Shown here: one piece after another, positions 1-64,000 of the stretch | Layout of the letters: every line of letters begins with the position of its first letter | Numbering within the stretch: position 1 is the first letter of the stretch | Virus record (IMG/VR): IMGVR_UViG_2700989400_000004 | Location: 1-64,000 of that record | Source of the DNA: a virus | Lineage: Duplodnaviria; Heunggongvirae; Uroviricota; Caudoviricetes | Direction: 5' to 3' (one strand) | DNA length: 64,000 bases | Translations under genes and position numbers: made by a program | The notes under the pieces: model-generated | Database searches by the model: none | The model's input: only the letters and a program-made list of their open reading frames with translations | Told to the model about the DNA's origin: nothing

Positions 1-201
1 TCATCGTCTCGGTTTGTCCGGTTTCCGCCACTGATACGGCCTCACAACATCATGCTGGTGGCGTTCCTGTTGCAGCACAACGGAAACAGGCACTGAACAC
101 CTGTTAATTTTGCTTCGTGGCGGCTTGATTCCGGTAATGCTGCGGATCATCTCCAGCAAATCGGCTTCGGTGATGGTCATGGCTTTCCTGTCAGCACTCA
201 T
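1..201 (-). CDS. hypothetical small protein
   Basis: Complete 66-codon ORF with stop at 1-3; internal ATG (MTITEADLL) preceded by GGAAAG; no motif recognised. Confidence 0.25.
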   Translation of the reverse strand: MSADRKAMTITEADLLEMIRSITGIKPPRSKINRCSVPVSVVLQQERHQHDVVRPYQWRKPDKPRR

Positions 202-229
202 ATCACATTAATACGTTCATTACGATGGA

Positions 230-814
230 TTATCCCGTTTTAGTGACTAACCATTGCAGAATAACGATAATTAAATATGTTAATGTACCAGTTCCAAGAA
301 GTATTAATAATTGATAACAACGTAGAGCAATATTACTAATCGATTTTTGCATTACGATATTCACTAACTCAGCCACACACTCTTTAGATCTTATCGATAG
401 AATGCTTGGAACTTCTCTATTTATTGATAATATTTCACATTGAATAGACTCACCTGGTGCGAGGCTTTCAAGCCTGATAATATAGCGACCATCCTTTTCA
501 ATATTTTCTTCAACATGGTGGACAGGCCAAAAATTAATATGCATTGGCTTATAGTTAAAAACCAATGATATATTAGTAGCACTTTCTCGCCCTTCATTAA
601 CAAGAATAATCGATCGTGTATACACCAATTGTGAGTTAGATATTACTTCACCACTGGTGTCCCGTAATGGTTCATGAACAAGAAAAGTAAATCCATGCTG
701 ATAACCATAGGATAACTTTGCCTTGCTTTTAAATCTGTTATTCAGCATCCATGTAAAAATAGCAATAAAAAAAGAAAATATTTCTTTCCCATAAAGACTA
801 AAAAAACTCATCAC
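230..814 (-). CDS. hypothetical membrane protein with hydrophobic segments at both termini
   Basis: 194 aa ORF in markedly AT-rich DNA; hydrophobic N- and C-terminal stretches; no family recognised. Confidence 0.45.
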   Translation of the reverse strand: MMSFFSLYGKEIFSFFIAIFTWMLNNRFKSKAKLSYGYQHGFTFLVHEPLRDTSGEVISNSQLVYTRSIILVNEGRESATNISLVFNYKPMHINFWPVHHVEENIEKDGRYIIRLESLAPGESIQCEILSINREVPSILSIRSKECVAELVNIVMQKSISNIALRCYQLLILLGTGTLTYLIIVILQWLVTKTG

Positions 815-929
815 AAACTTCCCTCAGTAACCTGATTCTGTTGTTAAAGTTACCAGCACTATAGTCATTCATTCACATTGCGACAAGAAGGTTACAGCAC
901 GCTCAATCACACCTCAGAAAATCTTAGAG

Positions 930-1146
930 AAGGTTGACACACTTGACACTTTTCCGCGAAAAACCTTAACAAAACTTAGCATTTCTAAGCATGGCAACTT
1001 GACACTTTTCGCGATTTTTTCTGCTTTTTGATGTGGCAAACATGGCGCAAGACCAGTAATGACGGGGCTTACAGCGAGGTTGACACTTTTTCGTGTTCAG
1101 AGTGTAAAGTGTCAACCTTGCAAGCTGCTCAACTTGACACTTTTTG
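930..1146. repeat. cluster of TTGACAC(TTTT) repeats: five direct copies plus one inverted
   Basis: Direct copies near 933, 943, 999, 1080 and 1134; inverted GTGTCAA at 1110; seen directly in sequence. Confidence 0.6.
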
Positions 1147-1152
1147 CGGCCG

Positions 1153-1695
1153 TTAATGACCTGTTTTCTCCCATTCAGCCAGGGCGTTTAGTCCTGCCTC
1201 GCTCCATGATTCAAGTTCATCAGGATAATCACCTGCAACATAGCAGAGTTCACAGCGCAGCATACGAATTGCCAGCCTGGCATTACCCCGCAAATTGTAT
1301 TGTTCAAAGTAATGCTGTCCTTCATCATCCTCAAGGCAGATAGCACCATCATCAAGAAAGTGTGCTTCCCAGCCTAATTCCCCGGCTGCATCCTGCACAC
1401 ACTGCTTTATGTCATCGTCCGTTACTGGCGCAGGAATTTTACCGTCTCTGTCCCTGACAGCTTTCCAGAACTCGCCCCACGTCATTTCCAGCGTTCTCTC
1501 AGGCCACATTTCAGAAACAGTGTCTTTTCCCTGTGATGGTGGGCTGTTTCGCCACTCTGTCGCCTCCATATCAATTTTTTTACCCGACATGACCACCTCG
1601 CCTTTCTCGATCCAGTCGTAAACTGTCTGGCGGCTTACACCTTTGTATTTGGCGTATTCGGCTTTACTCATCAACATGTGGCTCACCTCATGCAT
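1153..1695 (-). CDS. helix-turn-helix DNA-binding protein (Nu1/excisionase-like N-terminal HTH)
   Basis: N-terminal MSKAEYAKYKGVSRQTVYDWIEKGEV resembles winged-HTH of small-terminase/excisionase-type proteins; start uncertain. Confidence 0.45.
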   Translation of the reverse strand: MHEVSHMLMSKAEYAKYKGVSRQTVYDWIEKGEVVMSGKKIDMEATEWRNSPPSQGKDTVSEMWPERTLEMTWGEFWKAVRDRDGKIPAPVTDDDIKQCVQDAAGELGWEAHFLDDGAICLEDDEGQHYFEQYNLRGNARLAIRMLRCELCYVAGDYPDELESWSEAGLNALAEWEKTGH

Positions 1696-1776
1696 ATACG
1701 ATAAACATTCACTTCATGCGAAAAAGGAATTCGTTGTGGGTATGGCGGAGAGGGGCAATCACCGCCCCTTGCGGAT

Positions 1777-2049
1777 TCAGTTACGCCAGGATGGCTGGCT
1801 AAGCGTGGTTTTCATTACATCGTTGACGACCTGTTTTACGATTTCTGTGTTGGCAGTCGTGCTTTCAACATCAACAAAACCATAATCGCCAATTTCCACC
1901 GTCAGAGATTCCAGTTTTTTCCCCAGCGCGTCTGGCAACTCTCCACTGAACCGGTGCTGAAGATTTTCCACCAGCAACGCCCTGAATGCCTCGCTGTTCT
2001 CTTTTTTCTGCCATAGCTGGCGTTTATCCACTCTGATATTTAATTTCAC
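1777..2049 (-). CDS. hypothetical acidic protein
   Basis: 90 aa ORF; start overlaps stop of upstream small gene (ATGA). Confidence 0.35.
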   Translation of the reverse strand: MKLNIRVDKRQLWQKKENSEAFRALLVENLQHRFSGELPDALGKKLESLTVEIGDYGFVDVESTTANTEIVKQVVNDVMKTTLSQPSWRN

Positions 2050-2213
2050 AGTCTCACCTCTTTAAGTGCCTTATCCATCAGTTGCCGGGCTATAACATGA
2101 ATTGACGGTGCCACACCAAGCACAGATTTCTGACGCTCTTCGTCCTGGATGCGTTGCAGGGCTTCGATCTGCCTCCGGGAAAGTAAAACTGGCTTTACTC
2201 CGTGATTTTTCAT
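2046..2213 (-). CDS. small ribbon-helix-helix-like protein
   Basis: 55 aa from internal ATG; beta-strand then two helices pattern (KPVLLS / RRQIEALQRI / APSIHVIARQLM). Confidence 0.35.
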   Translation of the reverse strand: MKNHGVKPVLLSRRQIEALQRIQDEERQKSVLGVAPSIHVIARQLMDKALKEVRL

Positions 2214-2302
2214 GATGATCCCTTCTGAATGACAATAATTGCAATTATTGCAATTATTGAAATGATACCAGAGACAATTGCAATAAATGAAACGAAAAGC
2301 AT
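2210..2302 (-). CDS. small hydrophobic peptide (30 aa)
   Basis: MLFVSFIAIVSGIISIIAIIAIIVIQKGSS; AAGGTTGG Shine-Dalgarno upstream; stop overlaps next start. Confidence 0.25.
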   Translation of the reverse strand: MLFVSFIAIVSGIISIIAIIAIIVIQKGSS

Positions 2303-2491
2303 CAATAAACCAACCTTCGGCACTGAATGCTCTGATTTTTCTGCAAAGGTATGGCAGATGTTGGTGCATGCAAACATAAAGGCAATAGCAGAAGAAGCTG
2401 CGGGGAGTGAAAAGGGGAAGTTTTTATAAATACACGATTGTCGCCTCACTGCAGGTTAACAGCCACAAGCTCCATGATAATAACTTGTTAA

Positions 2492-2815
2492 TTATTTCAT
2501 CAGATTTTTCATTATTTGCGCGATTGAGTACACAAGCAAAAACTCGGCAGCCGCAAGAGTATAAAAAACATAAATTCGCTTAGCCCACCGACGATGAAAG
2601 AACTCCTCAGCATGGCCGGATGTTCGAGATACAAGCCATGCACCTACTGCACACAGAGCAGGTGCAATGAGCACAGTTATAAACCAGATTGTGATGCCCA
2701 TCCCATGCCTACTGATAATAGCCATTGGTATTGCAAAAATGAATGTTAGAGCAGCATTAGCTAATAGAATATCTTTTAAAGTATTTTCAATTAGTTTTGC
2801 TAGATTATCTTTCAT
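2492..2815 (-). CDS. hypothetical multi-pass membrane protein
   Basis: 107 aa, several hydrophobic helices, AT-rich. Confidence 0.4.
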   Translation of the reverse strand: MKDNLAKLIENTLKDILLANAALTFIFAIPMAIISRHGMGITIWFITVLIAPALCAVGAWLVSRTSGHAEEFFHRRWAKRIYVFYTLAAAEFLLVYSIAQIMKNLMK

Positions 2816-2844
2816 CTAATCCCCCACGTTGAACATTAATATAT

Positions 2845-2865
2845 AAAAGCCCCTTACTAAGGGGC
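2845..2865 (-). terminator. rho-independent terminator after lipoprotein gene
   Basis: GCCCCTTA/TAAGGGGC stem followed by T-tract on minus strand. Confidence 0.55.
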
Positions 2866-2879
2866 TTTGCACGGATTGT

Positions 2880-4022
2880 TTAAAGGGAACTTTTTTTCGC
2901 CCCTTCAATTTCTGCCTGACAAATTTCGTCATTTGTAAATGAGTACTGCAGATAGACATATCCCTGAGTGGAATTGTTCGCTCTGGCCTCAATAGATATA
3001 GTATCAATATTGTTTTTTAATGGTATTTCTTTTGTTCCCTTCCATGTGGCAGATAAGAAGCGTTCTTTTTTGTTTAGCCCCCTCATCCAGTCCTGAGGAT
3101 CTTTCCAAATTGAACCAGCCAGCAAAAAGTCTGTAGTATCAGCCTTTCCATACAGAGAACTTAAAGAATTACTCAATTCTTCAAACTTTGATTTAAGAGC
3201 CAATCCATAGCTATCAGTATCAATATTTTTTCCTAAAGCCCGTATTTGACATAAACCAGCTTTCGGGGAGATCAGCAAACCATACATTTCAAAATCTGCG
3301 TTTTGCTTCGGTAATTTATCAGAAGTATACAGATTCACACTGTCTGGTAGTGGCTTGAGCTTAGCACCGATCATATCTTCGATGTTTTTCTGTGTAAGAC
3401 CGGCTTCTAAGCCAAACGGACCATCCGCTGGCGGGAGTAAAGGAAGTTGCTCTTGGGAATTTTTGGCTGTTACTTCCGTTTCAGTACTGTTTTTTGCGTC
3501 ATTAGCTTGTACTGATGCCAGCTTAACTTCAGCGAGGCCATACTTGGCTGTGAGGTACTTTTGCTGCAACATTGCCATGGTCTGCTCTTCAGTGGCAACA
3601 GTAGATAATTTTAGTACCTTTATCAGACCACCACTATACTGACGAGCATCAGCTTTGGCTTCGTTGATTTTTGCATCTAAGCTGTCAATTTCAGTTTTAA
3701 TTGAAGCCGCAAGCTCAGGATCAGGTTTTACTCCAGATACAACAACATCAATTTTGGCACCTGATTCAATAGCATTAATACGCTGTTCCAAAAGCGCTTT
3801 ATTAGTTCCTAATATTTCCAGTCTTGCTGTTGTCAGATTTTTTATCAACCCACCAGAAAACTGCTGGTCAACTTCCTTAGCTGCTGATATTTCACCTTCC
3901 GTTTGCGACAGTTCAGCTTTAAGAGCAGCTACTTCCTGTTTCTGTTCTGGAGTTAACTCTTCTGGCCCACATCCGGTTAACATTACTATACCGACTAATG
4001 TTGCAATTAAAGTTTTATTCAT
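2880..4022 (-). CDS. lipoprotein with repeated QxxSGGLIK motif
   Basis: Signal peptide plus lipobox LTGC; 380 aa; two copies of (Q/R)Q(F/Y)SGGLIK. Confidence 0.6.
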   Translation of the reverse strand: MNKTLIATLVGIVMLTGCGPEELTPEQKQEVAALKAELSQTEGEISAAKEVDQQFSGGLIKNLTTARLEILGTNKALLEQRINAIESGAKIDVVVSGVKPDPELAASIKTEIDSLDAKINEAKADARQYSGGLIKVLKLSTVATEEQTMAMLQQKYLTAKYGLAEVKLASVQANDAKNSTETEVTAKNSQEQLPLLPPADGPFGLEAGLTQKNIEDMIGAKLKPLPDSVNLYTSDKLPKQNADFEMYGLLISPKAGLCQIRALGKNIDTDSYGLALKSKFEELSNSLSSLYGKADTTDFLLAGSIWKDPQDWMRGLNKKERFLSATWKGTKEIPLKNNIDTISIEARANNSTQGYVYLQYSFTNDEICQAEIEGAKKSSL

Positions 4023-4156
4023 ATCCCTATTCCAAATGAAAATATTCAGATTAATCTTATCAGGAACCCAGATGCAATTGAATATTCATCTGCTCAGCAA
4101 CGTAGTAGATTTCCTCAGAAAGCATCAACAAAAAACCAAGAGAATCCCATCCTCTG

Positions 4157-4444
4157 TTACTGACTACAATTGTTCTTTTTTTGGTATTTCCTGAATGCCT
4201 CACCATTGGGCTGATGTAATCCCATCCCGGCATGTGCCCGGCTGATGGTTTCGCGCATCTCCCCGAAATTATCCTGCCTTGCTGGTGGGCGTGCTGCCTT
4301 GTGGATACATTCCGCGCGACGTTTTGCCGCCTGTTCCCGTGCCTTGTCATCATTCGCCAGCATGATGACCTCAGCCCACCGCGCCGCCGCTCTCCGGTAC
4401 AGTCCACGCGCTTCCAGTGCTTCCGCTTTGCTGTCGTGAATCAT
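4157..4444 (-). CDS. PerC family transcriptional activator
   Basis: 95 aa; N-terminal MIHDSKAEALEARGLYRRAAARWAEV typical of PerC-like proteins of P4-like elements. Confidence 0.6.
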   Translation of the reverse strand: MIHDSKAEALEARGLYRRAAARWAEVIMLANDDKAREQAAKRRAECIHKAARPPARQDNFGEMRETISRAHAGMGLHQPNGEAFRKYQKKNNCSQ

Positions 4445-4998
4445 GCGCCTGTTTTCTCCCTGGCTGCCCGGCGCTGGCGTTTGCGCTTCTCATTCAGCGC
4501 CATCAGCCGCATTTCTGCCTCGTTCTGTTTCTGTGGTGTCACCTCGCCGCACGGCTGGCCTTTCAGGTCATAGCGCACCCCACCAGCCATTAAGGCGCGG
4601 TAATAGCGCGGACACTGCGCATAAGATGCCAGCGTCGCACGTAATGCCCCTGGACCGAATGCCAGCCCCCTGACGGCGATATCCTGCATCAGGTCGTCGA
4701 ATATCCCCACCTTAAGTGGCTTCGGTGCTTCCCGGCTGAATAATTCAGGCCACAACTCAGTGAGACGGTTAACGCGCCTGCGGTTTTTGCGCTGGCGTTT
4801 GGTCATATGCCGCCACGGTGTCGCCCCTGTGGGCTTCTGCTGCGCTTTCTGGTTACCGGGCATCACTTTATGTGCCGATGTGGTTTTATCCTGCTTCTGT
4901 GCCGCCTGCGTCGTTTTCTGCGGCGTGCCGTAAATACCTTTCGGTTTTCTGTTAATGGTCAGTTTTGTCATGCTCTGCCCCATCATTGTTGCCGTCAT
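4441..4998 (-). CDS. ProQ/FinO-domain RNA chaperone-like protein
   Basis: LKVGIFDDL, RATLASYAQCPRYYRAL and RYDLKGQPCGEV align with the ProQ N-terminal domain (LKIGIFQDL, RSALRLYTSSWRYLYGV, RVDLDGNPCGEL). Confidence 0.6.
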   Translation of the reverse strand: MTATMMGQSMTKLTINRKPKGIYGTPQKTTQAAQKQDKTTSAHKVMPGNQKAQQKPTGATPWRHMTKRQRKNRRRVNRLTELWPELFSREAPKPLKVGIFDDLMQDIAVRGLAFGPGALRATLASYAQCPRYYRALMAGGVRYDLKGQPCGEVTPQKQNEAEMRLMALNEKRKRQRRAAREKTGA

Positions 4999-5149
4999 AT
5001 CGGCACGTAAAAATAAAACAGTCTCATTGTCAGTTACCTGTCAGCTTTTATGCCTTTTCCGGGTGGGATGGCTGACAGTAGTCAATCGTAATACAAAATT
5101 TGAACAACCTTTTTTTCTGTACTCTATAAGGCGTAAAAAAACATTTTTT

Positions 5150-5430
5150 ACCGGGATATCGGGATATAAACAAAAAAACCCCATTTATTTCATAGCGTTA
5201 TGTGATTTTTCATATCCCGCCATATCCCGGTAAGTTTTTTTTTGCTTATGCATCAATAAGATATTGCGGGATACATTCCGGGATACGGTTATTTTGTTTG
5301 TTTTACAACCACTCGTAAACCTAAATACCGGGATACGGCGGGATACAGCGGGATACGACAACAACACATAAATAACTGATATTTATGCAATATATTTTTC
5401 ATATCCCGATATCCCGCATATCCCGCGATT
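5150..5430. repeat. iteron cluster, about 12 copies of CGGGATA in both orientations (putative satellite replication origin)
   Basis: AT-rich 300 bp immediately 3' of the primase gene; direct and inverted CGGGATA/TATCCCG groups near 5152, 5210, 5265, 5330 and 5400. Confidence 0.6.
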
Positions 5431-5457
5431 TTTGACCCTCTGCGAGCGTAGGTTGTG

Positions 5458-7590
5458 CTATTCGTCTTCTGCCTGATCAATCAGCACGATAAATCGCTGC
5501 TGTGTTCCGTTAATCTTCACTGTTTTCGATGTCCAGCGACCAGGTTCTGCACAAACCAGCATTCCGGCTTCTTCCAGCGCCTGACACCCAAAGTTCCTGG
5601 ATATACCGCATAAAATTTCGCTATCAAACACTGACGGGATAATGTGATATTCGGGTTTTCCATCCTCACGCTTACCGCTGACAAGATAGCCTGCAAGATT
5701 GCTTATACGGGATGCATAGTGGTTATCCATATCCCCATTGCTTTTCCCGTAGGTATAAGGCTGAAAACGACTCAGGGCATGGCGCTGAATAAAGTCACGG
5801 GCGCGACTGATGACCTGATATTTTTCCCGGTTTTCCAGCCCGAAATCCTGTAGCCAGTCATCAAAAGCCCGTTGCGTTGCTTCCCGGCATTCTTCAGCTG
5901 TCCAGCCAGTAATTGCGGTGGCAAGCTCTCCGGCTGCATCCAGCATGGCGAATCGCGATGCCACTCGCCTTACCTGTGACGAGGCATTTTCAGGCAGATT
6001 TCCCAGCCAGGCATTTTCTTTATCTGAAGTGGTGTTGATAGCCAGCTCCTTGTGAGCGGATAACCAGCGCACCCACTCACGTCCCGCAGCGCCACAATAA
6101 TTTGATGAAAGTCGCTTTATGGCCCTGGCATGTTGATCACCATCGTCATAACCGTTAAACACCGTTGTATCGGTAAAGGGAATGCTTAGCAGTCGCACCA
6201 GTTGCCCTGCCTTTGGGGCAATTCCCCCTTTTAACAGGAAGGTTTCAAAATCTTCTTCTCCGGTGCTTAGTGCCGCTATTTTCCAGCGCATTACCGCACG
6301 ATTACCGCCGTCCTTGCGCCCCTGAATCCTGCCCACACCGTTAAACAGGCTGTAGGCGGATTGCGCAATGTCATTAACCCTTCCTCCCTGACCAATTTCA
6401 TCAATAGGGATAAAACCGTCATTACGTGCAGCTGCTTCCACTGTCAGCCCGTGCCGGGTGGCATCCCACGAGAGTTTAAGCATTTCAGGGTCGCCATAAA
6501 GGCTGGTGGCGGCCTCCACAGTCGTGGTTTTCCCCGCTGACGACTGCGCGAAAAGATGAATACCAAAACAACTACCACCCACAAGGGAATTTAGCGGGGC
6601 TGCCAGCCCGACCAGCACCCCAAGCATCATTGAGTGATTGCCACGCATCAGAGAAGCAACATTATTTCGCCATTCATGCACCGTGCCCCTGACAATATAG
6701 CCTTTGATGGCGGCAGATCCGCCGCAGAATGCTACGGGACGGTCAGGCACACCAATCACCTCGCCATCAGGCATAACATAGGCTCCACAATGCCAACCTG
6801 CTGTTGATGTGACCTCCCACACCGTGCGATCTCCATGACGTTGCAGGTATTCCGCCAGTTTGTTCAGTAAATGGGCACTGGTAGTGATTGCAACTCCCCG
6901 CCCACGTAATCGCGCCCATCCTGCGGGCATACCGATTTCATTGCGCGGCATCGCTTCGTAAATAATTTTTTGTGTCCCTTCCGGGATCATTTCAATGATC
7001 AGATACGCTTCCCTTCCGTCGTTACCAATACCTGCCGTGCGCATCCGGTCACTCAGCCAGGTTTCTTTATAATTCATCTCCTCTGCCCTGGTGTTGGGGA
7101 TTGGCTCGATATACCAGAGCGCCCCGTCTTTTTCGGTAATATGCGGTTTCATGGGGTCTGTTTTACCGGGTGATCCACCAGCTATTCCGATTCCTTCAGG
7201 AATGGTTTCCCCGCGCTCTGTCTGTTCGCGGATCCGTTGCAGGTAGTCGCGCCAGTTCTCCGGCTCCCGGTCGGTGATGCCTTTGTATAATTTCGCATCC
7301 TGTACGCCAGCCAGCGCCAGCTTTTCAGCGATAGCATTGATCTGGATTGGCTCTATCTCCCCCGCGATATAAACACGCGCAAAGCGGCGCTCATCGTCGA
7401 TAATGCGGATATTAGCCAGATCTGCCAGTTGCGTTGGCCCCAGGTAAACAGGTGGCACGTTATCGCCGTGTTTTCGTCCTTCGCTTTCAATCCAGTGTTG
7501 AGCATGGGCGTAAGCATCCGTCCCGGCAAAAATGATTACCTCGGTGAATTTATCCTTTGGCTGATATTTTAAATTCGGTGCGTTTTTCAC
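5458..7590 (-). CDS. primase/helicase replication protein (Toprim plus NTPase, P4 alpha-like)
   Basis: 710 aa; Walker A-like AQSSAGKTT; domain order typical of satellite primase-helicases. Confidence 0.8.
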   Translation of the reverse strand: MKNAPNLKYQPKDKFTEVIIFAGTDAYAHAQHWIESEGRKHGDNVPPVYLGPTQLADLANIRIIDDERRFARVYIAGEIEPIQINAIAEKLALAGVQDAKLYKGITDREPENWRDYLQRIREQTERGETIPEGIGIAGGSPGKTDPMKPHITEKDGALWYIEPIPNTRAEEMNYKETWLSDRMRTAGIGNDGREAYLIIEMIPEGTQKIIYEAMPRNEIGMPAGWARLRGRGVAITTSAHLLNKLAEYLQRHGDRTVWEVTSTAGWHCGAYVMPDGEVIGVPDRPVAFCGGSAAIKGYIVRGTVHEWRNNVASLMRGNHSMMLGVLVGLAAPLNSLVGGSCFGIHLFAQSSAGKTTTVEAATSLYGDPEMLKLSWDATRHGLTVEAAARNDGFIPIDEIGQGGRVNDIAQSAYSLFNGVGRIQGRKDGGNRAVMRWKIAALSTGEEDFETFLLKGGIAPKAGQLVRLLSIPFTDTTVFNGYDDGDQHARAIKRLSSNYCGAAGREWVRWLSAHKELAINTTSDKENAWLGNLPENASSQVRRVASRFAMLDAAGELATAITGWTAEECREATQRAFDDWLQDFGLENREKYQVISRARDFIQRHALSRFQPYTYGKSNGDMDNHYASRISNLAGYLVSGKREDGKPEYHIIPSVFDSEILCGISRNFGCQALEEAGMLVCAEPGRWTSKTVKINGTQQRFIVLIDQAEDE

Positions 7591-7877
7591 TTCTTACCTC
7601 CCGCAACCAACATTGCCCGGATTTTTTTAATATTCGAGGCTGCACGTCTTGCCACCGCCAATTGTTTGTTTTCCACCAGAATAAAATCACGCTCAAACTG
7701 ACGGCGCGGCATTACGCAGTCATATTCGTAAGCCTCACGGCGGTAGGTGATATTGCCTGGCGTAACGTGACGAATAACCACTCGTCCCCCACGTCTGGTG
7801 TCGCGGTAAATATCGCCAGAGCGAATTGCAGACCGAGAGAGGCCGCTGGCAGTAAAGCCAGAATTTTTCTTTTTCAT
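7587..7877 (-). CDS. hypothetical basic protein
   Basis: 96 aa ORF in operon with 4-nt overlaps. Confidence 0.4.
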   Translation of the reverse strand: MKKKNSGFTASGLSRSAIRSGDIYRDTRRGGRVVIRHVTPGNITYRREAYEYDCVMPRRQFERDFILVENKQLAVARRAASNIKKIRAMLVAGGKK

Positions 7878-7881
7878 GGTT

Positions 7882-8082
7882 TTATTTTCCTGTCAGCAGT
7901 TCCGGTTTTATTCCTGCACGAATACATAGTTCAGAAAAGCCTTCTACCGTACTTACAATTTCATTATTTCGCAGTCGGCATTGTGATTTCACTTTCCCTT
8001 TATCCAGGTAAACCAGTACGCGCCCGGTGAAATCATCTGGCACATTCAGGGTAATTGTCATTGTTGCTGGCTGATTACCCAT
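7882..8082 (-). CDS. hypothetical protein, one copy of FTGR...FSEL domain
   Basis: 66 aa; paralogous to the repeated domain in 8075..8440. Confidence 0.4.
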   Translation of the reverse strand: MGNQPATMTITLNVPDDFTGRVLVYLDKGKVKSQCRLRNNEIVSTVEGFSELCIRAGIKPELLTGK

Positions 8083-8440
8083 GACTTCCCCCCTGAATGA
8101 TCCGGTAATCGCAACGGGTCAGCAGTTCGCTAAATTCCGGCAGTGTTCCGAAACAGCAATCATCACGCAGCCGTTCGCGGGATACCTCGACGCCGTTTTC
8201 GTAGTGACTCACCATGCGTCCGGTAAAATGCAGATCATCATCGTGATGGTTCGTTAACGGCTTAATAAGTCGCGCACGTTCTGCCAGTTCCAGCAATGCT
8301 TCAACGCTTCCGGCAATTGCACCATCCGGCAGGTGATAATTACTTACCACGCGTCCATTCTCCACGTTAACCAGTAGCTGCTCGGTGAATTTCTCACGAA
8401 ACTGAATGCTGTTAAGGTCAGAAATTGACAGGTTATGCAT
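8075..8440 (-). CDS. hypothetical protein with two tandem FTGR...FSEL-type repeats
   Basis: 121 aa; internal duplication visible by eye. Confidence 0.45.
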   Translation of the reverse strand: MHNLSISDLNSIQFREKFTEQLLVNVENGRVVSNYHLPDGAIAGSVEALLELAERARLIKPLTNHHDDDLHFTGRMVSHYENGVEVSRERLRDDCCFGTLPEFSELLTRCDYRIIQGGSHG

Positions 8441-8798
8441 GGTGCACCTCCTGGCGAATACGGGCAGCGAATACCATCACGCAGCCATCAGGAGATTGCT
8501 GACGCGCTTCCTGTTCGCTGGTGGCCTCGATGTGAATTACGCGCGGTTGTGCTGTGCTCAGGGCGATAAAACGCCAGATAAAATTGTTCTCGCATTTCTG
8601 AATAAACAGCGTGTTTTCTTCGCGCCCTTTCCATGTTGCCGAGATATAGCCCATGTCATTGAGCATCTCGCAGGCATCAACCAGCGTATCAGCGGCTACG
8701 TGTACAGTGTTTTTACCGTCAGCTATGCAATCACGGTGCACCGCCAGGAAGGTGTATATAAATTTAGGGTGAGTTTGGGTATGCTGTGTTCCAGCCAT
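8433..8798 (-). CDS. hypothetical protein, first gene of leftward operon
   Basis: ATG at 8798 with GAGGT Shine-Dalgarno; 121 aa; same frame remains open upstream to 10019. Confidence 0.5.
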   Translation of the reverse strand: MAGTQHTQTHPKFIYTFLAVHRDCIADGKNTVHVAADTLVDACEMLNDMGYISATWKGREENTLFIQKCENNFIWRFIALSTAQPRVIHIEATSEQEARQQSPDGCVMVFAARIRQEVHHA

Positions 8799-8863
8799 AA
8801 TCGTTACCTCGTTTAACGGTTTGGTTAGACGCCCTGCATGTGTGCCACCACTGCGGGGCGTTG

Positions 8864-8898
8864 CTGTATATACACCACAATCATTAGTGTATATACAG
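8864..8898. promoter_or_regulatory. operator-like perfect inverted repeat CTGTATATACAC-N11-GTGTATATACAG
   Basis: 12-bp perfect arms seen directly; lies between divergent 8433..8798 (-) and 8989..9294 (+). Confidence 0.6.
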
Positions 8899-8988
8899 AT
8901 TAGATTTAAGTGTGCTACAGTGTCAAGTGTTTTATCAACACACCTTTTGGTGTAATGTGTACACACCTCAAAATAACCGGACATTCTG

Positions 8989-9294
8989 ATGGCAACAGGA
9001 AACATCAACAGCAGATCGCAAATGAAAAATATCCGCTTCCCCCATGATGTAATCGAGGAAATGGAAAATTCGAAAACGGAAGGGGAAACAATAGCCGCTT
9101 TCGTGATTACAGCCGTTCGCGGTGAAATCGCCCGCCGCCAGGCAGAAGGAAGCGGAGAAAATCCCCTGGTTTCTTCGCTCGATGCACTGGCGCAGGTGGA
9201 AAAAATCGGTGTCAAAGCAGCCGAGGAGATCGGGCAACTCGTCACCGTCGCGCGTGAAGAACTCCAGCGGCGCAAGGCCAAAGAACAGGAGTAA
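8989..9294 (+). CDS. putative Arc/Mnt-like ribbon-helix-helix regulator
   Basis: KNIRFPHDVIEEMEN...AAFVITAVRGEIARR resembles the Arc repressor fold pattern; conflicts with a long open frame on the opposite strand. Confidence 0.35.
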   Translation: MATGNINSRSQMKNIRFPHDVIEEMENSKTEGETIAAFVITAVRGEIARRQAEGSGENPLVSSLDALAQVEKIGVKAAEEIGQLVTVAREELQRRKAKEQE

Positions 9295-10011
9295 CCATCA
9301 CCAGCGCCGTGGTGTGAGGAACTACGGTGCATCGTTTTACAGGGCAGCGCCATGACCAACAAAGAATCAACCAATACACCATCACCGGCACGGAAAAGAC
9401 AGCGCAGAAAGATAGCGTACGAGCATGAGTCAGACAGATTCGCGCCCTGTGCGTTTATCCTTGAGAAATTCCTTAAAGAGTACAGGCGCACAAAAATGGG
9501 GTCGCATACCTGGAAAACATCGCGGCATGGCGATGTTAAAGAGCAGGAATAGCCCACCAGCAAGCCAGCATATTCACCATAATGACCCTCAGTTAAACCT
9601 AGAGTCATTGGTGCAAAGCTGACACATTGCCCACCAGCCGCAAATGTGGCATTGTTGGTGATGCGTTCAAGTATGTAGCTTTTCCACTGGCGGCTCTCTG
9701 CGGTCGCCTTTGTTTTATCCAGAACGAAATCAGACATCAGATTGATCAGCACCTGGCGACCTGACAAAATCGCATCAGTCGCGCCACCAGCAGTATTTTT
9801 TGCTTTCCGGACAGCTTGGCCAACTGCATTTTGCAGCAAAATATTCTGCATTTCTGGCTTACTGTGATAACAGTGATCAGCGCCTTCACTCTGTACGACC
9901 ACAACGCTATAATCTGCCTCGTAGACAGTAAGCAATATGGCGCAGTAAGCGACTTGTTCACAAAGGCGCTCCGGCAACGGGGCGCTTTTTCTTTTTGTAA
10001 CGGTCAGAGCA

Positions 10012-10812
10012 TTACACATGGCTGTTTTCCTCCATGCGACGGGCTAACCAACGCTGCGAAAGACGAATTAATTCAGCTTTCCGCTGGTGGTAGTCCTGGC
10101 CTAACTCAATCAGCGTGATATTGCTCTGCTCAAGGTAAGAAAGATGCTCAAGCTGCAACGTGCTCATGTGGTCGCGTGGTTCGCCTGTGATGCCGTTCGC
10201 CTGCGCCCACTGTTTTGCAGTCATGCCACCCAGCACGATACGCGCCAGCATATTGGCTTCCGTGGTGTAGTGGTGCTGTAGAGTGTTTTTACCCAGCTCA
10301 GCCCGGTACGCCTCCAGCGCGGCACACATTGGCTTAAAGTAGCTGGCAACTGTGATACGGGCTTTCAGTTCCCGGCGTAACACTGCGGAACGCACTGGCG
10401 CTACCTTGTGTAGCTCCTCCTCGCATTTGATAAAGTACTGACGAACGGCGCGGCCCTGTTCGGTGCGTTCGACCATCGCCAGTTCTTTCGCCATGTTCAC
10501 TGTGATGATGTACTCAAGAGCTGTTTGCTGGCGAGATTTTGCGCTCACCGGATCGGGTCGGCTCAAATATTCAACAACCTCATAATCCACGCCTTCCGTG
10601 AACCCGTATTCTTCAATGCGCCCCTTGATCCACGAACGGAAAACGCGCCCTACACCTAACGCCTTATGTAACGCTCTGGCGCTAACAATAGTGGTTTCAC
10701 GCCCACCAATAACGCCGGAAATAACCGGAATAATTTCAGCGAAATTTTGCAGATTCTGTTTTTCAGGCCGAACGAAGCCCCGCCCCTGTACAGGCGTATA
10801 TCCAGTATTCAT
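10012..10812 (-). CDS. phage antirepressor-like protein (Bro-N/AntA-type N-terminus)
   Basis: N-terminal IIPVISGVIGGRETTIVSARALHKALGV...EYGFTEGVDYEV. Confidence 0.6.
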   Translation of the reverse strand: MNTGYTPVQGRGFVRPEKQNLQNFAEIIPVISGVIGGRETTIVSARALHKALGVGRVFRSWIKGRIEEYGFTEGVDYEVVEYLSRPDPVSAKSRQQTALEYIITVNMAKELAMVERTEQGRAVRQYFIKCEEELHKVAPVRSAVLRRELKARITVASYFKPMCAALEAYRAELGKNTLQHHYTTEANMLARIVLGGMTAKQWAQANGITGEPRDHMSTLQLEHLSYLEQSNITLIELGQDYHQRKAELIRLSQRWLARRMEENSHV

Positions 10813-10864
10813 GGTTAAATCTCTGTATTAGTGGATGGGAGGCGGCTGTGTGCCGCCAGCCTGA

Positions 10865-11053
10865 TTAGTGAACTGCCTCGCGGCTGTCCTTCCATGCCAG
10901 AACTTCGGATAAAGACCAGCCAACGGAACGACCACCGAGTTTACGCCGTGATGGGAATTGTCCGGCTTTTTCCAGGCGGTAGCGGCATGAACGGCTCAGG
11001 CCTGTAAGTTGCTGACATTCTTTTTCACGTATAAAGCGATCTGTGCTTAACAC
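10865..11053 (-). CDS. alpA: AlpA family transcriptional regulator
   Basis: 62 aa; LTGLSRSCRYRLEKAGQFPSRRKLGGRSVGWSLSEVLAW is the AlpA-type HTH signature. Confidence 0.75.
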   Translation of the reverse strand: MLSTDRFIREKECQQLTGLSRSCRYRLEKAGQFPSRRKLGGRSVGWSLSEVLAWKDSREAVH

Positions 11054-11416
11054 AATTCCCCCTTTGTTGTTTCTTAAAGAGTCATTGGGTGGATTATTGG
11101 GTTGGGTCGGATTGTGTCAGGGTGTTTATGGAATGGCAAACACTGGTGGCGGTCGTTTTACAGAAGTGGGGTAATGAGAATAAAAACTTTTTTAATTCAT
11201 TGTGATGCAGTAGCGTAAAATTCTGTTTTTACGCCCTTTTTTACATGCTTTTAAGAGTGATTCGCCAATGTACAAAAAGCCAGTAAAACGACTGAAAATC
11301 AACTTTTTAGGGTGTCGGTCAGATGATAATCAAGTTTGTTCCAGATTGTTCGCCGTTGTTCGTCGTGGTGTCTCGTTGTTTCACGTTGTGTCCGTTCTGA
11401 AAAATCGCGAAAAAAA

Positions 11417-12667
11417 TTATATTTCTCTGGCTATTGGCAGTGTGGTTACGTTTTCGTGAGCACCTGCCAGTATCTCTAATCGCTCTGTCCACATATCCAG
11501 CGCGTTACGTTTCGCATCAATATAGCGGGAGTGGTTATAGACTCGTTGCATCCCTGGCATCTGGTGGGCGGTAAGTTGCTCGACAATATGCGGATCCACG
11601 CCTAAATCGTTCAGCATCGTGGTAAACGTGCGCCGTATATCGTGCAGGGACCAGTGAGGATGGTTTAATTTTTTGTGCGTAAATCTGCCGTATTGTGACA
11701 CGCTGGCTTCCTGTTTCAGTTCTCCGAGTAATAACCCTGTGTGCCTGTTCTGCTCCACCAGTTGCGTGACGAACGGCAAAATGCTTTCCGGTATTGGCCT
11801 GAATATGGCGACCTTCGTTTTGCTGTGTTCTTTCGGTACCGTCCAGAGCATTTCCTTAAAATCCCACTCCCTGATCTCCGACAGCCTCAGTTCTCCAGTT
11901 CGGCAGCCAAACACAATCAGGAGGCGGATTAGCGCGCTGTAGTAGGGCGGGAATATTTTTTTATCCAGCGCCTGTAATAATTCGCCCAGTTCTTTGTTAC
12001 TAAGCACGCGTTCGCTTATGCCTGGCTTTTTGCCAACGTCCACCACGTTGAGATCATCCAGAACGTTACTGACTGCGTAGCGACGTTTTCGGCAGAACTT
12101 AAGCGCCTGTTTACACGCCTGCATCATGTGACCAGACGTTACAGGGGATTTTTTGCGTATCCGGTCAAAACAGGCCAGCCAGTGACGTAACTCGCATTTA
12201 TCCAGTGGCATATTGCCAATATGCTGTATGACGTGATTATTCAGGCGGCTGTTCAGGGAGACGTAATCGACACGGTTTTCCTTTACGTGCATTTCCAGCC
12301 AGTAGCTGATCGCATCACCCACCGTTACCGGCTTTAGTGCTTCCTGTATGGAGTAATTAAGCTCATGGCGTGGATTTTTTCCTTCTGCCAGCCATGCGCG
12401 ACACTGTGCCGCTTTTTCCCTGGCTGCTTTCAGGCTCAGATCAGGATAATTTCCCAGCTTCAGGCGTTCCGGTGATACCAGGCGTCCAGCTCCTGCCCTG
12501 TAGGTGAAATACCAGGTTAACAAGCCGCTGGTGGAATGCCTGACGCTCAGGTTTCCACCGTCATTAAGAAATGTGGTTTTTGGGGCTGGTGTGCCGTTGA
12601 TTTTTCTTAGCTGTGTATCGCTCAGTTTGTTAAGTGCTCTGCTCATAATTTTGAATCCGGTCATCAC
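11417..12667 (-). CDS. int: tyrosine-type site-specific integrase (P4-like)
   Basis: 416 aa; N-terminal arm-binding-like domain and C-terminal catalytic region (HxxR...Y); start uncertain. Confidence 0.85.
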   Translation of the reverse strand: MMTGFKIMSRALNKLSDTQLRKINGTPAPKTTFLNDGGNLSVRHSTSGLLTWYFTYRAGAGRLVSPERLKLGNYPDLSLKAAREKAAQCRAWLAEGKNPRHELNYSIQEALKPVTVGDAISYWLEMHVKENRVDYVSLNSRLNNHVIQHIGNMPLDKCELRHWLACFDRIRKKSPVTSGHMMQACKQALKFCRKRRYAVSNVLDDLNVVDVGKKPGISERVLSNKELGELLQALDKKIFPPYYSALIRLLIVFGCRTGELRLSEIREWDFKEMLWTVPKEHSKTKVAIFRPIPESILPFVTQLVEQNRHTGLLLGELKQEASVSQYGRFTHKKLNHPHWSLHDIRRTFTTMLNDLGVDPHIVEQLTAHQMPGMQRVYNHSRYIDAKRNALDMWTERLEILAGAHENVTTLPIAREI

Positions 12668-12668
12668 A

Positions 12669-12692
12669 ATTAACTACACCATTAACTACACC
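12669..12692. repeat. tandem 12-bp direct repeat ATTAACTACACC x2 next to int start
   Basis: Seen directly; candidate arm-type or regulatory site. Confidence 0.5.
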
Positions 12693-12910
12693 GATCATTG
12701 CACAAGGGGGTACAACGTGGAACAAATTGGAACAAGAAAAATTGCAATGAGTTTAAAAATCAAAAACATAATGAACAACGTGGCACATTATGAAACAGCA
12801 AAAAACACTAATTTATAAAATCACGATATTAATAATGTAACTTATATTTTCGTGAAATCTGTCACTGAAGAAAATTGGCAACTAAAGGTTAAAACCGTTA
12901 TAACACAGTC

Positions 12911-13005
12911 ACCGGCGCAGAGGAGACAATGCCGGATTTAAGACGCGGATGCACTGCTGTGTGTACTGTAGAGTCTGGCGGATGTCGACAGACTCTATTT
13001 TTTTA
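12911..13005 (+). ncRNA. mcaS: McaS (IsrA) small regulatory RNA
   Basis: Matches recalled McaS sequence ACCGGCGCAGAGGAGACAAUGCCGGAUUUAAGACGCGGAUG..., ends in a GAGTCTG...CAGACTC hairpin plus U-tract, convergent with abgR as in K-12. Confidence 0.7.
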
Positions 13006-13012
13006 TGCAGTT

Positions 13013-13921
13013 TTAACTTTGCAGATAGCCGCATTCTCGCCGGAATTGCGTGATTAATGACGCGGTCAGTGGTGTCTGGCGACTATCACGCCGCTGAATC
13101 AAATAATAGGCCGCTTTCGGTAAAATTTCGCTAACCGGCAACATCACCAGCCCCTGTCCGTGCAAGGGATCGCAGCCCATTTCTTCAGGCAGTATGCTGA
13201 GAAAATCGCTTTTTGCCACCAGACTGATACAGGCTGAGAACGTCTCGCAGACTACACCGACCTGTGGCGTTTGCGCCTGATCGTCAAGCAATTCACTCAA
13301 CTGTTTGTAGTAGCTGCCGTGTGGCGTCGGCATTGTCCAGCTGTAATCCAGTAACTGTTTGATCGAACGGGCACCAATGGCGGGGTGTCCCGGGCGGCAA
13401 AAGATCGCGAATTGCTTTTCCAGTAATTTCTCAAAAGTAAATTCGTGGTCGTACGGTCCCTGATAATAGGTATTGATGGTGAAATCCAATTCTCCCTGAC
13501 GCAATTCATTAATCATCGACACCAGTTGCCCTTCCATAATGCGTACTTTTACCTGCGGATGCTGCTGATGAAAACGAGATATGACAGCTGGCATCAGACT
13601 GCGGGAAATACTGGCCCCCATGCCGATATTAATCTGCCCTGCCAGTTGCCCTTGTCGTTGGCGAATATCCTCTTGGGCTGCGCGCAGTTCTTCAAGAATA
13701 AGACTGGCGTGCTGATAAAAACTTTCACCGGCATCAGTTAACGTCACGCCTTTACTACGGCGAAAAAAGAGTTGCGCCGCTAATCCTTCTTCCAGCTCCT
13801 GAATAGATTTACTCAGTGCCGGTTGCGACATATTCAACATTCGGCTCGCTCCGCGAATGCTGCCCTGACGAGCCACTTCAACAAAAGCACGAATTTGATG
13901 AATTTTTACCTGAAAAGCCAT
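13013..13921 (-). CDS. abgR: LysR-family regulator AbgR
   Basis: 302 aa LysR-type HTH plus substrate domain; divergent from abgAB-abgT. Confidence 0.9.
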   Translation of the reverse strand: MAFQVKIHQIRAFVEVARQGSIRGASRMLNMSQPALSKSIQELEEGLAAQLFFRRSKGVTLTDAGESFYQHASLILEELRAAQEDIRQRQGQLAGQINIGMGASISRSLMPAVISRFHQQHPQVKVRIMEGQLVSMINELRQGELDFTINTYYQGPYDHEFTFEKLLEKQFAIFCRPGHPAIGARSIKQLLDYSWTMPTPHGSYYKQLSELLDDQAQTPQVGVVCETFSACISLVAKSDFLSILPEEMGCDPLHGQGLVMLPVSEILPKAAYYLIQRRDSRQTPLTASLITQFRRECGYLQS

Positions 13922-14096
13922 GACGCCACCGATAACCGTTATTTATCAGACCAAAGAAACTGGCATCTACTTTAATGCAGATGATTGTGTCAGGGTAATT
14001 TATGAACGGTTAAAACTGTGAAAAATCAGTTAGTGATAAGTAAAAACTATCGCTACGTGAACCGGGTCACACTTTTTACTGATGACGGGAAAGGTT

Positions 14097-15407
14097 ATGG
14101 AGTCTTTGAATCAATTTGTTAATTCGCTTGCCCCAAAATTATCGCACTGGCGACGTGATTTTCATCACTATGCAGAGTCTGGCTGGGTGGAATTCCGCAC
14201 TGCCACCCTTGTTGCGGAAGAATTGCAGCAGCTCGGCTATTCACTGGCGCTGGGCCGCGAAGTAGTTAATGAAAGTAGCCGGATGGGACTACCTGATGAA
14301 CTCACTCTACAACGCGAATTCGAGCGCGCTCGTCAACAGGGTGCGCTAGCACAATGGATTGCGGTTTTTGAAGGTGGTTTCACTGGTATCGTCGCCACCC
14401 TGGATACCGGTCGCCCCGGTCCGGTGATGGCTTTCCGTGTCGATATGGACGCGCTGGATCTCAGTGAAGAGCAGGATGTCAGCCATCGCCCCTACCGCGA
14501 CGGTTTTGCGTCATGTAACGCCGGAATGATGCATGCCTGTGGTCATGATGGACATACCGCCATTGGGCTTGGGCTGGCGCATACCCTTAAACAATTCGAG
14601 TCCGGACTACATGGCGTCATCAAACTGATTTTTCAGCCTGCAGAGGAAGGTACGCGTGGCGCGCGGGCGATGGTCGATGCAGGTGTCGTAGATGATGTTG
14701 ATTATTTTACTGCCGTGCACATTGGCACTGGCGTACCTGCGGGCACCGTGGTGTGCGGCAGTGATAATTTTATGGCAACCACCAAATTTGACGCGCACTT
14801 CACCGGTACCGCCGCTCACGCAGGCGCAAAACCAGAAGACGGTCACAATGCCTTGTTGGCGGCAGCACAAGCCACTCTTGCACTGCATGCAATCGCCCCG
14901 CACAGCGAAGGAGCTTCCAGAGTAAACGTGGGCGTTATGCAGGCAGGAAGCGGTCGTAACGTTGTTCCTGCCTCGGCGTTGCTGAAAGTGGAAACACGCG
15001 GGGCCAGCGACGTCATTAATCAATATGTTTTTGACCGTGCACAACAAGCGATTCAGGGCGCAGCAACCATGTATGGTGTCGGCGTTGAAACTCGTCTGAT
15101 GGGTGCAGCTACCGCCAGTTCTCCTTCGCCGCAATGGGTCGCATGGTTGCAAAGTCAGGCGGCTCAGGTCGCGGGGGTCAATCAGGCCATTGAACGTGTT
15201 GAAGCGCCTGCGGGTTCCGAAGATGCCACATTAATGATGGCCCGCGTGCAGCAACATCAAGGGCAAGCCTCCTACGTGGTGTTTGGCACACAGCTGGCGG
15301 CAGGTCATCACAACGAAAAATTCGATTTTGACGAGCAGGTTCTCGCTATTGCCGTCGAAACGCTGGCGCGCACCGCGCTCAATTTTCCCTGGACGCGAGG
15401 TATCTGA
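14097..15407 (+). CDS. abgA: p-aminobenzoyl-glutamate hydrolase subunit A (M20 peptidase)
   Basis: 436 aa from MESLNQ start; M20 family metal-binding motifs. Confidence 0.9.
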   Translation: MESLNQFVNSLAPKLSHWRRDFHHYAESGWVEFRTATLVAEELQQLGYSLALGREVVNESSRMGLPDELTLQREFERARQQGALAQWIAVFEGGFTGIVATLDTGRPGPVMAFRVDMDALDLSEEQDVSHRPYRDGFASCNAGMMHACGHDGHTAIGLGLAHTLKQFESGLHGVIKLIFQPAEEGTRGARAMVDAGVVDDVDYFTAVHIGTGVPAGTVVCGSDNFMATTKFDAHFTGTAAHAGAKPEDGHNALLAAAQATLALHAIAPHSEGASRVNVGVMQAGSGRNVVPASALLKVETRGASDVINQYVFDRAQQAIQGAATMYGVGVETRLMGAATASSPSPQWVAWLQSQAAQVAGVNQAIERVEAPAGSEDATLMMARVQQHQGQASYVVFGTQLAAGHHNEKFDFDEQVLAIAVETLARTALNFPWTRGI

Positions 15408-16852
15408 TGCAGGAAATCTATCGTTTTATCGACGATGCGATTGAAGCCGATCGCCAACGTTATACCGATATTGCCGATCAAATCTGGGATCATCCAGAAA
15501 CACGTTTTGAAGAGTTCTGGTCAGCGGAGCATCTGGCTTCGGCGCTGGAATCTGCAGGCTTCACCGTTACCCGCAACGTAGGCAATATCCCAAATGCCTT
15601 TATTGCTTCGTTTGGTCAAGGCAAACCGGTTATCGCCCTGCTGGGAGAATATGACGCCCTGGCAGGTTTAAGTCAGCAAGCAGGTTGCGCGCAACCTACA
15701 TCCGTGACGCCCGGTGAAAATGGTCACGGTTGCGGACACAATTTGCTGGGAACCGCCGCCTTTGCCGCTGCAATAGCCGTCAAGAAATGGCTGGAACAAT
15801 ATGGGCAAGGCGGCACAGTGCGCTTTTATGGTTGTCCTGGCGAAGAAGGCGGCTCGGGTAAAACGTTCATGGTCCGCGAGGGGGTATTTGATGATGTGGA
15901 TGCGGCACTCACCTGGCACCCGGAAGCCTTTGCCGGTATGTTCAATACACGCACGCTGGCAAACATTCAGGCATCATGGCGCTTTAAAGGGATCGCAGCA
16001 CATGCCGCGAATTCCCCTCATTTGGGACGCAGCGCCCTTGATGCCGTAACGTTGATGACCACTGGCACCAACTTCCTCAACGAACATATTATTGAAAAAG
16101 CGCGCGTACACTATGCCATCACAGATAGCGGCGGGATCTCGCCCAACGTGGTCCAGGCGCAGGCAGAAGTGCTTTATCTTATCCGTGCCCCCGAAATGAC
16201 CGACGTGCAGCATATTTATGATCGGGTCGCCAAAATCGCCGAATGTGCGGCATTGATGACCGAAACCACGGTTGAATGCCGCTTCGACAAAGCCTGTTCC
16301 AGTTATCTCCCGAATCGCACCTTAGAAAATGCCATGTACCATGCCCTATCCCATTTTGGTACCCCGGAATGGAACTCCGAAGAACTGGCTTTTGCGAAAC
16401 AAATTCAGGCTACGCTCACCCCCAACGATCGGCAAAACAGTCTGAATAATATCGCCGCAACCGGTGGCGAAAACGGCAAGGTTTTTGCACTACGTCATCG
16501 TGAAACGGTACTGGCGAATGAGGTCGCTCCATATGCCGCCACCGATAACGTGCTTGCGGCATCGACTGATGTCGGCGACGTCAGTTGGAAACTGCCTGTT
16601 GCCCAGTGTTTCAGCCCCTGTTTTGCCGTCGGTACACCGCTACATACGTGGCAACTGGTTAGCCAGGGGCGAACATCTATTGCTCATAAAGGAATGCTGC
16701 TGGCGGCGAAAACTATGGCAGCAACCACAGTCAATCTCTTCATTGATTCAGGGCTATTGCAAGAATGCCAACAAGAGCATCAGCAAGTTACGGACACGCA
16801 ACCGTATCACTGCCCTATCCCGAAAAACGTGACACCGTCACCTTTAAAATAA
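15407..16852 (+). CDS. abgB: p-aminobenzoyl-glutamate hydrolase subunit B (M20 peptidase)
   Basis: 481 aa; start overlaps abgA stop. Confidence 0.9.
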   Translation: MQEIYRFIDDAIEADRQRYTDIADQIWDHPETRFEEFWSAEHLASALESAGFTVTRNVGNIPNAFIASFGQGKPVIALLGEYDALAGLSQQAGCAQPTSVTPGENGHGCGHNLLGTAAFAAAIAVKKWLEQYGQGGTVRFYGCPGEEGGSGKTFMVREGVFDDVDAALTWHPEAFAGMFNTRTLANIQASWRFKGIAAHAANSPHLGRSALDAVTLMTTGTNFLNEHIIEKARVHYAITDSGGISPNVVQAQAEVLYLIRAPEMTDVQHIYDRVAKIAECAALMTETTVECRFDKACSSYLPNRTLENAMYHALSHFGTPEWNSEELAFAKQIQATLTPNDRQNSLNNIAATGGENGKVFALRHRETVLANEVAPYAATDNVLAASTDVGDVSWKLPVAQCFSPCFAVGTPLHTWQLVSQGRTSIAHKGMLLAAKTMAATTVNLFIDSGLLQECQQEHQQVTDTQPYHCPIPKNVTPSPLK

Positions 16853-16888
16853 CAACAACAACGCAAACACAACAACCGAGGAATGCCC

Positions 16889-18334
16889 ATGAGTATGTCA
16901 TCCATACCGTCGTCCTCCCAATCCGGGAAGCTCTATGGCTGGGTCGAAAGAATTGGTAACAAGGTTCCCCATCCTTTTTTGCTCTTTATCTATTTGATAA
17001 TCGTACTCATGGTGACGACGGCAATTTTGTCAGCCTTTGGCGTCAGTGCGAAAAACCCGACCGATGGTACGCCGGTGGTGGTGAAAAACCTGCTCAGTGT
17101 GGAAGGATTACACTGGTTTTTACCCAATGTGATTAAAAACTTTAGCGGTTTTGCTCCACTTGGAGCGATCCTGGCGCTGGTTTTAGGTGCCGGCCTAGCG
17201 GAGCGCGTCGGCTTACTGCCAGCGCTAATGGTTAAAATGGCATCGCATGTTAATGCCCGCTACGCCAGTTATATGGTGCTGTTTATTGCTTTTTTCAGCC
17301 ACATTTCTTCCGATGCGGCGTTAGTGATCATGCCACCGATGGGTGCGCTGATTTTTCTGGCGGTGGGCAGGCATCCAGTTGCAGGTTTACTGGCTGCCAT
17401 TGCAGGCGTAGGTTGCGGCTTTACGGCTAATTTACTGATTGTCACAACCGACGTGTTGCTGTCGGGGATCAGCACGGAAGCGGCGGCTGCGTTCAATCCG
17501 CAAATGCACGTCAGTGTAATTGATAACTGGTATTTTATGGCCAGCTCCGTAGTCGTACTGACGATTGTTGGCGGCCTGATAACCGACAAAATCATCGAGC
17601 CACGATTAGGTCAATGGCAGGGAAACAGCGATGAGAAACTGCAGACATTGACCGAAAGTCAGCGTTTTGGTTTACGCATAGCAGGTGTCGTATCGCTACT
17701 TTTTATTGCTGCGATCGCGCTGATGGTGATCCCGGAAAACGGGATATTGCGCGATCCGATTAATCACACCGTGATGCCATCACCCTTTATTAAAGGTATC
17801 GTGCCACTGATCATTCTTTTTTTCTTTGTTGTCTCGCTGGCTTATGGCATCGCTACCCGCACAATTCGACGTCAGGCGGATTTACCGCATTTAATGATTG
17901 AACCGATGAAAGAGATGGCGGGATTTATCGTGATGGTTTTTCCCCTCGCCCAATTTGTCGCCATGTTTAACTGGAGCAACATGGGGAAATTCATCGCCGT
18001 GGGGCTGACCGATATACTTGAAAGTTCAGGGCTTAGCGGCATCCCGGCGTTTGTCGGTCTGGCGTTGCTTTCCTCTTTCTTATGCATGTTTATTGCCAGC
18101 GGTTCCGCAATCTGGTCGATTCTGGCCCCCATTTTCGTACCAATGTTTATGCTACTTGGCTTTCACCCGGCATTTGCGCAAATCCTCTTTCGTATTGCCG
18201 ACTCATCCGTATTGCCTTTAGCGCCGGTATCTCCTTTTGTTCCACTGTTTCTTGGATTCCTGCAACGCTACAAACCAGACGCAAAACTGGGTACTTACTA
18301 TTCGTTAGTCTTGCCCTATCCGCTTATCTTTTGA
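16889..18334 (+). CDS. abgT: p-aminobenzoyl-glutamate transporter AbgT, apparently C-terminally shortened
   Basis: Polytopic AbgT-family protein; 481 aa from MSMSS start versus about 508 aa recalled for K-12; prophage DNA begins right after the stop. Confidence 0.85.
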   Translation: MSMSSIPSSSQSGKLYGWVERIGNKVPHPFLLFIYLIIVLMVTTAILSAFGVSAKNPTDGTPVVVKNLLSVEGLHWFLPNVIKNFSGFAPLGAILALVLGAGLAERVGLLPALMVKMASHVNARYASYMVLFIAFFSHISSDAALVIMPPMGALIFLAVGRHPVAGLLAAIAGVGCGFTANLLIVTTDVLLSGISTEAAAAFNPQMHVSVIDNWYFMASSVVVLTIVGGLITDKIIEPRLGQWQGNSDEKLQTLTESQRFGLRIAGVVSLLFIAAIALMVIPENGILRDPINHTVMPSPFIKGIVPLIILFFFVVSLAYGIATRTIRRQADLPHLMIEPMKEMAGFIVMVFPLAQFVAMFNWSNMGKFIAVGLTDILESSGLSGIPAFVGLALLSSFLCMFIASGSAIWSILAPIFVPMFMLLGFHPAFAQILFRIADSSVLPLAPVSPFVPLFLGFLQRYKPDAKLGTYYSLVLPYPLIF

Positions 18335-18432
18335 ATGGGTAGTTTATTGTAAAATATATTTATATTCAATGCGTTATGTTTTATTTTTGATTTTGATTTA
18401 TCAATTTGGTCACTATTTGGTACACAAAAAGA

Positions 18433-18452
18433 AACGAGGCGTTAGCCTCGTT
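18433..18452 (-). terminator. rho-independent terminator after tail fiber gene
   Basis: AACGAGGC/GCCTCGTT stem, T-rich run on minus strand. Confidence 0.5.
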
Positions 18453-18483
18453 TCGCGCGGCGATGTTCTTCGCACATCACCTT

Positions 18484-20568
18484 TTACTCTTCGCTTCCGG
18501 TCAACTGCTTAACAAGCGCAACCAGTTCGCTTACCTGATTTTCAAGCGCGGTAATGCGTGCATCTTGAGTAACTATGGCTATATCTTGATCCTTACATAC
18601 TCTGACGAGATATCCAACGATGCCGGAGTAATTAACACCCAAAACAATTTTTTCACCAGTAAGCACGGTGCCGTCACTTGTCGGTCCTGGCATCTCTTTT
18701 GTTATTGTTACTTCGCGAACTACTTGCGGCAATATCTTTTGCCATTCCTGTGCTATAACACCAGCGCACGCCCTATTATCACCAATAAAATTGAATGTAT
18801 ATCCGTTAACGTGCTGCAATAATTTTCTGGCCTCCTGTATTTCCATAATATTTTCTTTTTCATTTATATCTGATGTTTGTGTTAATTCTGAGCAGGAGAC
18901 TTTACCGGATGTGAAGATATCTGCGGTTGATGTTATTTTTTGTGAGAAGTTGGCTGTTGCTGTTACGTTCATTTTTCCAGCAAATACAGCGTTGGAGTCC
19001 GACTGAAGTTTTGTTTTTGCTCTTACTGTACCTGCGGTTATTGTTGTTGGCGATGATAACTGCTCCGCATAGGATTGCGCATTGGCTTCTGATTCTGCGG
19101 CTGCGGCTGCTGCTGCTGCTGCGTTTTCCGCTTCAGATGTTGCGGTGGCGGCACGCTCTTCAGCCAGCACGCTGTAACCCTCTGCAGCGTCTCTCGCGGC
19201 TATGGCTTCATCCCGCGCGCTGGTCGCTGTGTTAGCGGCGCTGGTCGCGGCGGTCGCGGCACTGGTAATGGTAGCCGCCTGTTCAGTTGCAGTGGTTGCC
19301 TGCGCCACTGCTTCATCGCGGGCCGCTTCAGTGGCGGTCTGCGCGGTCTGTGCCGCTTCTGCGGCTTGGGTGGCGGCGGTTGCTTTTTGGGTTGCTGTAT
19401 TTACGGCGGCTGATATCTTCGATTCGTCTATAGCAATACTACTAGCGCTTGCTTCCGCTGCTTCTGCGGCGGTTTCTGCGTCGTTTTTATGCTCAAGCGC
19501 TGCGGCGGCGGCAGTGGTTGCCTCATTCGCTTTTTGGGTCGCTGTGTTAGCGGCGCTGGTCGCGGCGGTCGCGGCACTGGTAATGGTAGCCGCCTGTTCA
19601 GTTGCAGTGGTTGCCTGCGCCACTGCTTCATCGCGGGCCGCTTCAGTGGCGGTCTGCGCGGTCTGTGCCGCTTCTGCGGCTTGGGTGGCGGCGGTTGCTT
19701 TTGCTGCCAGTTCTTTTTCATCGATAGCGATATTAGCGGCGGTTGTTTCTGCTGCTGCGGCTGCGGCTTCGGATTTCTCCGCTTCTTCCTTCGCATACAT
19801 GCGCAATTCATAAACAGCGGCACGATCTGCCGCTACGGCTTCGGCATCTGTATTGGCTGCTGCGGCGGCTTGGGTGGCGGCTGACGCCTGTTCAGTTGCT
19901 ACTGTTGCTCGTTCAGTTGCGACGACTGCTCTCGCGGTAGCTTCGTCGCGTGCTGCTTCGGTAGCAGTCTGCGCGGTCTGTGCGGCGGTGGCGGCATTGG
20001 TGGCGGTAGTAGCTTGTTCGGTCGCTACGGTTGCCTGTGTGGCGGCGGTGGCGGCTTGTTCACCAGCCAGCACGCTGTAACCTTCTGCGGCATCTTTCGC
20101 GGCAATAGCTTCATGCCGCGCGGCGGCGGTTGTTTCAACGTCTGCGGCGGTGGCGGCGGCGTTGGCGGTTGATTGCGCTGTTTCTGCCTGAATAGCGGTT
20201 AACAGTGCTTCTACCTGCGCGGCATCACCATAATTTTTCCAGTATTCAACGGCGGCATAGATCTCTGATTCCTGCCCGGTGAAATAGCGTAATGCTTCCG
20301 CTACGTCTTGCGCCAGCCCGTCAACTGAGATCGAATCGCACAGTAAAATACTGTAAGCAGTACCCGCCGGAATATCCGGTGATGCTGCCGGGGTTATAGA
20401 TAATTCCGTTTCACTGACAATTTCAGTGATGGAAAAGATCTGAATAGGGTCGCTTTTTACAATAACTGTGCACCCCACGCGGATCATGGATAAGGGTGCT
20501 TTAAAATTTGTACCCGTCCCGGTCAGCGTGTTACCGGATACGGCAATACTTCCAATGGTGTAGATCAT
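18484..20568 (-). CDS. side tail fiber protein with Ala/Thr-rich tandem repeats and C-terminal intramolecular-chaperone (S74-like) domain
   Basis: 694 aa; repeated ATQKATAATQAAEAAQTAQTATEAARDEA units; C-terminal SDINEKENI autoproteolysis-type motif. Confidence 0.7.
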   Translation of the reverse strand: MIYTIGSIAVSGNTLTGTGTNFKAPLSMIRVGCTVIVKSDPIQIFSITEIVSETELSITPAASPDIPAGTAYSILLCDSISVDGLAQDVAEALRYFTGQESEIYAAVEYWKNYGDAAQVEALLTAIQAETAQSTANAAATAADVETTAAARHEAIAAKDAAEGYSVLAGEQAATAATQATVATEQATTATNAATAAQTAQTATEAARDEATARAVVATERATVATEQASAATQAAAAANTDAEAVAADRAAVYELRMYAKEEAEKSEAAAAAAETTAANIAIDEKELAAKATAATQAAEAAQTAQTATEAARDEAVAQATTATEQAATITSAATAATSAANTATQKANEATTAAAAALEHKNDAETAAEAAEASASSIAIDESKISAAVNTATQKATAATQAAEAAQTAQTATEAARDEAVAQATTATEQAATITSAATAATSAANTATSARDEAIAARDAAEGYSVLAEERAATATSEAENAAAAAAAAAESEANAQSYAEQLSSPTTITAGTVRAKTKLQSDSNAVFAGKMNVTATANFSQKITSTADIFTSGKVSCSELTQTSDINEKENIMEIQEARKLLQHVNGYTFNFIGDNRACAGVIAQEWQKILPQVVREVTITKEMPGPTSDGTVLTGEKIVLGVNYSGIVGYLVRVCKDQDIAIVTQDARITALENQVSELVALVKQLTGSEE
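19226..19706. repeat. in-frame tandem duplication (315-bp period) inside tail fiber gene
   Basis: Near-identical about 165-bp segments at 19226-19392 and 19541-19706. Confidence 0.7.
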
Positions 20569-20608
20569 CGCAATGACTCCATTATGTTAATTAACGGAAT
20601 AATTCTAC

Positions 20609-20651
20609 CATTTTGTGATCTGCGTTGCATTTTATGCTTGCACAAAATGTA
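20609..20651. promoter_or_regulatory. palindromic element CATTTTGTG-N25-CACAAAATG upstream of tail fiber gene
   Basis: Perfect 9-bp inverted repeat enclosing TTTTGTGATCTGCGT; related copies upstream of L, tape measure and M. Confidence 0.5.
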
Positions 20652-20753
20652 TTTATTGATTTATGCCAATACAATAAATCATTTACAGTGAATGTAACTT
20701 GCCACAATTTATGATGTAAATTATTGGCGTAAAAATAAAAACAATGCATAAAA

Positions 20754-20771
20754 ACGGGGCTTATGCCCCGT
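20754..20771. terminator. bidirectional hairpin terminator between J and tail fiber
   Basis: ACGGGGC TTAT GCCCCGT flanked by T-tracts on both strands. Confidence 0.5.
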
Positions 20772-20778
20772 TTTATTT

Positions 20779-23700
20779 TTATGCTGTAGTTGATGCGCTA
20801 AATGATCCTGTTCCTCTTGATACTAGCATTGTCGGAGAATACAAAGCCATACAATATGAGTAGCCTTCTGATGCTGATGTTTGTGGGCAATATATTTCCC
20901 CGGTAATCCTTGATGTTGTTAAACCAGAAAAAGCGCATTGCACTGTTAATGTGCATCCACCATAAGGTACGTAGTATTGAATTGTTTTACTTTGACCTCC
21001 GCAACTAAACGTTACGTTATAAGTTGATCTATATTCACCAGATGTCAATGTAATCGTTGCCATAAGCATAACTGATTTCGTCAATGCACTGGTTGTGCTG
21101 TCGTTATATGTGATGGTTGCTTTATAACTTCCGTTATACCCAAGTACTCGATCTGGACCAACACCCATGTTAGCAACGTCACCAACAAATGATGTGGCTT
21201 CAACTACTCCCTTAAATTTACCGTCAGTTGCGTTAATAGTACCATTAAACACCCCAGAATTAGCGTATACCGTGCCGCGTACTGTTACGTTATTAAATTC
21301 AGCGTTACCATTCTTATTAATCATCCACCCGGCGGAACCGGAAACATAATTGGATGATTGGATTTGCTGCGCAATTTTTGCGGTAGTAATCGATGCGTCT
21401 TTAATAAACGCTTCGCGCACATACATTGCACCATTCGTAACATAGAAAGGTGTCGTATATGTGCCGTTTGCCGCCGTCATTAACACAAAGCGGTCAACAA
21501 GGAAAATGCACTGCGATTGTGTGCTTGTGCCGCTGCCAGTCAGGCCAAGCGAGATACCGGAAAAATATTTCATTCCGTTACTGTCTGCGGCGATCTTAAC
21601 GCTCCACGTTGCCGACATGTCTGATTCAAGGCTGGTGATAGCGGTTTTGTTTTCCTCAATTGATACTGATTGCCCCTCAATTGACGCCGTGATACTTTCG
21701 ATCTGTGTGGCGGTCGATTCCTGGTAAGACGTAAACGCTTCGCTCCACTCCGTAATCGACGCCTCGTTTGCTTCCAGTGATGCGCTAATCTGCGCAAACT
21801 GTGTAGCGTTGGCTTGTTCATGTGTGGCTAATGCCTGATCCACGCTGCTGATCGCTGATGAGATATCGCCGTCTACTTTCGCCTCAAGGTTATTGATGGA
21901 TTCAGCCGTGGATGATTCCAGATCGGTGATTGTCTGGTTGATCTCCGTTAAGCTGGCCTGGATATCCTCGTTTACCTGGCTTTCCAGTTTTTCGATTGAT
22001 TGGCTTGTTGAGCTTTCAAGCGTCGCGATGGTCTGCTGTAGTTCGGTTACGTTAGCGCTGATTTCGTCATTAACCTTGCTTTCAAGCGTGGTAAGCGCCT
22101 GCGCGGTCGCTTCCTTCTCTGTAGCAATAACTGAATCAATGCGCTCGATTTCCGCCTTCGTTTCTGCTTTCTGGTTTTTATATTGCGCCGTTAACGTGGT
22201 GCGGGTGCTGGTGTTAGCCAATGAGTTATTCATAAGCGCAATGGCTGCGTTTTGCAGGCTGGCGCGGGTCTGCATTAGCTCGTTTTCTTGCTCCGTCAAT
22301 TCTACGCTGATTTCGTTAATCTGGCTTTCATGCTCCCCGATCCCGTCCTCGTTGTTTTTTACACGTTCTTCCAGATCGGCGGTTGACTCCTTCAGGTCGG
22401 TAACAGCCTGGTCAATGTCTACCGTGGTTTGTTTCAGTTCTTCCACGTCACCCATTAAACCGCCTGTTACTTCGCCTATGGAGTCCTTGATCATGTTCTG
22501 GAATTGCTCGCCTTCCATAACTTCATTCAGCACGGCGTCTGTAATTTCCTCGAAGTTTTCGGAAGGTTTACCGCTGGCTTCGATAAAGTCAGATACACCG
22601 AAAGCGTTTTTTGTGCGCACGTAAACGTAATACGTATGGCCCGTTGCCATACCGCCGAAGGTCCATTGATACCCGCGCCCGGTGAATTGCGCTGATGTTG
22701 TTACCTGGCTGAAGTCAGTGATCTGGTTTTCTCCGGCATAATAGAATTCGTAACTGGTATCGGTCGTTAGCGTGGTGCTGCTGATCGGGTAAACAGTCGC
22801 CTGGAAAACACCTGGCACCCAATTAACGCCGACCGGGGCCGCTGGCGCACCAATCACCAGATCTACAATACTTTCCGCCCCCTTCATGCCAGTGTCATTA
22901 CGCCCGCGAATACCCAACGTGTAATTCCCTGCGTCGAGGCCATAAAATTCATAACGGTAATTCGTGGTTTCATAACTTGCCACCACGCGCCCGTCTGCGT
23001 TATATACGCGGATTTCGAAGGTCAGGGGATGCGTTGTTGTCTGCGTCTCCCAGGTGGCGCGGCATTGAACCGTTTCTGACCCAACGTTTACCACTTTCAA
23101 ATTTTCGATGTTCGGGACACGGAAGTGATTTAGCGTGTCGCTACTGATTTCGAAGATTGCGCCTTCATCGACTACCGCCTGTTTGTTCGGGTCGTGCTGC
23201 GCGGCTTCGATGGTGTATACGCTGTTATTTTCGGTTTCGGCTACGCTGGTGATCCGGCATAAAACGGGTTTTGCTGCTTCAGTGGATACAGCGAAAACGG
23301 TCCCGTTACGAATCCACGCCGGGGCCGCCGCTAAGGTGATCTCATTTCCATTCACCCCGGTGATCTGGTGTTTTTTAAATTTGCCATCACTATCGAGCAA
23401 GCTGATGGTGTCGCCTGCGGTGATGTATTCTGAATCAACCTTATCGACCGTTATCACCTTGCCATTGTTCGCCACGATACGACCGCCTAAACGAGCGCCC
23501 GCGCGGTTATTGTCGAGGATCTCGATGATATCCCCTGGTGTAAAGTGAATCGCGTCACGGGCCATTTTAAACGTGAATTTTGACGGCTCGCGTTTTGCTG
23601 TTTCTATCAGCCACTTGCCCGCGCGGTACGCTTGCCCGCGTGATGTGCACCCGAACGCCTCTAACGTGGTTTCGTTGTAACCATCACGGGCGATCAGTTC

Positions 23701-24960
23701 ATCGTCTGCTACATACTCTTTTGATTGCTCCCAGCCGTTCTTCGGGTCAGTCCAAGATACGATCACGGCGTTATAACATTCCGCACGGGCGATACTTGAA
23801 CGAGTAAACGCGCCATCAACGACATTTGCATTTGTAATAGTGGCGATCGGATCTTGTGGCGCATCGATCATCACCGTAAGGCGTTGTCCGTCCCATAGCG
23901 CCATACCTCTGAACATCCCGGCGATATTGTCCAGTAAGTCGCGGGCGCTCATCTGCTCTGTAATGTACGCATTAAGCGTAACGCGCGGCTCAAGGCCGCC
24001 GTAACCATCATTGACTAACTGGTCGCAGTATTGGGAAAGCGTATATAATGCGCCGTCATCAACATCAATATAGCCAGCATGACGGGCAAGGCCAAAACGC
24101 TCGTTTTTAACCAGATAACGGAAGATCCAAGCGGGGTTATTAGTGTACGCCTGCTTGAAGCCGCCAAGCCATAATCCTGAGTAAGTGCGCGTTTCCGGGT
24201 TGTAGTTATCAGGGATATCAACAATCAGCCCGCGGAGGTGATAAGTGCGGGTAGGCGTGTCAGCGTACTGATCATGGTCGATCACTGCGCCAGCTATAGC
24301 CGTGTGAGGGTAAGATAGGTTATCGTCGATAATTTCACTGTAACTATTCCATCGTGTATTGTTGTTCAATAAATCGCCAGTGCTATCGGGTGTAATACGA
24401 CGAACCCGAATATCGAACGGGCTTTCACTAGGTGCGCAAATAATATGAGACTCAAGATATTCACCGCTAATTTTACCGGTAATAGAAACGGCTTTAACAG
24501 GCGTCCATATCGTTGATGATGATGGTTTTACGTCAATCATCATCATAACGGTTGAATTGTATTGATTCCCTTCATCATCGCTTTCTACAAGAACATCCAC
24601 CCCAACATTCAACCTGACTCGCGTCACGTTGGGATCGGATACAGTGCGAACTAACGGGGTGTCGTGTGTTACCTCGGTGTTAACCATAACGGTCGATTCA
24701 ATAGCATTAAAACCATTGATCGGCGATTGGTTAAGTGTACCAGGACGCCAGGCGACACTAACGCCGGGGATACTGACATGACCCGCAGTATCCGTAATAG
24801 GTGTATCATTAAGCATCACGCAGTTCAACGGCGCGGCAGCATTAACCGGACCGTAGATCGGGCCTTCACTCAATATATCTAATACGCGATAAAACTGTTT
24901 ATGATACAAATTGTCATTAAGTAAATCTGGTGTGCTACCGCCACCACCACCACCGCCCAT
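20779..24960 (-). CDS. host specificity (central tail fiber) protein, lambda J-like
   Basis: 1393 aa; size, position after I/K/L and N-terminal conservation; divergent coiled-coil-rich C-terminal half. Confidence 0.8.
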   Translation of the reverse strand: MGGGGGGGSTPDLLNDNLYHKQFYRVLDILSEGPIYGPVNAAAPLNCVMLNDTPITDTAGHVSIPGVSVAWRPGTLNQSPINGFNAIESTVMVNTEVTHDTPLVRTVSDPNVTRVRLNVGVDVLVESDDEGNQYNSTVMMMIDVKPSSSTIWTPVKAVSITGKISGEYLESHIICAPSESPFDIRVRRITPDSTGDLLNNNTRWNSYSEIIDDNLSYPHTAIAGAVIDHDQYADTPTRTYHLRGLIVDIPDNYNPETRTYSGLWLGGFKQAYTNNPAWIFRYLVKNERFGLARHAGYIDVDDGALYTLSQYCDQLVNDGYGGLEPRVTLNAYITEQMSARDLLDNIAGMFRGMALWDGQRLTVMIDAPQDPIATITNANVVDGAFTRSSIARAECYNAVIVSWTDPKNGWEQSKEYVADDELIARDGYNETTLEAFGCTSRGQAYRAGKWLIETAKREPSKFTFKMARDAIHFTPGDIIEILDNNRAGARLGGRIVANNGKVITVDKVDSEYITAGDTISLLDSDGKFKKHQITGVNGNEITLAAAPAWIRNGTVFAVSTEAAKPVLCRITSVAETENNSVYTIEAAQHDPNKQAVVDEGAIFEISSDTLNHFRVPNIENLKVVNVGSETVQCRATWETQTTTHPLTFEIRVYNADGRVVASYETTNYRYEFYGLDAGNYTLGIRGRNDTGMKGAESIVDLVIGAPAAPVGVNWVPGVFQATVYPISSTTLTTDTSYEFYYAGENQITDFSQVTTSAQFTGRGYQWTFGGMATGHTYYVYVRTKNAFGVSDFIEASGKPSENFEEITDAVLNEVMEGEQFQNMIKDSIGEVTGGLMGDVEELKQTTVDIDQAVTDLKESTADLEERVKNNEDGIGEHESQINEISVELTEQENELMQTRASLQNAAIALMNNSLANTSTRTTLTAQYKNQKAETKAEIERIDSVIATEKEATAQALTTLESKVNDEISANVTELQQTIATLESSTSQSIEKLESQVNEDIQASLTEINQTITDLESSTAESINNLEAKVDGDISSAISSVDQALATHEQANATQFAQISASLEANEASITEWSEAFTSYQESTATQIESITASIEGQSVSIEENKTAITSLESDMSATWSVKIAADSNGMKYFSGISLGLTGSGTSTQSQCIFLVDRFVLMTAANGTYTTPFYVTNGAMYVREAFIKDASITTAKIAQQIQSSNYVSGSAGWMINKNGNAEFNNVTVRGTVYANSGVFNGTINATDGKFKGVVEATSFVGDVANMGVGPDRVLGYNGSYKATITYNDSTTSALTKSVMLMATITLTSGEYRSTYNVTFSCGGQSKTIQYYVPYGGCTLTVQCAFSGLTTSRITGEIYCPQTSASEGYSYCMALYSPTMLVSRGTGSFSASTTA

Positions 24961-24973
24961 AGTAACCCCCTTA

Positions 24974-25456
24974 TTAACTTACAACATCTAAGGCGTCTTT
25001 ATTATTGGTTGTGTCAATACCCAGGGAACCAACATTTGACCCTATTTTCATTTCACCCAATAAGATTGGAACGGGTCGCCCCTGGCCTACTCTGTTTTCT
25101 ACACTGGTGTAAGTGTTATTAGTGATGCGCCCATCCTGCGCACTTTCTGCTGATGTTTGCGGCTTCATGTTGCGATACATATAAATAGAATAAGCGACGC
25201 TCGCCACCGTAAGGCCAACCAAAAGCCAACCAACAAGACCAATCCCAGCTACCCCGCCCTCGATTAACGGCGCGATAATAATTGTCGTTCCGTCTGGATA
25301 TTTGTTATTAACAGCCACTACGCAATTTTTTTCATCACAATCCCTTCCTGCGATCCGCAATCGTAATGGCGTACCTAAAAATGCTCGCTTAAAATCCTGA
25401 TTTTGTGCAACCAGCAAGCGAAGTCCCTGCGCTGGTGTTTCGACATTTAGACACAT
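24974..25456 (-). CDS. tail assembly protein, lambda I-like
   Basis: Position and size; hydrophobic central segment; start from internal ATG. Confidence 0.65.
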   Translation of the reverse strand: MCLNVETPAQGLRLLVAQNQDFKRAFLGTPLRLRIAGRDCDEKNCVVAVNNKYPDGTTIIIAPLIEGGVAGIGLVGWLLVGLTVASVAYSIYMYRNMKPQTSAESAQDGRITNNTYTSVENRVGQGRPVPILLGEMKIGSNVGSLGIDTTNNKDALDVVS

Positions 25457-26178
25457 TTTGCTGTAATATCTTCGGAAATTGCCCGTAAATCTAAATCTGA
25501 GCATTTGTTATACCTCCATACTGAATGCATTTGCTTGATATACGCGGGGCGCATTTGCTCTCTACGACTTAACAAACCAGCGATATCGTGATGTAAAATA
25601 GTGTTATTGCCTAAATAAACCATTGCGTGGCACGGATCAGCGCCTTTAAACGGCTGCCTGATGATCACGTCCCCCGGCTGAATACTTTGCGCGTCAACCT
25701 GGAAAAACCCGTTTAACGGCAAGTTTTTTAAATACAGGTTTTCACCACGTAACCACCACCCATCAACGCTTTCGAAGTCAGGCAGATCCACACCGCAAAG
25801 GTGATAAGCATCCCGAAAAAGCGTGTAACAATCAGTTGTCCCGTATATGAATTTTCGGCCTAACAGGTGCGCCACCGGACGGAATTTTCTAATCTTCCCG
25901 CCGGAGTATAAGAACCACGGCAGCCCGGAAATAACTTGCCGTTGTCGATCTATTGCCGACAACACCGGAACATCATCAACGTGAGAGTGAAAAACGGCAG
26001 TTATAACTCCTAACTCGTCCGCCTTGATGTAATCGTCCGGCGAGATTTTGAAACTGTTGCGCGGCGTTTCTGACACGTTAGCGCACGGGTAAAAATACTC
26101 GTTATCTACTACTAATCCGCAGACTTCCTCAAACGGGTGAGCGGCGGCATAACGAGACATTAAATCTTCCATCACCAT
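25447..26178 (-). CDS. tail assembly protein, lambda K-like (MPN/JAB plus NlpC/P60-type)
   Basis: Start MVMEDLM with AGGGTGA Shine-Dalgarno; HSHxD-like metal-binding region. Confidence 0.7.
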   Translation of the reverse strand: MVMEDLMSRYAAAHPFEEVCGLVVDNEYFYPCANVSETPRNSFKISPDDYIKADELGVITAVFHSHVDDVPVLSAIDRQRQVISGLPWFLYSGGKIRKFRPVAHLLGRKFIYGTTDCYTLFRDAYHLCGVDLPDFESVDGWWLRGENLYLKNLPLNGFFQVDAQSIQPGDVIIRQPFKGADPCHAMVYLGNNTILHHDIAGLLSRREQMRPAYIKQMHSVWRYNKCSDLDLRAISEDITAKCV

Positions 26179-26180
26179 AA

Positions 26181-26885
26181 TCACCCTACCTTGCTGGAAC
26201 CAGGGAAACAGGCGATCGGTAGCGCTGCTGGACGCGGGAAACGTAAACGACAACCGCTTAGGCGGTGACTGCATCTATCTAAATTCAGATCATTGGTTGG
26301 TACATCCTTATCAGTAGCCACCGGACCGCCAGAATACATACATCCATCGCCCCTATATTGCCATTGACAAACATCCGCCAGGATAGTCCGGCCTGGGATA
26401 ATCGCTTTATCTGCGTCAATCGGCGTTGATAACTCATACTGAACCTGATCTGCTGTTTCTTCTGCCATTGCTTCAATGACGTAAAAAGATACAGCCTCAA
26501 TAGATGGATCTGCGTCTGGATTGCCGTTAGGGAAGTTAACGGCGTCCAGGTATTTAACCTCCACCTGGCGGCGCGTAACCTTCATTCCTCTAAGGTCGTT
26601 GAAATCGTTATTCATCCCCGTAATGAGTCCGCCGATATTGGCTACAGCCATTTGAGGACGTGAATAAACGCCCTCGTTTTTCATTTCGAAGCCAGTAGCC
26701 TCGATCGGGTAGCTGTTGTAAGTTAATCCCTTCCAGATAACCGGGCCGTAATAGCCATTCGCGCCGGAATGGAAGCGGATAACCTCGCCACCCAGGGGCG
26801 ACAAGTCCAGTTCGAACAAGTCAATCACCGCGCCCACACCAGCGTCCACGGAATCAATAATCATCTCTGTAGGTATATTGCGCAT
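26181..26885 (-). CDS. minor tail protein, lambda L-like
   Basis: Start MRNIPTEMII with AAGGTGA Shine-Dalgarno; position before K. Confidence 0.75.
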   Translation of the reverse strand: MRNIPTEMIIDSVDAGVGAVIDLFELDLSPLGGEVIRFHSGANGYYGPVIWKGLTYNSYPIEATGFEMKNEGVYSRPQMAVANIGGLITGMNNDFNDLRGMKVTRRQVEVKYLDAVNFPNGNPDADPSIEAVSFYVIEAMAEETADQVQYELSTPIDADKAIIPGRTILADVCQWQYRGDGCMYSGGPVATDKDVPTNDLNLDRCSHRLSGCRLRFPRPAALPIACFPGSSKVG

Positions 26886-26900
26886 TTTCTCACCTTCTGA

Positions 26901-26938
26901 TTTTGTGATCTGCGTCACGCTAAATCATACCAAAATGG
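26901..26938. promoter_or_regulatory. conserved TTTTGTGATCTGCGT...CAAAATG element upstream of L
   Basis: 15/15 identical core to the stf-upstream copy. Confidence 0.5.
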
Positions 26939-27014
26939 ATTGATCGCGGTTTATACAATATGTATATTTTACTCAAACGGAAGCACAGTTAACAAAATGG
27001 CGCGGAGGTGTGAG

Positions 27015-27170
27015 ATGGCTGATAAGGTGTGGAGGTTGAAGGTATTCCTGTCAGGTGGCAGGGAAATGACTGTAGCTCTGTATAAAGACGAAGGCGAGGC
27101 ACTGACTGACGCGCTATTACTCACTGAAGACGAACGCGTTTTGGGGTACAGAATCGAACCTGTCAAATGA
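27015..27170 (+). CDS. small hypothetical protein (antisense cassette)
   Basis: 51 aa with GGAGG Shine-Dalgarno. Confidence 0.3.
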   Translation: MADKVWRLKVFLSGGREMTVALYKDEGEALTDALLLTEDERVLGYRIEPVK

Positions 27171-27182
27171 GAGGTTAACGAA

Positions 27183-27530
27183 ATGCAAAAATATAGTCTT
27201 GATGTGTGGTTAAGTGGTTGCAAGGAGTGTTTCGGATTATTTGATAGCGAAGAGGCAGCTTTGGAAGAAGGAAGGATTCTTGAATGTAGTTTAGGCCATC
27301 CAGTGAAATATGCCGCTAATCCGGTGCAGATAATTGATGAGGTGGAAAACATGAACCCGAAAGATATTAACTTTAACGTCAATGTTGAATTTGCTGATTC
27401 TATGGATCAGTCTTGCCCTGGTGAAATACACGTAAAAGGTTTCCCGGCAGACGACATGAAAGCGAAACATGAATACGAAAAAGCGGCGAAAGATTTCTGC
27501 ATCGACAATCTGAGCGCGTTTAATAAATAA
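27183..27530 (+). CDS. hypothetical protein (antisense cassette)
   Basis: 115 aa ORF on strand opposite to tail operon. Confidence 0.45.
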   Translation: MQKYSLDVWLSGCKECFGLFDSEEAALEEGRILECSLGHPVKYAANPVQIIDEVENMNPKDINFNVNVEFADSMDQSCPGEIHVKGFPADDMKAKHEYEKAAKDFCIDNLSAFNK

Positions 27531-27539
27531 GGCGGCAAT

Positions 27540-27788
27540 ATGGCGCGGCGTAATCACGGGGATTATGTGTACACGTTGAAACAAGCCGCCCGCCTTATTG
27601 GCTATCATGAGCATGAATTTATTGATTTGCTGATTGAGCGCGGGATTCTGTACCAGGTTTGTTTAACGTTGTACCCAAAAGCTAAATACCTACAGGAAAA
27701 ATTATTCATCATCATGACGGATGAAAACCAAGTTAATCATTCATTCGTCACTGACAGGGGCGTTAATTATCTGCGTGATAACTTATAG
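27540..27788 (+). CDS. hypothetical protein (antisense cassette)
   Basis: 82 aa; tightly spaced after previous ORF. Confidence 0.4.
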   Translation: MARRNHGDYVYTLKQAARLIGYHEHEFIDLLIERGILYQVCLTLYPKAKYLQEKLFIIMTDENQVNHSFVTDRGVNYLRDNL

Positions 27789-27880
27789 GCGGTAATTATG
27801 GATGAAGTAATCGAAAATGTTTTGGTAGTGGCTGGCGCGATTGCCATCGTTTATGCCTTTCTGAATTAATGGGGTGAATC

Positions 27881-28018
27881 ATGAAAATTGAAGTTTTAGC
27901 ACTAATAGCAATGGGCTTGATAGTATTTGGCGTGCACGCTGCGGATTGGGACTGGTGCGCAATAGCTGAGAACATGGCGCACGCTCACCCAATAGGCTTG
28001 ATGCACATGAACTTCTAA
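27881..28018 (+). CDS. small protein with signal-peptide-like N-terminus
   Basis: 45 aa MKIEVLALIAMGLIVFGVHAADWDW... Confidence 0.25.
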   Translation: MKIEVLALIAMGLIVFGVHAADWDWCAIAENMAHAHPIGLMHMNF

Positions 28019-28022
28019 CACG

Positions 28023-28044
28023 AAAAACCCCGCTTCGGCGGGGT
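28023..28044 (-). terminator. hairpin terminator
   Basis: CCCCGC ttcg GCGGGG with T-tract on minus strand. Confidence 0.45.
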
Positions 28045-28062
28045 GTTATAGGTAGGTGAGAC

Positions 28063-28239
28063 ATGAAAGAAGGTGTGACTTATCAGCATGTGTATACATT
28101 TGAAATTTACCGCATATGTGATGGTTATGTTGAAGAGTATAAAATCTTCCCCCGTGGATACTGGAAGAGAGTTAAGATTTCTGTAAGGTTATTAAAGAAA
28201 ATGTTTAAAAGAGGATTAATTCAAGAAATTGATTTTTAG
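28063..28239 (+). CDS. small hypothetical protein
   Basis: 58 aa, followed by strong hairpin. Confidence 0.3.
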   Translation: MKEGVTYQHVYTFEIYRICDGYVEEYKIFPRGYWKRVKISVRLLKKMFKRGLIQEIDF

Positions 28240-28243
28240 TAAA

Positions 28244-28278
28244 CAATAAGGGGGTTACCCCCCTTATTGTTTTATTTG
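28244..28278 (+). terminator. rho-independent terminator (bidirectional)
   Basis: CAATAAGGGGG/CCCCCTTATTG stem plus T-tract. Confidence 0.55.
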
Positions 28279-28359
28279 TCGTGACGACTTTCTATTTCAT
28301 AGATGATCGCCATTCCTACCGCGATAATAAATACCATTACCAAGCCATCAACCAGCATA

Positions 28360-28545
28360 TTAAACGCCCTCAATCAAGAATAAATATTCCTTCCCTTCGT
28401 AAGATCTGCATCCCACATACCCGTCGCCGTAGTCATGCAGATACCAGGTGTTCCCCTTATCACTCACCACTGTGAGATTATCGATCTGGTAGTCTTCGAA
28501 TAGCGTAAATGATTCATCGCCAGTCTTAACGCACATCCCGTACAT
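28360..28545 (-). CDS. hypothetical small protein
   Basis: 61 aa ORF between M-like gene and antisense cassette. Confidence 0.3.
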   Translation of the reverse strand: MYGMCVKTGDESFTLFEDYQIDNLTVVSDKGNTWYLHDYGDGYVGCRSYEGKEYLFLIEGV

Positions 28546-28555
28546 ATTGCCCCCT

Positions 28556-28909
28556 TTAATTCATCACTTGCTCAAACATCGCGGTTAGCGTGAATACGGG
28601 GCCATCCTTCGTCATGTTCCATTTTCGGCAGACAAAAAGCCTTTGCACTCCATCCATCGACGGCGACCAGTAAAACGCCTCGACCGCGCCGCGCGCCCGT
28701 AAAAACGCCTCCGCCTGGATCGCTGGATTGCCAGCGTCACCGCATCCGGCGCTCGACCCCTTAAAAACCACGCTGTAATCGTCGAGCAAGGGATTAATCC
28801 CTTTAACCTGGCGTTGCTCATAGCCATCACCCAGCTTGACGACCGACACGTTCGGCTCCCTGGTTACGCTGTAGCTACGCTGCGGCGTCCAGGTAAACAC
28901 TTCCGGCAT
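28556..28909 (-). CDS. minor tail protein, lambda M-like
   Basis: 117 aa, position after tape measure. Confidence 0.5.
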   Translation of the reverse strand: MPEVFTWTPQRSYSVTREPNVSVVKLGDGYEQRQVKGINPLLDDYSVVFKGSSAGCGDAGNPAIQAEAFLRARGAVEAFYWSPSMDGVQRLFVCRKWNMTKDGPVFTLTAMFEQVMN

Positions 28910-28927
28910 AATTCCCCCTATAAATTA

Positions 28928-28971
28928 CATTTTGTATACATCTTTACGCGCTTCTACGCGAAAAATGAGAA
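28928..28971. promoter_or_regulatory. CATTTTGTA plus CGCGTA-N4-CGCGTA element upstream of M
   Basis: TACGCG direct repeat also present upstream of portal (42121-42140). Confidence 0.4.
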
Positions 28972-29078
28972 CTTCATCACAAGAATTATAACCAGTTTAC
29001 AAAATGGCTTCACACAGGACGCAACAAGATGTATACAGAAAGCAAGAAGAAAAGCAGTACCAACAAAGGAGGCCCAAG

Positions 29079-29246
29079 ATGAAACGCAACGATAAACACT
29101 ACGCGGTCGTAATGCTTAATAACGCATTTGAACAAGTAGAAGTGGCGATCGTTAAAGGCTTTGATGATGCATTCAAAATGGGCCAGTTCTACATGAACGT
29201 GAAGGAAAACGAATACCGGGATTTCTACCTGAAAGCGGTCAACTAA
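29079..29246 (+). CDS. small hypothetical protein (antisense cassette 2)
   Basis: 55 aa with AAGGAGG Shine-Dalgarno. Confidence 0.35.
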   Translation: MKRNDKHYAVVMLNNAFEQVEVAIVKGFDDAFKMGQFYMNVKENEYRDFYLKAVN

Positions 29247-29263
29247 GGATGATGGGGTGAGCT

Positions 29264-29518
29264 ATGAAACTGGTAGCGATTGATAAAAATTTGAAGGTAC
29301 AGAAAAACGCGCAGGACCGGATCATCAAAAAGGGTAAGGCTTTATTAAATGCTTTCCTGAAAAAAGAAGCTCACCCCAAAAAGTTACGCGATGGTTACGG
29401 TTATAAATTTGATATCAACCCCGATTGGCGGTTATTCAGCGATGATTTGAAGGTGTGGTTAATTATCGAGCATCATTATTATAATGTTAAATGTGGGGTT
29501 AAGGGGGCGCATAAATGA
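29264..29518 (+). CDS. hypothetical protein (antisense cassette 2)
   Basis: 84 aa; translationally coupled to following short ORFs. Confidence 0.4.
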   Translation: MKLVAIDKNLKVQKNAQDRIIKKGKALLNAFLKKEAHPKKLRDGYGYKFDINPDWRLFSDDLKVWLIIEHHYYNVKCGVKGAHK

Positions 29519-29752
29519 GATGGCGTGAATTACATAGCTACGGCATCCGGTTTTCCCTGGTTGTCCTGAAAGATTGGTTTAATCGCCAGGTGGCAAACGA
29601 TGCGTTAATCCCGTTTGCTGATAACAAGCCTTATAAGCGCGATGGGGTGAGATATGGAAGATGATAAATTTACATGGCGGGAGATCTGGAATATTTGGCA
29701 GGTAATTTTCGGAAGGGGATATATTGCGCGGAATGGTCGATTGTAGAGGTAA

Positions 29753-29935
29753 ATGATGATTATTCATGAAACGGAAGAATGTCGGCGGATTAATCTTAGT
29801 ATTGAGTATGACGAAAGATTATGGCTTGAAAGCGACTGCGAAATAATCGTAATAGACAAAAAGCAAGCCGCCGAACTGATAAGCGCATTACAGCTTTATG
29901 TAAACAACGAATTTAAAAATGACGAAGTTGAATAA
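29753..29935 (+). CDS. hypothetical protein (antisense cassette 2)
   Basis: 60 aa, followed by hairpin plus T-tract. Confidence 0.35.
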   Translation: MMIIHETEECRRINLSIEYDERLWLESDCEIIVIDKKQAAELISALQLYVNNEFKNDEVE

Positions 29936-29941
29936 AGAAAA

Positions 29942-29976
29942 CCCCCAGCTTTCGCCGGGGGTATTATTTTATTTTT
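29942..29976 (+). terminator. rho-independent terminator
   Basis: CCCCCAGC tttc GCCGGGGG then T-rich run. Confidence 0.5.
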
Positions 29977-32854
29977 TGCGCGGTTGTAACATGCCACCGG
30001 GGCGTGTGCTTTGTTCCCTAACTACCCCCATAGCCACGCGTTTCATTGTGTCTTCAAGTCTGCGGCTATCCTCATCACTAAAACCGTTTGTCGTTTGAAC
30101 GGTAATACTAACAGGCATGTTGATGCTGCCACCACCGCCCAAGTCGCGGTTAGGAGTAATACGCCCACCTTCACCGGGGATTATGTACTGTTTCCCGCCA
30201 GTAGTGGTAAACAGCTCCGGTTTACCGTGCTCACCAACCCTATAAAGATTGCCGCCATTAACCGCACCGCCGTTGTAGCGTCCGCCACCGAAAATGGACG
30301 TCGCCAGCGACATGATTGCAGACAATGCCGCCGCACCAGCCGCCGCCCAGCTACCGCCAGTTGCCGCCGCCGTCGCCGCCGCCGCCGGGGCCGCCGCCGC
30401 TGCAATCTGACCTTGCGCCGCTACCGCGCCCGCCGTGGTGCTGGCTTGCGTTGCCTTGCTCTGACTTTCCATCATGATTTGGTCGGCTATCCAGTTTGCT
30501 GCAATCTGAGATAAGCGGTTGCCTACCGTGCCGAGAATGTTGCTACCCAGGTTAGCAAACATCTCGCTTAGGGATTGTGTGCCGTTGAGCAATCCGGTAA
30601 TGGCGTTACCCATGCCGCTTGTTAAGCCGTTGACGCAATCGCCGATAAGCGCGTTAGTGTCGCTTTGCGCTTGCCATTGCTCCCACTTAAGCGCGGTTAG
30701 CTGTTGTTCATAGGCTAACTCTTCCATTTTCAATTGGGCCTGTGTAGCGCCTAAATCAGTGAGCATTTGCTTTCTGATAGTCCATTCATTTTGCAACTGC
30801 TGAATAGGGTCTACCTGGCCTTTTTTCTTGTCTTCATCAGAAACAAGGCTATCCCATTTGGCTTGTTGTTCTTCCTCGCGTAGCTGTTTCAGCGTGTCAG
30901 ACAACGCCTTGCTTGCGCCCTCCTTCGCGGCTGTATATTCCAGATAAGTGATCTTACCTTGCTTGTACGCTGCATCCAGGGCTTTTTGTTCTTCGCCAAG
31001 TTTACGCATAGCGGCGGCGTCTTTGTTGTACTGGTCGGAAATATTTAAGCCTTCATCGCCTAACTTATCCCAATCGGATTTTTTCGACTTCTTGCCCTTC
31101 CCGTCCTTGCCGCCACTGCCACCGCTGCCGCTTCCCGTTCCGGTTGGTTTCGGCGGAACATATGTACCATTAATACGGGCTTGTGCTTCGTCGGCTTTCT
31201 CGTTGGCTTTTTCAAGGTTTTTATTAGCCGTGTCTAACTTACCTTCTAAGGTCTTCTGAGTATCCCCGGCGACACCTAGCGCCGCTTTTGCAGGTCCGGC
31301 AATTTCTGGATCATCACTCTGCGCTAATTTTTCCAGGATGGCGCGGTTTTTCACCATGCGATCCAGTTCGGCTTTTGCCTTCCGGGCGTTTTCCTCAATG
31401 TCTTTGAGTTGTTTGTTTATCTCAATCAAAGCCGCTTCCAGTTCATTTTTGCTCATATCGTCGAACGACATAGCCAATTCGTCGATTTTGGCTTTTGCGT
31501 TGGCGGCTTTCTCTTCAGTGCTTTCCATGTTAAGGATAAGCGTACCCAGGCAGATCGCAGCGGTCATGATTGCGCCAGCGGGGCCACCAAGTAACCCTAA
31601 CGCGCCATTGAAGATCCGCATCCCGATGCTGGCGGCTTTTGCTGCTGTACCGGACGCAACGATTGCCGCGTTAGCCGTGGTGGCAGCGGTGCGCATAGTC
31701 GTGTAAGCGGCGGCGGTTTGCGCTTGCGCTACACGGAGGCGAGCAAGCGCGGCGGTGTGGGCGTTTGTACCCTGCGCGGCCTGGTAGTGGGCGCGGGCCT
31801 CCCCTTCTGCCTGCAATGCTGCTTTAAGTCCGGCGGCGGCTGTGTGTAGCTGCTGGCGTGCCAGGTTGGCTTCTGCTGCTGCCTGCTGCGCGGCGGCCTG
31901 TGCTGCTTTCTGGTTGGCGGCTGCCAGCCGGATGTTTTCCGCCGTTGCCTGGATGATGCCACCTAACGCCCGTCCACCCATTACAGCACCAAGTGCAATG
32001 GCGGAGGCGGTTACAACGTCCAGGTTTTCAGATAGGGTGATCAGCGTGCTGTTAAACGCGTTAATCCCGCTACGGATCACAGAGTTTTCACCAAAATACT
32101 TAGTCGCGTTGTTGGTGGCAACTGTGAAGGCATCCGACATAGTGATCGCCATATTGTCGAACTCTTTATCTACTTCGGACTTCATCGCCCGGACCGCTGC
32201 GATAATTATATCTTTCGTGATCTTGCCGTCCTTCGCCATTTCACGCAATGCGGTACTGGATACGCCCATTGATTTTGCGATACCTTCCGCCAGGCGTGGC
32301 GCGTTCTCCATTACGCTATTGAATTCATCGCCGCGCAATTCACCAGATCCCAAGGCCTGGGCCAATTGTCTGATCCCGCCTTCCATTTCGCTTGCGGATG
32401 CGCCGGACACCTGAAAGGATTTGTTAATCGTTTCCACGATGCTTGCCAGGTCACGCCCGCTTAGTCCGCTGTCACGCGTTGCGCGTTCCAATTTGGAGTA
32501 AAGCGCGGCGGTCGCATCCAGTGGTGACATTGATTTCTGTGCGGCCTTAAAAACCCGGTTTGTAACTTCTTCCAGTGATTCATTTGACCGGACGGAGTTA
32601 ACCAGCTTGTTGTTTACTTCTTGCCAGGCGTTGGCGTACTCAATGATCTTTCTTGTCACCAATGCCGCACCAACCGCGCGGGCAACCGTGGATAGGCTCG
32701 CCAGGGATTTACTTGCCTTATCAGCGGCGGTGTCTACCCGTTGCAGGTCTTTTTCCATCGCTCCGGTTGCCTTGTCTACTTCTTTCTGTGCAACCAGTAG
32801 CGATCCGGTTTTGGCGTCGATCGTGTATTCAATCGCGCCTACATTTTTAGCCAT
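29969..32854 (-). CDS. tail tape measure protein
   Basis: About 960 aa, coiled-coil rich, Gly/Ala-rich C-terminal region; start MAKNVGAIEY with GGAG Shine-Dalgarno. Confidence 0.85.
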   Translation of the reverse strand: MAKNVGAIEYTIDAKTGSLLVAQKEVDKATGAMEKDLQRVDTAADKASKSLASLSTVARAVGAALVTRKIIEYANAWQEVNNKLVNSVRSNESLEEVTNRVFKAAQKSMSPLDATAALYSKLERATRDSGLSGRDLASIVETINKSFQVSGASASEMEGGIRQLAQALGSGELRGDEFNSVMENAPRLAEGIAKSMGVSSTALREMAKDGKITKDIIIAAVRAMKSEVDKEFDNMAITMSDAFTVATNNATKYFGENSVIRSGINAFNSTLITLSENLDVVTASAIALGAVMGGRALGGIIQATAENIRLAAANQKAAQAAAQQAAAEANLARQQLHTAAAGLKAALQAEGEARAHYQAAQGTNAHTAALARLRVAQAQTAAAYTTMRTAATTANAAIVASGTAAKAASIGMRIFNGALGLLGGPAGAIMTAAICLGTLILNMESTEEKAANAKAKIDELAMSFDDMSKNELEAALIEINKQLKDIEENARKAKAELDRMVKNRAILEKLAQSDDPEIAGPAKAALGVAGDTQKTLEGKLDTANKNLEKANEKADEAQARINGTYVPPKPTGTGSGSGGSGGKDGKGKKSKKSDWDKLGDEGLNISDQYNKDAAAMRKLGEEQKALDAAYKQGKITYLEYTAAKEGASKALSDTLKQLREEEQQAKWDSLVSDEDKKKGQVDPIQQLQNEWTIRKQMLTDLGATQAQLKMEELAYEQQLTALKWEQWQAQSDTNALIGDCVNGLTSGMGNAITGLLNGTQSLSEMFANLGSNILGTVGNRLSQIAANWIADQIMMESQSKATQASTTAGAVAAQGQIAAAAAPAAAATAAATGGSWAAAGAAALSAIMSLATSIFGGGRYNGGAVNGGNLYRVGEHGKPELFTTTGGKQYIIPGEGGRITPNRDLGGGGSINMPVSITVQTTNGFSDEDSRRLEDTMKRVAMGVVREQSTRPGGMLQPRKK

Positions 32855-32869
32855 AGCGTTGATCTCCGT

Positions 32870-32930
32870 TTTTGTGATCTGTGTAACTATTTTATACAAA
32901 ATGGCTTTGCTTTAACGACTCCATTTTGTA
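32870..32930. promoter_or_regulatory. conserved TTTTGTGATCTGTGT element plus 10-bp inverted repeat TACAAAATGG/CCATTTTGTA upstream of tape measure
   Basis: Seen directly. Confidence 0.5.
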
Positions 32931-32984
32931 TAAAGAAGCCATAGGGAATAGGTAGTTAAACAAACAAGTTAAGTGGGGTGGGTT

Positions 32985-33167
32985 ATGAACGTATACGAAG
33001 CCATCAGAAATATTAGAAATATCGAGAAAAATGTAGGTAACGAGGCGGCGCAAGAAGAATGCAAAATGTACATGAAGAAGCTACCACGCCGTGAACAATT
33101 TGTTTTGGGTGGCCCTAGCCTAGCGATGGAATTCGCAAGATTAAGAAAAGAAATGCTCAATAACTAA
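32985..33167 (+). CDS. small hypothetical protein
   Basis: 60 aa with GGGGTGG Shine-Dalgarno. Confidence 0.3.
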   Translation: MNVYEAIRNIRNIEKNVGNEAAQEECKMYMKKLPRREQFVLGGPSLAMEFARLRKEMLNN

Positions 33168-33185
33168 TATTTAACTGGGTGAAAC

Positions 33186-33923
33186 ATGAAAAACGTAATT
33201 AAAGCGGCTCTTATTGGTGTTATGGCTTTCGGTCTTGTAGGTTGCGCACCTTCATATTCAGAGCAAGTAAAAGCAATAGAAAAAGGCGTGCTAATGCTGG
33301 ATAAAACGGGGGTTAACAAGGATGCATGGAAAGTAAAAGCAGATGATTATGTCGCCGATTGCAACAACCTTAAGAGATACAAAGGAAAAACAGGTGAAAC
33401 CGCCGTACTATTATGCGAACTAATCATCAAAGAAGATGAACTAACAGAAAGCGGACTATATACAAGCGCGGCTAACCTCGGCGTCGATATAGCGGGCCTT
33501 TATGATGTACTAAGTAATAAAAATTCAGCCGCTGCATTATCAGCCGAACGTGTAGCAAAACTTGTGATAAGTGCTAATAAGTCAGCATTTCGCAATAGAC
33601 AACAAGTTATAGAAAATGAATGCCGCGGCTTTATGGATAAAAACTTTAAAGGCTGGAGTGAGTTAAACCCTATAGATGACGAAATTTATAATAATTGCCG
33701 GAATGCCGCAATGTTCTCTGATGAAAGCAAAAACAGAATGGGGAGCATAATTTCTACAACGCTCGCATATAGAGTAAGACACCTCGATCAAAAAACAAAA
33801 ACAAATGTATTAACTAACGCATTCATAGCAGTTCAGGCAGGCTGGAGTATAGGGAATGGATATCACGCCGTAAAACCGACTCCGGCAGAACTACAAGCGA
33901 TTGCGCTACGCGATGCAAAGTGA
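33186..33923 (+). CDS. lipoprotein (moron, antisense to tail operon)
   Basis: Signal peptide plus lipobox LVGC; 245 aa; own terminator. Confidence 0.6.
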   Translation: MKNVIKAALIGVMAFGLVGCAPSYSEQVKAIEKGVLMLDKTGVNKDAWKVKADDYVADCNNLKRYKGKTGETAVLLCELIIKEDELTESGLYTSAANLGVDIAGLYDVLSNKNSAAALSAERVAKLVISANKSAFRNRQQVIENECRGFMDKNFKGWSELNPIDDEIYNNCRNAAMFSDESKNRMGSIISTTLAYRVRHLDQKTKTNVLTNAFIAVQAGWSIGNGYHAVKPTPAELQAIALRDAK

Positions 33924-33930
33924 CACAAAC

Positions 33931-33956
33931 GCCCGGTTAATTCCGGGCTTTTTTCT
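33931..33956 (+). terminator. rho-independent terminator
   Basis: GCCCGG ttaatt CCGGGC followed by TTTTTT. Confidence 0.6.
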
Positions 33957-34629
33957 GTTTTAATTTTTTCATTCTTTCCAGTGCCTTTCTTGCGGCCTGC
34001 ATCCCATCGTCATAAGCCTTTTTATCTATGGCGGCATCTGGTCGTCTTTTCTCGTTTTTCGCTTCTGGCGGCGTTTTAGCGCGTACAGCGGCCCTATATC
34101 CGGTCATGGTCATGGCCCATGCTTCTGATTCAGATAATCCCAGGTGAGCAACGGCGGAATAAACGTAATCAAGAACATCGAACGTTGATTTATATTCCCC
34201 TTCCTGCTTATCAGTTTGTTGTTTGCTGCCGGGAATATCACCGATTAAACCGTGGTACATGCAATGCTGCGCCAGCGTGATGACGTCCTGAGTTGGCAGC
34301 AAGCCAGGGCGTAAACGTAATTTACCCGCCGGAGTAAATCTACATTCGCCCACCAGCGGCCCTATTTCGCTTTCTGCGCATGATTTCAGGATGTGTATAG
34401 ACGTTTGCACCAGTTCACCATAACACCGCGCCAAAACCCGTTTACGAAGCTCTGGATCGGTAGGGAAGATCTTCGGATACCTTCCACCATGAACAATGGC
34501 AAAGTAGCGCACCAGTTCGGAATCATCACCGATCCGCGCCATAGCTGCGAAGGATGGATTAAATATATATGCGCGACCATCAACCTTAATTTCAAATTGT
34601 CCAGTTCGAACATGAATCATAATCATCAC
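33937..34629 (-). CDS. putative tail assembly chaperone
   Basis: Position between tail tube and tape measure; 230 aa. Confidence 0.4.
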   Translation of the reverse strand: MMIMIHVRTGQFEIKVDGRAYIFNPSFAAMARIGDDSELVRYFAIVHGGRYPKIFPTDPELRKRVLARCYGELVQTSIHILKSCAESEIGPLVGECRFTPAGKLRLRPGLLPTQDVITLAQHCMYHGLIGDIPGSKQQTDKQEGEYKSTFDVLDYVYSAVAHLGLSESEAWAMTMTGYRAAVRAKTPPEAKNEKRRPDAAIDKKAYDDGMQAARKALERMKKLKQKKARN

Positions 34630-34665
34630 CCTAAAAGAAAGGGGCCGTTTGGCCCCGTTGCGTTG

Positions 34666-35178
34666 TTATTCGACTGGTGTCTCTTGTTCAGTTCCGGCGT
34701 CTTCCTCTGCCGGGAGATCATCGACGGTTACTTGTCCGGCGCTGGAACATTCGATCGACCAGGTGCAAGCGTCATCATGCGGATCGTCTTCCTCAAAGTT
34801 GGTGCAAAGGAATGGACCCTCGGTCACGTCCACCGGGGAAACCATTTTCAACCACACATAAGGCTGTCCACCAGTGGCTTCGCCTGGATTAATGGTATGA
34901 CGTTTCAATGCCTTCTGGTTGTAGATCTCTTCGGTACGGGATACGCCATCACCGGAGAAAGAAACAGATTTGTAAGTTACCAATGATTCCTTAGTGTAAT
35001 CAGCGGATTTGTCAGCGGTGGCATCTGCGACTTCCCATTCGACGGAAAGCGTTTTACCGCGCATCATGCCAAGCTCTAAATAATCTTCATCCGCTGGCTT
35101 CGCGTTAGGGCAAGCAATAGCGAAAAACACCGCGACGTCGCGCCCTGTGAATGCGCCTTTCTGGCAAGTTGTAGACAT
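34666..35178 (-). CDS. putative major tail (tube) protein
   Basis: 170 aa; position in structural operon. Confidence 0.45.
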   Translation of the reverse strand: MSTTCQKGAFTGRDVAVFFAIACPNAKPADEDYLELGMMRGKTLSVEWEVADATADKSADYTKESLVTYKSVSFSGDGVSRTEEIYNQKALKRHTINPGEATGGQPYVWLKMVSPVDVTEGPFLCTNFEEDDPHDDACTWSIECSSAGQVTVDDLPAEEDAGTEQETPVE

Positions 35179-35191
35179 ATTCTTTTACCTC

Positions 35192-35578
35192 TTATCTAGA
35201 TATTATGGTTTGGAAAGCTACTGTGAATATATAGCGCCCTTCCTTCGTCATGATCGCCGGAATAGCACCAGTTGGTTTCATGTGAATAATTTTATCAGTT
35301 TTAAATTCAGTTAACATACTTTGCCGGATAGCATCGGCAAGGTCTTCCACTTCACTGATATTTTCATCATTGCGCGCGGAAATAACCAAGATGCGGAAAT
35401 AATCGCGGGTGATGGCTTCTTCCCCCGCCGCGCCGCCGTTTTGCTGGATAACGATATAACGGGCGTTATTTGTATCCGGGCGCTCATTCCAGAAACGGGC
35501 CTGCAAAATATAACCTTCATCATAGCCGTGGGACTGAATCCAACCCCTTATATTGTCGTAGACTTCGCTGCGTTTCAT
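35192..35578 (-). CDS. putative tail terminator/head-tail joining protein
   Basis: 128 aa; position. Confidence 0.4.
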   Translation of the reverse strand: MKRSEVYDNIRGWIQSHGYDEGYILQARFWNERPDTNNARYIVIQQNGGAAGEEAITRDYFRILVISARNDENISEVEDLADAIRQSMLTEFKTDKIIHMKPTGAIPAIMTKEGRYIFTVAFQTIISR

Positions 35579-36009
35579 ATTTGATAACCTCGCTCAATCT
35601 CTCGCGTAATTTCTCCTAAGTTTTCGTCAATGCCTTTGCGCAAGAATTCCGGCTCCGCGTTTGGATCCCAATATTCACCATTCCCCGTGCCGCCGCCGAA
35701 CTCCACCCCGTCACTAGTGCGCCCGAAGTTTTCGCGCGGCTGGCCTTTTAATTTACCCGGCATATCGTGCACCCATTCCGCATAGCGGGCCGTATATCCT
35801 AAGCGCAATTGCATTCCGGCGGGCGTGTTATCAATTTCCTGATATTGGCTATTGATTAAAAAACTGGTATCCACTGGCGTTAATAATGCCGCATATCCGC
35901 CGCCAATCATGCCTACACGCCATAAAACTTCGGCGGTTTTCTTATCGGCTATCTCTTTTAATTCTTGCTTTATACGCTCGCGTACACGCTTAACACCCTT
36001 AATAGGCAT
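35575..36009 (-). CDS. putative tail completion protein (HK97 gp10-like)
   Basis: 144 aa; position; 4-nt overlaps. Confidence 0.4.
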   Translation of the reverse strand: MPIKGVKRVRERIKQELKEIADKKTAEVLWRVGMIGGGYAALLTPVDTSFLINSQYQEIDNTPAGMQLRLGYTARYAEWVHDMPGKLKGQPRENFGRTSDGVEFGGGTGNGEYWDPNAEPEFLRKGIDENLGEITREIERGYQI

Positions 36010-36020
36010 AGAAAACCCCT

Positions 36021-36407
36021 TTAATATTTACTTTGCACGCTGTTACCTGTAATGATTTTATAATCCGGCGTGTCGTTAAACATGCTCATATCCCATTCAA
36101 CCACGCCTGAGATCTCATTCGCGCCAGCCTCAAGCGGATCAGAAAAAGCCGTGGTGTCACCTGGTGCAATCATCCACCCTTTCCGGGGCCGCTCCACTGG
36201 TTGCAGGTTGTAAAGCAGTTCGGTAAATATGACGTAACTGACATCGGTTTCACTCCCGCGCTCGTCTTCGTCTTTCCCTTCCGTCGCTGTCCAGGCGCAA
36301 TCAATCAGGTAAGGTTGCCCGTATACCTTCGAATTATTCCAATCGTCATAGGTTACGGGGTAAATGGTGGCTAACGCCTTATAACTAAATCGCGCGATCT
36401 TACTCAT
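36021..36407 (-). CDS. putative head closure protein
   Basis: 128 aa; position. Confidence 0.4.
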   Translation of the reverse strand: MSKIARFSYKALATIYPVTYDDWNNSKVYGQPYLIDCAWTATEGKDEDERGSETDVSYVIFTELLYNLQPVERPRKGWMIAPGDTTAFSDPLEAGANEISGVVEWDMSMFNDTPDYKIITGNSVQSKY

Positions 36408-36591
36408 AACCGTAACTCCATTTAATGACCTTCGGATGTGTTTTCGCCACGCGCGGGCAAAGAATTACCCATTGACCAGCATCATTGAGATAGGCGGCAA
36501 CCTGTCGCCCGGTGTCAGTCTTCACCCACACGCGGGTAAATAGCTTCGGTAATACAGGGTCCGGTAACGTTAGGTCGTTCCACATAGTCAC
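36400..36591 (-). CDS. hypothetical small structural-module protein
   Basis: 63 aa, overlaps neighbours. Confidence 0.3.
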   Translation of the reverse strand: MTMWNDLTLPDPVLPKLFTRVWVKTDTGRQVAAYLNDAGQWVILCPRVAKTHPKVIKWSYGYE

Positions 36592-36974
36592 ATCCTCCCG
36601 CTCTTACCAATCCAGATCCCGGCGTGCGCGGTGGCTTCAGGATCTGCCGGAATCAGTTCGGCTGTGCAATGGTACTTGTCAACGGAATAAAGCAACGTCC
36701 GCGCCGCTTTCAGTTTCTTGTTGAAATCGACATAGCGGTAGGACTGGCTTGCACCGTTCGGCCCTGTCTGTGAGGAAATATATTTATTCGCCTGCGTGAG
36801 TCCTAACAGGCCGATCAGATAAAGTTGTATTAGCGTTGCAGTGGAGGCTGGATAGTTGGCATCAAGACATTCATTAACGCTATTTGCCTGCTCCACCAGC
36901 AAAGATAAGATAATGTCCGGCAGGTCAATACCCTAGCTTTCAAGATATCCCCGCGCCTGTTCTGTCGTAACCAT
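36588..36974 (-). pseudogene. head-tail connector gene interrupted by in-frame amber (TAG) at codon 14
   Basis: ATG at 36974 with GGAG Shine-Dalgarno; MVTTEQARGYLES-TAG-GIDLPDIILSLLVEQ...; frame otherwise open to 36588. Confidence 0.45.
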
Positions 36975-36992
36975 TTTGTTTGCTCCACATAC

Positions 36993-37020
36993 AAAAAAAA
37001 TCCCCGGCATCGCGCCGGGG
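36993..37020 (-). terminator. rho-independent terminator after major capsid gene
   Basis: CCCCGGCGCGATGCCGGGG hairpin followed by T8 on minus strand. Confidence 0.6.
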
Positions 37021-37040
37021 AGTTACAGGAAACATTCAGA

Positions 37041-38090
37041 TTAATTGTGACCGTAAACGACACCGGAACGGCCCAGCATGTCGGAAGTGATTTGTAAACC
37101 TTCAGCCGACATAATGCGGAAGTTGTAGTTATCGGTCGGCATAAAGCGCGGCAGCGGTACTACACCAGTAGTCATACCGATCAGCGGGGTGACTACATCC
37201 TTGCGGCGCTGATAACCCAGGATCTCATTACCTTTCAGTGCGAAGGTCTGAGTAATTTCACCGACCGGGGCGAAAGGTTTGATAACATCCAGGACGCTAC
37301 CAACGATTGCACCGTTAACGATGTGCGGACGTGCCAGGTTAGCCATAATTTCAGGCGATACCCACAGACGATCATACTTAGCAACGAAGTTATTACGTGC
37401 CAGTACGCCGAACTCGCCAATGGTGAAGAAGTCGATCAGGTCTTCAAAGCCTGCGGTAGTCAGATCAATAGTCAGAGTAAGCTGTTGGGTGTTTTTGTGG
37501 TTTTTCATGCCCATTGCTTTATGACCATCGACAACGATACGCTCGTTACCGTTCAGGTAGAAGTCAACGCGTGCTTTGTTGAATTTTTTCAGTTTCAGGC
37601 GCTGGCTGTCCAGTGCAAGGTCAATCCCTACGGTATTCAGACCAGCGGCATGACGCCAGTTAACACCGTAACCCGCTGCGAACATCGGGATCGGGTCGCC
37701 ATCGCTGCCGTATTCGGTGTGGTCGAAACCGTGTGGTACTTGACCGTCCATAGACATTACGACTTCATCGTTAATGTCGCCTGCTACGCTGTACATTTTC
37801 AGCGTTTTACCGATAGGTAGCACGGTTTGTACAGCCATCAAGTCATTCACGATTTCAATACCGATCTCTTCGGTATTCAGTTCGATGATCTGGTTATCAA
37901 TTTCTTTCCAGAATTCCTTCTCGAAGCCGCCAACGGCGTTACAAGCCAGCATTTCAGCGGTCATGTTTGCTTTGTTAGCTGCAATCATGGCGTTATGCTG
38001 ATCGTTGAAGATGTTACGTTGCGCCCACAGTTCAGCCCAATGTGCCTGAAGGCGGCTATTAGCGGCTAAATTTTCTTTAGTAAAGTACAT
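37041..38090 (-). CDS. major capsid protein
   Basis: 349 aa; position after decoration/scaffold genes; strong terminator downstream. Confidence 0.7.
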   Translation of the reverse strand: MYFTKENLAANSRLQAHWAELWAQRNIFNDQHNAMIAANKANMTAEMLACNAVGGFEKEFWKEIDNQIIELNTEEIGIEIVNDLMAVQTVLPIGKTLKMYSVAGDINDEVVMSMDGQVPHGFDHTEYGSDGDPIPMFAAGYGVNWRHAAGLNTVGIDLALDSQRLKLKKFNKARVDFYLNGNERIVVDGHKAMGMKNHKNTQQLTLTIDLTTAGFEDLIDFFTIGEFGVLARNNFVAKYDRLWVSPEIMANLARPHIVNGAIVGSVLDVIKPFAPVGEITQTFALKGNEILGYQRRKDVVTPLIGMTTGVVPLPRFMPTDNYNFRIMSAEGLQITSDMLGRSGVVYGHN

Positions 38091-38108
38091 GTTTTTCCCC
38101 TTCTAAAA

Positions 38109-38480
38109 TTAAGCGACGCGGACGCGGACAAAATCAACGTCTTCTAAGGTGACGTTTTCCTGGCAGAAAGCTACGGTTACTTCGCCCAGCTTGATAGCCT
38201 GGTCTTTCACGTATTCACCAGCATCAAGGCGCATTGCGAACTCGCGACCTTCTTCCACGTAGTCAGCTACAACGGTTTCACCTGCTGCGATAGCATCGCC
38301 AATACCCTTACCTTCATGATATGCAGGGTTAACGATATACAGGCGGCCTGTTGCGTCGGTAGCGTTCATAAATACGCCATCAACCAGGGAAACCAGTTTA
38401 CCCGGTAAAACTTCCTCGCCTGCTGCGTAGGTTTCGGTAATGGATTTACCGTCAATATTTACACGACGAAAACGAAACAT
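38109..38480 (-). CDS. putative head decoration/cement protein
   Basis: 123 aa directly upstream of capsid gene. Confidence 0.4.
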   Translation of the reverse strand: MFRFRRVNIDGKSITETYAAGEEVLPGKLVSLVDGVFMNATDATGRLYIVNPAYHEGKGIGDAIAAGETVVADYVEEGREFAMRLDAGEYVKDQAIKLGEVTVAFCQENVTLEDVDFVRVRVA

Positions 38481-38496
38481 TGCGATCCCCTCTTAA

Positions 38497-39831
38497 TTAG
38501 AAATAGGTGTTAAAGTCTGGTACTTCGCCTTTTTTGCCTTCTTCAGCGGCATTGGTTGCCAGCGGCGCGGCTTTGCCCAGGTTTTTAAACATTTCTTCTA
38601 ACGCTTCACCACTCAAAGCATTAGCAACAATTTCGCCGTGAACTTTCATTACTGCGGCGCGTTTTTCTGCTTCTTTTTTATTTGCGTTTGCTGCGATCTC
38701 TTCTTTGATCGCTTTCTGGTTGGTCTGCAATTCTTCTACGCTTGCCTGTACTGGTTTTAATGCTTCCGCTACTGCATTAGCGATATTAGCGGCTAAGCCT
38801 TCGTTAATTTCTTTTACCAGATCGGCGCGTTCTTCAGGTGTTAAAGGCATATCGATTTCCTCTTTTTTATTAGCCTGGATTTTTTCTTTCAGGATAAACA
38901 AATCGGATAGGTGTTCGGCGAATTGAGTAAACCAGGATTTCGAATCCTCGTTAGTTTGCAGTTCGCCATCATTGAGAATTATTTTACCAGTCTGTTTTTT
39001 GTATGTGCAAACTTGAGCAATTTCACGTTGTTTTGCTTCATGATATACACCATCAACCAGGATGCCACCATCATAAGCACAATAAACATAGCTTACTTGT
39101 TCGTCATTGAAGTCATGAATATAAACATAGTCGGCGTCTTTATGTTTTTCTTGGAGCGCTGCGTAAAGCATTTTCTCTGTGGCACGATAGCTACCCTCCA
39201 TCATCGCTTTTTGTGTCAGCGGTCTGGCGGTTGCGGTATTAACCATCAGGCCAACCCCTTGTTCCGGGGATGCAGCGGGCGGCTCATGCAGTAAAATAGC
39301 GTCATGGTCGATCGACATAATTTTAACAACGCTGTCAGCACCCTGGGCTTTCATCTCTTCAGTAGCTGGCATACGTTGACGATATACGGCGACGGATGAC
39401 CAGATCGGCTCTTTGCTTTCGCCTTTCTCCAGTGCTTCCAGTCGGCTTAATAATTCGCGACCTTGTTCTGAATGGCTGGCGGTTTCCACGTCTACCCATT
39501 TTTCCACATAAACACGATTGCCGCGTAATTCAACGTTTCTGTTCCACGCTCCACAAAAACCCGTATTCAATCCTTCCGGGCTAAATGCGGATACAAATTT
39601 ACCGTCCACGGTAGGATGACCCAGCGGGGCAAGCGTTCCCTCCAGCGACTGGTAATTAGCGATAATTTCAGCTTCCGGGTAATATTCACGATTCATAACG
39701 ATGTTAAAGGGTAACGTGTAGGAAGGGACGACAATATGCTCTCTCCCGTTATACGTTTCCCGGCGGATTGTATTAGCGGTTAATTTGGTATTAACCTGAA
39801 TCAATTCTTTAGTCACGGTTTCTACTCCCAA
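38497..39831 (-). CDS. putative scaffolding protein
   Basis: 444 aa; coiled-coil Lys/Glu/Ala-rich C-terminal third. Confidence 0.45.
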   Translation of the reverse strand: MGVETVTKELIQVNTKLTANTIRRETYNGREHIVVPSYTLPFNIVMNREYYPEAEIIANYQSLEGTLAPLGHPTVDGKFVSAFSPEGLNTGFCGAWNRNVELRGNRVYVEKWVDVETASHSEQGRELLSRLEALEKGESKEPIWSSVAVYRQRMPATEEMKAQGADSVVKIMSIDHDAILLHEPPAASPEQGVGLMVNTATARPLTQKAMMEGSYRATEKMLYAALQEKHKDADYVYIHDFNDEQVSYVYCAYDGGILVDGVYHEAKQREIAQVCTYKKQTGKIILNDGELQTNEDSKSWFTQFAEHLSDLFILKEKIQANKKEEIDMPLTPEERADLVKEINEGLAANIANAVAEALKPVQASVEELQTNQKAIKEEIAANANKKEAEKRAAVMKVHGEIVANALSGEALEEMFKNLGKAAPLATNAAEEGKKGEVPDFNTYF

Positions 39832-40772
39832 TCTTCGCCATATTTAGCGTGCGCAACCTTATAGTTTTCTTGCGCCCGTTGTTTGATTCGGTTGTTTAAT
39901 ATATTACCGTCTTCATCCACCAATACGGTAATTGTGGTACATTTACAGTTAATGGAATTGGGGGAAATACTCCACCATTCGCGCTGTTGTTCGATGGTAT
40001 AAGTTTTCCCGTGTCGCTGTGCGTGAGTTAGGCGCGTCGTCGGTGATAATGCCGAAATATGCATTTGCATAGTGCGCAGATTAAATTCTTCTATTGCCGC
40101 TTCAGCTTCATCCATACGCGCTGTGCGTAACGCTGTGCATATTTCCGTTCGGGCAATACGTTTGCACCTGTATAGCGGCAATTGCGTTTCCTGCTGCAAT
40201 GTGCGCGCTATTTCCAGTGGATTTAAACCACGGGCCATCCCTTCGGTTAATCGCCGGGCCATATCCTTCTTGATCTGTGCTGTTAGCCCGCGCATTTCCT
40301 CAAATACACGGGTACGAACAAGGATCAGGCGCGTGCGGTAGGCTGTGCTGCTTAATACGTCCGCCACTTCAGGATAAGCCCTGGCATATGTGACCGACTG
40401 GTTAGCCAGGTTAGCATGTTCTTGTGACGTCCCGCGCTGATAAGCGACCTTCACATAGTTTTGCCAAAACCAAAATGAGTCAGGATCAGATAGTTCGAAT
40501 ATTTCATCAATCATCCCACCAGCATCATCAAGCAATGTTTGCAGTTCGTCCATGTATATTTGGAAGGTGTATTTCTTATTCAGTGACTTTTGCGCGGGTA
40601 TCTTGTCCAGGATGTCGATATAAGGTTGCGCCACTTTCTTTAAGCACGCCTTAAACCGCTTATCAGCCCCCGACCGTAACTTACCTGTCATGGTCGGGTC
40701 TTCGGTATTACTTGGCATTATTGCGGACGGCGGAATCTTTTTGATTATTTTCTTTATCTTCATCTTCATCAT
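39822..40772 (-). CDS. head morphogenesis protein (SPP1 gp7 / Mu F-like)
   Basis: Position after portal; start uncertain among three ATGs. Confidence 0.5.
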   Translation of the reverse strand: MMKMKIKKIIKKIPPSAIMPSNTEDPTMTGKLRSGADKRFKACLKKVAQPYIDILDKIPAQKSLNKKYTFQIYMDELQTLLDDAGGMIDEIFELSDPDSFWFWQNYVKVAYQRGTSQEHANLANQSVTYARAYPEVADVLSSTAYRTRLILVRTRVFEEMRGLTAQIKKDMARRLTEGMARGLNPLEIARTLQQETQLPLYRCKRIARTEICTALRTARMDEAEAAIEEFNLRTMQMHISALSPTTRLTHAQRHGKTYTIEQQREWWSISPNSINCKCTTITVLVDEDGNILNNRIKQRAQENYKVAHAKYGEDWE

Positions 40773-42111
40773 CCCCGTCTTTCTCTTCTTCCAGTTCTAC
40801 TTCCTGCGTTGGCCCTTCATATCCGGCAGCTTCGCGGATCTCTTCACCGTCGAATATTTGCTCCCCGGTGGCTAAGCACGCCTGATTGATTTGCGCCATC
40901 TTATGGGCCGCTTCCAGCATTTCAGCCTTAGTCATGGCGTTTAGGTCGTCCCATATCACTGATATGTCGGCAGGCATTGCAATCAAGCGAAGGTCAGCCA
41001 GCTTGCGGAATAGATCCTCAAGCTCCCCGCCGATTTCCTCGCGTCGGGTCATACAGCGATTGTTGAAATAGCGTAGATCTTCGGTTGATGCGCGTTCACC
41101 CTGCTGATTGCCAACCAGGATACGCGTCGGGATGTCGATACCAGCGGCTGCGGTTTGCAGGTTGACGTCATAGGTTGCAGTCGGATCAGGAACGGTTGTT
41201 ACCAGTGGATTGACGGTAGCGCCTTGTAACGCCATCATCACATCATTACCCTTATTGATTTCAGCGGTGGCCTCATTGAACTTCTCGCGTAGCTCTGTGA
41301 CGTCGCAATCATAGGTTGCAGCCAGGGACCGGAAATCAATCTCTTTATCGAACGAGATAGCCAGTTGACGCGCTGCGTTTTTCAGGAATGACTCACCGCT
41401 ACCACCTTCCACTTTCTCCAGTGAAACAAAGGCGTTGTAGGACGGCTCAAGAAAGGCTATGGCGTCTTCAGAATAGTCCCCGAAGATAAAAACCCGGTCT
41501 GCGTGAATCTTCCTGTTTACGGTCTTCCCGTTAATGCGTTCTTTGTACTCCCACCAGGTAGGCAGGCCATAGTTCGGCTCATCTGGATCTGCTTCGAAGT
41601 CTTTCGGTGTTAATGCACCAGCCCACACAGGCGTAAACTTCTCGATCGCTGTTCCCTTAGTTACGGGCTTATCCCACGGTTGGTTATCTTTGACGTGGAT
41701 TAATAGTCCGGCATAACGACCGATGAGGCGGCGACGGTCGCATTCTGAGATAGTGCGCCAAAAACGATTATCAAATTGCTTTTTAATCGCCTTTTCCCAG
41801 GGTGTTTCTTTTTCGGCGCGTTCATCTTCCGTCCCCTCGATGATAACCGGGGATGTGCGCCAGCAAGTGGTAATTATCTTTTCGATGGCCCCGTGAGCGA
41901 TGCCACCGCGACGGTACAGCTTATATAAATCGGTGTAGGTGATTTCTTCTTTGAATCCGTATTCACTCCATGCTGCGTTACGTTTCGCATCAATACCCAT
42001 TGAGAATGGATGCGCGGCAGCATAGCGGGTCATGGCTGCATGACGTTGTGATAATGCAGCATTGACCGCCAATTCAAGGTTTGAAGGCATAATGTTTACT
42101 CCTGAATACAT
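40708..42111 (-). CDS. portal protein
   Basis: 467 aa; acidic C-terminal tail; position after large terminase. Confidence 0.75.
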   Translation of the reverse strand: MYSGVNIMPSNLELAVNAALSQRHAAMTRYAAAHPFSMGIDAKRNAAWSEYGFKEEITYTDLYKLYRRGGIAHGAIEKIITTCWRTSPVIIEGTEDERAEKETPWEKAIKKQFDNRFWRTISECDRRRLIGRYAGLLIHVKDNQPWDKPVTKGTAIEKFTPVWAGALTPKDFEADPDEPNYGLPTWWEYKERINGKTVNRKIHADRVFIFGDYSEDAIAFLEPSYNAFVSLEKVEGGSGESFLKNAARQLAISFDKEIDFRSLAATYDCDVTELREKFNEATAEINKGNDVMMALQGATVNPLVTTVPDPTATYDVNLQTAAAGIDIPTRILVGNQQGERASTEDLRYFNNRCMTRREEIGGELEDLFRKLADLRLIAMPADISVIWDDLNAMTKAEMLEAAHKMAQINQACLATGEQIFDGEEIREAAGYEGPTQEVELEEEKDGDDEDEDKENNQKDSAVRNNAK

Positions 42112-42167
42112 GTTTACGCGTTGCTACGCGGAAAATAGAAAAATTCGTGAGGATTGTGAGGCAGATT

Positions 42168-43652
42168 TTAAAATCCGCGTAGGCGCTTGGGTAACATAAG
42201 GCCCATCGCCTGGGGTTGGCTCAATTCAGTGATACCCCACACCATCGCGTCGAGTCGGTCCGGGGATTTTTTAGCGGTAGCTGGCACGTATTCCATCATT
42301 TGATTTTCCAGCATGTACAGGCTGCCTGTGTGGGCCACCCTTCCTTGTGCATACAGTGCTGATATTGGCTCGGCGCGGGCGAATTTACCCTTGCTTGCGT
42401 GCACCTTAACAATGCGGCCCTTGAATCCGGCGTTACGTAGCGTGGCCTCTGCCATTTCGCCGCCCTGGTTGGTTTCGATAACTATCGCGTCAGCTTCATG
42501 GATGTTGTAAGCGTTCATTGAGGCTTGCGCCCATTCGTTAGGAGACATGCGGCCTGAGTAGTCACCGTCTACAGAATACTGAGCGTGCTTACCGCCACCA
42601 TAAGCGGAACACGCCACGATCCCGGTTTCGTCAGACTCATCAGATGATGTTGTTGCCGGGTCGATTGCTATCACCGTGCGGATCTTGTCCTGCGTTATCT
42701 GCATCCGGTGCGCGGCGGTTATCATCACTTCCGACCACAATGCGCCCTCTTGATCGAACTTGCGCGGACGCTGCATATATTGAGCTTCGAATGTTCGGCG
42801 ATGTGATTTAAGAGTTGATTCATCTTTATCACTATGCTTATGCAACCATAGCCAGCCGTCCGGCAGGTTGTGAGGAACAGGAATAGCGAATTCGTTTTCC
42901 GGGTATAGATCCCAATAGTCAAGACTGTTGTCGATCTTCACTGGCAGGCAAAGGTGATGCCATTTCTCACCACTACCGCCACGTAACAGGTAGCCGGACA
43001 AATCATCGTAGTGGATGCGCTGCATAATGACGATAACTGGCGTTGTTTGCACAGCCAGACGTGAAGCAAGCGTATCGTTGTAGTTGGTGTTAACTTTATT
43101 CCGCATCACATCAGAGTAAGCGTCAGCGGGCTTTAATGGGTCGTCGATAATCATCGCGCCGTTAAAGCCTGGCTCCATGTAACCAGCACGAAAACCCGTA
43201 ATCTGACCGTGTGACGATGCGGCATATACCCCGCCGCCATATTCCGTCCACCACATTGATTTGGAATTGGCGTCATTACGGATCCTCATGGGCCATAATT
43301 TCTGGTACTCCTGCGAACAAATCATGTTTCTGACTGTCGAGGAATTGAGTAACGCAAGATTGTCAGAATAGGAAACGTGAAGAAATCGTGTGCGGGGACT
43401 TATTGCGAGGGACCGCGCCATCATGTTGATTGTTGCGATCGCGGTTTTACCATACCCTGGGGGAATGTTAATGATGAGGCGGGTAATTTCACCATTAATA
43501 ACACGTTGTAGCGCATCATGGATGGCTATTTGATGGCCTGATATTAACATCTTCGCGCCGTTTGCCTGCTTGTAGAAATAACGGTTGAAGAACAGGCCAT
43601 CGTTTTCGCATTTTGACTGAATAACCTCTTCTTTGATGGTCAACATAATCAC
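42168..43652 (-). CDS. terminase large subunit
   Basis: 494 aa; Walker A PPGYGKT; C-terminal nuclease-type acidic residues. Confidence 0.85.
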   Translation of the reverse strand: MIMLTIKEEVIQSKCENDGLFFNRYFYKQANGAKMLISGHQIAIHDALQRVINGEITRLIINIPPGYGKTAIATINMMARSLAISPRTRFLHVSYSDNLALLNSSTVRNMICSQEYQKLWPMRIRNDANSKSMWWTEYGGGVYAASSHGQITGFRAGYMEPGFNGAMIIDDPLKPADAYSDVMRNKVNTNYNDTLASRLAVQTTPVIVIMQRIHYDDLSGYLLRGGSGEKWHHLCLPVKIDNSLDYWDLYPENEFAIPVPHNLPDGWLWLHKHSDKDESTLKSHRRTFEAQYMQRPRKFDQEGALWSEVMITAAHRMQITQDKIRTVIAIDPATTSSDESDETGIVACSAYGGGKHAQYSVDGDYSGRMSPNEWAQASMNAYNIHEADAIVIETNQGGEMAEATLRNAGFKGRIVKVHASKGKFARAEPISALYAQGRVAHTGSLYMLENQMMEYVPATAKKSPDRLDAMVWGITELSQPQAMGLMLPKRLRGF

Positions 43653-44134
43653 ACCTCATTTTCTACTTCCTGGACGATGCGGGCGATCTCTTCTTTCGTG
43701 ATTTCAATCTGGACGGGCGCTTCTTCCTTGTTGCCGACGATCTCCTGTGTGACGCGTTCGCCGTATTTGCGCGACTGAAGTTTTGCCAGTAGCCACTTGC
43801 GCGTTTCAATCATTAGTTGGTGGCGTCGCAACTGATCTTTATCTGCGTTCTCTGCTGCATCAGCCAGATCGATGATTTCATCAGCCAATACCTCGAAGCC
43901 GATCTCCTTCGCGCGCGCGTACATGATCGAGAATTCCGGTACATCCCTAAACCATTTCAGGATTGTTGAACGGGTAGGCATACCAGGCATTTTCGAAATT
44001 TTATTAATACTCTGACCATCCGCCACCAGTTCACATATTTCTAACGCTTTTTCTTCTGTATAACCATGCGGACGGCCCACCCTTTTTGCGGCTGGCCTTT
44101 TATCGTCAGCTTTTGCCTTTTTAGTGCGGACCAT
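43649..44134 (-). CDS. terminase small subunit (HTH)
   Basis: 161 aa; N-terminal HTH; 4-nt overlap with large subunit. Confidence 0.6.
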   Translation of the reverse strand: MVRTKKAKADDKRPAAKRVGRPHGYTEEKALEICELVADGQSINKISKMPGMPTRSTILKWFRDVPEFSIMYARAKEIGFEVLADEIIDLADAAENADKDQLRRHQLMIETRKWLLAKLQSRKYGERVTQEIVGNKEEAPVQIEITKEEIARIVQEVENEV

Positions 44135-44224
44135 AATTCACCTCTCAATATCTAATGATGATATATACGCAACCCACACAACTTGCGCAGTATGTTAAAA
44201 CTTCCAACCAGTCGAATAGCTCTT

Positions 44225-45082
44225 TCATTGTTTACCCTTGAATCTCTGTTTTGCTTCTTTGTAAATAAGCCCGGTAATCATTACGATCACGTATACGCAT
44301 AACAGTAACGCGGCAATAAGCACGCATGAGCAAACTAAGAACATTAACAGATCGATGAATTCAAACATAATTATCCCTTTACGTAATCGAAAACGCCCAG
44401 ATAATAATGACGATAGCCAAAACCATATAGATAAAATCTGACTCTCTCATCTTTTTAACCCTCGATAAAAATCAACGGCAATAACTACAACTACAGCCAC
44501 CAGCAATAGCATTTCATATGCGTTCATTGACACTACCTATAACCAGACCAATGATTATGATTATGGCGACAATGCCTAACATCATTCCGCACATAATCGC
44601 CAGTAATTCGAATATATCCATACTGTCACCTATGGGCGATCTCTGAACATCGCATAGAAAAACCATATAACAATCGCCAGAATAACCAGCGGTATTAACT
44701 CATAGAATGGGCCGTACATAAATTCACCTATACAACATTCTTCCACCAGAAATAGATAATGACGGCGACCAACGACCACCAGATGAGATCGTAAATATTC
44801 ATGGTGAATACCTTTAGCTTTCAATGAATATCATGATCGCCAGCCATACAGCGACGCAGGCAGAAAGGATAATGAGCTGGTCAATCATATTGTCACCCAT
44901 CTAATATTTGCTCTTTACGGTTATCAGTACGGCGATAACAAAGCCAACCAGAAATATAGATATACCTATTAATCCGGCGATGGTGCTATCGTCCATAATC
45001 AACCTACGGGCCATTTTGGGGAAAACATTACAATCGCAGTTGCAGCCGCGCCGATAAATACACCTAGCAGGAAAGTAAACAT
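44225..45082 (-). other. tandem array of nine tiny hydrophobic peptide ORFs (22-47 aa each)
   Basis: Individual ORFs 44999..45082, 44901..44996, 44814..44900, 44728..44802, 44630..44719, 44514..44621, 44447..44527, 44379..44450, 44225..44368; most have Shine-Dalgarno or overlapping stop/start; no longer ORF on either strand. Confidence 0.45.
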
Positions 45083-45084
45083 AA

Positions 45085-45627
45085 TCACCCCCGTTTAAAG
45101 CTCATAACGCGCGGCACAAGCGCTTCTTTTGCTTTCGGCTTACGTTTGCCTTTCTTCGCGGTTTTTTCTTCTTCCTTCGGCTGTTCTGCCTGTTCTAATG
45201 CCTGCTCAACGACTTCAGCCGCCTGCATTGCTGCAACCTGTGCTTCGTTTGATTCTGCCAGGATAGGGAAAAATGCATCAAAGATGCGGCCTACCATGTA
45301 AGCGTAAGTCTCATTCGCCGGATGAGATGGATCAGTGGTAGCCACGACGCCTACATCGCTTAAAACGTGAAATGTCGTGTGCGCCGCTTCATGTACCAGC
45401 GTTCCTAACTCATTGTCGAATACTGCGATCACGTAGAAGTTACCGCCTTTCTCACCAGTGCAAGTAAGCGTCAATCCTCCTGCCAGTTCGAAATCAGGCT
45501 CAATTGGAATTCCTGCCTTTTCGCAAAATTCATAAAACATCTCGCGGGTCGGGCAAAAGAAAACGGTTGTATGCTCAAAGAGCGGTACTTTGAATTGAGG
45601 CAATTTAATGCCTTTAGCCTTAGCCAT
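45085..45627 (-). CDS. hypothetical protein with HEAAH (HExxH) motif
   Basis: 180 aa; LVHEAAHTTFHVL; Lys-rich C-terminus. Confidence 0.4.
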   Translation of the reverse strand: MAKAKGIKLPQFKVPLFEHTTVFFCPTREMFYEFCEKAGIPIEPDFELAGGLTLTCTGEKGGNFYVIAVFDNELGTLVHEAAHTTFHVLSDVGVVATTDPSHPANETYAYMVGRIFDAFFPILAESNEAQVAAMQAAEVVEQALEQAEQPKEEEKTAKKGKRKPKAKEALVPRVMSFKRG

Positions 45628-45912
45628 CAGAATAATCTCCTATTCTGAAAAATATAACCCCCGCAAAACTCGACACCGCAGGGAGTGAAAACAGCTATAA
45701 AACACTGAAAACGGCGCTTCATCAGTACCGTTTCCAGAATTTTATAAAATTGGTGAATGGCGCTTTCTTCTACCCAGGTAGCGCCGACCTGTCAATGGGA
45801 TGGATGATCCGGTATTACGTGTTTTCGACTATTCCGCCGTCGCTCGCGGGAAGGATTGGCCCGGTTATGGCTGGCTGGCAGAAACGGCGACACGTCCACG
45901 CACTGCCTGTAT

Positions 45913-46215
45913 TTACTCCGCGATCTTACCGATCTTGCTCATCTTCCACTCGTTCCCATGATGGCAATTACATGGCTTGTGTATTGACCGGACTGTTTCG
46001 AATTTCTCATTAATGATGTATGCCTCCGCATGTTCAGGAATATCCACCGTCGCCCAGCCGCCGTGCTCGTCCAGTACGCCCTTAACCTTCATTTGATATT
46101 TGCCAAAAACGTTTTCTTTTATTACGGAAAATGAAGGTGATAACTCAAAGTAATCCTCACTTTCTTTTAAAATTGTGTCGGTATGTTCTTTAACAATTAA
46201 TTTCAGGAATAGCAT
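45913..46215 (-). CDS. hypothetical protein
   Basis: 100 aa ORF after spanin genes. Confidence 0.35.
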   Translation of the reverse strand: MLFLKLIVKEHTDTILKESEDYFELSPSFSVIKENVFGKYQMKVKGVLDEHGGWATVDIPEHAEAYIINEKFETVRSIHKPCNCHHGNEWKMSKIGKIAE

Positions 46216-46224
46216 AATCTACCT

Positions 46225-46707
46225 CTATTTCTGTCTTGTGCATTGTGTTCGTATGTAGTTTTGTAGTTCAGTTATTTTTGCATCTTTCTGTGCTAACCCT
46301 TCTCTGAGGGATAGATAATTTGATTGAGCGCTGGCAGTAGGTCTACAGGTGGCTCCATCAATGCGGCCGGTGGTTCCGGCGGGATCGGACACTCGCACAG
46401 GTATTGCGTTGACGTGCAACCGGATAGCACCGCTATCAATACCAGCACGCAGATCAGCAATGTCGGACCTGATAGCTTTAATTTCATCGTGATACCTCTT
46501 ATCAAGTTTTGACAGTTCGGCGTTTCGCTCCTTCATTTGCTGTATGGTGTTACTCGCTGTTTTTAATGCGCCTTGCGTCGTCGTTAGTTCTTCCTGTAAG
46601 CGCGTTACAGCTCCCTGTGTCTGACATAGTGCAGCGGTAAGCCCGACGATAATGCAAACAACCACGGCGATGATTAACGCCTTTATCTTGTCCACGTTTC
46701 CCCCCAT
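46225..46707 (-). CDS. i-spanin (Rz-like)
   Basis: N-terminal TM then coiled-coil periplasmic domain; follows endolysin. Confidence 0.6.
46293..46487 (-). CDS. o-spanin (Rz1-like lipoprotein) embedded in Rz
   Basis: Lipobox LSGC, Pro-rich; embedded in +1 frame of Rz. Confidence 0.55.
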   Translation of the reverse strand: MKLKLSGPTLLICVLVLIAVLSGCTSTQYLCECPIPPEPPAALMEPPVDLLPALNQIIYPSEKG

Positions 46708-47174
46708 TCACAAACGGCATATTCAACATCACGGCGGTTAATTAACCCTTGCCATTTCTGACCACCAGCATAAATCCAGCGTTTAAGCTGTGCGCACGCT
46801 TCTGATTTCTTGCCGTCATTGAGTAGTTTTAATAAGGTTGATGTTTTGAAGTTGGTAGCGCCTACGTTATAGGCGAACGAGTAAAGCGCGGCGCGGGTAA
46901 AGTCGGAGATTTCTACCTTGATATAAGGGTCAATAGCTTTCGCCACCTTGTGAAGATCTTTATTAAGCAATGCCTCACATTCTGCCGGGGTGTAAGTCTT
47001 GCCTAGCATAATGTCTTTTCCGGTGTGACCTGCGCATACGGTCCAGACACCAATAACATCACGGTATGGCTTGTATTCCACGCCCTCCAGCGGTTTAATC
47101 ATCACGGCAGCAATTGCTATTGCCCCACCCGCCGCAGCCGCCAGAATCTGGCGTTTTAGCGTTTTGCTAATCAT
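46683..47174 (-). CDS. SAR endolysin (phage lysozyme)
   Basis: 163 aa; N-terminal signal-anchor-release-type hydrophobic segment followed by lysozyme-like domain. Confidence 0.75.
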
Positions 47175-47440
47175 AACTTATTCATCTCCAGGTTGTGCCT
47201 TTCCTGTTCGCGCTTGTTCTCCTGTCGCTTGTAGTACCAATTAACCGCGAATGTGCCTATCGTGCACCCGATACCAACTATCACGGCTATGTCATTCAGG
47301 GATAAACCGCCAATTATGGTTGTCAGAATACCAGCTACATAGCTTGCGGCCTCCCTTGTTCGCGTGATTAACGTGGCGATCATTAATACCCCCAACAAAA
47401 CAAAAACCCGGCGCGGGGCCGGGTGGATACAATTTCGCAT
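47171..47440 (-). CDS. holin
   Basis: 89 aa, two hydrophobic helices, charged C-terminus, immediately upstream of endolysin. Confidence 0.55.
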
Positions 47441-47502
47441 TGTTAGGAAATATTTTAATCCGTTTGTTTAATCCATACAAATATGGCTTACATCTTCCTT
47501 TC

Positions 47503-47676
47503 TATAAGGTCGTTATCCAGTAATAAACGCATGTTATCGCGACGCATACTACTTACTTTCCAATACTGGTCACTTAGTGTCTTTATGAAAATTTTGTCAC
47601 CTTTTACCATATATGCAATCGAGTGATATTTATGGATATATACACCATCTTCGATCTCATTCATAAATCACCAACC
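47503..47676 (-). CDS. hypothetical small protein
   Basis: 57 aa; ATGA overlap with upstream ORF. Confidence 0.3.
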
Positions 47677-47858
47677 TTAATCCAGAATCCGCGCTTAATC
47701 GCCCTGATGATAACTTTTGTTGTCCCACGGAAAGGCGGTTCAATCCACGGCTCAAACTTATAAAGTCGCGTCAAAACGTGTTCACCCTCAAGGCGATAAT
47801 AAGCGCGTGTAATCAACGATTGATATACGCCGTCATATTTATGGTCGCTATTTCTCAT
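47661..47858 (-). CDS. hypothetical small protein
   Basis: Q-to-lysis island ORF. Confidence 0.3.
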   Translation of the reverse strand: MRNSDHKYDGVYQSLITRAYYRLEGEHVLTRLYKFEPWIEPPFRGTTKVIIRAIKRGFWIKVGDL

Positions 47859-48051
47859 TTTTGCGTTCCTTAATGGCTCTTTTGATCTGCGTGCGCGTGG
47901 CATCGACGAGAGCGATAAACACCGCTATAGGCCAAAAAGGGATGAGCCCTCCACGGTCGAGATCGTTACTTGTGATGAAACAAGCCATCAGGATAGCGCC
48001 AGCGATATAAAGGAGAACTACCGCCAGGATAAGCAATTCAATCATTCTCAC
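47848..48051 (-). CDS. hypothetical membrane protein
   Basis: 67 aa, two hydrophobic helices. Confidence 0.35.
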   Translation of the reverse strand: MRMIELLILAVVLLYIAGAILMACFITSNDLDRGGLIPFWPIAVFIALVDATRTQIKRAIKERKNEK

Positions 48052-48154
48052 CCCCTAAGCGTTGATATATTTCCTCTGCATCCTCCCCGCGCTCAAAGCA
48101 AAAGTTTTCAAATAGCCGCCAGTATTCAGCAAACGCTGATAAATTAGTCATTGT

Positions 48155-48508
48155 TTATTCTCCTTCGTAAAAAGTCGTCACCAGTTCGGCATCAATTAAG
48201 GTGTTATGTTCTACCCAAACCCCGTGGCGCATTGCGAAAGCTATCTCACCAGCTATTTTTCGCCACATAGGAATAGATTCATCAAAATATGTTTTTTCCA
48301 ATTCCTCATTGTATGTCAATTCGCAAAACCGACCACGATTAACATCTTCAATCACGCGGGAGTACTCGCCATCAAACCTACTAACTCCGCGCCATAGTTT
48401 GATCACAACCATAATTAAACTCCGTTTGATGGGGCCATCCGGCCCCGTGGTAAATTTATATTCGTTACAAGTTGTGCGGCAAAACATCCGGTCAAAATAG
48501 CTTTCCAT
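48155..48508 (-). CDS. hypothetical protein
   Basis: 117 aa island ORF. Confidence 0.35.
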   Translation of the reverse strand: MESYFDRMFCRTTCNEYKFTTGPDGPIKRSLIMVVIKLWRGVSRFDGEYSRVIEDVNRGRFCELTYNEELEKTYFDESIPMWRKIAGEIAFAMRHGVWVEHNTLIDAELVTTFYEGE

Positions 48509-48759
48509 CAGAAAACCCCTTTATAATCGACCGTGTATTTCGCTATCAGGTTCCAATCGCAATAATTAAGCATGTCGCGCGGTTGCCAGCCTTTCATGCC
48601 AACCGCCCGCCGCGCAGCGTGGCGGCGATAATCGTCATTAAGATCCGCAATGCACCACGGCTGGAGTACAAACATATAATTGGCCTCATTAATCAGGATA
48701 GCTACCCGTTTCCCTGTTGCCTTATCTTTTGCCCTGAAATAATTCACTTTCACTTTCAT
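48508..48759 (-). CDS. hypothetical protein
   Basis: 83 aa island ORF. Confidence 0.35.
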   Translation of the reverse strand: MKVKVNYFRAKDKATGKRVAILINEANYMFVLQPWCIADLNDDYRRHAARRAVGMKGWQPRDMLNYCDWNLIAKYTVDYKGVF

Positions 48760-48971
48760 TTTAATACCTCGTCGATCAGCATTTCTTCTTCCAGGTTAGC
48801 CGGACGTTTACGGAATATCCCGGCGAAGACAAGATCTTCCAGTAGGTCTTTGCGCTTAAATAACCATTCCTTCATTATTACCCCGTCATCGCTGCGATAT
48901 ACGACGCCGTTTTTCAGAAAATAAAAAGTATGGGTATTCGTCTGAAGGTATAAGTCTTCGTAAACGTCCAT
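48756..48971 (-). CDS. hypothetical protein
   Basis: 71 aa island ORF. Confidence 0.3.
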   Translation of the reverse strand: MDVYEDLYLQTNTHTFYFLKNGVVYRSDDGVIMKEWLFKRKDLLEDLVFAGIFRKRPANLEEEMLIDEVLK

Positions 48972-48975
48972 GATA

Positions 48976-49203
48976 TTAACCCTCGACTACTTGCAGCCCA
49001 CGCCCCTTGTCGCCCACGAAGTCGCCCAAGCTGAACGTGTACGACCACGCCGGATTGATATAATTTTCATCAGCACCGTGAGCAATAAGGTCTTTACCCA
49101 AAATGACGCAGGTCACATCATCAGAGTGAATAACGTCTACCGTTTCACCGACTACGCGTTTTAATGACGGGTATCCGTGATCGTGCAAAAACTTAACCTT
49201 CAT
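48976..49203 (-). CDS. hypothetical protein (N-terminus duplicated at 49385-49452)
   Basis: 75 aa; MKVKFLHDHGYPS start region repeated nearly identically 260 bp upstream. Confidence 0.35.
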   Translation of the reverse strand: MKVKFLHDHGYPSLKRVVGETVDVIHSDDVTCVILGKDLIAHGADENYINPAWSYTFSLGDFVGDKGRGLQVVEG

Positions 49204-49375
49204 TATCCACCCCGTCTTTTTTGATTATTTTTCGAATCCCTTCAAAAATTTCCACGCTTGAGCTATCTATAATCATTTTTACATGTGGGTTATAGCGTTC
49301 CGATAGGTATTTTTGTATGTTTTCAATAGATTTAATAAACATCCGATCTTCATCTTTAGTAAAATTACTGTTCAT
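49193..49375 (-). CDS. hypothetical protein
   Basis: 60 aa island ORF. Confidence 0.3.
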   Translation of the reverse strand: MNSNFTKDEDRMFIKSIENIQKYLSERYNPHVKMIIDSSSVEIFEGIRKIIKKDGVDNEG

Positions 49376-49451
49376 AATTCAATCTCCTAGCGGTCAATGC
49401 TTATTAAAAAATTCAATGATGGGTAGCCGTGATCGTGCAAGAATTTAACTT

Positions 49452-49739
49452 TCATATTTCTTTCTCTTGTAAGACCAACAATACCGCCAGCATTTCCCCG
49501 TCATGTAATGGGTCTGGAATAGCAAAAAATATGTCGCTGTTTCTGTCCGGCACTACAACGCGCATATTTCCTTGTTTGTCTTCATGAACAAACCACGGCT
49601 TTTCGTGTGGCTCAAACATACCAAAAAGCAATTTAAGATCTATTTCTTCGCCCTTCGTGAATAACGATACATCCGTTGTGGCGATAACTAACGCTTTCTT
49701 GTCTGCCATTTTCTTCGCTCTCATTACTCTGTATCCCAT
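49452..49739 (-). CDS. hypothetical protein
   Basis: 95 aa island ORF. Confidence 0.35.
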   Translation of the reverse strand: MGYRVMRAKKMADKKALVIATTDVSLFTKGEEIDLKLLFGMFEPHEKPWFVHEDKQGNMRVVVPDRNSDIFFAIPDPLHDGEMLAVLLVLQEKEI

Positions 49740-49954
49740 CGTTCAATACTGATTAAAAAGTCCCGGATAGCGTGGCGCTCGTCTCGCGTAGGTTTGCGCT
49801 TCCGGTAAATTTTAAAATCAAACCATTCTTTTTCTTGTTCGAAATCCAGATCGTAAGCAAGCGCCTCAATATATCCGCATTCGTGATACTGGTACGCTAC
49901 GCCAGCACGAACAAAAAAGCGGGTTTTATCCCGCTTATGCTCATAGATACGCAT
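49724..49954 (-). CDS. hypothetical protein
   Basis: 76 aa island ORF. Confidence 0.3.
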   Translation of the reverse strand: MRIYEHKRDKTRFFVRAGVAYQYHECGYIEALAYDLDFEQEKEWFDFKIYRKRKPTRDERHAIRDFLISIERWDTE

Positions 49955-49964
49955 ATTTCCCCCG

Positions 49965-50195
49965 CTATGCAGTCGTGTAGCTGTCTACTAACTTCTCATC
50001 CTTCATTCTGGCAAGCTGGCTAATATTCATCGTGTAGCCGCCATCAGAGAAAAGCCACTCCGCCGCCTTGCGACGAAAAGTAGTATCATCATGGTTGCGC
50101 GTCCATGTGGCGATCACCACGCGCTTTCCGTCAGTGGCAAACATAGATAATTCATTATCAACTACGTCGATAGCCTGCCAGATTTTTAGCTCCAT
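49965..50195 (-). CDS. hypothetical protein
   Basis: 76 aa island ORF. Confidence 0.3.
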   Translation of the reverse strand: MELKIWQAIDVVDNELSMFATDGKRVVIATWTRNHDDTTFRRKAAEWLFSDGGYTMNISQLARMKDEKLVDSYTTA

Positions 50196-50551
50196 GATTT
50201 ATCCCCGTAAATTTTGAATAATTCCTGTGCTTCCTGATCTTCGAATAACTTCATATGCAGATCATGCAGGCGTCGCATTGTGCGGAAGCGTGGTCTGAAT
50301 TCTTGACTTCGTTTAATGCATTTACCACCTATTGAGTAAATATGTCCGTATGAATACCATCTGTTACCTACCCAAATTTGATATTCTTCACCATCATAGT
50401 TAATTTTGATTGTAAACTCGTCAACCTCCATTATTAATCCTTTATCGAGGATATCATTTAACATATCATCCCATTCTTTGAGAAATGGCTGTTGATAGAA
50501 ACCGAAAAGTGTATTTGCAGCGTGGCAAAGGTAATCAAGGATTATTTGCAT
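50186..50551 (-). CDS. hypothetical protein
   Basis: 121 aa island ORF. Confidence 0.35.
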   Translation of the reverse strand: MQIILDYLCHAANTLFGFYQQPFLKEWDDMLNDILDKGLIMEVDEFTIKINYDGEEYQIWVGNRWYSYGHIYSIGGKCIKRSQEFRPRFRTMRRLHDLHMKLFEDQEAQELFKIYGDKSWS

Positions 50552-50555
50552 ATTA

Positions 50556-50774
50556 TCACCACATCATATAGTAAACGTTATCATCAGCTAATGCGTCGGC
50601 GTCTTCCTGCGTCATGTGCCGCGCTTCCAGAAAGAAATCATCATCATGCCATTCACTAACAAGCATACGCGCCCATTTACGGCGGCGTCGCTTATTGCGT
50701 CGCAGATCATCAAAAGCCATTAATGCTTTGTCGTATGCCCTTACAAGGCGCTTACGGTTACTTTTCATTTTCAC
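50556..50774 (-). CDS. hypothetical basic protein
   Basis: 72 aa, Arg/Lys-rich. Confidence 0.3.
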   Translation of the reverse strand: MKMKSNRKRLVRAYDKALMAFDDLRRNKRRRRKWARMLVSEWHDDDFFLEARHMTQEDADALADDNVYYMMW

Positions 50775-51069
50775 CTCTCAACATCCAATTTCTGTCACAT
50801 TTAATTGCGAATACCTTAACAGGATCAGGGCCGAATAATGGATGAGTGATAGTTTTTACTTCGTACCCAAAATAAGGAAGGTTAATAATCCTGTGTTTTT
50901 CGTGGTTGGCAGGGTATCCCCATTTAATAATCAGGCGTTCATATTCCCGCCCTTCAAGACGTTTACGCCAATAGTCATTATAAAGCCGGTATTCCTCCAC
51001 CTTCTTTCCAGTCCATATGGCGTGAAAGTATTCACCTTTCAGATTCAAATGTAGGTCTTTACTTGCCAT
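50758..51069 (-). CDS. hypothetical protein
   Basis: 103 aa island ORF. Confidence 0.35.
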   Translation of the reverse strand: MASKDLHLNLKGEYFHAIWTGKKVEEYRLYNDYWRKRLEGREYERLIIKWGYPANHEKHRIINLPYFGYEVKTITHPLFGPDPVKVFAIKCDRNWMLRGENEK

Positions 51070-51331
51070 CGCTATGATCCTGTAAACAGTCGTTATAGCC
51101 TTCTATATATCCGGTTAATCCGGTGTTACTCACTGACCATTCAGCCGTCCGGCGCTTGATGGCCTCGTCCATCGTGATTTCACCTTTGCGATGACATCCG
51201 GCATCAATATAGCGGTTAACAACCGAAGATAGCCGCCCGCGTAGCTGTTGTGTTCCGGCGTAATATCGGGCCGTATCCGCAAGCTCGTTAATCAACTGGC
51301 GGTAAATATGTTCTTTTAATTTAGGCTTCAT
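51059..51331 (-). CDS. hypothetical protein
   Basis: About 90 aa from internal ATG. Confidence 0.3.
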   Translation of the reverse strand: MKPKLKEHIYRQLINELADTARYYAGTQQLRGRLSSVVNRYIDAGCHRKGEITMDEAIKRRTAEWSVSNTGLTGYIEGYNDCLQDHSDGK

Positions 51332-51521
51332 TATCGTCACCCCGCTTGTAAATTTTGACAGGCTTAATAGGGATGGCGGGCAATTCGCCTTCATTTAATG
51401 CGCTTGCCATACCCAATATTAAACGCGCTTCCGCACCAGTGACTTTCTTACACCATGCGCCGCCTTTTTTATCTTGAAATAAGATAACAGCAAACTGATC
51501 GTTTATTTCCAGCTTATCCAT
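51321..51521 (-). CDS. hypothetical small protein immediately downstream of Q
   Basis: 66 aa; may instead be leader of late transcript. Confidence 0.25.
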   Translation of the reverse strand: MDKLEINDQFAVILFQDKKGGAWCKKVTGAEARLILGMASALNEGELPAIPIKPVKIYKRGDDNEA

Positions 51522-52249
51522 TATTCACCCCGTGTAACTCGTTTAATTTCGCTTTCAGCGCGGGCCTCTTCTTTGAATAGCTCAGCTATGGCGTCTTCAT
51601 AGAAAACCCGGTATTTCTTCCACCATGTTGATCGGCTTACCGGAAAAACAAGCTGATTAACCGCCTGCCGGACGAGATCTACAGGGAAACGCGAGTACCC
51701 GCGCCCGCCGCAATGCTGGCACGTTTTGAATACTGGCATTTCCGCCGCTTCGCTGGCTGTTTTATCCGGTACTTCGCCGCGCCCCTTGCACCGCTGGCAA
51801 TGGTTTTTAACGTAGCCTTTGCCGCCGCACCGTGCGCAAATTGTTGATGTGTATTCGCATTCATGGTGAGGTAAAAGCCCGTTACCGCCGCACTTAGGGC
51901 AAACTTTTTCGGTCGCCGCACTCTGGCAATAATCCCGAAACGCGAAAACGGCAACAAGAATAATAAGTCCATTGCGCTGATCCTCGTTTAACTCCATCAC
52001 GTATTCGTAATCTTTTGCCATCGATTTTAAGCGGTCTATAAGCAACGACACGGCTTTATTTTTTTCAGCTTGCGATAGCTCCATCTTTCCCAAAAAAGCG
52101 CTATAACCCAGTGTTACGCGCGATTGCGCCATACCCGCAGCGGTTAGCGCATCCGTTGTATTAAGCGCATCCGGGGACGTGCCCCGGCTTTCATCTGATA
52201 ATCGCGGTGATTTGGGAAAGTGGAATTTCAGAATGGATTCTAAATTCAT
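51521..52249 (-). CDS. late-gene antitermination protein Q (lambda Q family)
   Basis: N-terminal MNLESILKFHFPKSPRLSDE...AAGMAQS closely parallels recalled lambda Q N-terminus; CxxC zinc-binding pairs. Confidence 0.75.
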   Translation of the reverse strand: MNLESILKFHFPKSPRLSDESRGTSPDALNTTDALTAAGMAQSRVTLGYSAFLGKMELSQAEKNKAVSLLIDRLKSMAKDYEYVMELNEDQRNGLIILVAVFAFRDYCQSAATEKVCPKCGGNGLLPHHECEYTSTICARCGGKGYVKNHCQRCKGRGEVPDKTASEAAEMPVFKTCQHCGGRGYSRFPVDLVRQAVNQLVFPVSRSTWWKKYRVFYEDAIAELFKEEARAESEIKRVTRGE

Positions 52250-52464
52250 TATTTGCCCCCGTAACGCGCTGCCAGTCGTTTACGATCAGAAATAGACTGG
52301 ACTAACTTTCTCTCAAGCTCTTTCAGTGCTAGCAATTCGCGCATGTGAAAAGCCTGGATTTGTCGGACCGTCTCTAAATCATGCTCGTCGCGCTGAATAC
52401 CTATTTGCAGATCTTTAATTTCGTTTTTCATTGTCACCCCACATATTAGTCGCGTATTCGTCAA
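52249..52464 (-). CDS. hypothetical small protein
   Basis: 71 aa between RusA and Q. Confidence 0.3.
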   Translation of the reverse strand: MTNTRLICGVTMKNEIKDLQIGIQRDEHDLETVRQIQAFHMRELLALKELERKLVQSISDRKRLAARYGGK

Positions 52465-52834
52465 TATCCGGTAGTAGGTCGCCGCGTTCGCGGATCTTAA
52501 TAAACAAGCGCCCGCCTTTTACCTTCCGGCAGCGGACAATTTTTATTGAGTCGATTTGCCCGTCATCCTTCCAGAATCCGGCATAAGTAAGGCTGTCAAA
52601 AAGGCATTTAGGGATATTGTCCAGATCTCTGATCCGGTTATCCGGCGGCGCGGCATAAATGGCGATTGCCAGTCGGCAAGATAGGTTAATGTTTAAATTT
52701 AATAGCTCGATGATGTCTCTTACTTGTTCCCTGTATTCCTTCCCCACTTTGCTGATATAGTGAAAACCGCGCGAATGTCGGTAATAGCGGTTATTCGACG
52801 GCGGGTAAGGCAGGCTAAAAGAATATTCATTCAT
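52415..52834 (-). CDS. rusA: Holliday junction resolvase RusA
   Basis: SLPYPPSNNRYYRHSRG...RDLDNIPKCLFDSLTYAGFWKDDGQI matches recalled RusA signature. Confidence 0.8.
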   Translation of the reverse strand: MNEYSFSLPYPPSNNRYYRHSRGFHYISKVGKEYREQVRDIIELLNLNINLSCRLAIAIYAAPPDNRIRDLDNIPKCLFDSLTYAGFWKDDGQIDSIKIVRCRKVKGGRLFIKIRERGDLLPDIDEYATNMWGDNEKRN

Positions 52835-53436
52835 GCTGCCTTTCTCCTTAAGGCGTCCAATTTAGCCTGATAGATGTTTATTAGCTCCTTACATTCTGCG
52901 ATCGTCCATTTATGCGTATCATTGTTGTTTTCCAGTGCTACCACCCTTGCGAGGCCAATTTTTCGAATCAGTGCCGGGCGATACCCTCCTATGTTTCCGT
53001 CTAATGTCTGGTTGCAGTGCCTGCATTGTTTATGGCAATTATCCTCGTTAAAGCGAAGGTGTCCTGCGGCGGCAACCGTCCTGTAATGGCCCGCATCCCA
53101 CCCGCATTGCTCACCGTAGTAAGTCCCGCAGGATATACACGGCAAGCGCGCGTCACGTTCGCGGATATAGGCGTTGAATACGTTTTGAACTTGCTTGATC
53201 CAGTAGCTGCGCGGATTTAACTGTTTCCGCTTCCGGTTGCGTTCTTCCCGCTGGCTATCGCGGCGTTTCTTCCGTTCCATCGCCTTCATAGCCTTTTCAC
53301 GGTCGCGGCATAGCTGATCAAACTTCAGTTCTTCCAGACATTCATCGCTGCACCACGTCTGATTGTGATATTTAGGCTCAAAAAAAACGCCGCAGCACTT
53401 GCAACGGCGTCTTATGGGTTTTTTAGGGTTTTGCAT
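52831..53436 (-). CDS. NinG/Rap-like recombination protein
   Basis: Cys-rich N-terminus and HYRTVAAAGHLRFNE...CHKQCRHCN; start at internal ATG. Confidence 0.6.
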   Translation of the reverse strand: MQNPKKPIRRRCKCCGVFFEPKYHNQTWCSDECLEELKFDQLCRDREKAMKAMERKKRRDSQREERNRKRKQLNPRSYWIKQVQNVFNAYIRERDARLPCISCGTYYGEQCGWDAGHYRTVAAAGHLRFNEDNCHKQCRHCNQTLDGNIGGYRPALIRKIGLARVVALENNNDTHKWTIAECKELINIYQAKLDALRRKAA

Positions 53437-53790
53437 AAAATCCACCCCAATTATTTTCGATTTTCGATTTCGTTCGGCTTTGCGGCGGCTCCGGCCCTTA
53501 GCCAATGATCTACGCATTTGTTGCACTCGTTACAGTCTCCTTTGTTTGGGTTACACAAATTGCACATTGCCCGCATTACGCATTCGCGCTCGTAGTCGTC
53601 ATGCCACGCATACCTGTCATCGTTCATAATTTGATCTCCTTCTGTTAGGCGATGTGTTTCCGCATTTCAGCGGGGCCGGATTTTTAAAGAGCATTTCGTT
53701 TGATTGCAGTATACAAAATGGATGCACCTGGACAAAGTAAAAAGCGCCATTATGTGACGCTAATCACACAATGACGCCATTTTGTAAACT

Positions 53791-54555
53791 TTAGTCCGGT
53801 AAAACGCGGTTAAGCGTCGTCCGCGTGATGGCCCGGTCGTTAGCCAGGAATACAGCACGGGCGAAGCCGCGCGGCGTTAGTGAGCGGATCATCTTAGTGC
53901 GCTTCGACTTTCCGCCTAACTTCGCGTGCTGCTTACTGTCTTCCCATTCATCCGGCATTGGTACAGGCCGGAATAGCGGCTGCTTAAATCCATTCCCACA
54001 CCAAATACATGTTTTCTTCGTGTAGGCGTCGCGGGCGGCGATGTATTCCGGGAAAGCGGGATGTTTATCATCTTCCGGCAGGTAGCCACCATAAGCGCAC
54101 GGATTGAAGATAAAATCCGGTTTACGCCATAACGTTGATAGTGCGCCTACCGGATTTTCTACCATCCACGGCACGTTATACATATTCGCCAGTTTTTCTA
54201 CCAGTTTTGCGTTATGCGCCGCCTTCACCTGGAAGTCAGGGTCTTTTTTCCGTTTATCAGCGAACCAGCGAGCGCCTGAAACGGCGAGATTGTCGCATGG
54301 AGGAAAGCCCAGGATAATGTCAGGATCTGGATATACAGACAATTCAGGGGAGAACATTACCAGGAAATGGCTATCAATCCAGACATTGACATATTCAATA
54401 TTGGGATGAATTATTTTTACCCCGTCATAATCCCCGTGATTAGCGCCGTCATAGTTGAAGCAATAACATTTATAACCAGCGTCCGCCCAATCTTTAACGG
54501 CGTACCCGCTGCCGTCATATAGCGACCACACCACCCAATTTCTAAGCCCGCTCAT
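53791..54555 (-). CDS. putative DNA (cytosine-5)-methyltransferase-like protein
   Basis: Motif I-like SLYDGSGYA, motif IV-like GFPPCDNLAVSG, motif VI-like MVENPVG; short (254 aa). Confidence 0.5.
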   Translation of the reverse strand: MSGLRNWVVWSLYDGSGYAVKDWADAGYKCYCFNYDGANHGDYDGVKIIHPNIEYVNVWIDSHFLVMFSPELSVYPDPDIILGFPPCDNLAVSGARWFADKRKKDPDFQVKAAHNAKLVEKLANMYNVPWMVENPVGALSTLWRKPDFIFNPCAYGGYLPEDDKHPAFPEYIAARDAYTKKTCIWCGNGFKQPLFRPVPMPDEWEDSKQHAKLGGKSKRTKMIRSLTPRGFARAVFLANDRAITRTTLNRVLPD

Positions 54556-55055
54556 TTTCTACCCTCAAACGTGAAATAGCGGCGCATGATGATAGTAATC
54601 ACCGTTACCGCTGCCATTTTTGAGATAAATTGCATAGCTGATATTTCCGGCATAAATGCCATAAACGATAGCGTTGGGAAAATTAACGCATCACCTATGG
54701 CGGACGCTATATTTGCAGGCCATCGTTTTGAATCAAAGTCACCAGGCAAAACCCGGTAAACGCCGCCAGAAATAAGCGCACCGGAAACAACCGCGACAAA
54801 TGACGCGATCGCCACCATTCCGGCATCGTAATTTATCAGCACAGTGATTGCGCCAGCGGCGGCGCATGTTGTAGCCGACCATTTCAGGCCGCCGTCATAT
54901 AACAGGAAGTCACGGATCATCATATTGACACACACAGCGGCTACCGTGGTGATCGGAATTACCCACGGGCCGCAATGGTTAACAATAAGATTGATGATCA
55001 CGAAAACGGCGACATAAACGCAGGCTAATAACCTGTCAATTGTCACCCTTTCCAT
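54552..55055 (-). CDS. integral membrane protein (possible VUT/YhhQ-like fold, weak)
   Basis: About 167 aa, multiple hydrophobic helices. Confidence 0.4.
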   Translation of the reverse strand: MERVTIDRLLACVYVAVFVIINLIVNHCGPWVIPITTVAAVCVNMMIRDFLLYDGGLKWSATTCAAAGAITVLINYDAGMVAIASFVAVVSGALISGGVYRVLPGDFDSKRWPANIASAIGDALIFPTLSFMAFMPEISAMQFISKMAAVTVITIIMRRYFTFEGRK

Positions 55056-55557
55056 TTTTATGATACCCCGCCGCGCGTAATAGTGATTCGTTGTCAAACT
55101 TCACATCAAGCCGATTAATAATCTCACCACCGTTAAACATCACAGTTGGGATTGTCCCTGGTGCAATAGATGGCTCTGGTCCAGCAAGATCAGCAAAAGT
55201 TTTCTTCAATCCACCGATAGGGAGATCAAAAACGCCCTGTTTTTTCTTTTGTTCTTCCTCCCGCTCCGTTAATATTTGCTCCGCTTTTAGCGCGTTGTAG
55301 CTAATCAAATCAATTAGCGTGTCTGTCGGATCGCTATTATTGCTCAAAATAGCTTCTAATCGCGCCTCCTTGAGACAAATTAGTAGATCCCATACATCAA
55401 GCGGGGTTAAATTTGCCCCCTTCTTAGCGTTGTAAATAGCGGCTATTTTTGGCGCTGATTTTTCCTCTTTTTTGTCGTATCCGTTTTGCTTACCTCTTTG
55501 CTCTATGGTTTCCGCCGCAAGTCTCAATAAATCTGTTGCCTTAGTCATTATTTGCAC
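55036..55557 (-). CDS. hypothetical protein
   Basis: 173 aa between Dam and membrane protein. Confidence 0.4.
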   Translation of the reverse strand: MQIMTKATDLLRLAAETIEQRGKQNGYDKKEEKSAPKIAAIYNAKKGANLTPLDVWDLLICLKEARLEAILSNNSDPTDTLIDLISYNALKAEQILTEREEEQKKKQGVFDLPIGGLKKTFADLAGPEPSIAPGTIPTVMFNGGEIINRLDVKFDNESLLRAAGYHKNGKGDN

Positions 55558-56029
55558 CTCTTGCGTATAGCTCTTTACGTGTTATCTGCGTGAAAATACA
55601 TTCATGTTTGCACCGTGGATGCCAGATCAAGAACAAGCTCCCTTTATTGTTTCCGCTTGCTGGCTTACCCGTCGCAGCATTAATAAACGCCAGCCGCCCG
55701 CGCGTGATTAAGCGACATTCGCTTGCCGTCTCCAGGCCGTTCATAAACCAGTTAACAGAGATATCAGCGGGCAACAACATTACACAGCCAATATGATTTC
55801 GGTGATGTTCCATCGCTGCCTTATCTACGAATGGCCCCGGATTCGAATATGGCGGATTAAGCCAGACATATTCACCAGGCATTGCTACCGCTCCCCACGG
55901 ATAATGGAGTGTGTCCATCTCTTCGGTTATATATCGCGGAACTAATGCGTTTGCCTTGTTTGCCGCCACATCCGCGACGAATTCGAATTCACGGTCCATT
56001 CCTCTAAAACGGGTTTTGGCGTTTGCCAT
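55541..56029 (-). CDS. phage-type DNA N-6-adenine methyltransferase (Dam family)
   Basis: VWLNPPYS catalytic motif and GCVMLLPADISVNWF...GRLAF. Confidence 0.7.
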   Translation of the reverse strand: MANAKTRFRGMDREFEFVADVAANKANALVPRYITEEMDTLHYPWGAVAMPGEYVWLNPPYSNPGPFVDKAAMEHHRNHIGCVMLLPADISVNWFMNGLETASECRLITRGRLAFINAATGKPASGNNKGSLFLIWHPRCKHECIFTQITRKELYARGANND

Positions 56030-56088
56030 AAGTCCTTTATTTCTTTTGGCGTATGGCTTCCGCCGTAATCATTTTTCATTACGCCCCC

Positions 56089-56436
56089 TTAGAAATAATC
56101 CTGATCTGCTCCCCAGCGGTTATTCAGATATCCCACCAACCACACAAAACGCTCAATACTGATTAGCGGGGCGACCTTGCGATAATGCTTATCTAATATC
56201 AGCCGCGTGGCTTTATCGCTATATCCGTTTCTTTCTACCTCTGCTTTGCAGGCAGAAAGCGCCGCGCGTGCGGCAGTTTTTACGGCGTTGAATTGCGGCT
56301 CTGACAGGTTGAATAAAGCCATATAATCACCACGGATCATCTCAATAAGTCGAGGCCACCCAGAAAAAACCCACGAAAACACTAAAAGCGAATAGCACGC
56401 GTATACCCAAAAGCAATTCCGCCCACGACTGAACAT
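56089..56436 (-). CDS. hypothetical protein
   Basis: ORF in early leftward operon; start uncertain. Confidence 0.3.
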   Translation of the reverse strand: MFSRGRNCFWVYACYSLLVFSWVFSGWPRLIEMIRGDYMALFNLSEPQFNAVKTAARAALSACKAEVERNGYSDKATRLILDKHYRKVAPLISIERFVWLVGYLNNRWGADQDYF

Positions 56437-56563
56437 CAGGAAGCGACCATGTGATAAACATTGCGCCGACGATCAGGACGGCAATAACAACGGCGCACGC
56501 CAGGAAAAATAAAAGCGCGGCTGAAAGCCACGCCCCAAAAAAGTGAAACACTTCTCTTAACAT
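56342..56563 (-). CDS. hypothetical membrane protein
   Basis: 73 aa, two hydrophobic helices. Confidence 0.3.
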   Translation of the reverse strand: MLREVFHFFGAWLSAALLFFLACAVVIAVLIVGAMFITWSLPDVQSWAELLLGIRVLFAFSVFVGFFWVASTY

Positions 56564-56767
56564 TTAAACGTCCTCAATTACCCCGCCTTTCACGCGTTCT
56601 TTAATATCCCATACGTGAGGCTTACACATTTCTTGATAATAGTGATCCGGCCTGCTGCCGAAATACCATTTGCCATCCATATAAAAATAAACGCCCGAAA
56701 AATTACCAGGTGCGGCCTTTGTTGCTGCTTCTGGAATTTTCCATTCTCTGTAGTGTTTAAACTTCAT
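56564..56767 (-). CDS. hypothetical protein
   Basis: 67 aa. Confidence 0.3.
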   Translation of the reverse strand: MKFKHYREWKIPEAATKAAPGNFSGVYFYMDGKWYFGSRPDHYYQEMCKPHVWDIKERVKGGVIEDV

Positions 56768-56960
56768 ACATTAACACCGCCTTTTTAAGTTCGCTTAATT
56801 CAAAGTGCATCAAGCGAAAATGCTGTACACCGCCAACAATACTGACCTGATAAATATCACCAACGCAGTTATAGTAATAACAACCCAATTGACCGATTCC
56901 GGCTAATTTAGCGTTATCCGGTATCATGTATTCGCCAACCTTTTTCATATTCAGCCTCAC
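56757..56960 (-). CDS. hypothetical protein
   Basis: 67 aa. Confidence 0.3.
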   Translation of the reverse strand: MRLNMKKVGEYMIPDNAKLAGIGQLGCYYYNCVGDIYQVSIVGGVQHFRLMHFELSELKKAVLMYEV

Positions 56961-57058
56961 AAATATTTTTCAATCACCCAGCGGAGAAACAAACCAACCG
57001 CCACGATCCCCCAGCAACAAACCATGAAGTAAAACTCGGCCTCATTCGCACTCATTCC

Positions 57059-57545
57059 TTACCTCCCGTGGTTTTCATGATACCCGTACTCGATTTCAGC
57101 TTTACGCCTCGCTTCGATCGCTTCATCTATGCTATCTGAGTAGCATAGATATTTTTTCTTTCCGTCAACGGTAATATAAGATCTCCATTTCTGAGTTAAT
57201 TTATCCCAATAAACACCCGTGCATCCAGAAGTGTTATTTTTCTGCTTAGCTCTATTCTTTGCGTTTTCCTGTCTCGTCACTATTCGAAGGTTATCAAGCC
57301 TATTATTAAGGCGATTATGTCTATATGGTCTATTTGATAGCCTTCCGGGATTGGGCCGTTGTGCATCTCCCATATTATCCTGTGAACGCAATACCTTTTC
57401 CCGCAAAACATAAACCCCTGTACCCACCCTCATACAGAGTACTCCCTGCTACGTCTCCGGCTTTAACCCTGAAACCAGTAGGTTTCTTCCAAATTAGATT
57501 GACTCCGTCGTAATAAAACCACTCTCGCCAGTCAATAGCGTCCAT
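57059..57545 (-). pseudogene. HNH homing endonuclease (HNH plus AP2-like domain) disrupted by two frameshifts
   Basis: Frame 1 MDAIDW...GYRGLCFAGK; frame 3 RYCVHRIIWEMHNGPIPEGYQIDHID; frame 2 NRLNNRLDNLRIVTRQEN...GVYWDK...EEAIEARRKAEIEYG; shifts near GGAAAAGG and GACATAATC. Confidence 0.6.
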
Positions 57546-57635
57546 TGTGTTTTCCCTCTTCCCAAGCGAAATACCCGACAAAACCAACCAGAACAATCAA
57601 CCAGCAAGCCAGGATTAAATCAATCAGCCACATGA

Positions 57636-57875
57636 TTAAGCCTCCATAACCGCGTAATCGAAGCGCCCTAAATACATCTCGATGCCGATCATCTCGACGC
57701 CCTGGACGTCCGCGCCCCATACAGTTACGTGATAAGCGTCCTCCCGCCATTGTTCATGGCTTAGCACTTCGTTTGCTGGATATTTCCGCCCCGCGACGTA
57801 AGCGCCCGGACCTACGCCACCTTCTACGCAATACAGCATGATCTGGTTTTCCATATCGCACCTCGTTAATAGCAA
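57636..57875 (-). CDS. hypothetical protein
   Basis: 79 aa ORF; start uncertain. Confidence 0.3.
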   Translation of the reverse strand: MLLTRCDMENQIMLYCVEGGVGPGAYVAGRKYPANEVLSHEQWREDAYHVTVWGADVQGVEMIGIEMYLGRFDYAVMEA

Positions 57876-58048
57876 ACTGCGTACATACAGATCCCGTTGT
57901 TAAAGGCTTTGATGATCATGTCGATGACCATGTAAACGAGCATTACAGCCGCCGCTGGGACAAGGATCGCGAATAGTCCGCCTAACGTGCGCTCAATAAT
58001 GAAATGCGGGTTTACTTTGCTTTTGTGGTTACGTTCAAAGTTTGTCAT
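57866..58048 (-). CDS. hypothetical small membrane protein
   Basis: 60 aa, hydrophobic. Confidence 0.3.
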   Translation of the reverse strand: MTNFERNHKSKVNPHFIIERTLGGLFAILVPAAAVMLVYMVIDMIIKAFNNGICMYAVCY

Positions 58049-58147
58049 CTTCCCGCCCTCCGTGCTGTATACCTTTCGACTTCAGTTTACAAAACGGATA
58101 CAGCGGGACAATACAAAATGTATATTTATGTGATCGGTATCACGCGA

Positions 58148-58768
58148 TTAATGCAGTACACGTTTTTCCGGGTGAGGCATTGGCTGTGCACGTTTCCGCG
58201 CTTCATTCAGCACTGACGCCACCGCCCGGACGCCAAAATCATTAGCCCGCATATCATTGCCGACCATCTCGCCATAAATAAGCGGCATAAATTGCCTTGC
58301 GTTATCCTCGATGTGTCCATTTTCAACCGCTTTCTGAAGTACGCCAGCCTCAAGGATATCGCGCATCAGTTCACGGATTGTATATAATGAAGCACTACCC
58401 ATCGCCCCTTCGCCCAGCGGGACAATCACCGCGCTACCATATGCAAGCGGATCCAGTTCTTCCGGTACTGGTACACGTCCAAAATCTTCTTCCATGCGTT
58501 TTACGAAAGTAAGGCAGAAGACGTAACGCGCTACCGATGTTTTCTCTTCCGCATTCAAAGATACGTAATCGCGCATTGACGCATCCATTACAAGATCAGC
58601 AATTTGTAGCGCCAGGTTTAAATCCCCGTCATACACGCCCGCGTCCATATCTTTAATGACTTCGTGGTAGTTCTTTGTTTCCACTTCATGAAAACATGCG
58701 TCCTCTGTGTAGCGAGTGATTAACATGCCTTCGCTGCCAAGTGAATAAGCTGTTTTGATGTCGTTCAT
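58148..58768 (-). CDS. hypothetical protein
   Basis: About 206 aa from internal ATG. Confidence 0.4.
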   Translation of the reverse strand: MNDIKTAYSLGSEGMLITRYTEDACFHEVETKNYHEVIKDMDAGVYDGDLNLALQIADLVMDASMRDYVSLNAEEKTSVARYVFCLTFVKRMEEDFGRVPVPEELDPLAYGSAVIVPLGEGAMGSASLYTIRELMRDILEAGVLQKAVENGHIEDNARQFMPLIYGEMVGNDMRANDFGVRAVASVLNEARKRAQPMPHPEKRVLH

Positions 58769-58779
58769 GATATTTATCC

Positions 58780-59112
58780 TTATAACGGGTGATGCCATCG
58801 CATTTCAGTTTCTGAATTAAACGGGATACCTTCGCTTGAAAGGAATAAATCACGCTCCCGTTTCAGTTCTTCCGGGCTTATTTCTATTTCATCAATCTGA
58901 CCGAACGATCCCGGCATCATTCTTTTTAAATCAGATAGCGGACGCATAAGGCCGCAACCGCGTAACAGCATATCGACCGCGAATTGTCTACGTCCGGCGG
59001 CGTCATTAAAGCGCCGTGCCCAGGGCACAACCACGATCCGGCGTTCGAATTCGATAAATAGTGATAGCTTGTTTGTTTCGCTATCATATGCTTTATGGAA
59101 TTTAATTTTCAT
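58780..59112 (-). CDS. hypothetical protein
   Basis: 110 aa. Confidence 0.35.
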   Translation of the reverse strand: MKIKFHKAYDSETNKLSLFIEFERRIVVVPWARRFNDAAGRRQFAVDMLLRGCGLMRPLSDLKRMMPGSFGQIDEIEISPEELKRERDLFLSSEGIPFNSETEMRWHHPL

Positions 59113-59293
59113 TTAACACCTCGACGTATTGCTCAAGATGCCATTTACCCACCTCGTCGTCTTCTTCATCAAATAATGTTACTTGACCCCCTGGCCCGAA
59201 AGAAAAGGCAGCGACAATAAATTTATAGCCATACCACGTGCGGATCTTTTCGCCGCCTTTCAGGTCTTTAACTTTCACTAATTTTATAGCCAT
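59102..59293 (-). CDS. hypothetical protein
   Basis: 63 aa. Confidence 0.3.
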   Translation of the reverse strand: MAIKLVKVKDLKGGEKIRTWYGYKFIVAAFSFGPGGQVTLFDEEDDEVGKWHLEQYVEVLNEN

Positions 59294-59559
59294 ACGCCAA
59301 ACATCCCATTCAATCCGGCGAACAACTGCCGCCAGTGGTCTTCAACATAAGCCCGGAAAGGCTTAACGCGAACATTGCGGGCCTTCAGCGTGATACTGTC
59401 AAAATAACGCGGCTCGATCAGCGTACCATCAAGGTATTGAACGAGGATCGGGCGCTCAAAGTCGCTACATGTTTTATTCAGCACGACCAGACCGGGGTCA
59501 CTACGATATGCGGGCAAAACAACGAGATCACCCGCCTTTGCATCCCATAACATCATCAC
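59284..59559 (-). CDS. hypothetical protein
   Basis: 91 aa. Confidence 0.35.
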   Translation of the reverse strand: MMMLWDAKAGDLVVLPAYRSDPGLVVLNKTCSDFERPILVQYLDGTLIEPRYFDSITLKARNVRVKPFRAYVEDHWRQLFAGLNGMFGVWL

Positions 59560-59675
59560 ATCACCCCTTTACCAATAAGGCCAATCACCGCCGCCAGTGC
59601 GCCACAAAAGACAACCGTAAACAGGAAGCAAATAACGCAAAACGCGACCGTTACAATATCCTTACTGACTTTCAT
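59559..59675 (-). CDS. small hydrophobic peptide (38 aa)
   Basis: MKVSKDIVTVAFCVICFLFTVVFCGALAAVIGLIGKGVM. Confidence 0.3.
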
Positions 59676-59683
59676 AATTAGCC

Positions 59684-59797
59684 TCACATATTAGTAATCA
59701 GTTTGATGATCGCCACCGTAATATAAAGCGATACGCTGAGATACAGCACCGCCACCGCTACCGCCGCCAGCAATGCGGCAATTTTTGCGAGATTCAT
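59684..59797 (-). CDS. small hydrophobic peptide (37 aa)
   Basis: MNLAKIAALLAAVAVAVLYLSVSLYITVAIIKLITNM with GGAGGG Shine-Dalgarno. Confidence 0.35.
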   Translation of the reverse strand: MNLAKIAALLAAVAVAVLYLSVSLYITVAIIKLITNM

Positions 59798-60246
59798 TTG
59801 CCACCCTCCGCTATGAATTTATCAAGCCATTTATTATTCGCCAGGCGTTCGGCATCTTCGCCAAATGATTTACGGTCGCTTAATTCCTGGCGCGTTGGAA
59901 AATTCCAGTGGTCATGCCAACCCGCAGACGTTTCGAATTCATATAAGCCGCCGCTAAAAGTAACAAGCTCGTCAGCACCGTCGGGTATTTCTTTATCGAC
60001 TTCTTTATCTTCGATCATGATTGACACCTCATTAATCGTTAATAACCTGGCCCATACGCCCGCGATATTTGCGCATACGTGGATCGACATATTCAGGCCA
60101 ATGCATATCCTGTTTTCTTTGCAGTGGGTAAAAACTTGCCTGCCAGTTGTCGAACCATATTTGCTTTGCGTACAGGTCACTAAATCTTTTCGCCATCCGT
60201 TCAGCCGAACTACCAGCAATAAAAAACCCGCGATCGATTTGATCAC
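59794..60246 (-). CDS. hypothetical protein
   Basis: ORF; start uncertain. Confidence 0.3.
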   Translation of the reverse strand: MIKSIAGFLLLVVRLNGWRKDLVTCTQSKYGSTTGRQVFTHCKENRICIGLNMSIHVCANIAGVWARLLTINEVSIMIEDKEVDKEIPDGADELVTFSGGLYEFETSAGWHDHWNFPTRQELSDRKSFGEDAERLANNKWLDKFIAEGGK

Positions 60247-60376
60247 GGGCTTCTTTCAATACTTGCTCTTTTGTTCGTGGTGGCGGCGGCGGTTTTAAAT
60301 AATCGCCCATCACTAACCTATCGATTCTAAAACGGGATATCTGGATCGAAATCATCCGGCGGCGGATAGTTTCCAT
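60032..60376 (-). CDS. hypothetical protein
   Basis: ORF with polyproline stretch; start uncertain. Confidence 0.3.
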   Translation of the reverse strand: METIRRRMISIQISRFRIDRLVMGDYLKPPPPPRTKEQVLKEARDQIDRGFFIAGSSAERMAKRFSDLYAKQIWFDNWQASFYPLQRKQDMHWPEYVDPRMRKYRGRMGQVIND

Positions 60377-60740
60377 TATTGTTTTGCGGTTGCGCTTTCT
60401 GCTGCTGGCCTTGCTGCTGGCCCTGTTGGTTAACGTTCATGAATTCAAACTCACTAACCACCACTTCTACCGCAGTCCCCTTCGTGCCGTCATTCCGGTC
60501 ATATTGCCGAACATCCAGGCGACCGCTTACAACAATTTTTCCACCCTTGCGGATATGTGGCGCTAATTTTTCCGCACGCTCACCAAATACCAGACAAGTG
60601 ATCCACATTACCCGCTTATTATCACCGTAGCCATTCGTTACAGCTAACGGGAAGTTACCGATCGCTTTACCGTTTTGCGTGTAGCGGACTTCCATGTCAT
60701 TTCCGATATTCCCGCCCAGCGTAATTGAATTTAAACTCAT
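60327..60740 (-). CDS. ssb: single-stranded DNA-binding protein
   Basis: OB-fold N-terminal region, Gln/Gly-rich linker, acidic C-terminal DDFDPDIPF tail. Confidence 0.85.
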   Translation of the reverse strand: MSLNSITLGGNIGNDMEVRYTQNGKAIGNFPLAVTNGYGDNKRVMWITCLVFGERAEKLAPHIRKGGKIVVSGRLDVRQYDRNDGTKGTAVEVVVSEFEFMNVNQQGQQQGQQQKAQPQNNNGNYPPPDDFDPDIPF

Positions 60741-61381
60741 TAACCCATCTCCCCGTTAAGCTCTGATTTTCTGATCTGGTATACGTCGCTTGCTTTCTGT
60801 CGTTGCTCTGAATTTTCAGGTAATAACTTCCAGCATTTAGCAAAAATATCTTTAAGCGCTTTTTCGTCCGGCGCTTTCGATGCTGCATCACAGAAACGCG
60901 CTAATACTTCATCAGGATTTGGCGGCGCTTTCGGCTGCTGTGGTTGTTGTTTTGGCGGGTTTTTCTGCTGTCGCGGCTGTTGTCCTGTCTGCTTAGCGTA
61001 AGCATCAGTATCTAAATCTTTCGCGTCATCAATACAGAACAAGCCGTTTAAAGCATATTTTCGCGCGTAACTTGATGTCGCCCCTGTTAACTGGCCCGCC
61101 GTCATGCCCTTTTGCTCTTTTTCCTCCCTGGCGAACGCAGTAGCTGAGATTGAATCTTCACCGTCGCTTAGTGTCGCCGTAGCTTTCACATAATAGCGAT
61201 CACCAATCAGGACAATTTCATCACTAACCATTAATGTGACGTTTTGAAGCAGTGGCTTGACAGCCTCTAAAATATCCTCAGCCGACCTATAGCTATAGCC
61301 ACCGAATTTATTGTATTGCCCTTTTGGCGCGTTCAGTGTTTGCTGAATCGTCCACAGTTTTTTGTGTAACTCTGTTTTCAC
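60740..61381 (-). CDS. putative single-strand annealing protein (Erf-like)
   Basis: 213 aa; position next to ssb; Gln/Pro-rich C-terminal linker. Confidence 0.5.
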   Translation of the reverse strand: MKTELHKKLWTIQQTLNAPKGQYNKFGGYSYRSAEDILEAVKPLLQNVTLMVSDEIVLIGDRYYVKATATLSDGEDSISATAFAREEKEQKGMTAGQLTGATSSYARKYALNGLFCIDDAKDLDTDAYAKQTGQQPRQQKNPPKQQPQQPKAPPNPDEVLARFCDAASKAPDEKALKDIFAKCWKLLPENSEQRQKASDVYQIRKSELNGEMG

Positions 61382-61530
61382 TATTTGATCTCCTTCGCTG
61401 TTAACACTACGTATAAGGCTTTATTCGCGGCGCTCCACATTTCGGCATCGTGAAGCATTTCCGCTACTGCCAGTTTGAATTGAAGCGCCTGAATAACCAT
61501 AATGTCACCTCCGATTGTATACATTTTGTA

Positions 61531-61821
61531 TTAATGGTATCGAACTTTATCTAACGGGATCTCCCAAAGCTGGCGCGGCTGCGTTGCGTGGAAGTAGTTG
61601 CCGCTTTCATTTTCCTGATACCATTTTGTCGCGCCCTTGCGACGTTCTTTAACGCTATTTGATTTGCATCTTTCCTCATTTGCAAAGCGAATAGCTTTTT
61701 CCACTTTATCAATCTTCTGTATGTGCGGGCCTTCGTCTTGTTCGGCTGCCCGCTTCATCCGGCGGCGCTTCCGTGCATTTAATTTGCTCTCACAGTTACC
61801 GTAAATGATCTTCGCATTCAT
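61531..61821 (-). CDS. putative N-like antitermination protein (arginine-rich motif)
   Basis: NARKRRRMKRAAEQ near N-terminus resembles N-protein arginine-rich motifs; first gene downstream of repressor. Confidence 0.4.
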   Translation of the reverse strand: MNAKIIYGNCESKLNARKRRRMKRAAEQDEGPHIQKIDKVEKAIRFANEERCKSNSVKERRKGATKWYQENESGNYFHATQPRQLWEIPLDKVRYH

Positions 61822-62266
61822 AATCTTTTCTCCTTAGTTAAAATCATGTTTGCTACATTTCAGTAGCGACCAGATTGTTAAAGAGAATGGCTTAACATCG
61901 TTCAACTAATCCCGCAATCATCGCCGTTTCCGGTGTGACACCACTCAATCCAAGTGATCTGACTCGTCGCCTTGCGTGCGGTTTCGTGGGGGATGTAACG
62001 CTTTAAACACCCCATGCGCCTTGTTATCAGTGCCGCTTTCGGTCCCACATCGGGGAGTTACTCCACGGTTGACAAGGTGTTAAGCCTGATTTTTAAAGTG
62101 CCTGGAAGGTGTTTTTGTTTCCTGTCTCCTTCCTTTGACTCGCAATATACGCCCTGTGATATGTCGAGTCAATCCATTTTGTATACTTTTTTAAAATATT
62201 TTCTATCTCATTGATATTTAAATGATAAAACCCGTTCTCGGTTTACATTTTGGTGCTTTCTGGGCA

Positions 62267-62289
62267 AAGAAAAGCCGCCATCCGGCGGC
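62267..62289 (-). terminator. rho-independent terminator after repressor gene
   Basis: GCCGCC atcc GGCGGC with T-tract on minus strand. Confidence 0.55.
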
Positions 62290-62295
62290 TAATGT

Positions 62296-62943
62296 TTATG
62301 GCAGATTTACGATCTTCGCGTCCACCACCACGCCAATAATTTTTGATTCAGGATTTAGCGGGATTGGTGGATACAACGGATTAAGCGAACGTAAAAGCCT
62401 TTGACCTCCATCAATAATCAACTGTTTAAACGTCGGCGTTTGCCCTTCCTCCAATTGGGCTATAACCAGTTTGCCGTCAATAGCTGGCGCGTGTGGATCA
62501 ACAAGTATCATCGTTCCCGCCGGGATGCTCAATCCTTGCGGCGCGTTCATCGATTCACCTTTTGCAACCAGCCAATAACTATCATCCGAACAAATCACGC
62601 TAGTGTTAACGTGCGGTAATGATGCGCGTTTTGCTTCTTCCATGTAGTTTCCTGCGTCTTTCCAGTCAATCACCGGATAACGCCCTACGTCGAGCGGTGG
62701 CGCTCCCGGCAGTGTATTAGAAAGTGAATCATCAATAACCATCCCATCATGTGTGACCGTAAACTGCCGACGACCAAGCGCCCGCATGATCCGCGCAATA
62801 TCTTCCAGGTTAGGCTCACGACGACCATTTAGCCAGTGTGATAAGCCGCCCTTTGTGATCCCCATGAGATCCGCCAATGAATCCTGGCTCATACCTTGCG
62901 CCCGCATGAGTTGTTTAGCTAAGTCATACCATTTTGTTTTCAT
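62296..62943 (-). CDS. cI-like repressor (HTH plus S24 LexA-like peptidase domain)
   Basis: N-terminal HTH; C-terminal GESM (Ser) and K dyad typical of LexA/cI autocleavage domain. Confidence 0.8.
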   Translation of the reverse strand: MKTKWYDLAKQLMRAQGMSQDSLADLMGITKGGLSHWLNGRREPNLEDIARIMRALGRRQFTVTHDGMVIDDSLSNTLPGAPPLDVGRYPVIDWKDAGNYMEEAKRASLPHVNTSVICSDDSYWLVAKGESMNAPQGLSIPAGTMILVDPHAPAIDGKLVIAQLEEGQTPTFKQLIIDGGQRLLRSLNPLYPPIPLNPESKIIGVVVDAKIVNLP

Positions 62944-63028
62944 GTCGCTACCCTATCGCCCTAAAAAGTTTGATGCAAGTCACAAAATGTATTTTTCAAG
63001 TCTTGACCTAAAAACGCCATTCTGTAAA

Positions 63029-63067
63029 CTTGCAGACAAGGTAAAGCCAGACTTGCAAGGATGCAAG
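63029..63067. promoter_or_regulatory. operator-like repeats in divergent immunity promoter region
   Basis: ACTTGCAGACAAGG and CTTGCA agga TGCAAG palindrome between repressor and rightward genes. Confidence 0.4.
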
Positions 63068-63250
63068 AAAAAAGATAAGGGAATAGCACAAAAAGGCGCA
63101 TACCTTAAAAGCTCTTTAAAAACCCGGTGTCGCTGCGAAGCGAAAAACAAATATCACGCAACGGCGGGATCTGTTGAGCGGTCAATCACTGCTATCTAAT
63201 GCTAATGGGATACCCGCCCGCGCGTTCATTTTAACCATAGGAGAAAAATC

Positions 63251-63506
63251 AATGAGTATGCACATGATGACTGAAGCCTGGAAAGTGGAACTTAACAGCC
63301 CGATTCAAAAACTTGTCTTAATGGCTTTGGCTGAAAAGGCGGATAACCGCCGCCACGCCAGGGTGTCACACCAAGAAATCGCAAAAATGTGTGAACTTCC
63401 TGTAAATACGGTAATGGTTGCTATCGACGGATTAACGCACAAAGGATTTATTTGTAACCCTTACCCGGTAAATGACGTTTACCTGGTAATGCTGCCGGAG
63501 GAATGA
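63251..63506 (+). CDS. small DNA-binding regulator (Cro/CII-position)
   Basis: 85 aa with AGGAGA Shine-Dalgarno; first gene of rightward operon. Confidence 0.45.
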
Positions 63507-63509
63507 TCC

Positions 63510-64000
63510 ATGAAGTGGTTTAAGCATGATAGCGATGCGAACCGCGATGAAAAACTTCAAAACGTTTTGCTCGATTATGGTCTGGAAGGATACGGTCTTT
63601 ATTGGTACTGCCTCGAACTAATCACTTATGACGTAGATCAGCATAATCTCACTTTCGACCTTCGACATGACGCGAGAATCATCGCGCGAAATGTCGGTTC
63701 GACTGAAAAACGTGTAGAAGAAATGATGAAATACTTCATCGAAATTGGTTTATTTGAATGTTCTCAAGGCCATATAACATGCTTAAAGTTATTGAAAAGG
63801 CTGGACCAATCAATGACTTCTAAGAGTGGTTACAGAGCTGCTATAAATGCAGCAAAAGAACAATTCAAATTAGAAAAGTTAATCAACCCAACGCCAAAAG
63901 GTCATGATAGGGTCATGACCGGGTCATGGCAGGGTCATGAATTAGAATTAGAAGAAGAATTAGAAGAAGAAATAGAAAAAGATATATACACTTCGTGTAT
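63510..64000 (+). CDS. replication initiation/replisome organizer protein (partial, continues past window)
   Basis: GGAGG Shine-Dalgarno; N-terminal MKWFKHDSDANRDEKL typical of phage replisome-organizer N-domains; contains iterons. Confidence 0.6.
   Translation, partial: MKWFKHDSDANRDEKLQNVLLDYGLEGYGLYWYCLELITYDVDQHNLTFDLRHDARIIARNVGSTEKRVEEMMKYFIEIGLFECSQGHITCLKLLKRLDQSMTSKSGYRAAINAAKEQFKLEKLINPTPKGHDRVMTGSWQGHELELEEELEEEIEKDIYTSC
63900..63940 (+). repeat. four direct GGTCATG(A) iterons at about 11-bp spacing inside replication gene (putative ori)
   Basis: Copies at 63900, 63911, 63922 and 63933. Confidence 0.55.

Follow-up and report, generated by a model that had tools for sequence, protein, structure and literature searches.

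Proteobacteria have three main families of RNA chaperones, and FinO-domain proteins form one of them. All characterized members from mobile elements regulate the element that encodes them, via a structured RNA (PMC9977716, PMC7491321, PMC8053102): FinO works with FinP on traJ, FopA works with Inc on repZ (PMC9977716, PMC7491321), and PcnR binds a stem-loop of the repR mRNA (PMC8053102). ProQ/FinO-like genes have also been listed in the Enterobacter cloacae PICI AVS0889 (PMC13612085) and in Vibrio satellite-plasmids (PMC13230959), in both papers as annotation only, with no analysis of function, structure or synteny, and our literature search gave no study on the function of a FinO-domain protein encoded by a satellite. 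Here we describe such a gene in a window of 64,000 nucleotides, which is the whole stretch of DNA that was analyzed (positions 1 to 64,000 of the IMG/VR record IMGVR_UViG_2700989400_000004, a virus of the Caudoviricetes).

Coding sequence, domain and fold

The gene had been predicted as a ProQ/FinO-domain protein in a minus-strand open reading frame of 185 codons at 4441–4998. We found the domain to be well supported and corrected the coordinates of the coding sequence. The Pfam profile PF04352 (ProQ/FINO) aligned to the domain over profile positions 5–108 of 109 with 82.3 bits (E=3.1e-23), against a gathering score of 27 bits, a sequence match that is far above chance. The true start is probably Met10, at 4971, and not the start of the frame at 4998. 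Homologue N-termini begin at this residue (MTKLTINRKPKG...), a GGGG/GAGG Shine-Dalgarno-like sequence 5' of its ATG is kept in six islands, and the RefSeq annotation of the gene is a 531-nt version that begins there; on these grounds 4441–4971 is the most likely coding sequence (Table 1). Apart from the Shine-Dalgarno sequence, no conserved leader was found 5' of the gene in the islands compared, and neither a scan nor inspection by eye gave a promoter of its own in the 150 nt upstream. The gene is already in RefSeq as a 'ProQ/FINO family protein' and is ordinary at the level of identification.

Table 1. Coordinates of the gene, its parts and the surrounding features in the window
Feature	Position	Strand	Description
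FinO-domain protein, most likely coding sequence	4441–4971	-	maximal open reading frame extends to 4998
N-terminal extension	4801–4971	-	conserved MTKLTINRKPKG motif, disordered linker, TPW, basic helix
FinO/ProQ RNA-binding domain	4468–4782	-	residues 73–177 of the 185-aa open reading frame
PerC-family regulator gene (perC)	4157–4444	-	Pfam PerC, 109 bits
Terminator of the proQ-like/perC/lipoprotein transcription unit	2846–2868	-	second candidate 3'-end ligand
Satellite replication origin	5152–5425		AT-rich DNA flanked by 12 CGGGATA iterons, which occur in both orientations
DUF927 primase/helicase (replication initiator)	5458–7590	-	Pfam DUF927, 139.7 bits; PHROG DNA primase, 2e-84
Strongest intrinsic terminator of the island	9962–9989	+	12-bp stem and U-tract

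A phmmer search of PDB sequences returned FinO-domain proteins only, where the ProQ N-terminal domain (5nb9, 6e-12) and FinO (1dvo, 4e-10) were followed by NMB1681, RocC and Lpp1663. The AF2 model had a pLDDT of 88–95 over residues 70–180, and its helices (67–82, 99–110, 116–127, 130–138 and 155–184) and strands (141–143 and 149–152) formed the helical core and β-hairpin of the FinO-domain fold. When the model was compared with the PDB by Foldseek, the best 27 matches were all FinO domains, including RocC, NMB1681, FinO and ProQ, with E values from 9e-7 to 4e-2, and the next match had an E value of 2.8. The best superposition among solved structures was that of FinO (1dvo), with an rmsd of 1.8 Å over 98 columns. 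The FinO-like fold expected in the original prediction was thus recovered in the model, and the profile and model comparisons confirmed that the gene product is a genuine FinO/ProQ-type protein, predicted to bind RNA. Core residues were invariant across 34 diverse family sequences.

The residues G98, Y132 and R142 of the 3'-nucleotide pocket were all present and at least 90% conserved among the 34 family members, and R120, which follows the helix N-cap, was conserved across the family with the exception of the Serratia homologue, which has Val at this position. In the alignment, these four residues are the counterparts of RocC G52, Y87, R97 and R75, which are required for function and, in the crystal structure, touch the 3' end and the hairpin of the terminator (PMC9674577). 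The helix begins at the equivalent place (P116), but its cap is Gly115 and not the Ser of RocC, ProQ and FinO, and the flanking Lys positions are Pro116 and Ala118, with a family motif of G-x-G-x-L-R. Given these substitutions and the lack of the Arg in Serratia, hairpin recognition by this clade may be different from, or weaker than, that by RocC, ProQ and FinO.

In the N-terminal extension, MTKLTINRKPKG is followed by a Lys/Gln-rich linker that is predicted to be disordered (pLDDT below 50 for residues 20–60 in the AF2 model), and TPW stands directly before the basic helix KRQRKNRRRVNR. M10, T14, K18 and K38 of the extension were conserved in the family alignment. By composition, the extension contains 11 K+R against one D+E and the whole protein 38 against 13, and the 176-aa product from Met10 has a mass of 20.0 kDa and a pI of 10.9. 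That the N-terminal motif is homologous to FinO was considered and rejected: a MAFFT alignment placed MTKLTINRKPKG opposite FinO PVLTLKRKTEG, but hhalign paired the domain only and gave no support to the likeness of the extension to the FinO and FopA N-termini, which is visual only.

The original prediction had described a ProQ paralogue on a mobile element; a FinO-domain protein on a mobile element was indeed found, but the ProQ label was too specific. Identity to ProQ, FinO and FopA was about 30% in each case (about 31–33% in the domain), and in these comparisons the protein is orthologous to none of the three and roughly equidistant from them. Its scores against the NCBIfam models for ProQ (NF003434, 57.2 bits) and FinO (NF010317, 62.5 bits) were far below the respective cut-offs of 127 and 136. 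ProQ proper was also rejected for want of the linker and the C-terminal Tudor-like domain, the protein ending 8 residues past the FinO-domain match with no second Pfam domain. FinO proper, which belongs to IncF transfer regions and has FinP as its antisense RNA partner, was rejected as well, all of the 1636 homologous places in E. coli being chromosomal and FinP having no match in Rfam, and membership of the FopA clade was set aside at only 31% identity over 83 residues to pCol1B9 FopA (BLASTP, pairwise E=7e-6). In size and layout, as read from the sequence, the protein resembles FinO most closely.

Satellite island and gene order

EcCICFT073 and EcCIMP1 are PICIs for which induction by a helper phage and high-frequency transfer have been shown experimentally (PMC6092414, PMC11773190). 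Judged by its sequence, the element that carries the gene is an E. coli phage satellite of ∼13 kb, a PICI of the EcCICFT073 type, against about 10–15 kb for Gram-negative PICIs of this type, which agrees with the satellite origin that had been proposed for the gene. Its int–alpA segment had 86% DNA identity to EcCICFT073 and the backbone order was shared, with int, alpA and primase/rep followed by an iteron origin in one direction, and no phage structural or lysis genes were found in the island by gene content and Pfam/PHROG searches. In strain 357900, smrA and abgR flank the island, whose left end is just outside the window; no direct repeat of at least 13 nt that could represent att was shared by the int flank and the remainder of the window. 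A search with PADLOC defense models gave no match for the FinO-domain protein or its neighbors with one marginal partial exception, a 180-aa HTH protein at 1153–1695 that partially matched mad1 (E=7e-4).

As originally predicted, the gene sits beside the origin, whose iterons lie between the primase-helicase stop (5458) and the FinO-domain gene in a layout that agrees with the PICI origins described previously (PMC6092414). The whole window contains 22 copies of CGGGATA, where 7.5 would be expected. The primase gene is upstream and transcribed in the same direction, the minus strand between the two genes showed no consensus for a sigma-70-like promoter or a terminator, and the FinO-domain gene is oriented with the long icd–primase operon. 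The stop codon of the gene and the start of perC overlap by 4 nt (ATGA), indicating translational coupling.

Among 80 related IMG/VR viral contigs or loci, the upstream neighbor was the primase gene in 33 and an SSB gene in 31 (64 of the 80 together), and perC was found downstream in 52, all of which had the ATGA overlap. The order primase–ori–(SSB)–proQ-like was kept in E. coli, E. ruysiae, E. albertii, Salmonella and Serratia. The Serratia gene directly abuts conserved packaging-module genes, and perC was absent there and in other loci. Across loci the downstream cargo was variable and the place beside the primase or SSB gene was kept. The genes around the distant homologues of phiSG1 and JK004 gave no useful information. 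DNA homologues were detected in 1158 of the 5426 complete E. coli genomes (about one in five), with up to nine copies per genome, and the clade was also found in Salmonella, Citrobacter and Serratia. The validated PICIs EcCICFT073 and EcCIMP1 both lack the gene, which is therefore dispensable for PICI induction, replication and transfer; it is an optional module and not essential to the PICI life cycle.

Proposed role and competing explanations

The protein is best read as a putative satellite-encoded binder of RNA 3' ends that would be expressed with the replication operon. We consider the chances somewhat better than even that this small, very basic FinO-domain protein, whose gene fills the slot of the backbone that separates the replication module from the packaging module, regulates RNA 3' ends at the time of induction. 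A helper phage would induce the island, the replication operon would be transcribed and the FinO-domain protein would be made. Its FinO core would then clamp the base of an intrinsic-terminator hairpin and bury the 3'-terminal nucleotide of the U-tail, like RocC, FinO and ProQ, and the basic N- and C-terminal helices with the disordered tail would raise affinity and aid the pairing of complementary RNAs. Bound RNAs would be shielded from 3' exonucleases or polyadenylation, and/or sense–antisense duplexes would form faster, with the outcome that the expression of satellite, and possibly helper, transcripts would be tuned during induction. Plausible substrates in the island would be the terminator-ended transcripts of the convergent zone at 9550–10000 and the 3' end of the operon to which the gene itself belongs.

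We searched for a partner RNA in the same sequence. At gathering thresholds, Rfam matched only McaS in the whole window, outside the island, and at E values of up to 5 the island gave chance-level matches only, with no FinP, Inc/RNAI or C4/CI-type RNA. A promoter-like site at 9885–9913 and the strongest terminator of the island would together yield an antisense RNA of ∼80 nt (9920–9998), and this pair was kept in four islands. Because this candidate is also present in EcCICFT073, which is without the gene, and its promoter part is missing from the gene-bearing L008–L011 islands, it was rejected as a specific partner and kept as a possible ligand only. No partner RNA is tied to the FinO-domain gene by these searches.

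A different beneficiary is conceivable, in that the FinO-domain protein and PerC might be cargo that reprograms host expression to the gain of the lysogen (virulence, fitness) and not of the satellite. PerC would act at transcription, and the FinO-domain protein would add to or compete with chromosomal ProQ for the 3' ends of sRNAs and mRNAs. The optional presence of the gene among PICIs and its tight coupling to perC are in line with this explanation, its frequency and copy number in E. coli fit a gene that matters to the host, and PICI-encoded PerC-family proteins do alter host LEE expression (PMC11773190). For EcCICFT073 and EcCIEDL933, however, the PerC homologues reportedly had no effect on LEE1 (PMC11773190). 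The gene also has no recognizable promoter of its own and lies inside an induction-dependent replication operon, and it holds its place beside the primase or SSB gene while the cargo downstream varies and perC is missing in Serratia and other loci. We regard host reprogramming as unlikely. Unlikely too is a proposal in which the FinO-like protein and its coupled PerC would make up a two-level pair, acting on RNA and DNA, that the satellite would deploy when induced and that would rewire the expression of helper phage or host; the FinO-like protein, with its variant G-x-G-x-L-R motif, would capture terminator-ended helper or satellite RNAs. If true, it would give phage–satellite conflict its first demonstrated RNA chaperone.

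The protein might instead control copy number by binding a stem-loop or an antisense RNA of the primase operon and limiting the initiator after induction, like FopA–Inc–repZ and PcnR–repR. Of the three plasmid FinO-domain proteins that are characterized, two control replication initiators (PMC7491321, PMC8053102), parA, repA and a ProQ/FinO-like gene have been reported from Vibrio satellite-plasmids (PMC13230959), and the present gene adjoins the origin and primase gene and often an SSB gene. Linkage to one primase family was nevertheless rejected: the gene was found with both CFT073-type and DUF927-type primases, and is therefore not co-inherited with one replication initiator, and PICIs of either type can lack it. 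Between islands, the ProQ-like protein was more conserved (72–77% identity) than the adjacent primase (42–47%), and a search opposite the DUF4222–primase leader gave no convincing combination of antisense promoter and terminator. A copy-number role is on balance improbable.

[quoted passage not shown] FinO domains read RNA shape and not sequence, and foreign terminator-ended RNAs would therefore be accessible as targets (PMC9674577); PICIs moreover carry interference and immunity genes 3' of the replication module (PMC6092414, PMC13612085). Neither PADLOC models nor anti-defense families match the FinO-domain protein, however, and we hold such a function to be highly improbable. Finally, the probability that the gene is a decaying remnant of a plasmid finO without present function is negligible and already contradicted by sequence-based selection and conservation data: many chromosome-captured FinO-like genes erode according to reviews (PMC9977716) and some homologues here are truncated, but the open reading frame is intact with a conserved Shine-Dalgarno sequence, purifying selection was shown by dN/dS values of 0.24–0.38 at dS of 0.15–0.74, the core residues are invariant, synteny and translational coupling are conserved, and identity to plasmid FinO is only ∼32%.

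Returning to the regulation of RNA 3' ends upon induction, control of satellite or helper RNAs by this protein would give PICI biology a further layer, at the level of RNA, and ProQ-dependent sRNA networks could be altered in strains that carry such islands. The clade is common; in a class of phage satellites that has been studied intensively its gene holds a constant position, and wherever perC follows the two are coupled.

Comparison with known FinO-domain proteins

FinO of IncF plasmids (1DVO) is likewise encoded by a mobile element and has a similar length (186 aa, against 176–185 aa here), a basic N-terminal extension and a long C-terminal helix, and its domain lies at equivalent residues, with 75–170 of the present protein aligned to 76–171 of FinO by hhalign. 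Domain identity is only ∼31–32%, however, the FinO gene ends the tra operon whereas the present gene is in a chromosomal phage satellite, the partners FinP and traJ are both absent from the island, and the Ser-His-Lys-Lys of the FinO N-cap is replaced by Gly-Pro-Gly-Ala.

Among solved structures, ProQ of E. coli (5NB9) matches best by sequence, with 33% identity. Its K35, D41, R58, Y70, R80 and D82 and the GxPCGE turn are all conserved in the present protein, but S53, K54 and R62 are not. ProQ continues into the linker and Tudor-like domain where the present protein instead has a 65-residue N-terminal extension, and ProQ is a core chromosomal gene, unlike the gene described here.

RocC of Legionella pneumophila in complex with the RocR terminator (7RGU) gave the best target-normalized structural match, with a TM of 0.83–0.84. 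Its 3'-nucleotide pocket and R75 are conserved, but the N-cap residues Ser70, Lys71 and Lys73 are not, and RocC differs further as a chromosomal competence regulator whose C-terminal tail is long and whose sRNA partner acts in trans.

The ProQ/FinO-like genes of AVS0889 and the Vibrio satellite-plasmids represent, by annotation, a like kind of gene in a like kind of element. FopA (pCol1B9) and PcnR (IncI2) share with the present protein a FinO domain that comes after a basic N-terminal region, with no ProQ-type C-terminal domain, and both are encoded by a mobile element on whose own RNA they act (PMC7491321, PMC8053102). By its identity to FopA the present protein belongs to a separate clade; its gene is not tied to one initiator family, and no Inc-like or repR-like RNA was found in the island.

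The FinO-domain gene and its product

The 185-codon ORF matched the Pfam ProQ/FINO family PF04352 at residues 73–177 (E = 3.1e-23; 82.3 bits, with a gathering score of 27), with profile positions 5–108 of 109, i.e. nearly the whole model, covered. In a sequence search of PDB chains its matches were FinO-domain proteins only, the best being the E. coli ProQ N-terminal domain (6e-12) and FinO (4e-10), followed by NMB1681, RocC and Lpp1663, which upheld the domain assignment of the original prediction. Four PHROG families of phage proteins of unknown function also matched, led by phrog_21591 (5.7e-22). The start of 33 homologues corresponds to codon 10 of this ORF (MTKLTINRKPKG...), the RefSeq version of the gene is 531 nt long (WP_000164228.1), and a GGGG/GAGG Shine-Dalgarno element precedes the codon-10 ATG in six diverged islands, in which no conservation was found farther upstream. 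On these grounds, the actual coding sequence is most likely 4441–4971 and the annotated start should be corrected; its product would have 176 aa, 20 kDa and a pI of 10.9, with 38 Lys and Arg against 13 Asp and Glu. Residue numbers here follow the 185-codon ORF.

An AlphaFold2 model built from 34 family sequences reached a pLDDT of 88–95 over residues 70–180, with a basic helix (67–82) before the core and a long basic helix (155–184) after it, while residues 20–60 form a linker predicted from its pLDDT of below 50 to be disordered. The first 27 Foldseek matches in the PDB were all FinO domains, namely RocC, free and terminator-bound (TM of up to 0.84 on the target), FinO (rmsd 1.8 Å over 98 columns), NMB1681, Lpp1663 and the ProQ N-terminal domain, and the following match had an E-value of 2.8; the fold is thus FinO-like.

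The RocC–RocR crystal structure defines two RNA-contact elements, a pocket burying the 3′-terminal nucleotide (G52, Y87 and R97) and a helix N-cap reading consecutive hairpin phosphates (S70, K71, K73 and R75) (PMC9674577). The pocket residues correspond to G98, Y132 and R142 here, whose conservation across the family is 90% or higher. The N-cap residues correspond to G115, P116, A118 and R120, so that Arg alone is kept; the start of the helix coincides with that in RocC, and the motif of the present family is G-x-G-x-L-R. The Serratia homologue lacks this Arg as well. Judged from these residues, the 3′-end-gripping machinery appears intact and the hairpin-reading edge appears to be a variant.

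The carrying island and its gene slot

Over the int–alpA segment, DNA identity to the prototype Gram-negative PICI, EcCICFT073 (PMC6092414), was 86%, and the backbone order was the same. With an element size of ~13 kb, these features justify calling the carrying element a satellite, as had been proposed, and the origin lies directly before the FinO-domain gene, also as proposed.

Features of the island and its surroundings
Feature	Position	Strand	Remark
McaS/IsrA sRNA gene	12911–13006	plus	full-length
Integrase	11417–12667	minus	
AlpA-like regulator	10865–11053	minus	
AntA antirepressor		minus	after AlpA-like regulator in island order
528-codon ORF	8433–10019	minus	open for 1587 nt
Candidate antisense RNA	9885–9998	plus	~80 nt; promoter-like site 9885–9913; ends at strongest terminator
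Terminator	9962–9989	plus	strongest; 12-bp GC-rich stem and U-tract; same zone as next
Terminator	9689–9708	plus	strong; zone where ylcI and alpA–antA units converge
YlcI/YnfO-type gene pair	8989–9552	plus	ylcI/ynfO, 8989–9294 and 9352–9552
Icd-like gene and small ORFs, then DUF4222		minus	
DUF927 primase/helicase	5458–7590	minus	
Origin	5152–5425		12 CGGGATA iterons
Variable slot	4157–5458		
FinO-domain gene	4441–4998	minus	between origin and perC
perC	4157–4444	minus	
Predicted lipoprotein	2880–4022	minus	380 aa; followed by small ORFs
Terminator	2846–2868	minus	ends transcription unit of FinO-domain gene
TerS/Rpp-like HTH protein	1153–1695	minus	end of island list
Hydrophobic protein	230–814		194 aa; with a small ORF

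In strain 357900, the same ~13-kb element lies between smrA and mcaS/abgR, where there is no tRNA gene; ARAGORN found no tRNA gene in the whole window, and no direct att repeat of at least 13 nt was found inside it. The McaS/IsrA gene (118 bits, E = 2e-21) is located ~250 nt from the integrase start. Strain 55989 carries near-identical cargo at thrW with a different integrase, a modular exchange in which the replication, ProQ-like, PerC and lipoprotein proteins were 99–100% identical between window positions 1–12700 and the thrW island (L001), the Rpp-like protein 89% and the integrase only 26%. The primase of EcCICFT073 (L019) also differs from that of the window despite the int–alpA identity. 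The thrW island ends (L001 6579–8535) with an AAA ATPase and a DUF4435 protein, a pair that presumably resembles a PARIS-type defence module and is absent from the window, where the left end instead encodes the hydrophobic protein.

The predicted lipoprotein has a signal peptide and Cys, then a coiled-coil-like N-terminal half containing internally similar segments; Pfam, PHROG and PADLOC gave no significant family. Its gene, found in only some related contigs and followed 3′ by the strongest minus-strand terminator of the island, has the appearance of variable cargo placed downstream of perC. The 528-codon ORF, which is not annotated in RefSeq, spans the Icd-like gene, the divergent promoter region and, in antisense, the ylcI/ynfO genes. 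Its first 156 codons had no Pfam match and showed 65–82% translated identity to stretches free of gene calls in two Salmonella loci (L012 and L013), and it may be a genuine protein or a fusion, or else non-coding DNA that is conserved.

The order primase–origin–(SSB)–FinO-like–(PerC) was common to E. coli, E. ruysiae, E. albertii, Salmonella and Serratia oryzae. Among 80 IMG/VR contigs, mostly 10–17 kb, 33 had the primase as upstream neighbour and 31 an SSB gene, perC followed in 52, and four had the order SSB–PerC–ProQ-like–capsid. The translational coupling to perC is universal wherever perC follows, the FinO-domain stop overlapping the perC start by 4 nt at 52/52 such loci (ATGA at 4441–4444 in the window). 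Between the origin and the downstream modules, the slot holds varying SSB, FinO-domain and perC combinations (window, L008–L014, L019 and L023–L102 of the compared loci), such as SSB+ProQ-like+PerC, ProQ-like+PerC or SSB+PerC+ProQ-like+capsid, and the acidic tip at the end of its SSBs (DDDVPF or EDEIPF) is typical. Among island homologues, the most divergent one, from Serratia oryzae (L004 9992–10465; 42% identity), does not have the conserved MTKLTINRKPKG N-terminus and is directly followed by conserved small ORFs and an Rpp-like gene, with perC absent.

Of 5426 complete E. coli genomes, 1158 carried DNA homologues; the 1636 places, as many as nine in a single genome, were all chromosomal, with none on plasmids. 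Pairwise dN/dS was 0.24–0.38 at dS of 0.15–0.74, and the gene is therefore under purifying selection. It is nevertheless an optional module, since two experimentally validated PICIs lack it: EcCICFT073, with a hypothetical gene, SSB and PerC in the same slot, and EcCIMP1.

Expression, candidate ligands and proposed role

No minus-strand promoter or terminator consensus was found between the primase gene and the FinO-domain gene, and in relatives ssb lies ~40 nt upstream, so the protein is probably made once a helper phage turns on the replication operon. We lean towards a satellite-encoded binder of RNA 3′ ends expressed with that operon. By analogy with the RocC–terminator complex, FinO, FopA and PcnR (PMC9674577, PMC9977716, PMC7491321, PMC8053102), the protein would bind the hairpin and U-tail of a terminator, and the bound RNA might be protected, its pairing with a complementary RNA sped up, or both. 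As natural ligands, the island would offer the terminators at 9689–9708, 9962–9989 and 2846–2868 and the putative antisense RNA. The latter has a TTCACT-17-TATAAT promoter-like site with hexamers kept in a diverged Salmonella island, is antisense to the boundary between antA and the following ORF, and has a predicted fold of −25.7 kcal/mol (z = −2.0). As a gene-specific partner it was rejected: its terminator segment also occurs in the ProQ-less EcCICFT073, and its promoter part is absent from the gene-carrying islands L008–L011. No candidate ligand was specific to islands carrying the FinO-domain gene.

A host-directed accessory role with PerC is possible but rather unlikely; the optional nature of the gene among PICIs, the perC coupling and the published effects of PICI PerC on LEE (PMC11773190) speak for it, whereas the gene has a backbone position and no promoter of its own was found. 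Dedicated replication control, as by FopA or PcnR, would fit the gene position but is improbable, given that the gene occurs with both CFT073-type and DUF927-type primases among the 80 contigs, so that linkage to one primase family was rejected, and that no antisense RNA was found at the primase leader. A role in conflict with the helper or with host defences found no support and seems very improbable, and a decaying remnant of plasmid finO is hardly credible, since the data on selection and on conservation both contradict it.

Relation to ProQ, FinO and FopA

The identification was right but not new, as the protein is already named in RefSeq; all 120 homologues among the matches listed bear no more than a generic name, ‘ProQ/FINO family protein’ or one derived from it. 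Satellites with ProQ/FinO-like genes appear in two recent papers, at the annotation level only (PMC13612085, PMC13230959), and our literature search found no functional study of a satellite FinO-domain protein. Added here are the fold confirmation, the variant N-cap motif, a separate clade with FinO-like layout, the fixed slot, the universal perC coupling, the E. coli frequency and the negative results for a partner RNA and primase linkage.

Among 1.84 billion representative proteins, a profile search gave 4823 FinO-domain clusters at E ≤ 1e-3, of which only the 21 clusters of the close clade reached 1e-30. The NCBIfam FinO and ProQ models scored 62.5 and 57.2 bits against cut-offs of 136 and 127, respectively. 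Of the ‘ProQ paralogue’ originally proposed, the FinO/ProQ-type domain therefore stands, but the ProQ identity does not: the protein lacks the ProQ linker and C-terminal domain and is ~33% identical to ProQ. Homology of an N-terminal motif with the N-termini of FinO and FopA, suggested by likeness in a MAFFT alignment, was rejected, having no hhalign support. The protein is none of the named FinO-domain proteins and belongs to a separate clade, with 31% identity to FopA of pCol1B9 over 83 residues and ~31–32% to FinO, whose layout it shares in near-equal total length and in domain position (75–170 here and 76–171 in FinO).

What the first reader, a model, noticed from the sequence alone, without database searches (positions are those of the whole stretch)
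5150..5430. Dense CGGGATA iteron field downstream of the primase gene
About twelve 7-bp repeats in direct and inverted groups within 300 bp of AT-rich DNA, exactly where satellite origins lie relative to their primase/helicase. This defines a candidate origin whose specificity determinant can be tested.
Basis: partly seen in the sequence, partly recalled or inferred. Interest (0 to 1): 0.45.

Follow-up and report, generated by a model that had tools for sequence, protein, structure and literature searches.

The report
Replication origin of a phage satellite
The twelve CGGGATA repeats are almost certainly the replication origin of a phage-parasitic island (PICI) in the E. coli chromosome. The helicase gene just upstream probably reads them; the arrangement is a known kind, but this version has not been described.

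Summary
Exactly 12 CGGGATA copies lie at 5152-5425, in five clusters. In gene orientation they read >>> 53 <<< 50 << 44 >> 53 <<. They start 33 nt after the stop codon of a 710-aa DUF927 protein (5458-7590, minus strand).

That protein is a sequence and fold relative of the SaPIbov1 Rep self-loading helicase. It has no recognisable primase domain.

The island (window start to 12693) has int, alpA, one-directional genes and a published PICI att core. Its E. coli 55989 homologue is already listed as a PICI.

- **Same layout elsewhere:** in most of ~35 mapped related loci from many genera, the same layout of about 12 sites follows the homologous gene. The 7-mer differs (at least 9 classes).
- **Class tracks the C-terminal domain:** the iteron class follows the protein's C-terminal winged-helix-like domain, not the helicase core. 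Some pairs have 100% identical cores but different iterons.
- **Conservation:** iteron columns are 79% invariant against 33% for the spacers.
- **Melting site:** the least stable DNA lies between the convergent triplets.
- **Free circle:** a 10.5-kb circular Klebsiella element carries the same Rep class and iterons.

Verdict: cognate Rep-ori pair of the SaPI/PICI type. It is a new member of a known kind. Function is inferred, not tested.

The parts
5152..5425 (-). Iteron field, the candidate ori: 12 exact CGGGATA(Y) sites in five clusters. In the gene's orientation they read A >>> , B <<< , C << , D >> , E <<.
   Evidence: The same layout appears in most of the mapped related loci. Iteron columns are invariant in 66 of 84 positions, against 62 of 190 for the rest of the field, across E. 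coli, Serratia and Salmonella.
5402..5425 (-). Cluster A: three tightly packed iterons (8-9 bp apart). The first starts 33 nt after the rep stop codon.
   Evidence: A tight doublet or triplet 23-48 nt after the stop is present in every mapped locus.
5356..5401 (.). Spacer S1 (46 bp, 76% A+T) between the convergent triplets A and B. Predicted DNA-unwinding site.
   Evidence: The least stable 30-mer of the region is 5370-5399, with dG -29.7 kcal/mol. That is beyond the 99th percentile (-32.0) of the whole window. The A-to-B distance of 50-54 bp is kept in most mapped loci, though a few show 59-64 bp.
5329..5355 (+). Cluster B: three iterons at 10-bp spacing, inverted relative to A.
   Evidence: Strain ZF8-1 has two extra units here, as a 20-bp insertion.
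5267..5285 (+). Cluster C: two iterons 12 bp apart, in the same orientation as B.
5213..5229 (-). Cluster D: two iterons 10 bp apart, in the same orientation as A.
5167..5212 (.). Spacer S4 (46 bp, 74% A+T) between the convergent clusters D and E.
5152..5166 (+). Cluster E: two tightly packed iterons (8 bp apart) that close the field.
   Evidence: A terminal tight set at 8-9 bp spacing is present in most mapped loci.
5458..7590 (-). rep: a 710-aa DUF927 helicase-initiator. It has a Walker A motif (GKT, 353-355) and no Toprim or primase domain.
   Evidence: Pfam DUF927, E 2e-40. PDB by sequence: 8tch and 5dgk, E about 2e-6. The model matches 8tch (SaPIbov1 Rep, E 6e-14) and 5dgk (Cch, E 9e-14). 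Invariant motifs are listed.
5461..5703 (-). Codons about 630-710 of rep: the C-terminal winged-helix-like domain. Its terminal beta-hairpin is GRWTSKTVKINGTQQRFIVL. This is the proposed iteron reader.
   Evidence: Model (pLDDT 75): two helices followed by a beta-hairpin. Best fold hits are SaPIbov1 Rep and then the wHTH oriT-binding protein 5vfx. The iteron class tracks this segment: the ratio of same-class to different-class identity is about 2, against 1.2 in the core. Some pairs have 100% identical cores but different iterons.
7201..7590 (-). Codons 1-130 of rep: an N-terminal module shared with the otherwise unrelated Rep proteins of EcCICFT073 and EcCI042.
   Evidence: 49% identity (E 7e-34) and 54% identity (E 1e-43) over the first ~130 aa only. 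DNA identity of 93-95% to genes annotated as RepA helicase or DNA primase family.
5435..5450 (-). Conserved box TACGCTCGCAGAGGGT between the stop codon and the first iteron. Function unknown.
   Evidence: Conserved in the E. coli, Serratia and Salmonella alignment. A related CAC..G.AG box occurs in other classes.
5119..5136 (-). Conserved box TTTACGCCTTATAGAGTA just beyond the last iteron. It looks like a -10 TATA element. Function unknown.
   Evidence: A TATATAGAG-like box follows the last iteron in most classes.
10865..11053 (-). alpA, the PICI activator and excision regulator.
   Evidence: Pfam Phage_AlpA, E 3e-18
11422..12651 (-). Tyrosine integrase of the island.
12668..12693 (+). att repeat AATTAACTACACCATTAACTACACCG at the integrase end of the island. 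The other copy lies just before the window start.
   Evidence: A 26-bp direct repeat flanks the island in the 99.9%-identical strain 442/2, and an exact copy is in the window. Its reverse complement is the att core listed for EcCIDI14 in Table S1 of PMC6092414.
4157..4971 (-). ProQ/FinO-family gene and perC, the genes downstream of the ori in the same transcription direction.

Best explanation
The field is the vegetative replication origin of a ~13-kb phage-inducible chromosomal island (PICI) integrated between smrA and abgR.

Proposed mechanism (each step inferred from homologues):
1. A helper phage switches on AlpA, the island excises, and rep is expressed.
2. The 710-aa DUF927 Rep is a self-loading, MCM-like hexameric helicase related to SaPIbov1 Rep. 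It docks its C-terminal winged-helix domains on the CGGGATA iterons.
3. The convergent triplets A and B are about five helical turns apart. They hold the protein on both sides of the 46-bp, 76% A+T spacer S1, which melts.
4. Two hexamers load and unwind outwards. Twelve sites would give one site per subunit of a double hexamer.
5. Priming must come from another enzyme, probably host DnaG, because this Rep lacks the Toprim domain.

Shown here: the anatomy, its conservation, the co-variation of iteron with the C-terminal domain, and the sequence and fold homology of Rep. Inferred: binding, melting, stoichiometry and replication.
For: 1. Position and anatomy. There are 12 iterons, the first 33 nt after the rep stop, in direct and inverted clusters around AT-rich spacers. 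This matches the published definition of SaPI and PICI origins: 6-12 iterons immediately downstream of rep, an AT-rich centre, and at least two iterons on each side in opposite orientation (PMC9371898; PMC6092414).

2. Rep homology. By sequence it matches 8tch and 5dgk. By fold, the full model matches 8tch at E 6e-14 and 5dgk at 9e-14. For the C-terminal model the best hit is again SaPIbov1 Rep, followed by a wHTH DNA binder.

3. Comparative evidence. Downstream of most of the 78 homologous genes in many Enterobacterales genera there is a 7-mer repeated 5-15 times. The cluster layout is the same and the modal count is 12. There are at least 9 different motifs.

4. Specificity. The iteron class tracks the last ~120 aa and not the helicase core. 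Enterobacter loci L079 and L081/L069 have 100% identical cores and 73% identical C-terminal domains, and their iterons are TGAACCA versus AGACAAC.

5. Purifying selection. Iteron columns are invariant at 66 of 84 positions, the rest of the field at 62 of 190. Indels come in whole iteron units.

6. Validated neighbour. The experimentally validated EcCICFT073 pri-rep-ori has the same synteny (DUF4222, rep, gap, perC). Its ori has 11 GGTAGA iterons laid out alike. Its Rep shares the N-terminal module with this one.

7. Free circles. A 10.5-kb circular K. aerogenes record carries int, alpA and a capsid gene. Among the genes listed for the record (the PLSDB gene table is incomplete), its only recognisable replication gene is a Rep of this class (64% identical), followed by 10 GGGATAA sites in the same layout.

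8. Linkage. The field follows rep whatever gene lies downstream: ProQ here, a 160-aa gene plus SSB in Serratia, ShlB in Salmonella.
Against: - No experiment on this element exists, and no paper in the searched library pairs this motif with the word iteron.
- The field is more complex than the simple two-set SaPI picture. It has five clusters and two convergent modules, so which spacer melts is only a stability prediction.
- The structural models are of moderate confidence (pLDDT 75 and 67), and the ATPase core in the full model is poorly predicted.
- The '12 sites = two hexamers' reading is numerology until stoichiometry is measured. Some relatives have 8-10 or 14-16 sites.
- A free circular record could be an excised but non-replicating circle, or an assembly product.
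- A conserved TATA-like box sits next to the last iterons, so the field may also have a transcriptional role.
Confidence: 0.85

Rival explanations
1. The repeats are mainly a transcriptional operator array. A regulator (Rep itself, PerC, AlpA or another protein) would bind them to control the downstream ProQ-PerC operon, or to terminate or insulate rep transcription. The field would not act as an origin.
For: The field lies upstream of the ProQ/FinO-perC genes, in the same direction. A conserved TATA-like box (TTATAGAG / TATATAGAG) follows the last iteron cluster in most classes, so cluster E would sit where a -35 element would be. Iteron-binding initiators often autoregulate (general knowledge of iteron plasmids).
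Against: No sigma-70 consensus promoter on the minus strand and no intrinsic terminator in 4900-5600. The field stays attached to rep while the downstream gene changes between loci. The motif co-varies with the Rep C-terminal domain. Twelve sites spread over 274 bp with two AT-rich 46-bp spacers are far more than an operator needs. A secondary regulatory role is not excluded.
Confidence: 0.07
2. The field is a centromere-like partition site, or a packaging (pac/cos) recognition site used when the island is mobilised.
For: Partition sites and terminase-binding sites can also be arrays of short direct and inverted repeats. PICIs must be packaged by helper phage machinery (PMC6092414).
Against: No ParA/ParB, TerS or other candidate binding protein is encoded in the island. 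No lambda-type cosN occurs in the island: the closest matches, with 2 mismatches or fewer, all lie beyond 31 kb. The co-variation is with Rep. The position right after the rep stop is the origin position in validated SaPIs and EcCICFT073.
Confidence: 0.03
3. The repeats are a non-functional remnant, or a chance or slippage-generated repeat array.
For: Strains STEC383 and ECamp52 hold diverged copies of the field (91% identity). In the one examined, STEC383, the island is decayed and has lost rep, so the DNA can persist without its protein.
Against: The enrichment is far beyond chance. The orientation pattern and spacings are conserved across genera while the motif itself changes. Iterons are conserved far more than spacers. 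In the window, rep is intact with all invariant helicase motifs.
Confidence: 0.01

Closest known systems
SaPI replication origins (SaPIbov1 / SaPI1 Rep-ori; Ubeda et al. 2007, as summarised in PMC9371898 and PMC7581432)
   Same: - The origin lies immediately 3' of rep.
- It has 6-12 short iterons in opposite orientations around an AT-rich region.
- Rep is a self-loading hexameric helicase whose C-terminal winged-helix domain reads the iterons.
- The window Rep is a sequence and fold homologue of SaPIbov1 Rep.
   Different: - The host is Gram-negative.
- Iterons are 7 bp rather than 5-6 bp.
- There are five clusters with two convergent modules rather than two sets around one centre.
- No separate pri gene is evident, and Rep carries an extra 130-aa N-terminal module.
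- Sequence identity to SaPIbov1 Rep is only about 12% in the structural alignment.
EcCICFT073 pri-rep-ori, a Gram-negative PICI origin validated by plasmid maintenance (Fillol-Salom et al. 2018, PMC6092414)
   Same: - Same island type and synteny: int, alpA, icd-like, DUF4222, rep, ori, perC.
- The ori is the gap right after rep, with 11 iterons. A tight pair sits about 17 nt after the stop, followed by a ~46-bp AT-rich spacer and then inverted sets.
- The N-terminal 130 aa of Rep are homologous.
   Different: - The body of Rep is unrelated: a 'DNA primase family' protein rather than DUF927.
- The iteron is GGTAGA rather than CGGGATA.
- EcCICFT073 carries capsid and decoration genes that this island lacks.
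Phage P4 alpha protein with ori and crr
   Same: A satellite-encoded initiator-helicase with a C-terminal origin-binding domain that reads short iterons (from my own knowledge of P4). The PICI EcCIRM13514 has 12 copies of GGTGAACA (reverse complement TGTTCACC) after its rep. As far as I recall, TGTTCACC is the P4 type I iteron.
   Different: P4 needs a second iteron region (crr) several kb away. Here no second cluster exists: the other CGGGATA copies in the island are single. P4 alpha is a primase-helicase of another family, and the window Rep has no primase domain.
SCCmec Cch (DUF927) helicase
   Same: Same Pfam family and same fold.
   Different: No iteron origin has been defined for Cch, to my knowledge. 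For the unrelated Cch2, three direct repeats downstream of the gene are bound (PMC7581432). SCCmec is not a phage satellite.
Iteron plasmids (pPS10, RK2, F, R6K)
   Same: Repeated initiator-binding sites next to an AT-rich unwinding region, read by winged-helix domains.
   Different: - Plasmid iterons are 17-22 bp direct repeats.
- Plasmid Rep proteins are not helicases and recruit host DnaB through DnaA boxes.
- Here the sites are 7 bp, occur in both orientations, no DnaA box lies in the field, and the initiator is itself a helicase.

Membership tests
SaPI/PICI-type Rep origin | Located immediately 3' of the rep open reading frame | tested here: met
   The first iteron starts 33 nt after the stop codon.
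SaPI/PICI-type Rep origin | Six to twelve short iterons | tested here: met
   12 exact 7-mers. The modal count is 12 in related loci.
SaPI/PICI-type Rep origin | An AT-rich region flanked by at least two iterons on each side pointing in opposite directions | tested here: met
   Triplets A (5402-5425) and B (5329-5355) converge on the 46-bp, 76% A+T spacer S1, which holds the least stable 30-mer of the region.
SaPI/PICI-type Rep origin | Rep is a hexameric helicase-initiator with a C-terminal winged-helix domain | tested here: inconclusive
   Homology to SaPIbov1 Rep and Cch by sequence and by fold. The C-terminal model shows helix, helix and beta-hairpin, and its best hit is SaPIbov1 Rep. The models are of moderate confidence, and the oligomeric state is not testable here.
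SaPI/PICI-type Rep origin | Iteron sequence matched to the cognate Rep C-terminal domain (specificity) | tested here: met
   At least 9 iteron classes each have their own C-terminal hairpin sequence. Class tracks the C-terminal domain and not the core. Some pairs have 100% identical cores but different iterons.
SaPI/PICI-type Rep origin | Rep binds the ori specifically, and rep plus ori drive autonomous replication | not testable with these tools
   The only indirect evidence is the free circular 10.5-kb and 12.2-kb records that carry Rep proteins of this family; the 10.5-kb one has the same iteron class.
Gram-negative PICI (island level) | Integrase plus a specific att site not used by prophages | tested here: met
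   int is at 11422-12651. The 26-bp att repeat at 12668-12693 equals the EcCIDI14 att core. The abgR-smrA site is a listed PICI site (Table S1).
Gram-negative PICI (island level) | alpA activator and unidirectional transcription | tested here: met
   AlpA Pfam hit, E 3e-18. All main genes are on the minus strand.
Gram-negative PICI (island level) | pri-rep followed by ori | tested here: met
   rep is followed by the field. The N-terminal module is shared with the EcCICFT073 and EcCI042 Rep proteins. The 55989 homologue is listed as a PICI in the supplement of PMC6092414.
Gram-negative PICI (island level) | Helper-phage induction, packaging and interference functions (cos/terS, capsid genes) | tested here: not met
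   No capsid, TerS or lambda-type cosN was found in the island. Induction and transfer are not testable here. This lowers certainty about the island's mobility, not about the origin.
P4-type origin (ori + crr) | A second iteron cluster (crr) at a distance, required in cis | tested here: not met
   The other CGGGATA copies in the island (231, 5635, 8178) are single.
Iteron-plasmid origin | 17-22-bp direct iterons, DnaA boxes, non-helicase Rep | tested here: not met
   The sites are 7 bp and occur in both orientations. No DnaA box lies in 5150-5430. Rep is a P-loop helicase.

The most novel reading that the evidence does not exclude
The field may be one instance of a fixed 12-site, five-cluster template (3 + 3 + 2 + 1-2 + 2-3, with spacers of about 50 bp) onto which a double hexamer docks, one winged-helix domain per iteron.

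The template is kept while the recognised 7-mer has been re-coded at least nine times through changes in the C-terminal hairpin. A similar 11-12-site layout occurs at PICI origins served by unrelated P4-alpha-type helicases.

If this is right, it points to a general design rule for self-loading helicase origins. It would also give a readable protein-DNA recognition code, with natural swap pairs that have identical motors.
Probability: 0.3. Interest if true: 0.6.

Novelty: new member of a known kind. Interest (0 to 1): 0.35.

Why it matters
It assigns a function to a 274-bp non-coding block present in 26 of 5426 complete E. coli genomes, including the O104:H4 outbreak lineage.

It shows that E. 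coli PICIs use at least three unrelated helicase bodies, each with its own iterons, behind a common N-terminal module. The DUF927 (SaPIbov1-like) type had not been analysed.

The comparative set gives ready-made experiments on origin specificity:
- at least 9 iteron classes;
- natural pairs with identical helicase cores but different C-terminal hairpins and iterons;
- a conserved geometry of about 12 sites.

These bear on an open question raised in PMC9371898: how two Rep hexamers are arranged at the origin. Satellite replicon specificity also governs which islands can coexist in a cell and how they are amplified by helper phages.

Tried and rejected
- **Promoter and terminator scan of 4900-5600:** no minus-strand sigma-70 site and no intrinsic terminator. 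A simple promoter or terminator reading is not supported.
- **DnaA boxes:** none in the field, and the window-wide count is at chance level. This is not a DnaA-dependent plasmid-type origin.
- **Rfam, gathering threshold, 1-13000:** only McaS at 12911-13000, nothing in the field.
- **Coding potential:** ORFs of 60-92 aa overlap the field. No RefSeq annotation calls them, and relatives carry 11-bp and 20-bp indels there. Rejected.
- **Lambda-type cosN:** none in the island.
- **att core of EcCIEC2733.1:** it occurs once, at 12821-12838, but has no second copy in strain 442/2. The real flanking repeat is the 26-mer at 12668-12693.
- **Sequence search of the C-terminal 151 aa against PDB:** no hit. 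Only the fold comparison linked it to SaPIbov1 Rep.
- **Primase domain:** Pfam at E up to 10 finds none. The weak fold hits of the N-terminal part to T7 gp4 and DnaG primase domains (probability 0.30-0.35) are too weak to use.
- **E. coli ED1a record:** not in the collection.
- **Literature:** no paper in the searched library links CGGGATA or TATCCCG with iterons.

Full report
**1. The observation**

The region 5152-5425 holds exactly twelve CGGGATA heptamers. The whole 64-kb window has 22, against 7.5 +/- 2.7 in dinucleotide-preserving shuffles. Twelve therefore fall in 274 bp where about 0.03 would be expected.

I read the copies in the direction of the neighbouring gene, which is on the minus strand. 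They form five clusters:
- A, three copies (5402-5425, 8-9 bp apart)
- B, three inverted copies (5329-5355, 10 bp apart)
- C, two copies oriented like B (5267-5285)
- D, two copies oriented like A (5213-5229)
- E, two copies oriented like B (5152-5166, 8 bp apart)

As a map this is [33 nt from stop] >9>8> 53 <10<10< 50 <12< 44 >10> 53 <8<. The extended consensus is CGGGATAY.

**2. The surroundings**

The field sits in the 486-bp gap between the stop codon of a 710-aa gene (5458-7590, minus) and the start of a ProQ/FinO-family gene (4441-4971), which is followed by perC.

Upstream, on the same strand, lie two small genes, a DUF4222 gene, an Icd-like gene, an AntA-like gene, alpA (10865-11053; Pfam Phage_AlpA, E 3e-18) and a tyrosine integrase (11422-12651).

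In strain 442/2, which is 99.9% identical over 16 kb, a 26-bp direct repeat flanks the island. One copy is in the window at 12668-12693. The other lies a few hundred bases before the window start. Its reverse complement is the att core listed for the PICI EcCIDI14 in Table S1 of Fillol-Salom et al. 2018. The abgR-smrA location is also a listed PICI site.

The homologous island at thrW in E. coli 55989 (296286-311648) is labelled PICI in that paper's supplementary tables.

The gene order int, alpA, icd-like, DUF4222, rep, gap, (ssb), (proQ), perC is the same as in EcCICFT073, EcCI042 and EcCIRM13514. So the element is a Gram-negative PICI of about 13 kb. It lacks recognisable capsid or packaging genes.

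**3. The upstream protein**

Pfam finds only DUF927 (residues 227-434, E 2e-40), even at E up to 10. No Toprim or zinc-ribbon domain is present. Relatives of about 900 aa do carry PF08273 and PF13362 at the N-terminus. In the window protein that part is replaced by a module of about 130 aa.

By sequence the protein matches two solved structures: SaPIbov1 Rep (8tch) and the SCCmec helicase Cch (5dgk), each at E about 2e-6. An AlphaFold model (pLDDT 67) matches the same two at E 6e-14 and 9e-14 over about 600 columns. The Walker A motif and other motifs are invariant in an alignment of 16 relatives.

A separate model of the last 151 residues (pLDDT 75) shows a long helix, two short helices and a terminal beta-hairpin. 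Its best fold match is again SaPIbov1 Rep (probability 1.0). The next is the winged-helix oriT-binding protein TcpK, solved bound to DNA.

The literature states that SaPI Reps are self-loading helicases. Their C-terminal winged-helix domain recognises 6-12 iterons placed immediately downstream of rep, around an AT-rich centre. Two hexamers probably load, one on each side (PMC9371898; PMC7581432).

The word 'primase' in the finding's title is therefore loose. The gene is a helicase-initiator.

**4. Comparative evidence**

An alignment-based scan of one genome per species gave 80 loci with a homologous gene.

*Repeats follow the gene.* In most of the 78 loci analysed, the 600 bp after the stop codon contain one 7-mer repeated 5-15 times.

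*The motif differs between clades:*
- GGGATA(A): Xenorhabdus, Photorhabdus, Providencia, Morganella, Serratia, Salmonella
- TGAACCA, TGAACCG
- GAACCGAC, TACCCGAC
- CGGGTTA, TAACCCA
- GGGACAA, AGACAAC

*The layout is the same.* A tight set lies 23-48 nt after the stop. A gap of roughly 50 bp follows (50-54 bp in most loci, up to 64 in a few), then an inverted set, inner sets, another gap of about 50 bp, and a terminal tight set. With one mismatch allowed, the modal number of sites is 12 (15 of 35 loci). Several of the '13' counts are 12 plus one distant stray match.

*The class follows the C-terminal domain.* Identity between proteins of the same iteron class, relative to different classes, is about 1.2-fold in the helicase core but about 2-fold in the last 120 residues. 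Each class has its own hairpin sequence.

The clearest cases are natural swaps. The Enterobacter loci L079 and L081/L069 have 100% identical cores (residues 230-470) but 73% identical C-terminal domains, and their iterons are TGAACCA versus AGACAAC. L061 and L054 have 91% identical cores and 53% identical C-terminal domains, with CGGGTTA versus TGAACCA. Conversely, proteins of one class can differ by 30% in the core.

*Close relatives.* I aligned the field from three E. coli strains, a Serratia and a Salmonella. Iteron columns are invariant at 66 of 84 positions, against 62 of 190 for the rest of the field. Length changes come in iteron units: strain ZF8-1 has two extra copies as a 20-bp insertion.

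*Linkage.* The field stays with rep although the next gene differs.

**5. Comparison with a validated origin**

In EcCICFT073, Fillol-Salom et al. showed that pri-rep plus the downstream ori maintains a plasmid, and that mutating either part abolishes this.

That ori is the 288-bp gap after the gene. It holds 11 GGTAGA copies in a layout much like the one here: <9< 46 > 22 <11<9< 31 >11> 22 < 46 >9>. EcCIRM13514 has 12 GGTGAACA copies, and EcCI042 has several AAGTGAG copies.

The bodies of these Rep proteins are unrelated to the window protein. Yet all share its first ~130 residues (49-54% identity, E 7e-34 and 1e-43). At the DNA level that segment reaches 93-95% identity to genes annotated as RepA helicase or DNA primase family.

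So E. coli PICIs exchange a cassette made of helicase body, C-terminal domain and origin, behind a constant N-terminal module. The DUF927 cassette is not among the three published islands I could fetch and examine (EcCICFT073, EcCI042, EcCIRM13514). One later paper lumps DUF927 into 'Primase' and notes only that an ori lies downstream of pri (PMC10111431).

**6. Free circles**

Searching plasmid records with the protein found small circular 'plasmids' that are clearly excised islands.
- K. aerogenes pYD-K10_2 (10,541 bp) has int, alpA, YlcI and a protease-capsid fusion. Among the genes listed for the record (the PLSDB gene table is incomplete), its only recognisable replication gene is a DUF927 Rep, 64% identical, with the same hairpin class. 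That gene is followed by 10 GGGATAA sites with the map )9>8> 51 <10(10< 33 < 23 > 62 <8<.
- A 12.2-kb E. coli circle carries a TGAACCA-class Rep.

This is consistent with autonomous replication, but it does not prove it.

**7. Rivals**

*Operator array for the downstream operon.* This cannot be fully excluded as a second role, because a conserved TATA-like box follows the last iteron in most classes. Three things argue against it as the main function. There is no consensus promoter or terminator. The linkage is to rep rather than to the downstream gene. And the anatomy is much more elaborate than an operator needs.

*Partition or packaging site.* No partner protein is encoded in the island and there is no cos sequence.

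*Chance or decay.* The conservation pattern excludes this. Decayed copies without rep do exist, as in STEC383.

**8. Mechanism and confidence**

I put 0.85 on the reading that the field is the cognate origin of this Rep. The individual steps are inferred from SaPI work, not shown here:
- winged-helix docking on the iterons;
- melting of S1;
- loading of two hexamers;
- priming by a host enzyme, since Rep lacks Toprim.

The match between 12 sites and 12 subunits is suggestive only.

**9. Novelty and score**

The kind is known: the SaPI/PICI rep-ori design, already stated to hold in Gram-negative PICIs. This particular origin, its DUF927 Rep type in E. coli PICIs, and the family-wide conserved geometry with re-coded iterons are undescribed in the papers I could search.

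I rate it a new member of a known kind, with interest 0.35. It would not surprise a specialist, but it offers a well-defined system for studying origin specificity.

Noticed in passing
window 7201-7590 (codons 1-130 of rep); L083 5242-5640; L088 6930-7325: The first ~130 aa of Rep form a module shared (49-54% identity) with the otherwise unrelated Rep proteins of EcCICFT073 ('DNA primase family') and EcCI042 ('RepA helicase'). At the DNA level it is 93-95% identical to such genes in other E. coli. It always follows a DUF4222 gene. Its function is unknown; the model shows an alternating beta-alpha fold.
   Followed up: partly
L089 8055-8330 (EcCIRM13514): The gap after the Rep of this published PICI holds 12 copies of GGTGAACA. 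The reverse complement is TGTTCACC, which as far as I recall is the phage P4 type I iteron. The layout resembles the one in the window.
   Followed up: partly
window 5119-5136 and 5435-5450; 3' and 5' flanks of the fields in L004-L081: Two conserved boxes bracket the iteron field. A CAC..G.AG / TACGC..GCAGAGGGT box lies between the stop codon and the first iteron. A TTTT..TATATAGAG-like box lies just after the last iteron. The second is present in most iteron classes and resembles a -10 element.
   Followed up: partly
L091 (K. aerogenes pYD-K10_2, 10,541 bp) and L092 (E. coli, 12,152 bp): Records deposited as small non-mobilizable plasmids are excised circular PICI-like islands (int, alpA, icd-like, DUF4222, perC; one has a protease-capsid fusion). 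A DUF927 Rep is their only recognisable replication gene among the genes listed for these records.
   Followed up: partly
L085 3001-3339 (E. coli STEC383): A decayed island at the same smrA-abgR site keeps the iteron field (91% identity), but has lost rep and has truncated int and proQ genes.
   Followed up: no
L025 4731-4900 (Photorhabdus temperata); L003 4950-5000 (Xenorhabdus khoisanae): The rep-proximal cluster is expanded to 10 tandem GGGATAA copies at 8-bp spacing in L025. L003 has nine copies of a 5-bp tandem unit (ACGTT) after a Rep of the GGGATA class.
   Followed up: no
L030 and L033 (Serratia oryzae, Erwinia psidii), 5136-5600: These loci also use GGGATAA, but in the opposite orientation relative to the shared layout. 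Their C-terminal domain belongs to another lineage, close to the GGGACAA class of L032. Apparently a one-base re-coding has converged on the same core.
   Followed up: partly
L001 5579-7535 (E. coli 55989 variant of the island): The 55989 and O104:H4 version carries an AAA ATPase plus a DUF4435 gene pair at its accessory end. From memory this resembles the PARIS anti-phage system. The window's version has different cargo there.
   Followed up: no
window 12911-13000: The McaS/IsrA sRNA gene (Rfam RF00115, 103.7 bits) lies just outside the island's integrase-side att repeat, next to abgR.
   Followed up: no
window 12821-12838: An exact copy of the 18-bp att core listed for another PICI (EcCIEC2733.1, abgR-smrA site) lies 128 bp outside this island's own att repeat. 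Two different PICI integrases may target adjacent sequences in this intergenic region.
   Followed up: partly

Follow-up and report, generated by a model that had tools for sequence, protein, structure and literature searches.

What is the role of a minus-strand reading frame that stays open for more than 500 codons while running through an operator and antisense to a repressor-like gene? Such a frame lies in the control region of the window (the whole 64-kb stretch of DNA that was analyzed), which belongs to the EcCICFT073 type of E. coli phage satellites (PICIs). Its genes for an integrase, AlpA, AntA, DUF4222 and a DUF927 primase lie on the minus strand and adjoin tRNA-Thr/proA, and int, alpA, a Bro/AntA zone and a primase/replication zone follow one another in a single orientation at a specific chromosomal site, which is the layout of a PICI. 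EcCICFT073 has the same gene order and switch, with all of the parts described here. In Gram-negative PICIs, AlpA is the induction route, no repressor was known and transcription has been described as unidirectional (PMC6092414). The best explanation of the region as a whole, with mechanisms that we infer, is probably that it serves an EcCICFT073-type PICI as its switch for immunity and induction, and that it is a variant of the P4 vis-eta/kil-alpha region. The frame and its minus-strand neighbors are the following:

10865 to 11053, minus strand: AlpA-family regulator gene, the first of the read-through operon (PF05930, E 3e-18)
10012 to 10812, minus strand: AntA/AntB antirepressor gene, the upstream partner coupled to the long ORF (PF08346, E 2e-23)
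10012 to 10033, minus strand: start of the long ORF, with GGAGG, 9 nt and the ATG at 10019, overlapping the antA stop (ATGTGTAA)
8433 to 10019, minus strand: eta-like bridging ORF, 528 codons from the ATG at 10019, uninterrupted between the antA stop and the stop of the Icd/Kil-like gene
8433 to 8798, minus strand: kil/Icd-like gene, 121 aa, the nested in-frame end of the long ORF, with the Shine-Dalgarno arrangement GAGG-N8-ATG (NF033153 at aa 73 to 116)
8897 to 8926, minus strand: predicted leftward promoter (PLE equivalent), TTGACA (8926 to 8921), 16 to 18 nt, TCTAAT/TAATCT
8829 to 8861: conserved GC hairpin in the kil/icd leader, with compensatory changes between alleles

As originally predicted, the minus-strand frame is open throughout 8433 to 10019 (536 codons if counted from stop to stop), passing through the operator and lying antisense to the plus-strand ORFs at 8989 to 9294 (101 aa) and 9352 to 9552 (66 aa). 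It is also open where no plus-strand gene lies opposite, at 9553 to 10011 and 8799 to 8988, while the other frames across the same interval contain 15 to 32 stops each. In approximately 105 related loci, the frame extends without a stop from the upstream AlpA-operon gene into the Icd/Kil-like gene or ends shortly before it, and in about 85% of them it continues to the Icd C-terminus; in the mapped exceptions, it ends 11 to 24 nt upstream of the icd ATG or overlaps the next ATG. Not one stop was found in 33,200 codons of the long frame (85 distinct intervals), compared with a density of 0.027 to 0.056 per codon across the five remaining frames, and none was found in a nonredundant subset (<80% identity; about 9.3 kb, about 3,100 codons) made up of unrelated modules from four genera, for which other frames would give about 5 stops per 100 codons. 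Tandemly duplicated switches keep the frame open for 653 to 819 codons, loci with in-frame AntA-ATG fusions retain it as well, and all of the indels, duplications and deletions seen among the related loci preserve it. A scan of genome contigs with the strict core pattern gave matches in E. albertii only, and the cross-genus loci were therefore obtained via the RHH protein. In these independent loci, the frame is open for 238 codons (Klebsiella), 302 codons (Yersinia) and 395 codons (Serratia type), and in EcCICFT073 it is open for 434 codons. Homologues with a stop-interrupted frame and no RHH gene had been named at the outset as evidence that would count against the prediction; in the approximately 105 loci and the other genera, the frame was open to, or nearly to, the Icd/Kil-like gene.

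At its downstream end, the frame merges with the kil/Icd-like gene, and in relatives the gene in or just ahead of which it ends heads the replication operon. The leftward gene start at 8798 held up well, with a GAGG Shine-Dalgarno sequence 8 nt upstream, coding-type substitutions extending up to 8798 and homology to the P4 kil start by BLASTP. RefSeq places the start of this gene at 8654, not 8798; PGAP mis-starts kil. The predicted leftward promoter sits inside the long ORF, and its -35 sequence CTTGAC is conserved in all alleles aligned; promoter scanning gave TTGACG-17-TAAAGT / TAAATT at the corresponding position in the Klebsiella and Serratia-type loci.

The gap between the plus-strand genes and antA, at 9553 to 10011, carries no RefSeq annotation. 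Two predicted promoter-plus-terminator units lie there on the plus strand, antisense to the 5' third of the long frame:

9622 to 9716, plus strand: predicted sRNA-1 unit, with an invariant block (9627 to 9655), a variable segment and a terminator hairpin (9689 to 9708) followed by TTTGTTTT (conservation, pairing)
9885 to 9999, plus strand: predicted sRNA-2 unit, with TTCACT-17-TATAAT (9885 to 9913) and a terminator (9962 to 9989) followed by a T-run (promoter/terminator scan)

The invariant block of sRNA-1 reads TTGCCC-N17-TGgCATTGT and can also fold as a hairpin. Its core, with conservation of about 84%, is present in 788 of the 5,426 E. coli genomes scanned (33 distinct copies). In the alignment, 92.8% of cells are paired, versus 28 to 55% when the alignment is slid; the terminator helix is 98% paired and includes a GC<->CG swap, and a strand test favored the plus strand (512/552 cells, versus 452/552 for the minus strand). 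For sRNA-2, the fold z score is -2.5, and in about 40 of 59 distinct loci the TATAAT keeps a fixed distance of 51 to 56 nt to the hairpin, whose stem shows compensatory variants. The terminators of both units are well supported. Along their full length, both predicted sRNAs are complementary to the 5' portion of the frame, and many relatives have them starting 6 to 9 nt after its ATG; in other loci, the Shine-Dalgarno sequence and ATG of the long frame lie 6 to 9 nt from the complement of each terminator. An Rfam scan of 7500 to 11500 returned no match at E<=1, so that the gap corresponds to no known RNA family, and literature searches for an EcCICFT073 repressor, sRNA or antisense RNA, for YlcI/YnfO and for the literal sRNA sequences found no description. 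Two other readings of sRNA-1 were rejected. The core is not a P4 CI or P1 c4-type RNA on the operon strand, since its G.U pattern and T-run place it on the opposite strand and the C4 model gave no match. Nor does the variable part pair allele specifically in trans with the icd leader, since cognate duplex energies were no better than noncognate ones (p = 0.99).

The segment at 9622 to 9716 could instead be only the terminator and 3' untranslated region of the RHH operon, or a regulator-binding DNA site, with the second hairpin as a back-up terminator that shields antA and alpA from antisense transcription. This would fit with the position of the core directly after orf66 in several contexts, with the lack of a strong consensus promoter called upstream of the core in the window (the sRNA-1 promoter is of weak consensus in E. 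coli) and with the generality of plus-strand gap terminators in other genera. However, the core is also present without preceding plus-strand genes (L004, L115, L116), and the invariant block retains -35 and -10 hexamers at 17-bp spacing, with a Klebsiella counterpart closer to consensus (TTGACC-17-TAATCT). The second unit, moreover, has a perfect TATAAT at its fixed distance in the approximately 40 loci, and TGATATAAT in EcCICFT073. We therefore consider a simple terminator or binding site unlikely and favor two antisense sRNA units as the predicted content of the gap.

Is the frame kept for the protein that it encodes? A coding-type substitution pattern was seen over 8441 to 8798 at the end of the frame, and upstream of kil, neither the N-terminal 100 codons nor the core nor the intergenic part showed constraint at the amino acid level. 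Across 9717 to 10011, substitutions at the three codon positions numbered 27/22/24 (synonymous, 0.29), compared with 37/29/86 (synonymous, 0.54) in antA, and substitutions in the conserved core hit codon positions 1 and 2 of the long frame. The N-terminal 150 codons (9560 to 10019), which had seemed protein-like at first, thus showed no protein-level selection, and searches with the N-terminal 154 aa of the ORF returned nothing meaningful in Pfam, NCBIfam, PHROGs or tblastn against phages. The 'conserved' peptide motifs of the long ORF coincide with the opposite-strand promoter and terminator hairpins. Its middle section, rich in Ser, Cys, Leu and Arg, is the antisense of a real gene.

These results bear on the possibility that the long ORF encodes a functional 528-aa multidomain mosaic 'Bro network' protein, in which a variable middle separates an N-terminal domain from an Icd-like C-terminus and whose domains have been swapped. 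P4 eta and similar ORFs have been treated in this way, as Bro-network proteins made from exchanged segments (PMC10111431). In line with such a protein, the frame is always open, its Shine-Dalgarno sequence and ATG are good, AntA N-termini are fused to it in frame at some loci and PGAP annotates 187- to 310-aa 'Icd-like' and 'ash family' proteins across it in some genomes. Against it stand the absence of amino acid constraint upstream of kil, the core substitutions at codon positions 1 and 2, the absence of Pfam, NCBIfam and phage matches outside the Icd part, the antisense origin and composition of the middle and the coincidence of the peptide motifs with elements of the other strand; furthermore, the frame stops just before the icd ATG in some of the exceptions, so that fusion to Icd is not required. 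A 528-aa protein is in our judgment quite improbable. The comparisons across loci instead indicate selection that keeps the 528-codon frame open, without conservation of the encoded protein save for the last 121 codons (kil/Icd-like).

The plus-strand cassette that the frame traverses, together with the sites around its promoters, comprises the following:

8989 to 9294, plus strand: RHH (YlcI/YnfO-family) candidate repressor, 101 aa (NCBIfam YlcI_YnfO_N)
9352 to 9552, plus strand: second gene of the rightward operon (orf66), 66 aa (phrog_21027, E 8e-33; moderate third-position bias)
8953 to 8958, plus strand: predicted -10 (TAATGT) of the RHH operon promoter, aligned by eye (TATACT in most alleles)
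8864 to 8898: candidate operator pair, two TGTATATACA, covering the leftward promoter from its -10/+1 into the early transcribed region
8910 to 8920: related site GTGTGCTACAG in the leftward-promoter spacer (sequence, analogy with other alleles)
8957 to 8967: related site GTGTACACACC at the -10/+1 of the rightward (RHH) promoter, a candidate autoregulation site (sequence, allele comparison)
8753 to 8762: 9/10 copy of the operator motif, inside kil/icd (motif scan)

The 101-aa protein has an N-terminal strand followed by two helices, matching solved RHH domains. It also aligned with Pfam PSK_trans_fac, which we take to be an RHH-clan family, although the score (E 0.0033, 18.8 bits) lies below the cut-off of 28.3. 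One UniRef name within its family is 'CopG family'. Of the earlier description as an Arc-like RHH protein, the ribbon-helix-helix fold stands, and the likeness to Arc does not, as Arc and Mnt are absent among the PDB sequence and structure matches. The perfect 12-bp inverted repeat first noticed in this region was confirmed (12/12 complementary; CTGTATATACAC-N11-GTGTATATACAG at 8864 to 8875 and 8887 to 8898) and resolves into two copies of a 10-bp perfect palindrome, TGTATATACA (8865 to 8874 and 8888 to 8897), spaced 23 bp center to center. The 64-kb window has no further exact copy; with up to one mismatch, there are five matches (1.8 expected), three of them within 145 bp.

Each of at least 12 RHH alleles has its own candidate operator repeats at conserved divergent promoters (for example, the motifs GTATATACA and GAAACACAC). 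The repeats overlap the -10/+1 and vary along with the strand region at the N-terminus of the RHH protein, while the CTTGAC -35 and TATACT -10 are fixed, and the same RHH allele is accompanied by the same motif despite different icd backgrounds (L011 versus L013). The palindromes might be bound by AlpA, the orf66 protein or a host protein, with the RHH protein otherwise employed, for example, as an antitoxin-like partner. Both the covariation of motif with RHH strand region at constant promoter elements and the way in which the motif follows identical RHH alleles argue against another binder, and a toxin gene is absent next to the RHH gene; we give this alternative little credence. The RHH protein is a candidate repressor that would act on the TGTATATACA sites, and the proposed satellite master-repressor switch is to this extent partly supported, through a candidate RHH repressor with allele-specific repeats at divergent promoters.

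The codon-usage and conservation comparison suggested at the outset was informative upstream of kil, where no protein selection was found, but uninformative for the RHH gene versus the antisense frame, because the two share their wobble position. A synonymous-resampling test was used instead. Antisense stops were present in none of the RHH genes (0 in 27/27 proteins), versus 1.2 expected per gene; synonymous sites of the RHH gene avoid antisense stops. That the open frame is an accidental, functionless shadow ORF antisense to real genes, as its third codon position in common with the RHH and orf66 genes and the low number of antisense stops (about 1.2 per gene) expected from RHH protein composition alone might suggest, is highly improbable, given that the frame is open also where plus-strand genes are absent, lacks stops in the nonredundant codons of four genera, survives all indels, duplications and deletions and always ends at the start or stop of the next gene.

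In the mechanism that we propose, the RHH protein of the quiescent island would bind the TGTATATACA sites and shut the leftward promoter, and the kil and primase operon would consequently be off. Once a helper phage turned on AlpA, transcription of the alpA-antA operon would read leftward, and ribosomes coupled from antA would translate the eta-like frame across the entire cassette. This translation would prevent premature Rho-dependent termination, as for P4 eta, and would bring ribosomes to kil/icd and the coupled downstream genes, while the leftward read-through would collide with the repressor operon and silence it. The two predicted cis-antisense sRNAs may block or uncouple translation of the frame, such that no leaky read-through would occur when uninduced. 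No C>G skew was seen as a sign of rut sites on the bridge RNA.

We tentatively suggest, as a possibility, that enterobacterial PICIs, including EcCICFT073, are under an undescribed three-layer switch. Its layers would be RHH repressors (at least 12 operator specificities; the 'missing' Gram-negative PICI master repressor); a frame of 220 to 819 codons, selected for nothing but its lack of stops, translated backwards through the repressor gene, promoter and operators, allowing AlpA-driven read-through to arrive at the replication genes, and measurably constraining repressor synonymous sites; and one or two previously undescribed cis-antisense sRNAs, carried by about 15% of the complete E. coli genomes, that gate translation of the frame. 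The analysis provides a concrete repressor candidate, with operators and an induction route, in the experimental model element EcCICFT073. The long frame would also be a clear case, found in nature, of an ORF under selection to be translated and not for its product, one that overlaps a whole opposite-strand gene cassette and leaves a detectable imprint on its codon choice. The reading is relevant to annotation, where PGAP labels the frame 'Icd-like', 'ash family' or nothing, and to the interpretation of mosaic 'Bro network proteins' in satellites, and with it come two candidate sRNA families, both frequent in E. coli and missing from Rfam.

Among known systems, the layout resembles that of Gram-positive PICIs (Stl/Rpr), in which a small repressor is divergently transcribed beside the replication operon, but the RHH protein is unrelated to Stl. 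Gram-negative PICIs have been described without a known repressor (PMC6092414), whereas the window has a candidate RHH repressor. Phage P22 immI (Arc, Mnt, ant, sar) and the window each combine, in one compact switch, small RHH repressors (a candidate in the window) with operators at promoters that diverge or overlap, a gene for an antirepressor and a short antisense RNA ending in a terminator (predicted in the window); however, Arc and Mnt gave no sequence or best-fold match, and the switch in the window controls a kil-primase replication operon. We know of no counterpart in P22 to a long frame translated through the repressor gene. In plasmid R1, the antisense RNA CopA blocks translation of the leader ORF tap, which is needed by coupling for the downstream replication gene repA. 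There, tap is a 24-codon leader peptide, whereas the PICI leader has 220 to 819 codons and overlaps other genes, and the function of the PICI sRNAs is one that we infer. The P1/P7 immI region (c4 RNA - icd - ant) also has genes of the Icd and antirepressor families together with small RNA control, and in work by Biere, Citron and Schuster in 1992, blocking translation of its upstream ORF reportedly led to Rho-dependent polarity downstream. The gene order differs, however, and c4 is encoded on the same strand with separate target sites, whereas the predicted RNAs of the window are cis-antisense, do not match the C4 model and lack allele-specific pairing to the icd leader.

The closest likeness is to phage P4, whose left operon is controlled by the promoters PLL and PLE, the Rho-dependent terminator timm and CI (C4) RNA immunity. 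To our knowledge, antisense sRNAs of the predicted type are not known in P4. The eta precedent was taken from the passage of PMC10111431 that concerns it and checked against the P4 sequence; as related in that passage after Forti et al. (1999, J Bacteriol 181:5225), eta and kil are nested genes, and eta translation prevents premature termination of read-through transcripts. In the P4 sequence, the kil frame is open from 8821 to 8168 (218 codons, compared with 528 in the window), with MMM at codons 19 to 21, giving 197 to 199 aa. P4 and the window share a frame that is open across the whole control region, a Kil/Icd-like gene that is the in-frame end of a longer ORF starting upstream of an internal early promoter, and the placement of that ORF next to a vis/alpA-type gene and upstream of the primase operon. 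In the window, as in P4, kil has its own start as the in-frame terminal part of the longer ORF, and the long ORF starts upstream of the predicted internal promoter, with its ATG overlapping the preceding gene of the vis/alpA operon. BLASTP of the window against P4 Eta aligned only 27 residues around the kil start, and the DNA of the switch showed no similarity. C4 and isrK (RF01695, RF01394) were found in P4, L004, L009, L058 and L079 as positive controls (61 to 82 bits) and were not found in 7500 to 11500 of the window, in EcCICFT073 or in the Klebsiella, Yersinia and Serratia-type loci. P4 thus differs in that the C4/CI immunity RNA occupies the slot in which the window has an opposite-strand repressor cassette (RHH and orf66, operators and divergent promoter), and the window frame is coupled to antA, not directly to vis. 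In P4, the CI (C4) and seqA (isrK-like) elements lie within the ORF on its own strand. New relative to P4 eta/kil are the length of the frame, 2 to 4 times that of P4, and its antisense course through a whole repressor cassette.

The switch lies on an island at tRNA-Thr, beside proA; E. coli E21845/O/A matches the window at 100% identity. On the minus strand, an integrase gene is followed by a hypothetical gene, an AlpA-type HTH gene, antA, a gap, an Icd-like gene, three small genes (one DUF4222) and a DUF927 primase gene, which is the layout of Gram-negative phage satellites (PICIs). From icd/kil to the primase, the genes form a nearly continuous chain, with stop and start codons overlapping or close together. 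Beyond the primase (window positions 1 to 5400; 1 to 5200 in the related locus L001), ProQ/FinO-family and PerC-family regulator genes are carried as cargo, with IS3 at the edge. A PerC-family gene is also present in EcCICFT073, the experimental model Gram-negative PICI, and in EcCIMP1, and repression of LEE by it has been reported (PMC11773190). Annotated and predicted features of the switch are listed below; RefSeq has no annotation at 9553 to 10011.

Features of the switch region
8433 to 8654, minus strand: Icd-like gene in its RefSeq version, 73 aa
8926 to 8921, minus strand: predicted leftward promoter -35 (TTGACA), with palindromes over its -10/+1 and the early transcribed region
8910 to 8920: related site in the spacer of the predicted leftward promoter
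8957 to 8967: related site at the RHH promoter
8989 to 9294, plus strand: YlcI/YnfO gene, RefSeq-annotated (the RHH gene)
9352 to 9552, plus strand: hypothetical gene in RefSeq, 66 aa (orf66)
9885 to 9913, plus strand: predicted sRNA-2 promoter TTCACT-17-TATAAT; terminator at 9962 to 9999, fold z = -2.5

The Icd-like start chosen by RefSeq/PGAP (8654, 73 aa) has no Shine-Dalgarno sequence and is probably wrong; the coding signal, a GAGG-N8-ATG arrangement and homology to the kil start of phage P4 favor 8798 (121 aa).

The openness of the long minus-strand frame is under selection and is not accidental. The original prediction of an open frame of 528 codons from 8433 to 10019 was borne out in the sequence. 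The first six related loci compared in E. coli each keep a frame of 219 to 536 codons open on the minus strand, between the 3' end of the preceding gene (AntA, Bro-N or HTH) and the Icd-like region; in five of the six it closes at the Icd-like stop, although the intervening DNA differs. A wider set, comprising 98 IMG/VR loci and E. albertii, was found with the conserved gap pattern. The frame extends to the Icd C-terminus (...FAARIRQ) in ~85% of ~105 loci, with lengths of 220 to 819 codons. Over 85 distinct intervals (33,200 codons, of which ~9.3 kb or ~3,100 codons are non-redundant at <80% identity), it contains 0 stops, compared with 0.027 to 0.056 stops per codon in the other five frames. 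Where whole switch modules are tandemly duplicated (L009, L028 and L079), the frame is still open, at 653 to 819 codons, and in deletion variants the AntA start codon is joined to it in frame. In the mapped exceptions, the frame ends 11 to 24 nt 5' of the icd ATG, at its Shine-Dalgarno sequence, or overlaps the ATG of the next gene. More divergent E. coli copies are likewise open, as are loci found independently via the RHH protein: a Klebsiella frame of 238 codons, opening 18 nt past the HTH stop and closing 11 nt before the next ATG; a Yersinia frame of 302 codons; and a Serratia-type frame of 395 codons that runs in frame into an Icd-like gene, where the other frames hold 14 and 19 stops.

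Among the loci with duplicated modules, some carry the RHH cassette plus a P4-type isrK+C4 cassette. At ~2940 to 3620 of L041, the bridging frame ends on a non-Icd gene (MAELTQKYLRETLHYDPETGVFTWRV..., AP2/HNH-like) in place of kil/icd, the two overlapping at ATGGCTGA. Variants without the RHH cassette occur in tRNA-Pro and yejM islands and in E. albertii (L004, L115, L116 and L106); there, the frame through the core, a conserved ~100-nt gap segment, is out of register with the Icd-like gene that it crosses and closes 11 nt short of the gene's end, in a region that PGAP names a truncated 'ash family protein'.

Distinct substitutions, with the window as reference, were classified in all six frames. 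Coding-type patterns were found in antA (0.54 synonymous; codon-position counts 37/29/86), in orf121, kil/icd from 8798 down (0.53; 17/17/42) and in the RHH gene (0.53; 17/19/51). The N-terminal 100 codons of the long frame were flat (73 substitutions; positions 27/22/24; 0.25 to 0.32 synonymous in every frame), as were the core and the intergenic part, and searches of Pfam, NCBIfam, PHROGs and phage genomes gave no homologue for the N-terminal part. Upstream of kil, the long frame shows no protein-level constraint. Because its wobble position coincides with that of both plus-strand genes, counts by codon position do not tell them apart where they overlap; as a substitute, synonymous codons of 27 distinct RHH proteins were resampled and antisense stops counted. 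Resampling gave 1.2 expected antisense stops per RHH gene and a P(zero) of ~0.28 per allele; zero were observed in 27 of 27. The repressor gene has therefore been shaped by the frame crossing it. Taken at the level of sequence, the long frame appears to be maintained solely for being open.

The 101-aa protein encoded on the opposite strand (8989 to 9294) belongs to the YlcI/YnfO family. In its AlphaFold model (pLDDT 83), an extended stretch at the N-terminus is accompanied by two helices and a long helix at the C-terminus; no significant match in the PDB came from Foldseek or from sequence searches, and the specific link to Arc that had been suggested was not found. The inverted repeat described between 8798 and this gene is present (8864 to 8875/8887 to 8898; 12/12) and is better read as two perfect 10-bp palindromes, TGTATATACA, with a spacing of 23 bp; the window has no other exact copy, and a copy matching at 9/10 positions lies at 8753 to 8762. 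Across at least 12 alleles, the RHH N-terminal region co-varies with a motif repeated two to four times, examples being GTATATACA (window), GAAACACAC, TGTGCGCACA, GAATCACA, GGATTCCA and GTCAGCCAC. The repeats surround the leftward -35 (CTTGAC) and the rightward -10 (TATACT; TAATGT in the window), both of which are conserved. The arrangement is that of an autoregulating repressor, in which the RHH protein would bind the repeats. The features described in the original prediction are confirmed and its interpretation as a switch is partly supported: the anatomy and the co-variation of operator and protein are seen in the sequence, while RHH binding and repression are putative.

The RHH protein occurs in a short (59 aa) and a long (101 to 103 aa) form with a common N-terminal domain and C-terminal RRQRRKAKEQE tail; the 42-aa helical insert of the long form (AEGSGENPLVSSLDALAQVEKIG...) might be an oligomerisation or helper-sensing module. 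The product of orf66 (phrog_21027) is very basic, and its gene is co-transcribed with the RHH gene and has a moderate coding signal. Between the two, at 9304 to 9330, a terminator-like plus-strand hairpin (10 pairs, then ATCGTTTTAC) may attenuate orf66 expression. In the kil/icd leader, a GC-rich hairpin (8829 to 8861) occupies an identical position in every switch allele. Its stems are compensatory (ACGCCCTG/CGGGGCGT, AAGCCCCG/CGGGGTTT, GAGGCTG/CAGCCTC), its G.U pairs are compatible with the plus strand only and, in many alleles, it has a T-rich tail; the hairpin might terminate a further plus-strand RNA that lies antisense to the icd ribosome-binding site.

The gap contains two predicted RNA units on the plus strand, with strand-specific structures. 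The core (9619 to 9718) recurs at ~84% identity in 788 of 5,426 complete E. coli genomes; its surroundings vary, and most copies lack annotation. The 33 distinct copies have in common an almost invariant block, differ in a segment of which at least six unrelated alleles exist, and carry a GC hairpin plus T-run. In a 24-sequence alignment, 92.8% of cells pair, against 28 to 55% with partners slid; the terminator helix is 98% paired and includes a GC-to-CG swap, and G.U pairs fit the plus strand better than the minus (512 versus 452 of 552 cells). The invariant block of the predicted sRNA-1 (TTGCCC-N17-TGgCATTGT; TTGACC-N17-TAATCT in Klebsiella) may be a promoter and also folds as a hairpin, with wobble-to-Watson-Crick changes, so that sRNA-1 would be ~55 nt if the block is a promoter and ~95 nt if it lies inside the RNA. 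The predicted sRNA-2 unit recurs in ~40 of 59 distinct loci, with TATAAT fixed 51 to 56 nt from the hairpin and compensatory stem variants. In many relatives, the Shine-Dalgarno sequence and ATG of the long frame lie 6 to 9 nt from the complement of a unit's terminator, an arrangement typical of antisense RNAs that control the initiation of translation. The sRNA-1 target of the window is deep within the long frame. The idea of allele-specific trans pairing between an sRNA and the icd leader failed when tested. Neither unit matched Rfam, and neither sequence was found in searchable papers. The int-alpA RNA (RF02996) was detected between the integrase and the following gene of a Yersinia locus (L109, 3263 to 3330; 37.4 bits); in the scanned part of the window (7500 to 11500), neither it nor any other Rfam family matched.

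We propose that the RHH protein would repress the leftward promoter, and that ribosomes moving along the eta-like frame through the cassette would sustain AlpA-driven read-through from alpA-antA, as in the P4 precedent. Such read-through would interfere with the repressor operon, and the antisense sRNAs would keep the quiescent state free of leaky translation and read-through. The composition of the bridge RNA gave no sign of a rut site, and two of the predicted promoters have low consensus scores.

Every part of the switch is present in EcCICFT073. Its frame runs 434 codons from the ATG of an AntA remnant to the Icd C-terminus (28 and 19 stops in other frames), opposite an RHH gene and a small ORF; both sRNA units are present, sRNA-2 with TGATATAAT, and GTGGGCCACACC repeats lie at the CTTGAC -35. 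The founding paper described Gram-negative PICIs as unidirectionally transcribed, with AlpA as the helper-induced activator, and called the existence of a repressor unclear (PMC6092414). In the literature searched on EcCICFT073 and YlcI/YnfO, no account was found of the cassette, the sRNAs or the long frame that runs across them. ORFs of this kind have been presented as domain-swapping Bro-network proteins, some with C4/isrK inside (PMC10111431).

The closest comparison is with phage P4, in which the ORF formerly named 'cI gene product' ends in a Kil peptide; this peptide aligns with the beginning of the Icd-like gene in the window. The P4 kil frame is open for 218 codons (8821 to 8168), from within vis (orf88) across PLE and the immunity RNAs, and three consecutive Met codons predict a product of 197 to 199 aa, reportedly the size of Eta in Forti et al. 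1999 (J Bacteriol 181:5225). In that study, kil is reportedly the terminal part of eta, which is said to be translated solely from the upstream PLL promoter; eta nonsense codons reportedly cause premature termination, translation blocking termination at the Rho-dependent site timm. In the window, kil is likewise nested in the frame with its own Shine-Dalgarno sequence and ATG, the frame's start overlaps the antA stop behind GGAGG, a leftward promoter is predicted inside it, and the close-set gene chain follows from icd/kil to the primase; in structure, the frame is eta-like. Unlike P4, it has no similarity to Eta upstream of kil, and the window lacks the C4/isrK RNAs, which lie directly upstream of icd in P4 and in four relatives (L004, L009, L058 and L079), accounting for the PGAP 'ash family protein' calls. 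Where P4 has its immunity RNAs, an opposite-strand cassette is found instead, both in the window and in EcCICFT073 and the loci from Klebsiella, Yersinia and the Serratia type. The feature is a new version of the P4 eta/kil control region, with a protein-repressor cassette and predicted antisense sRNAs embedded in the read-through frame, on the strand opposite to it.
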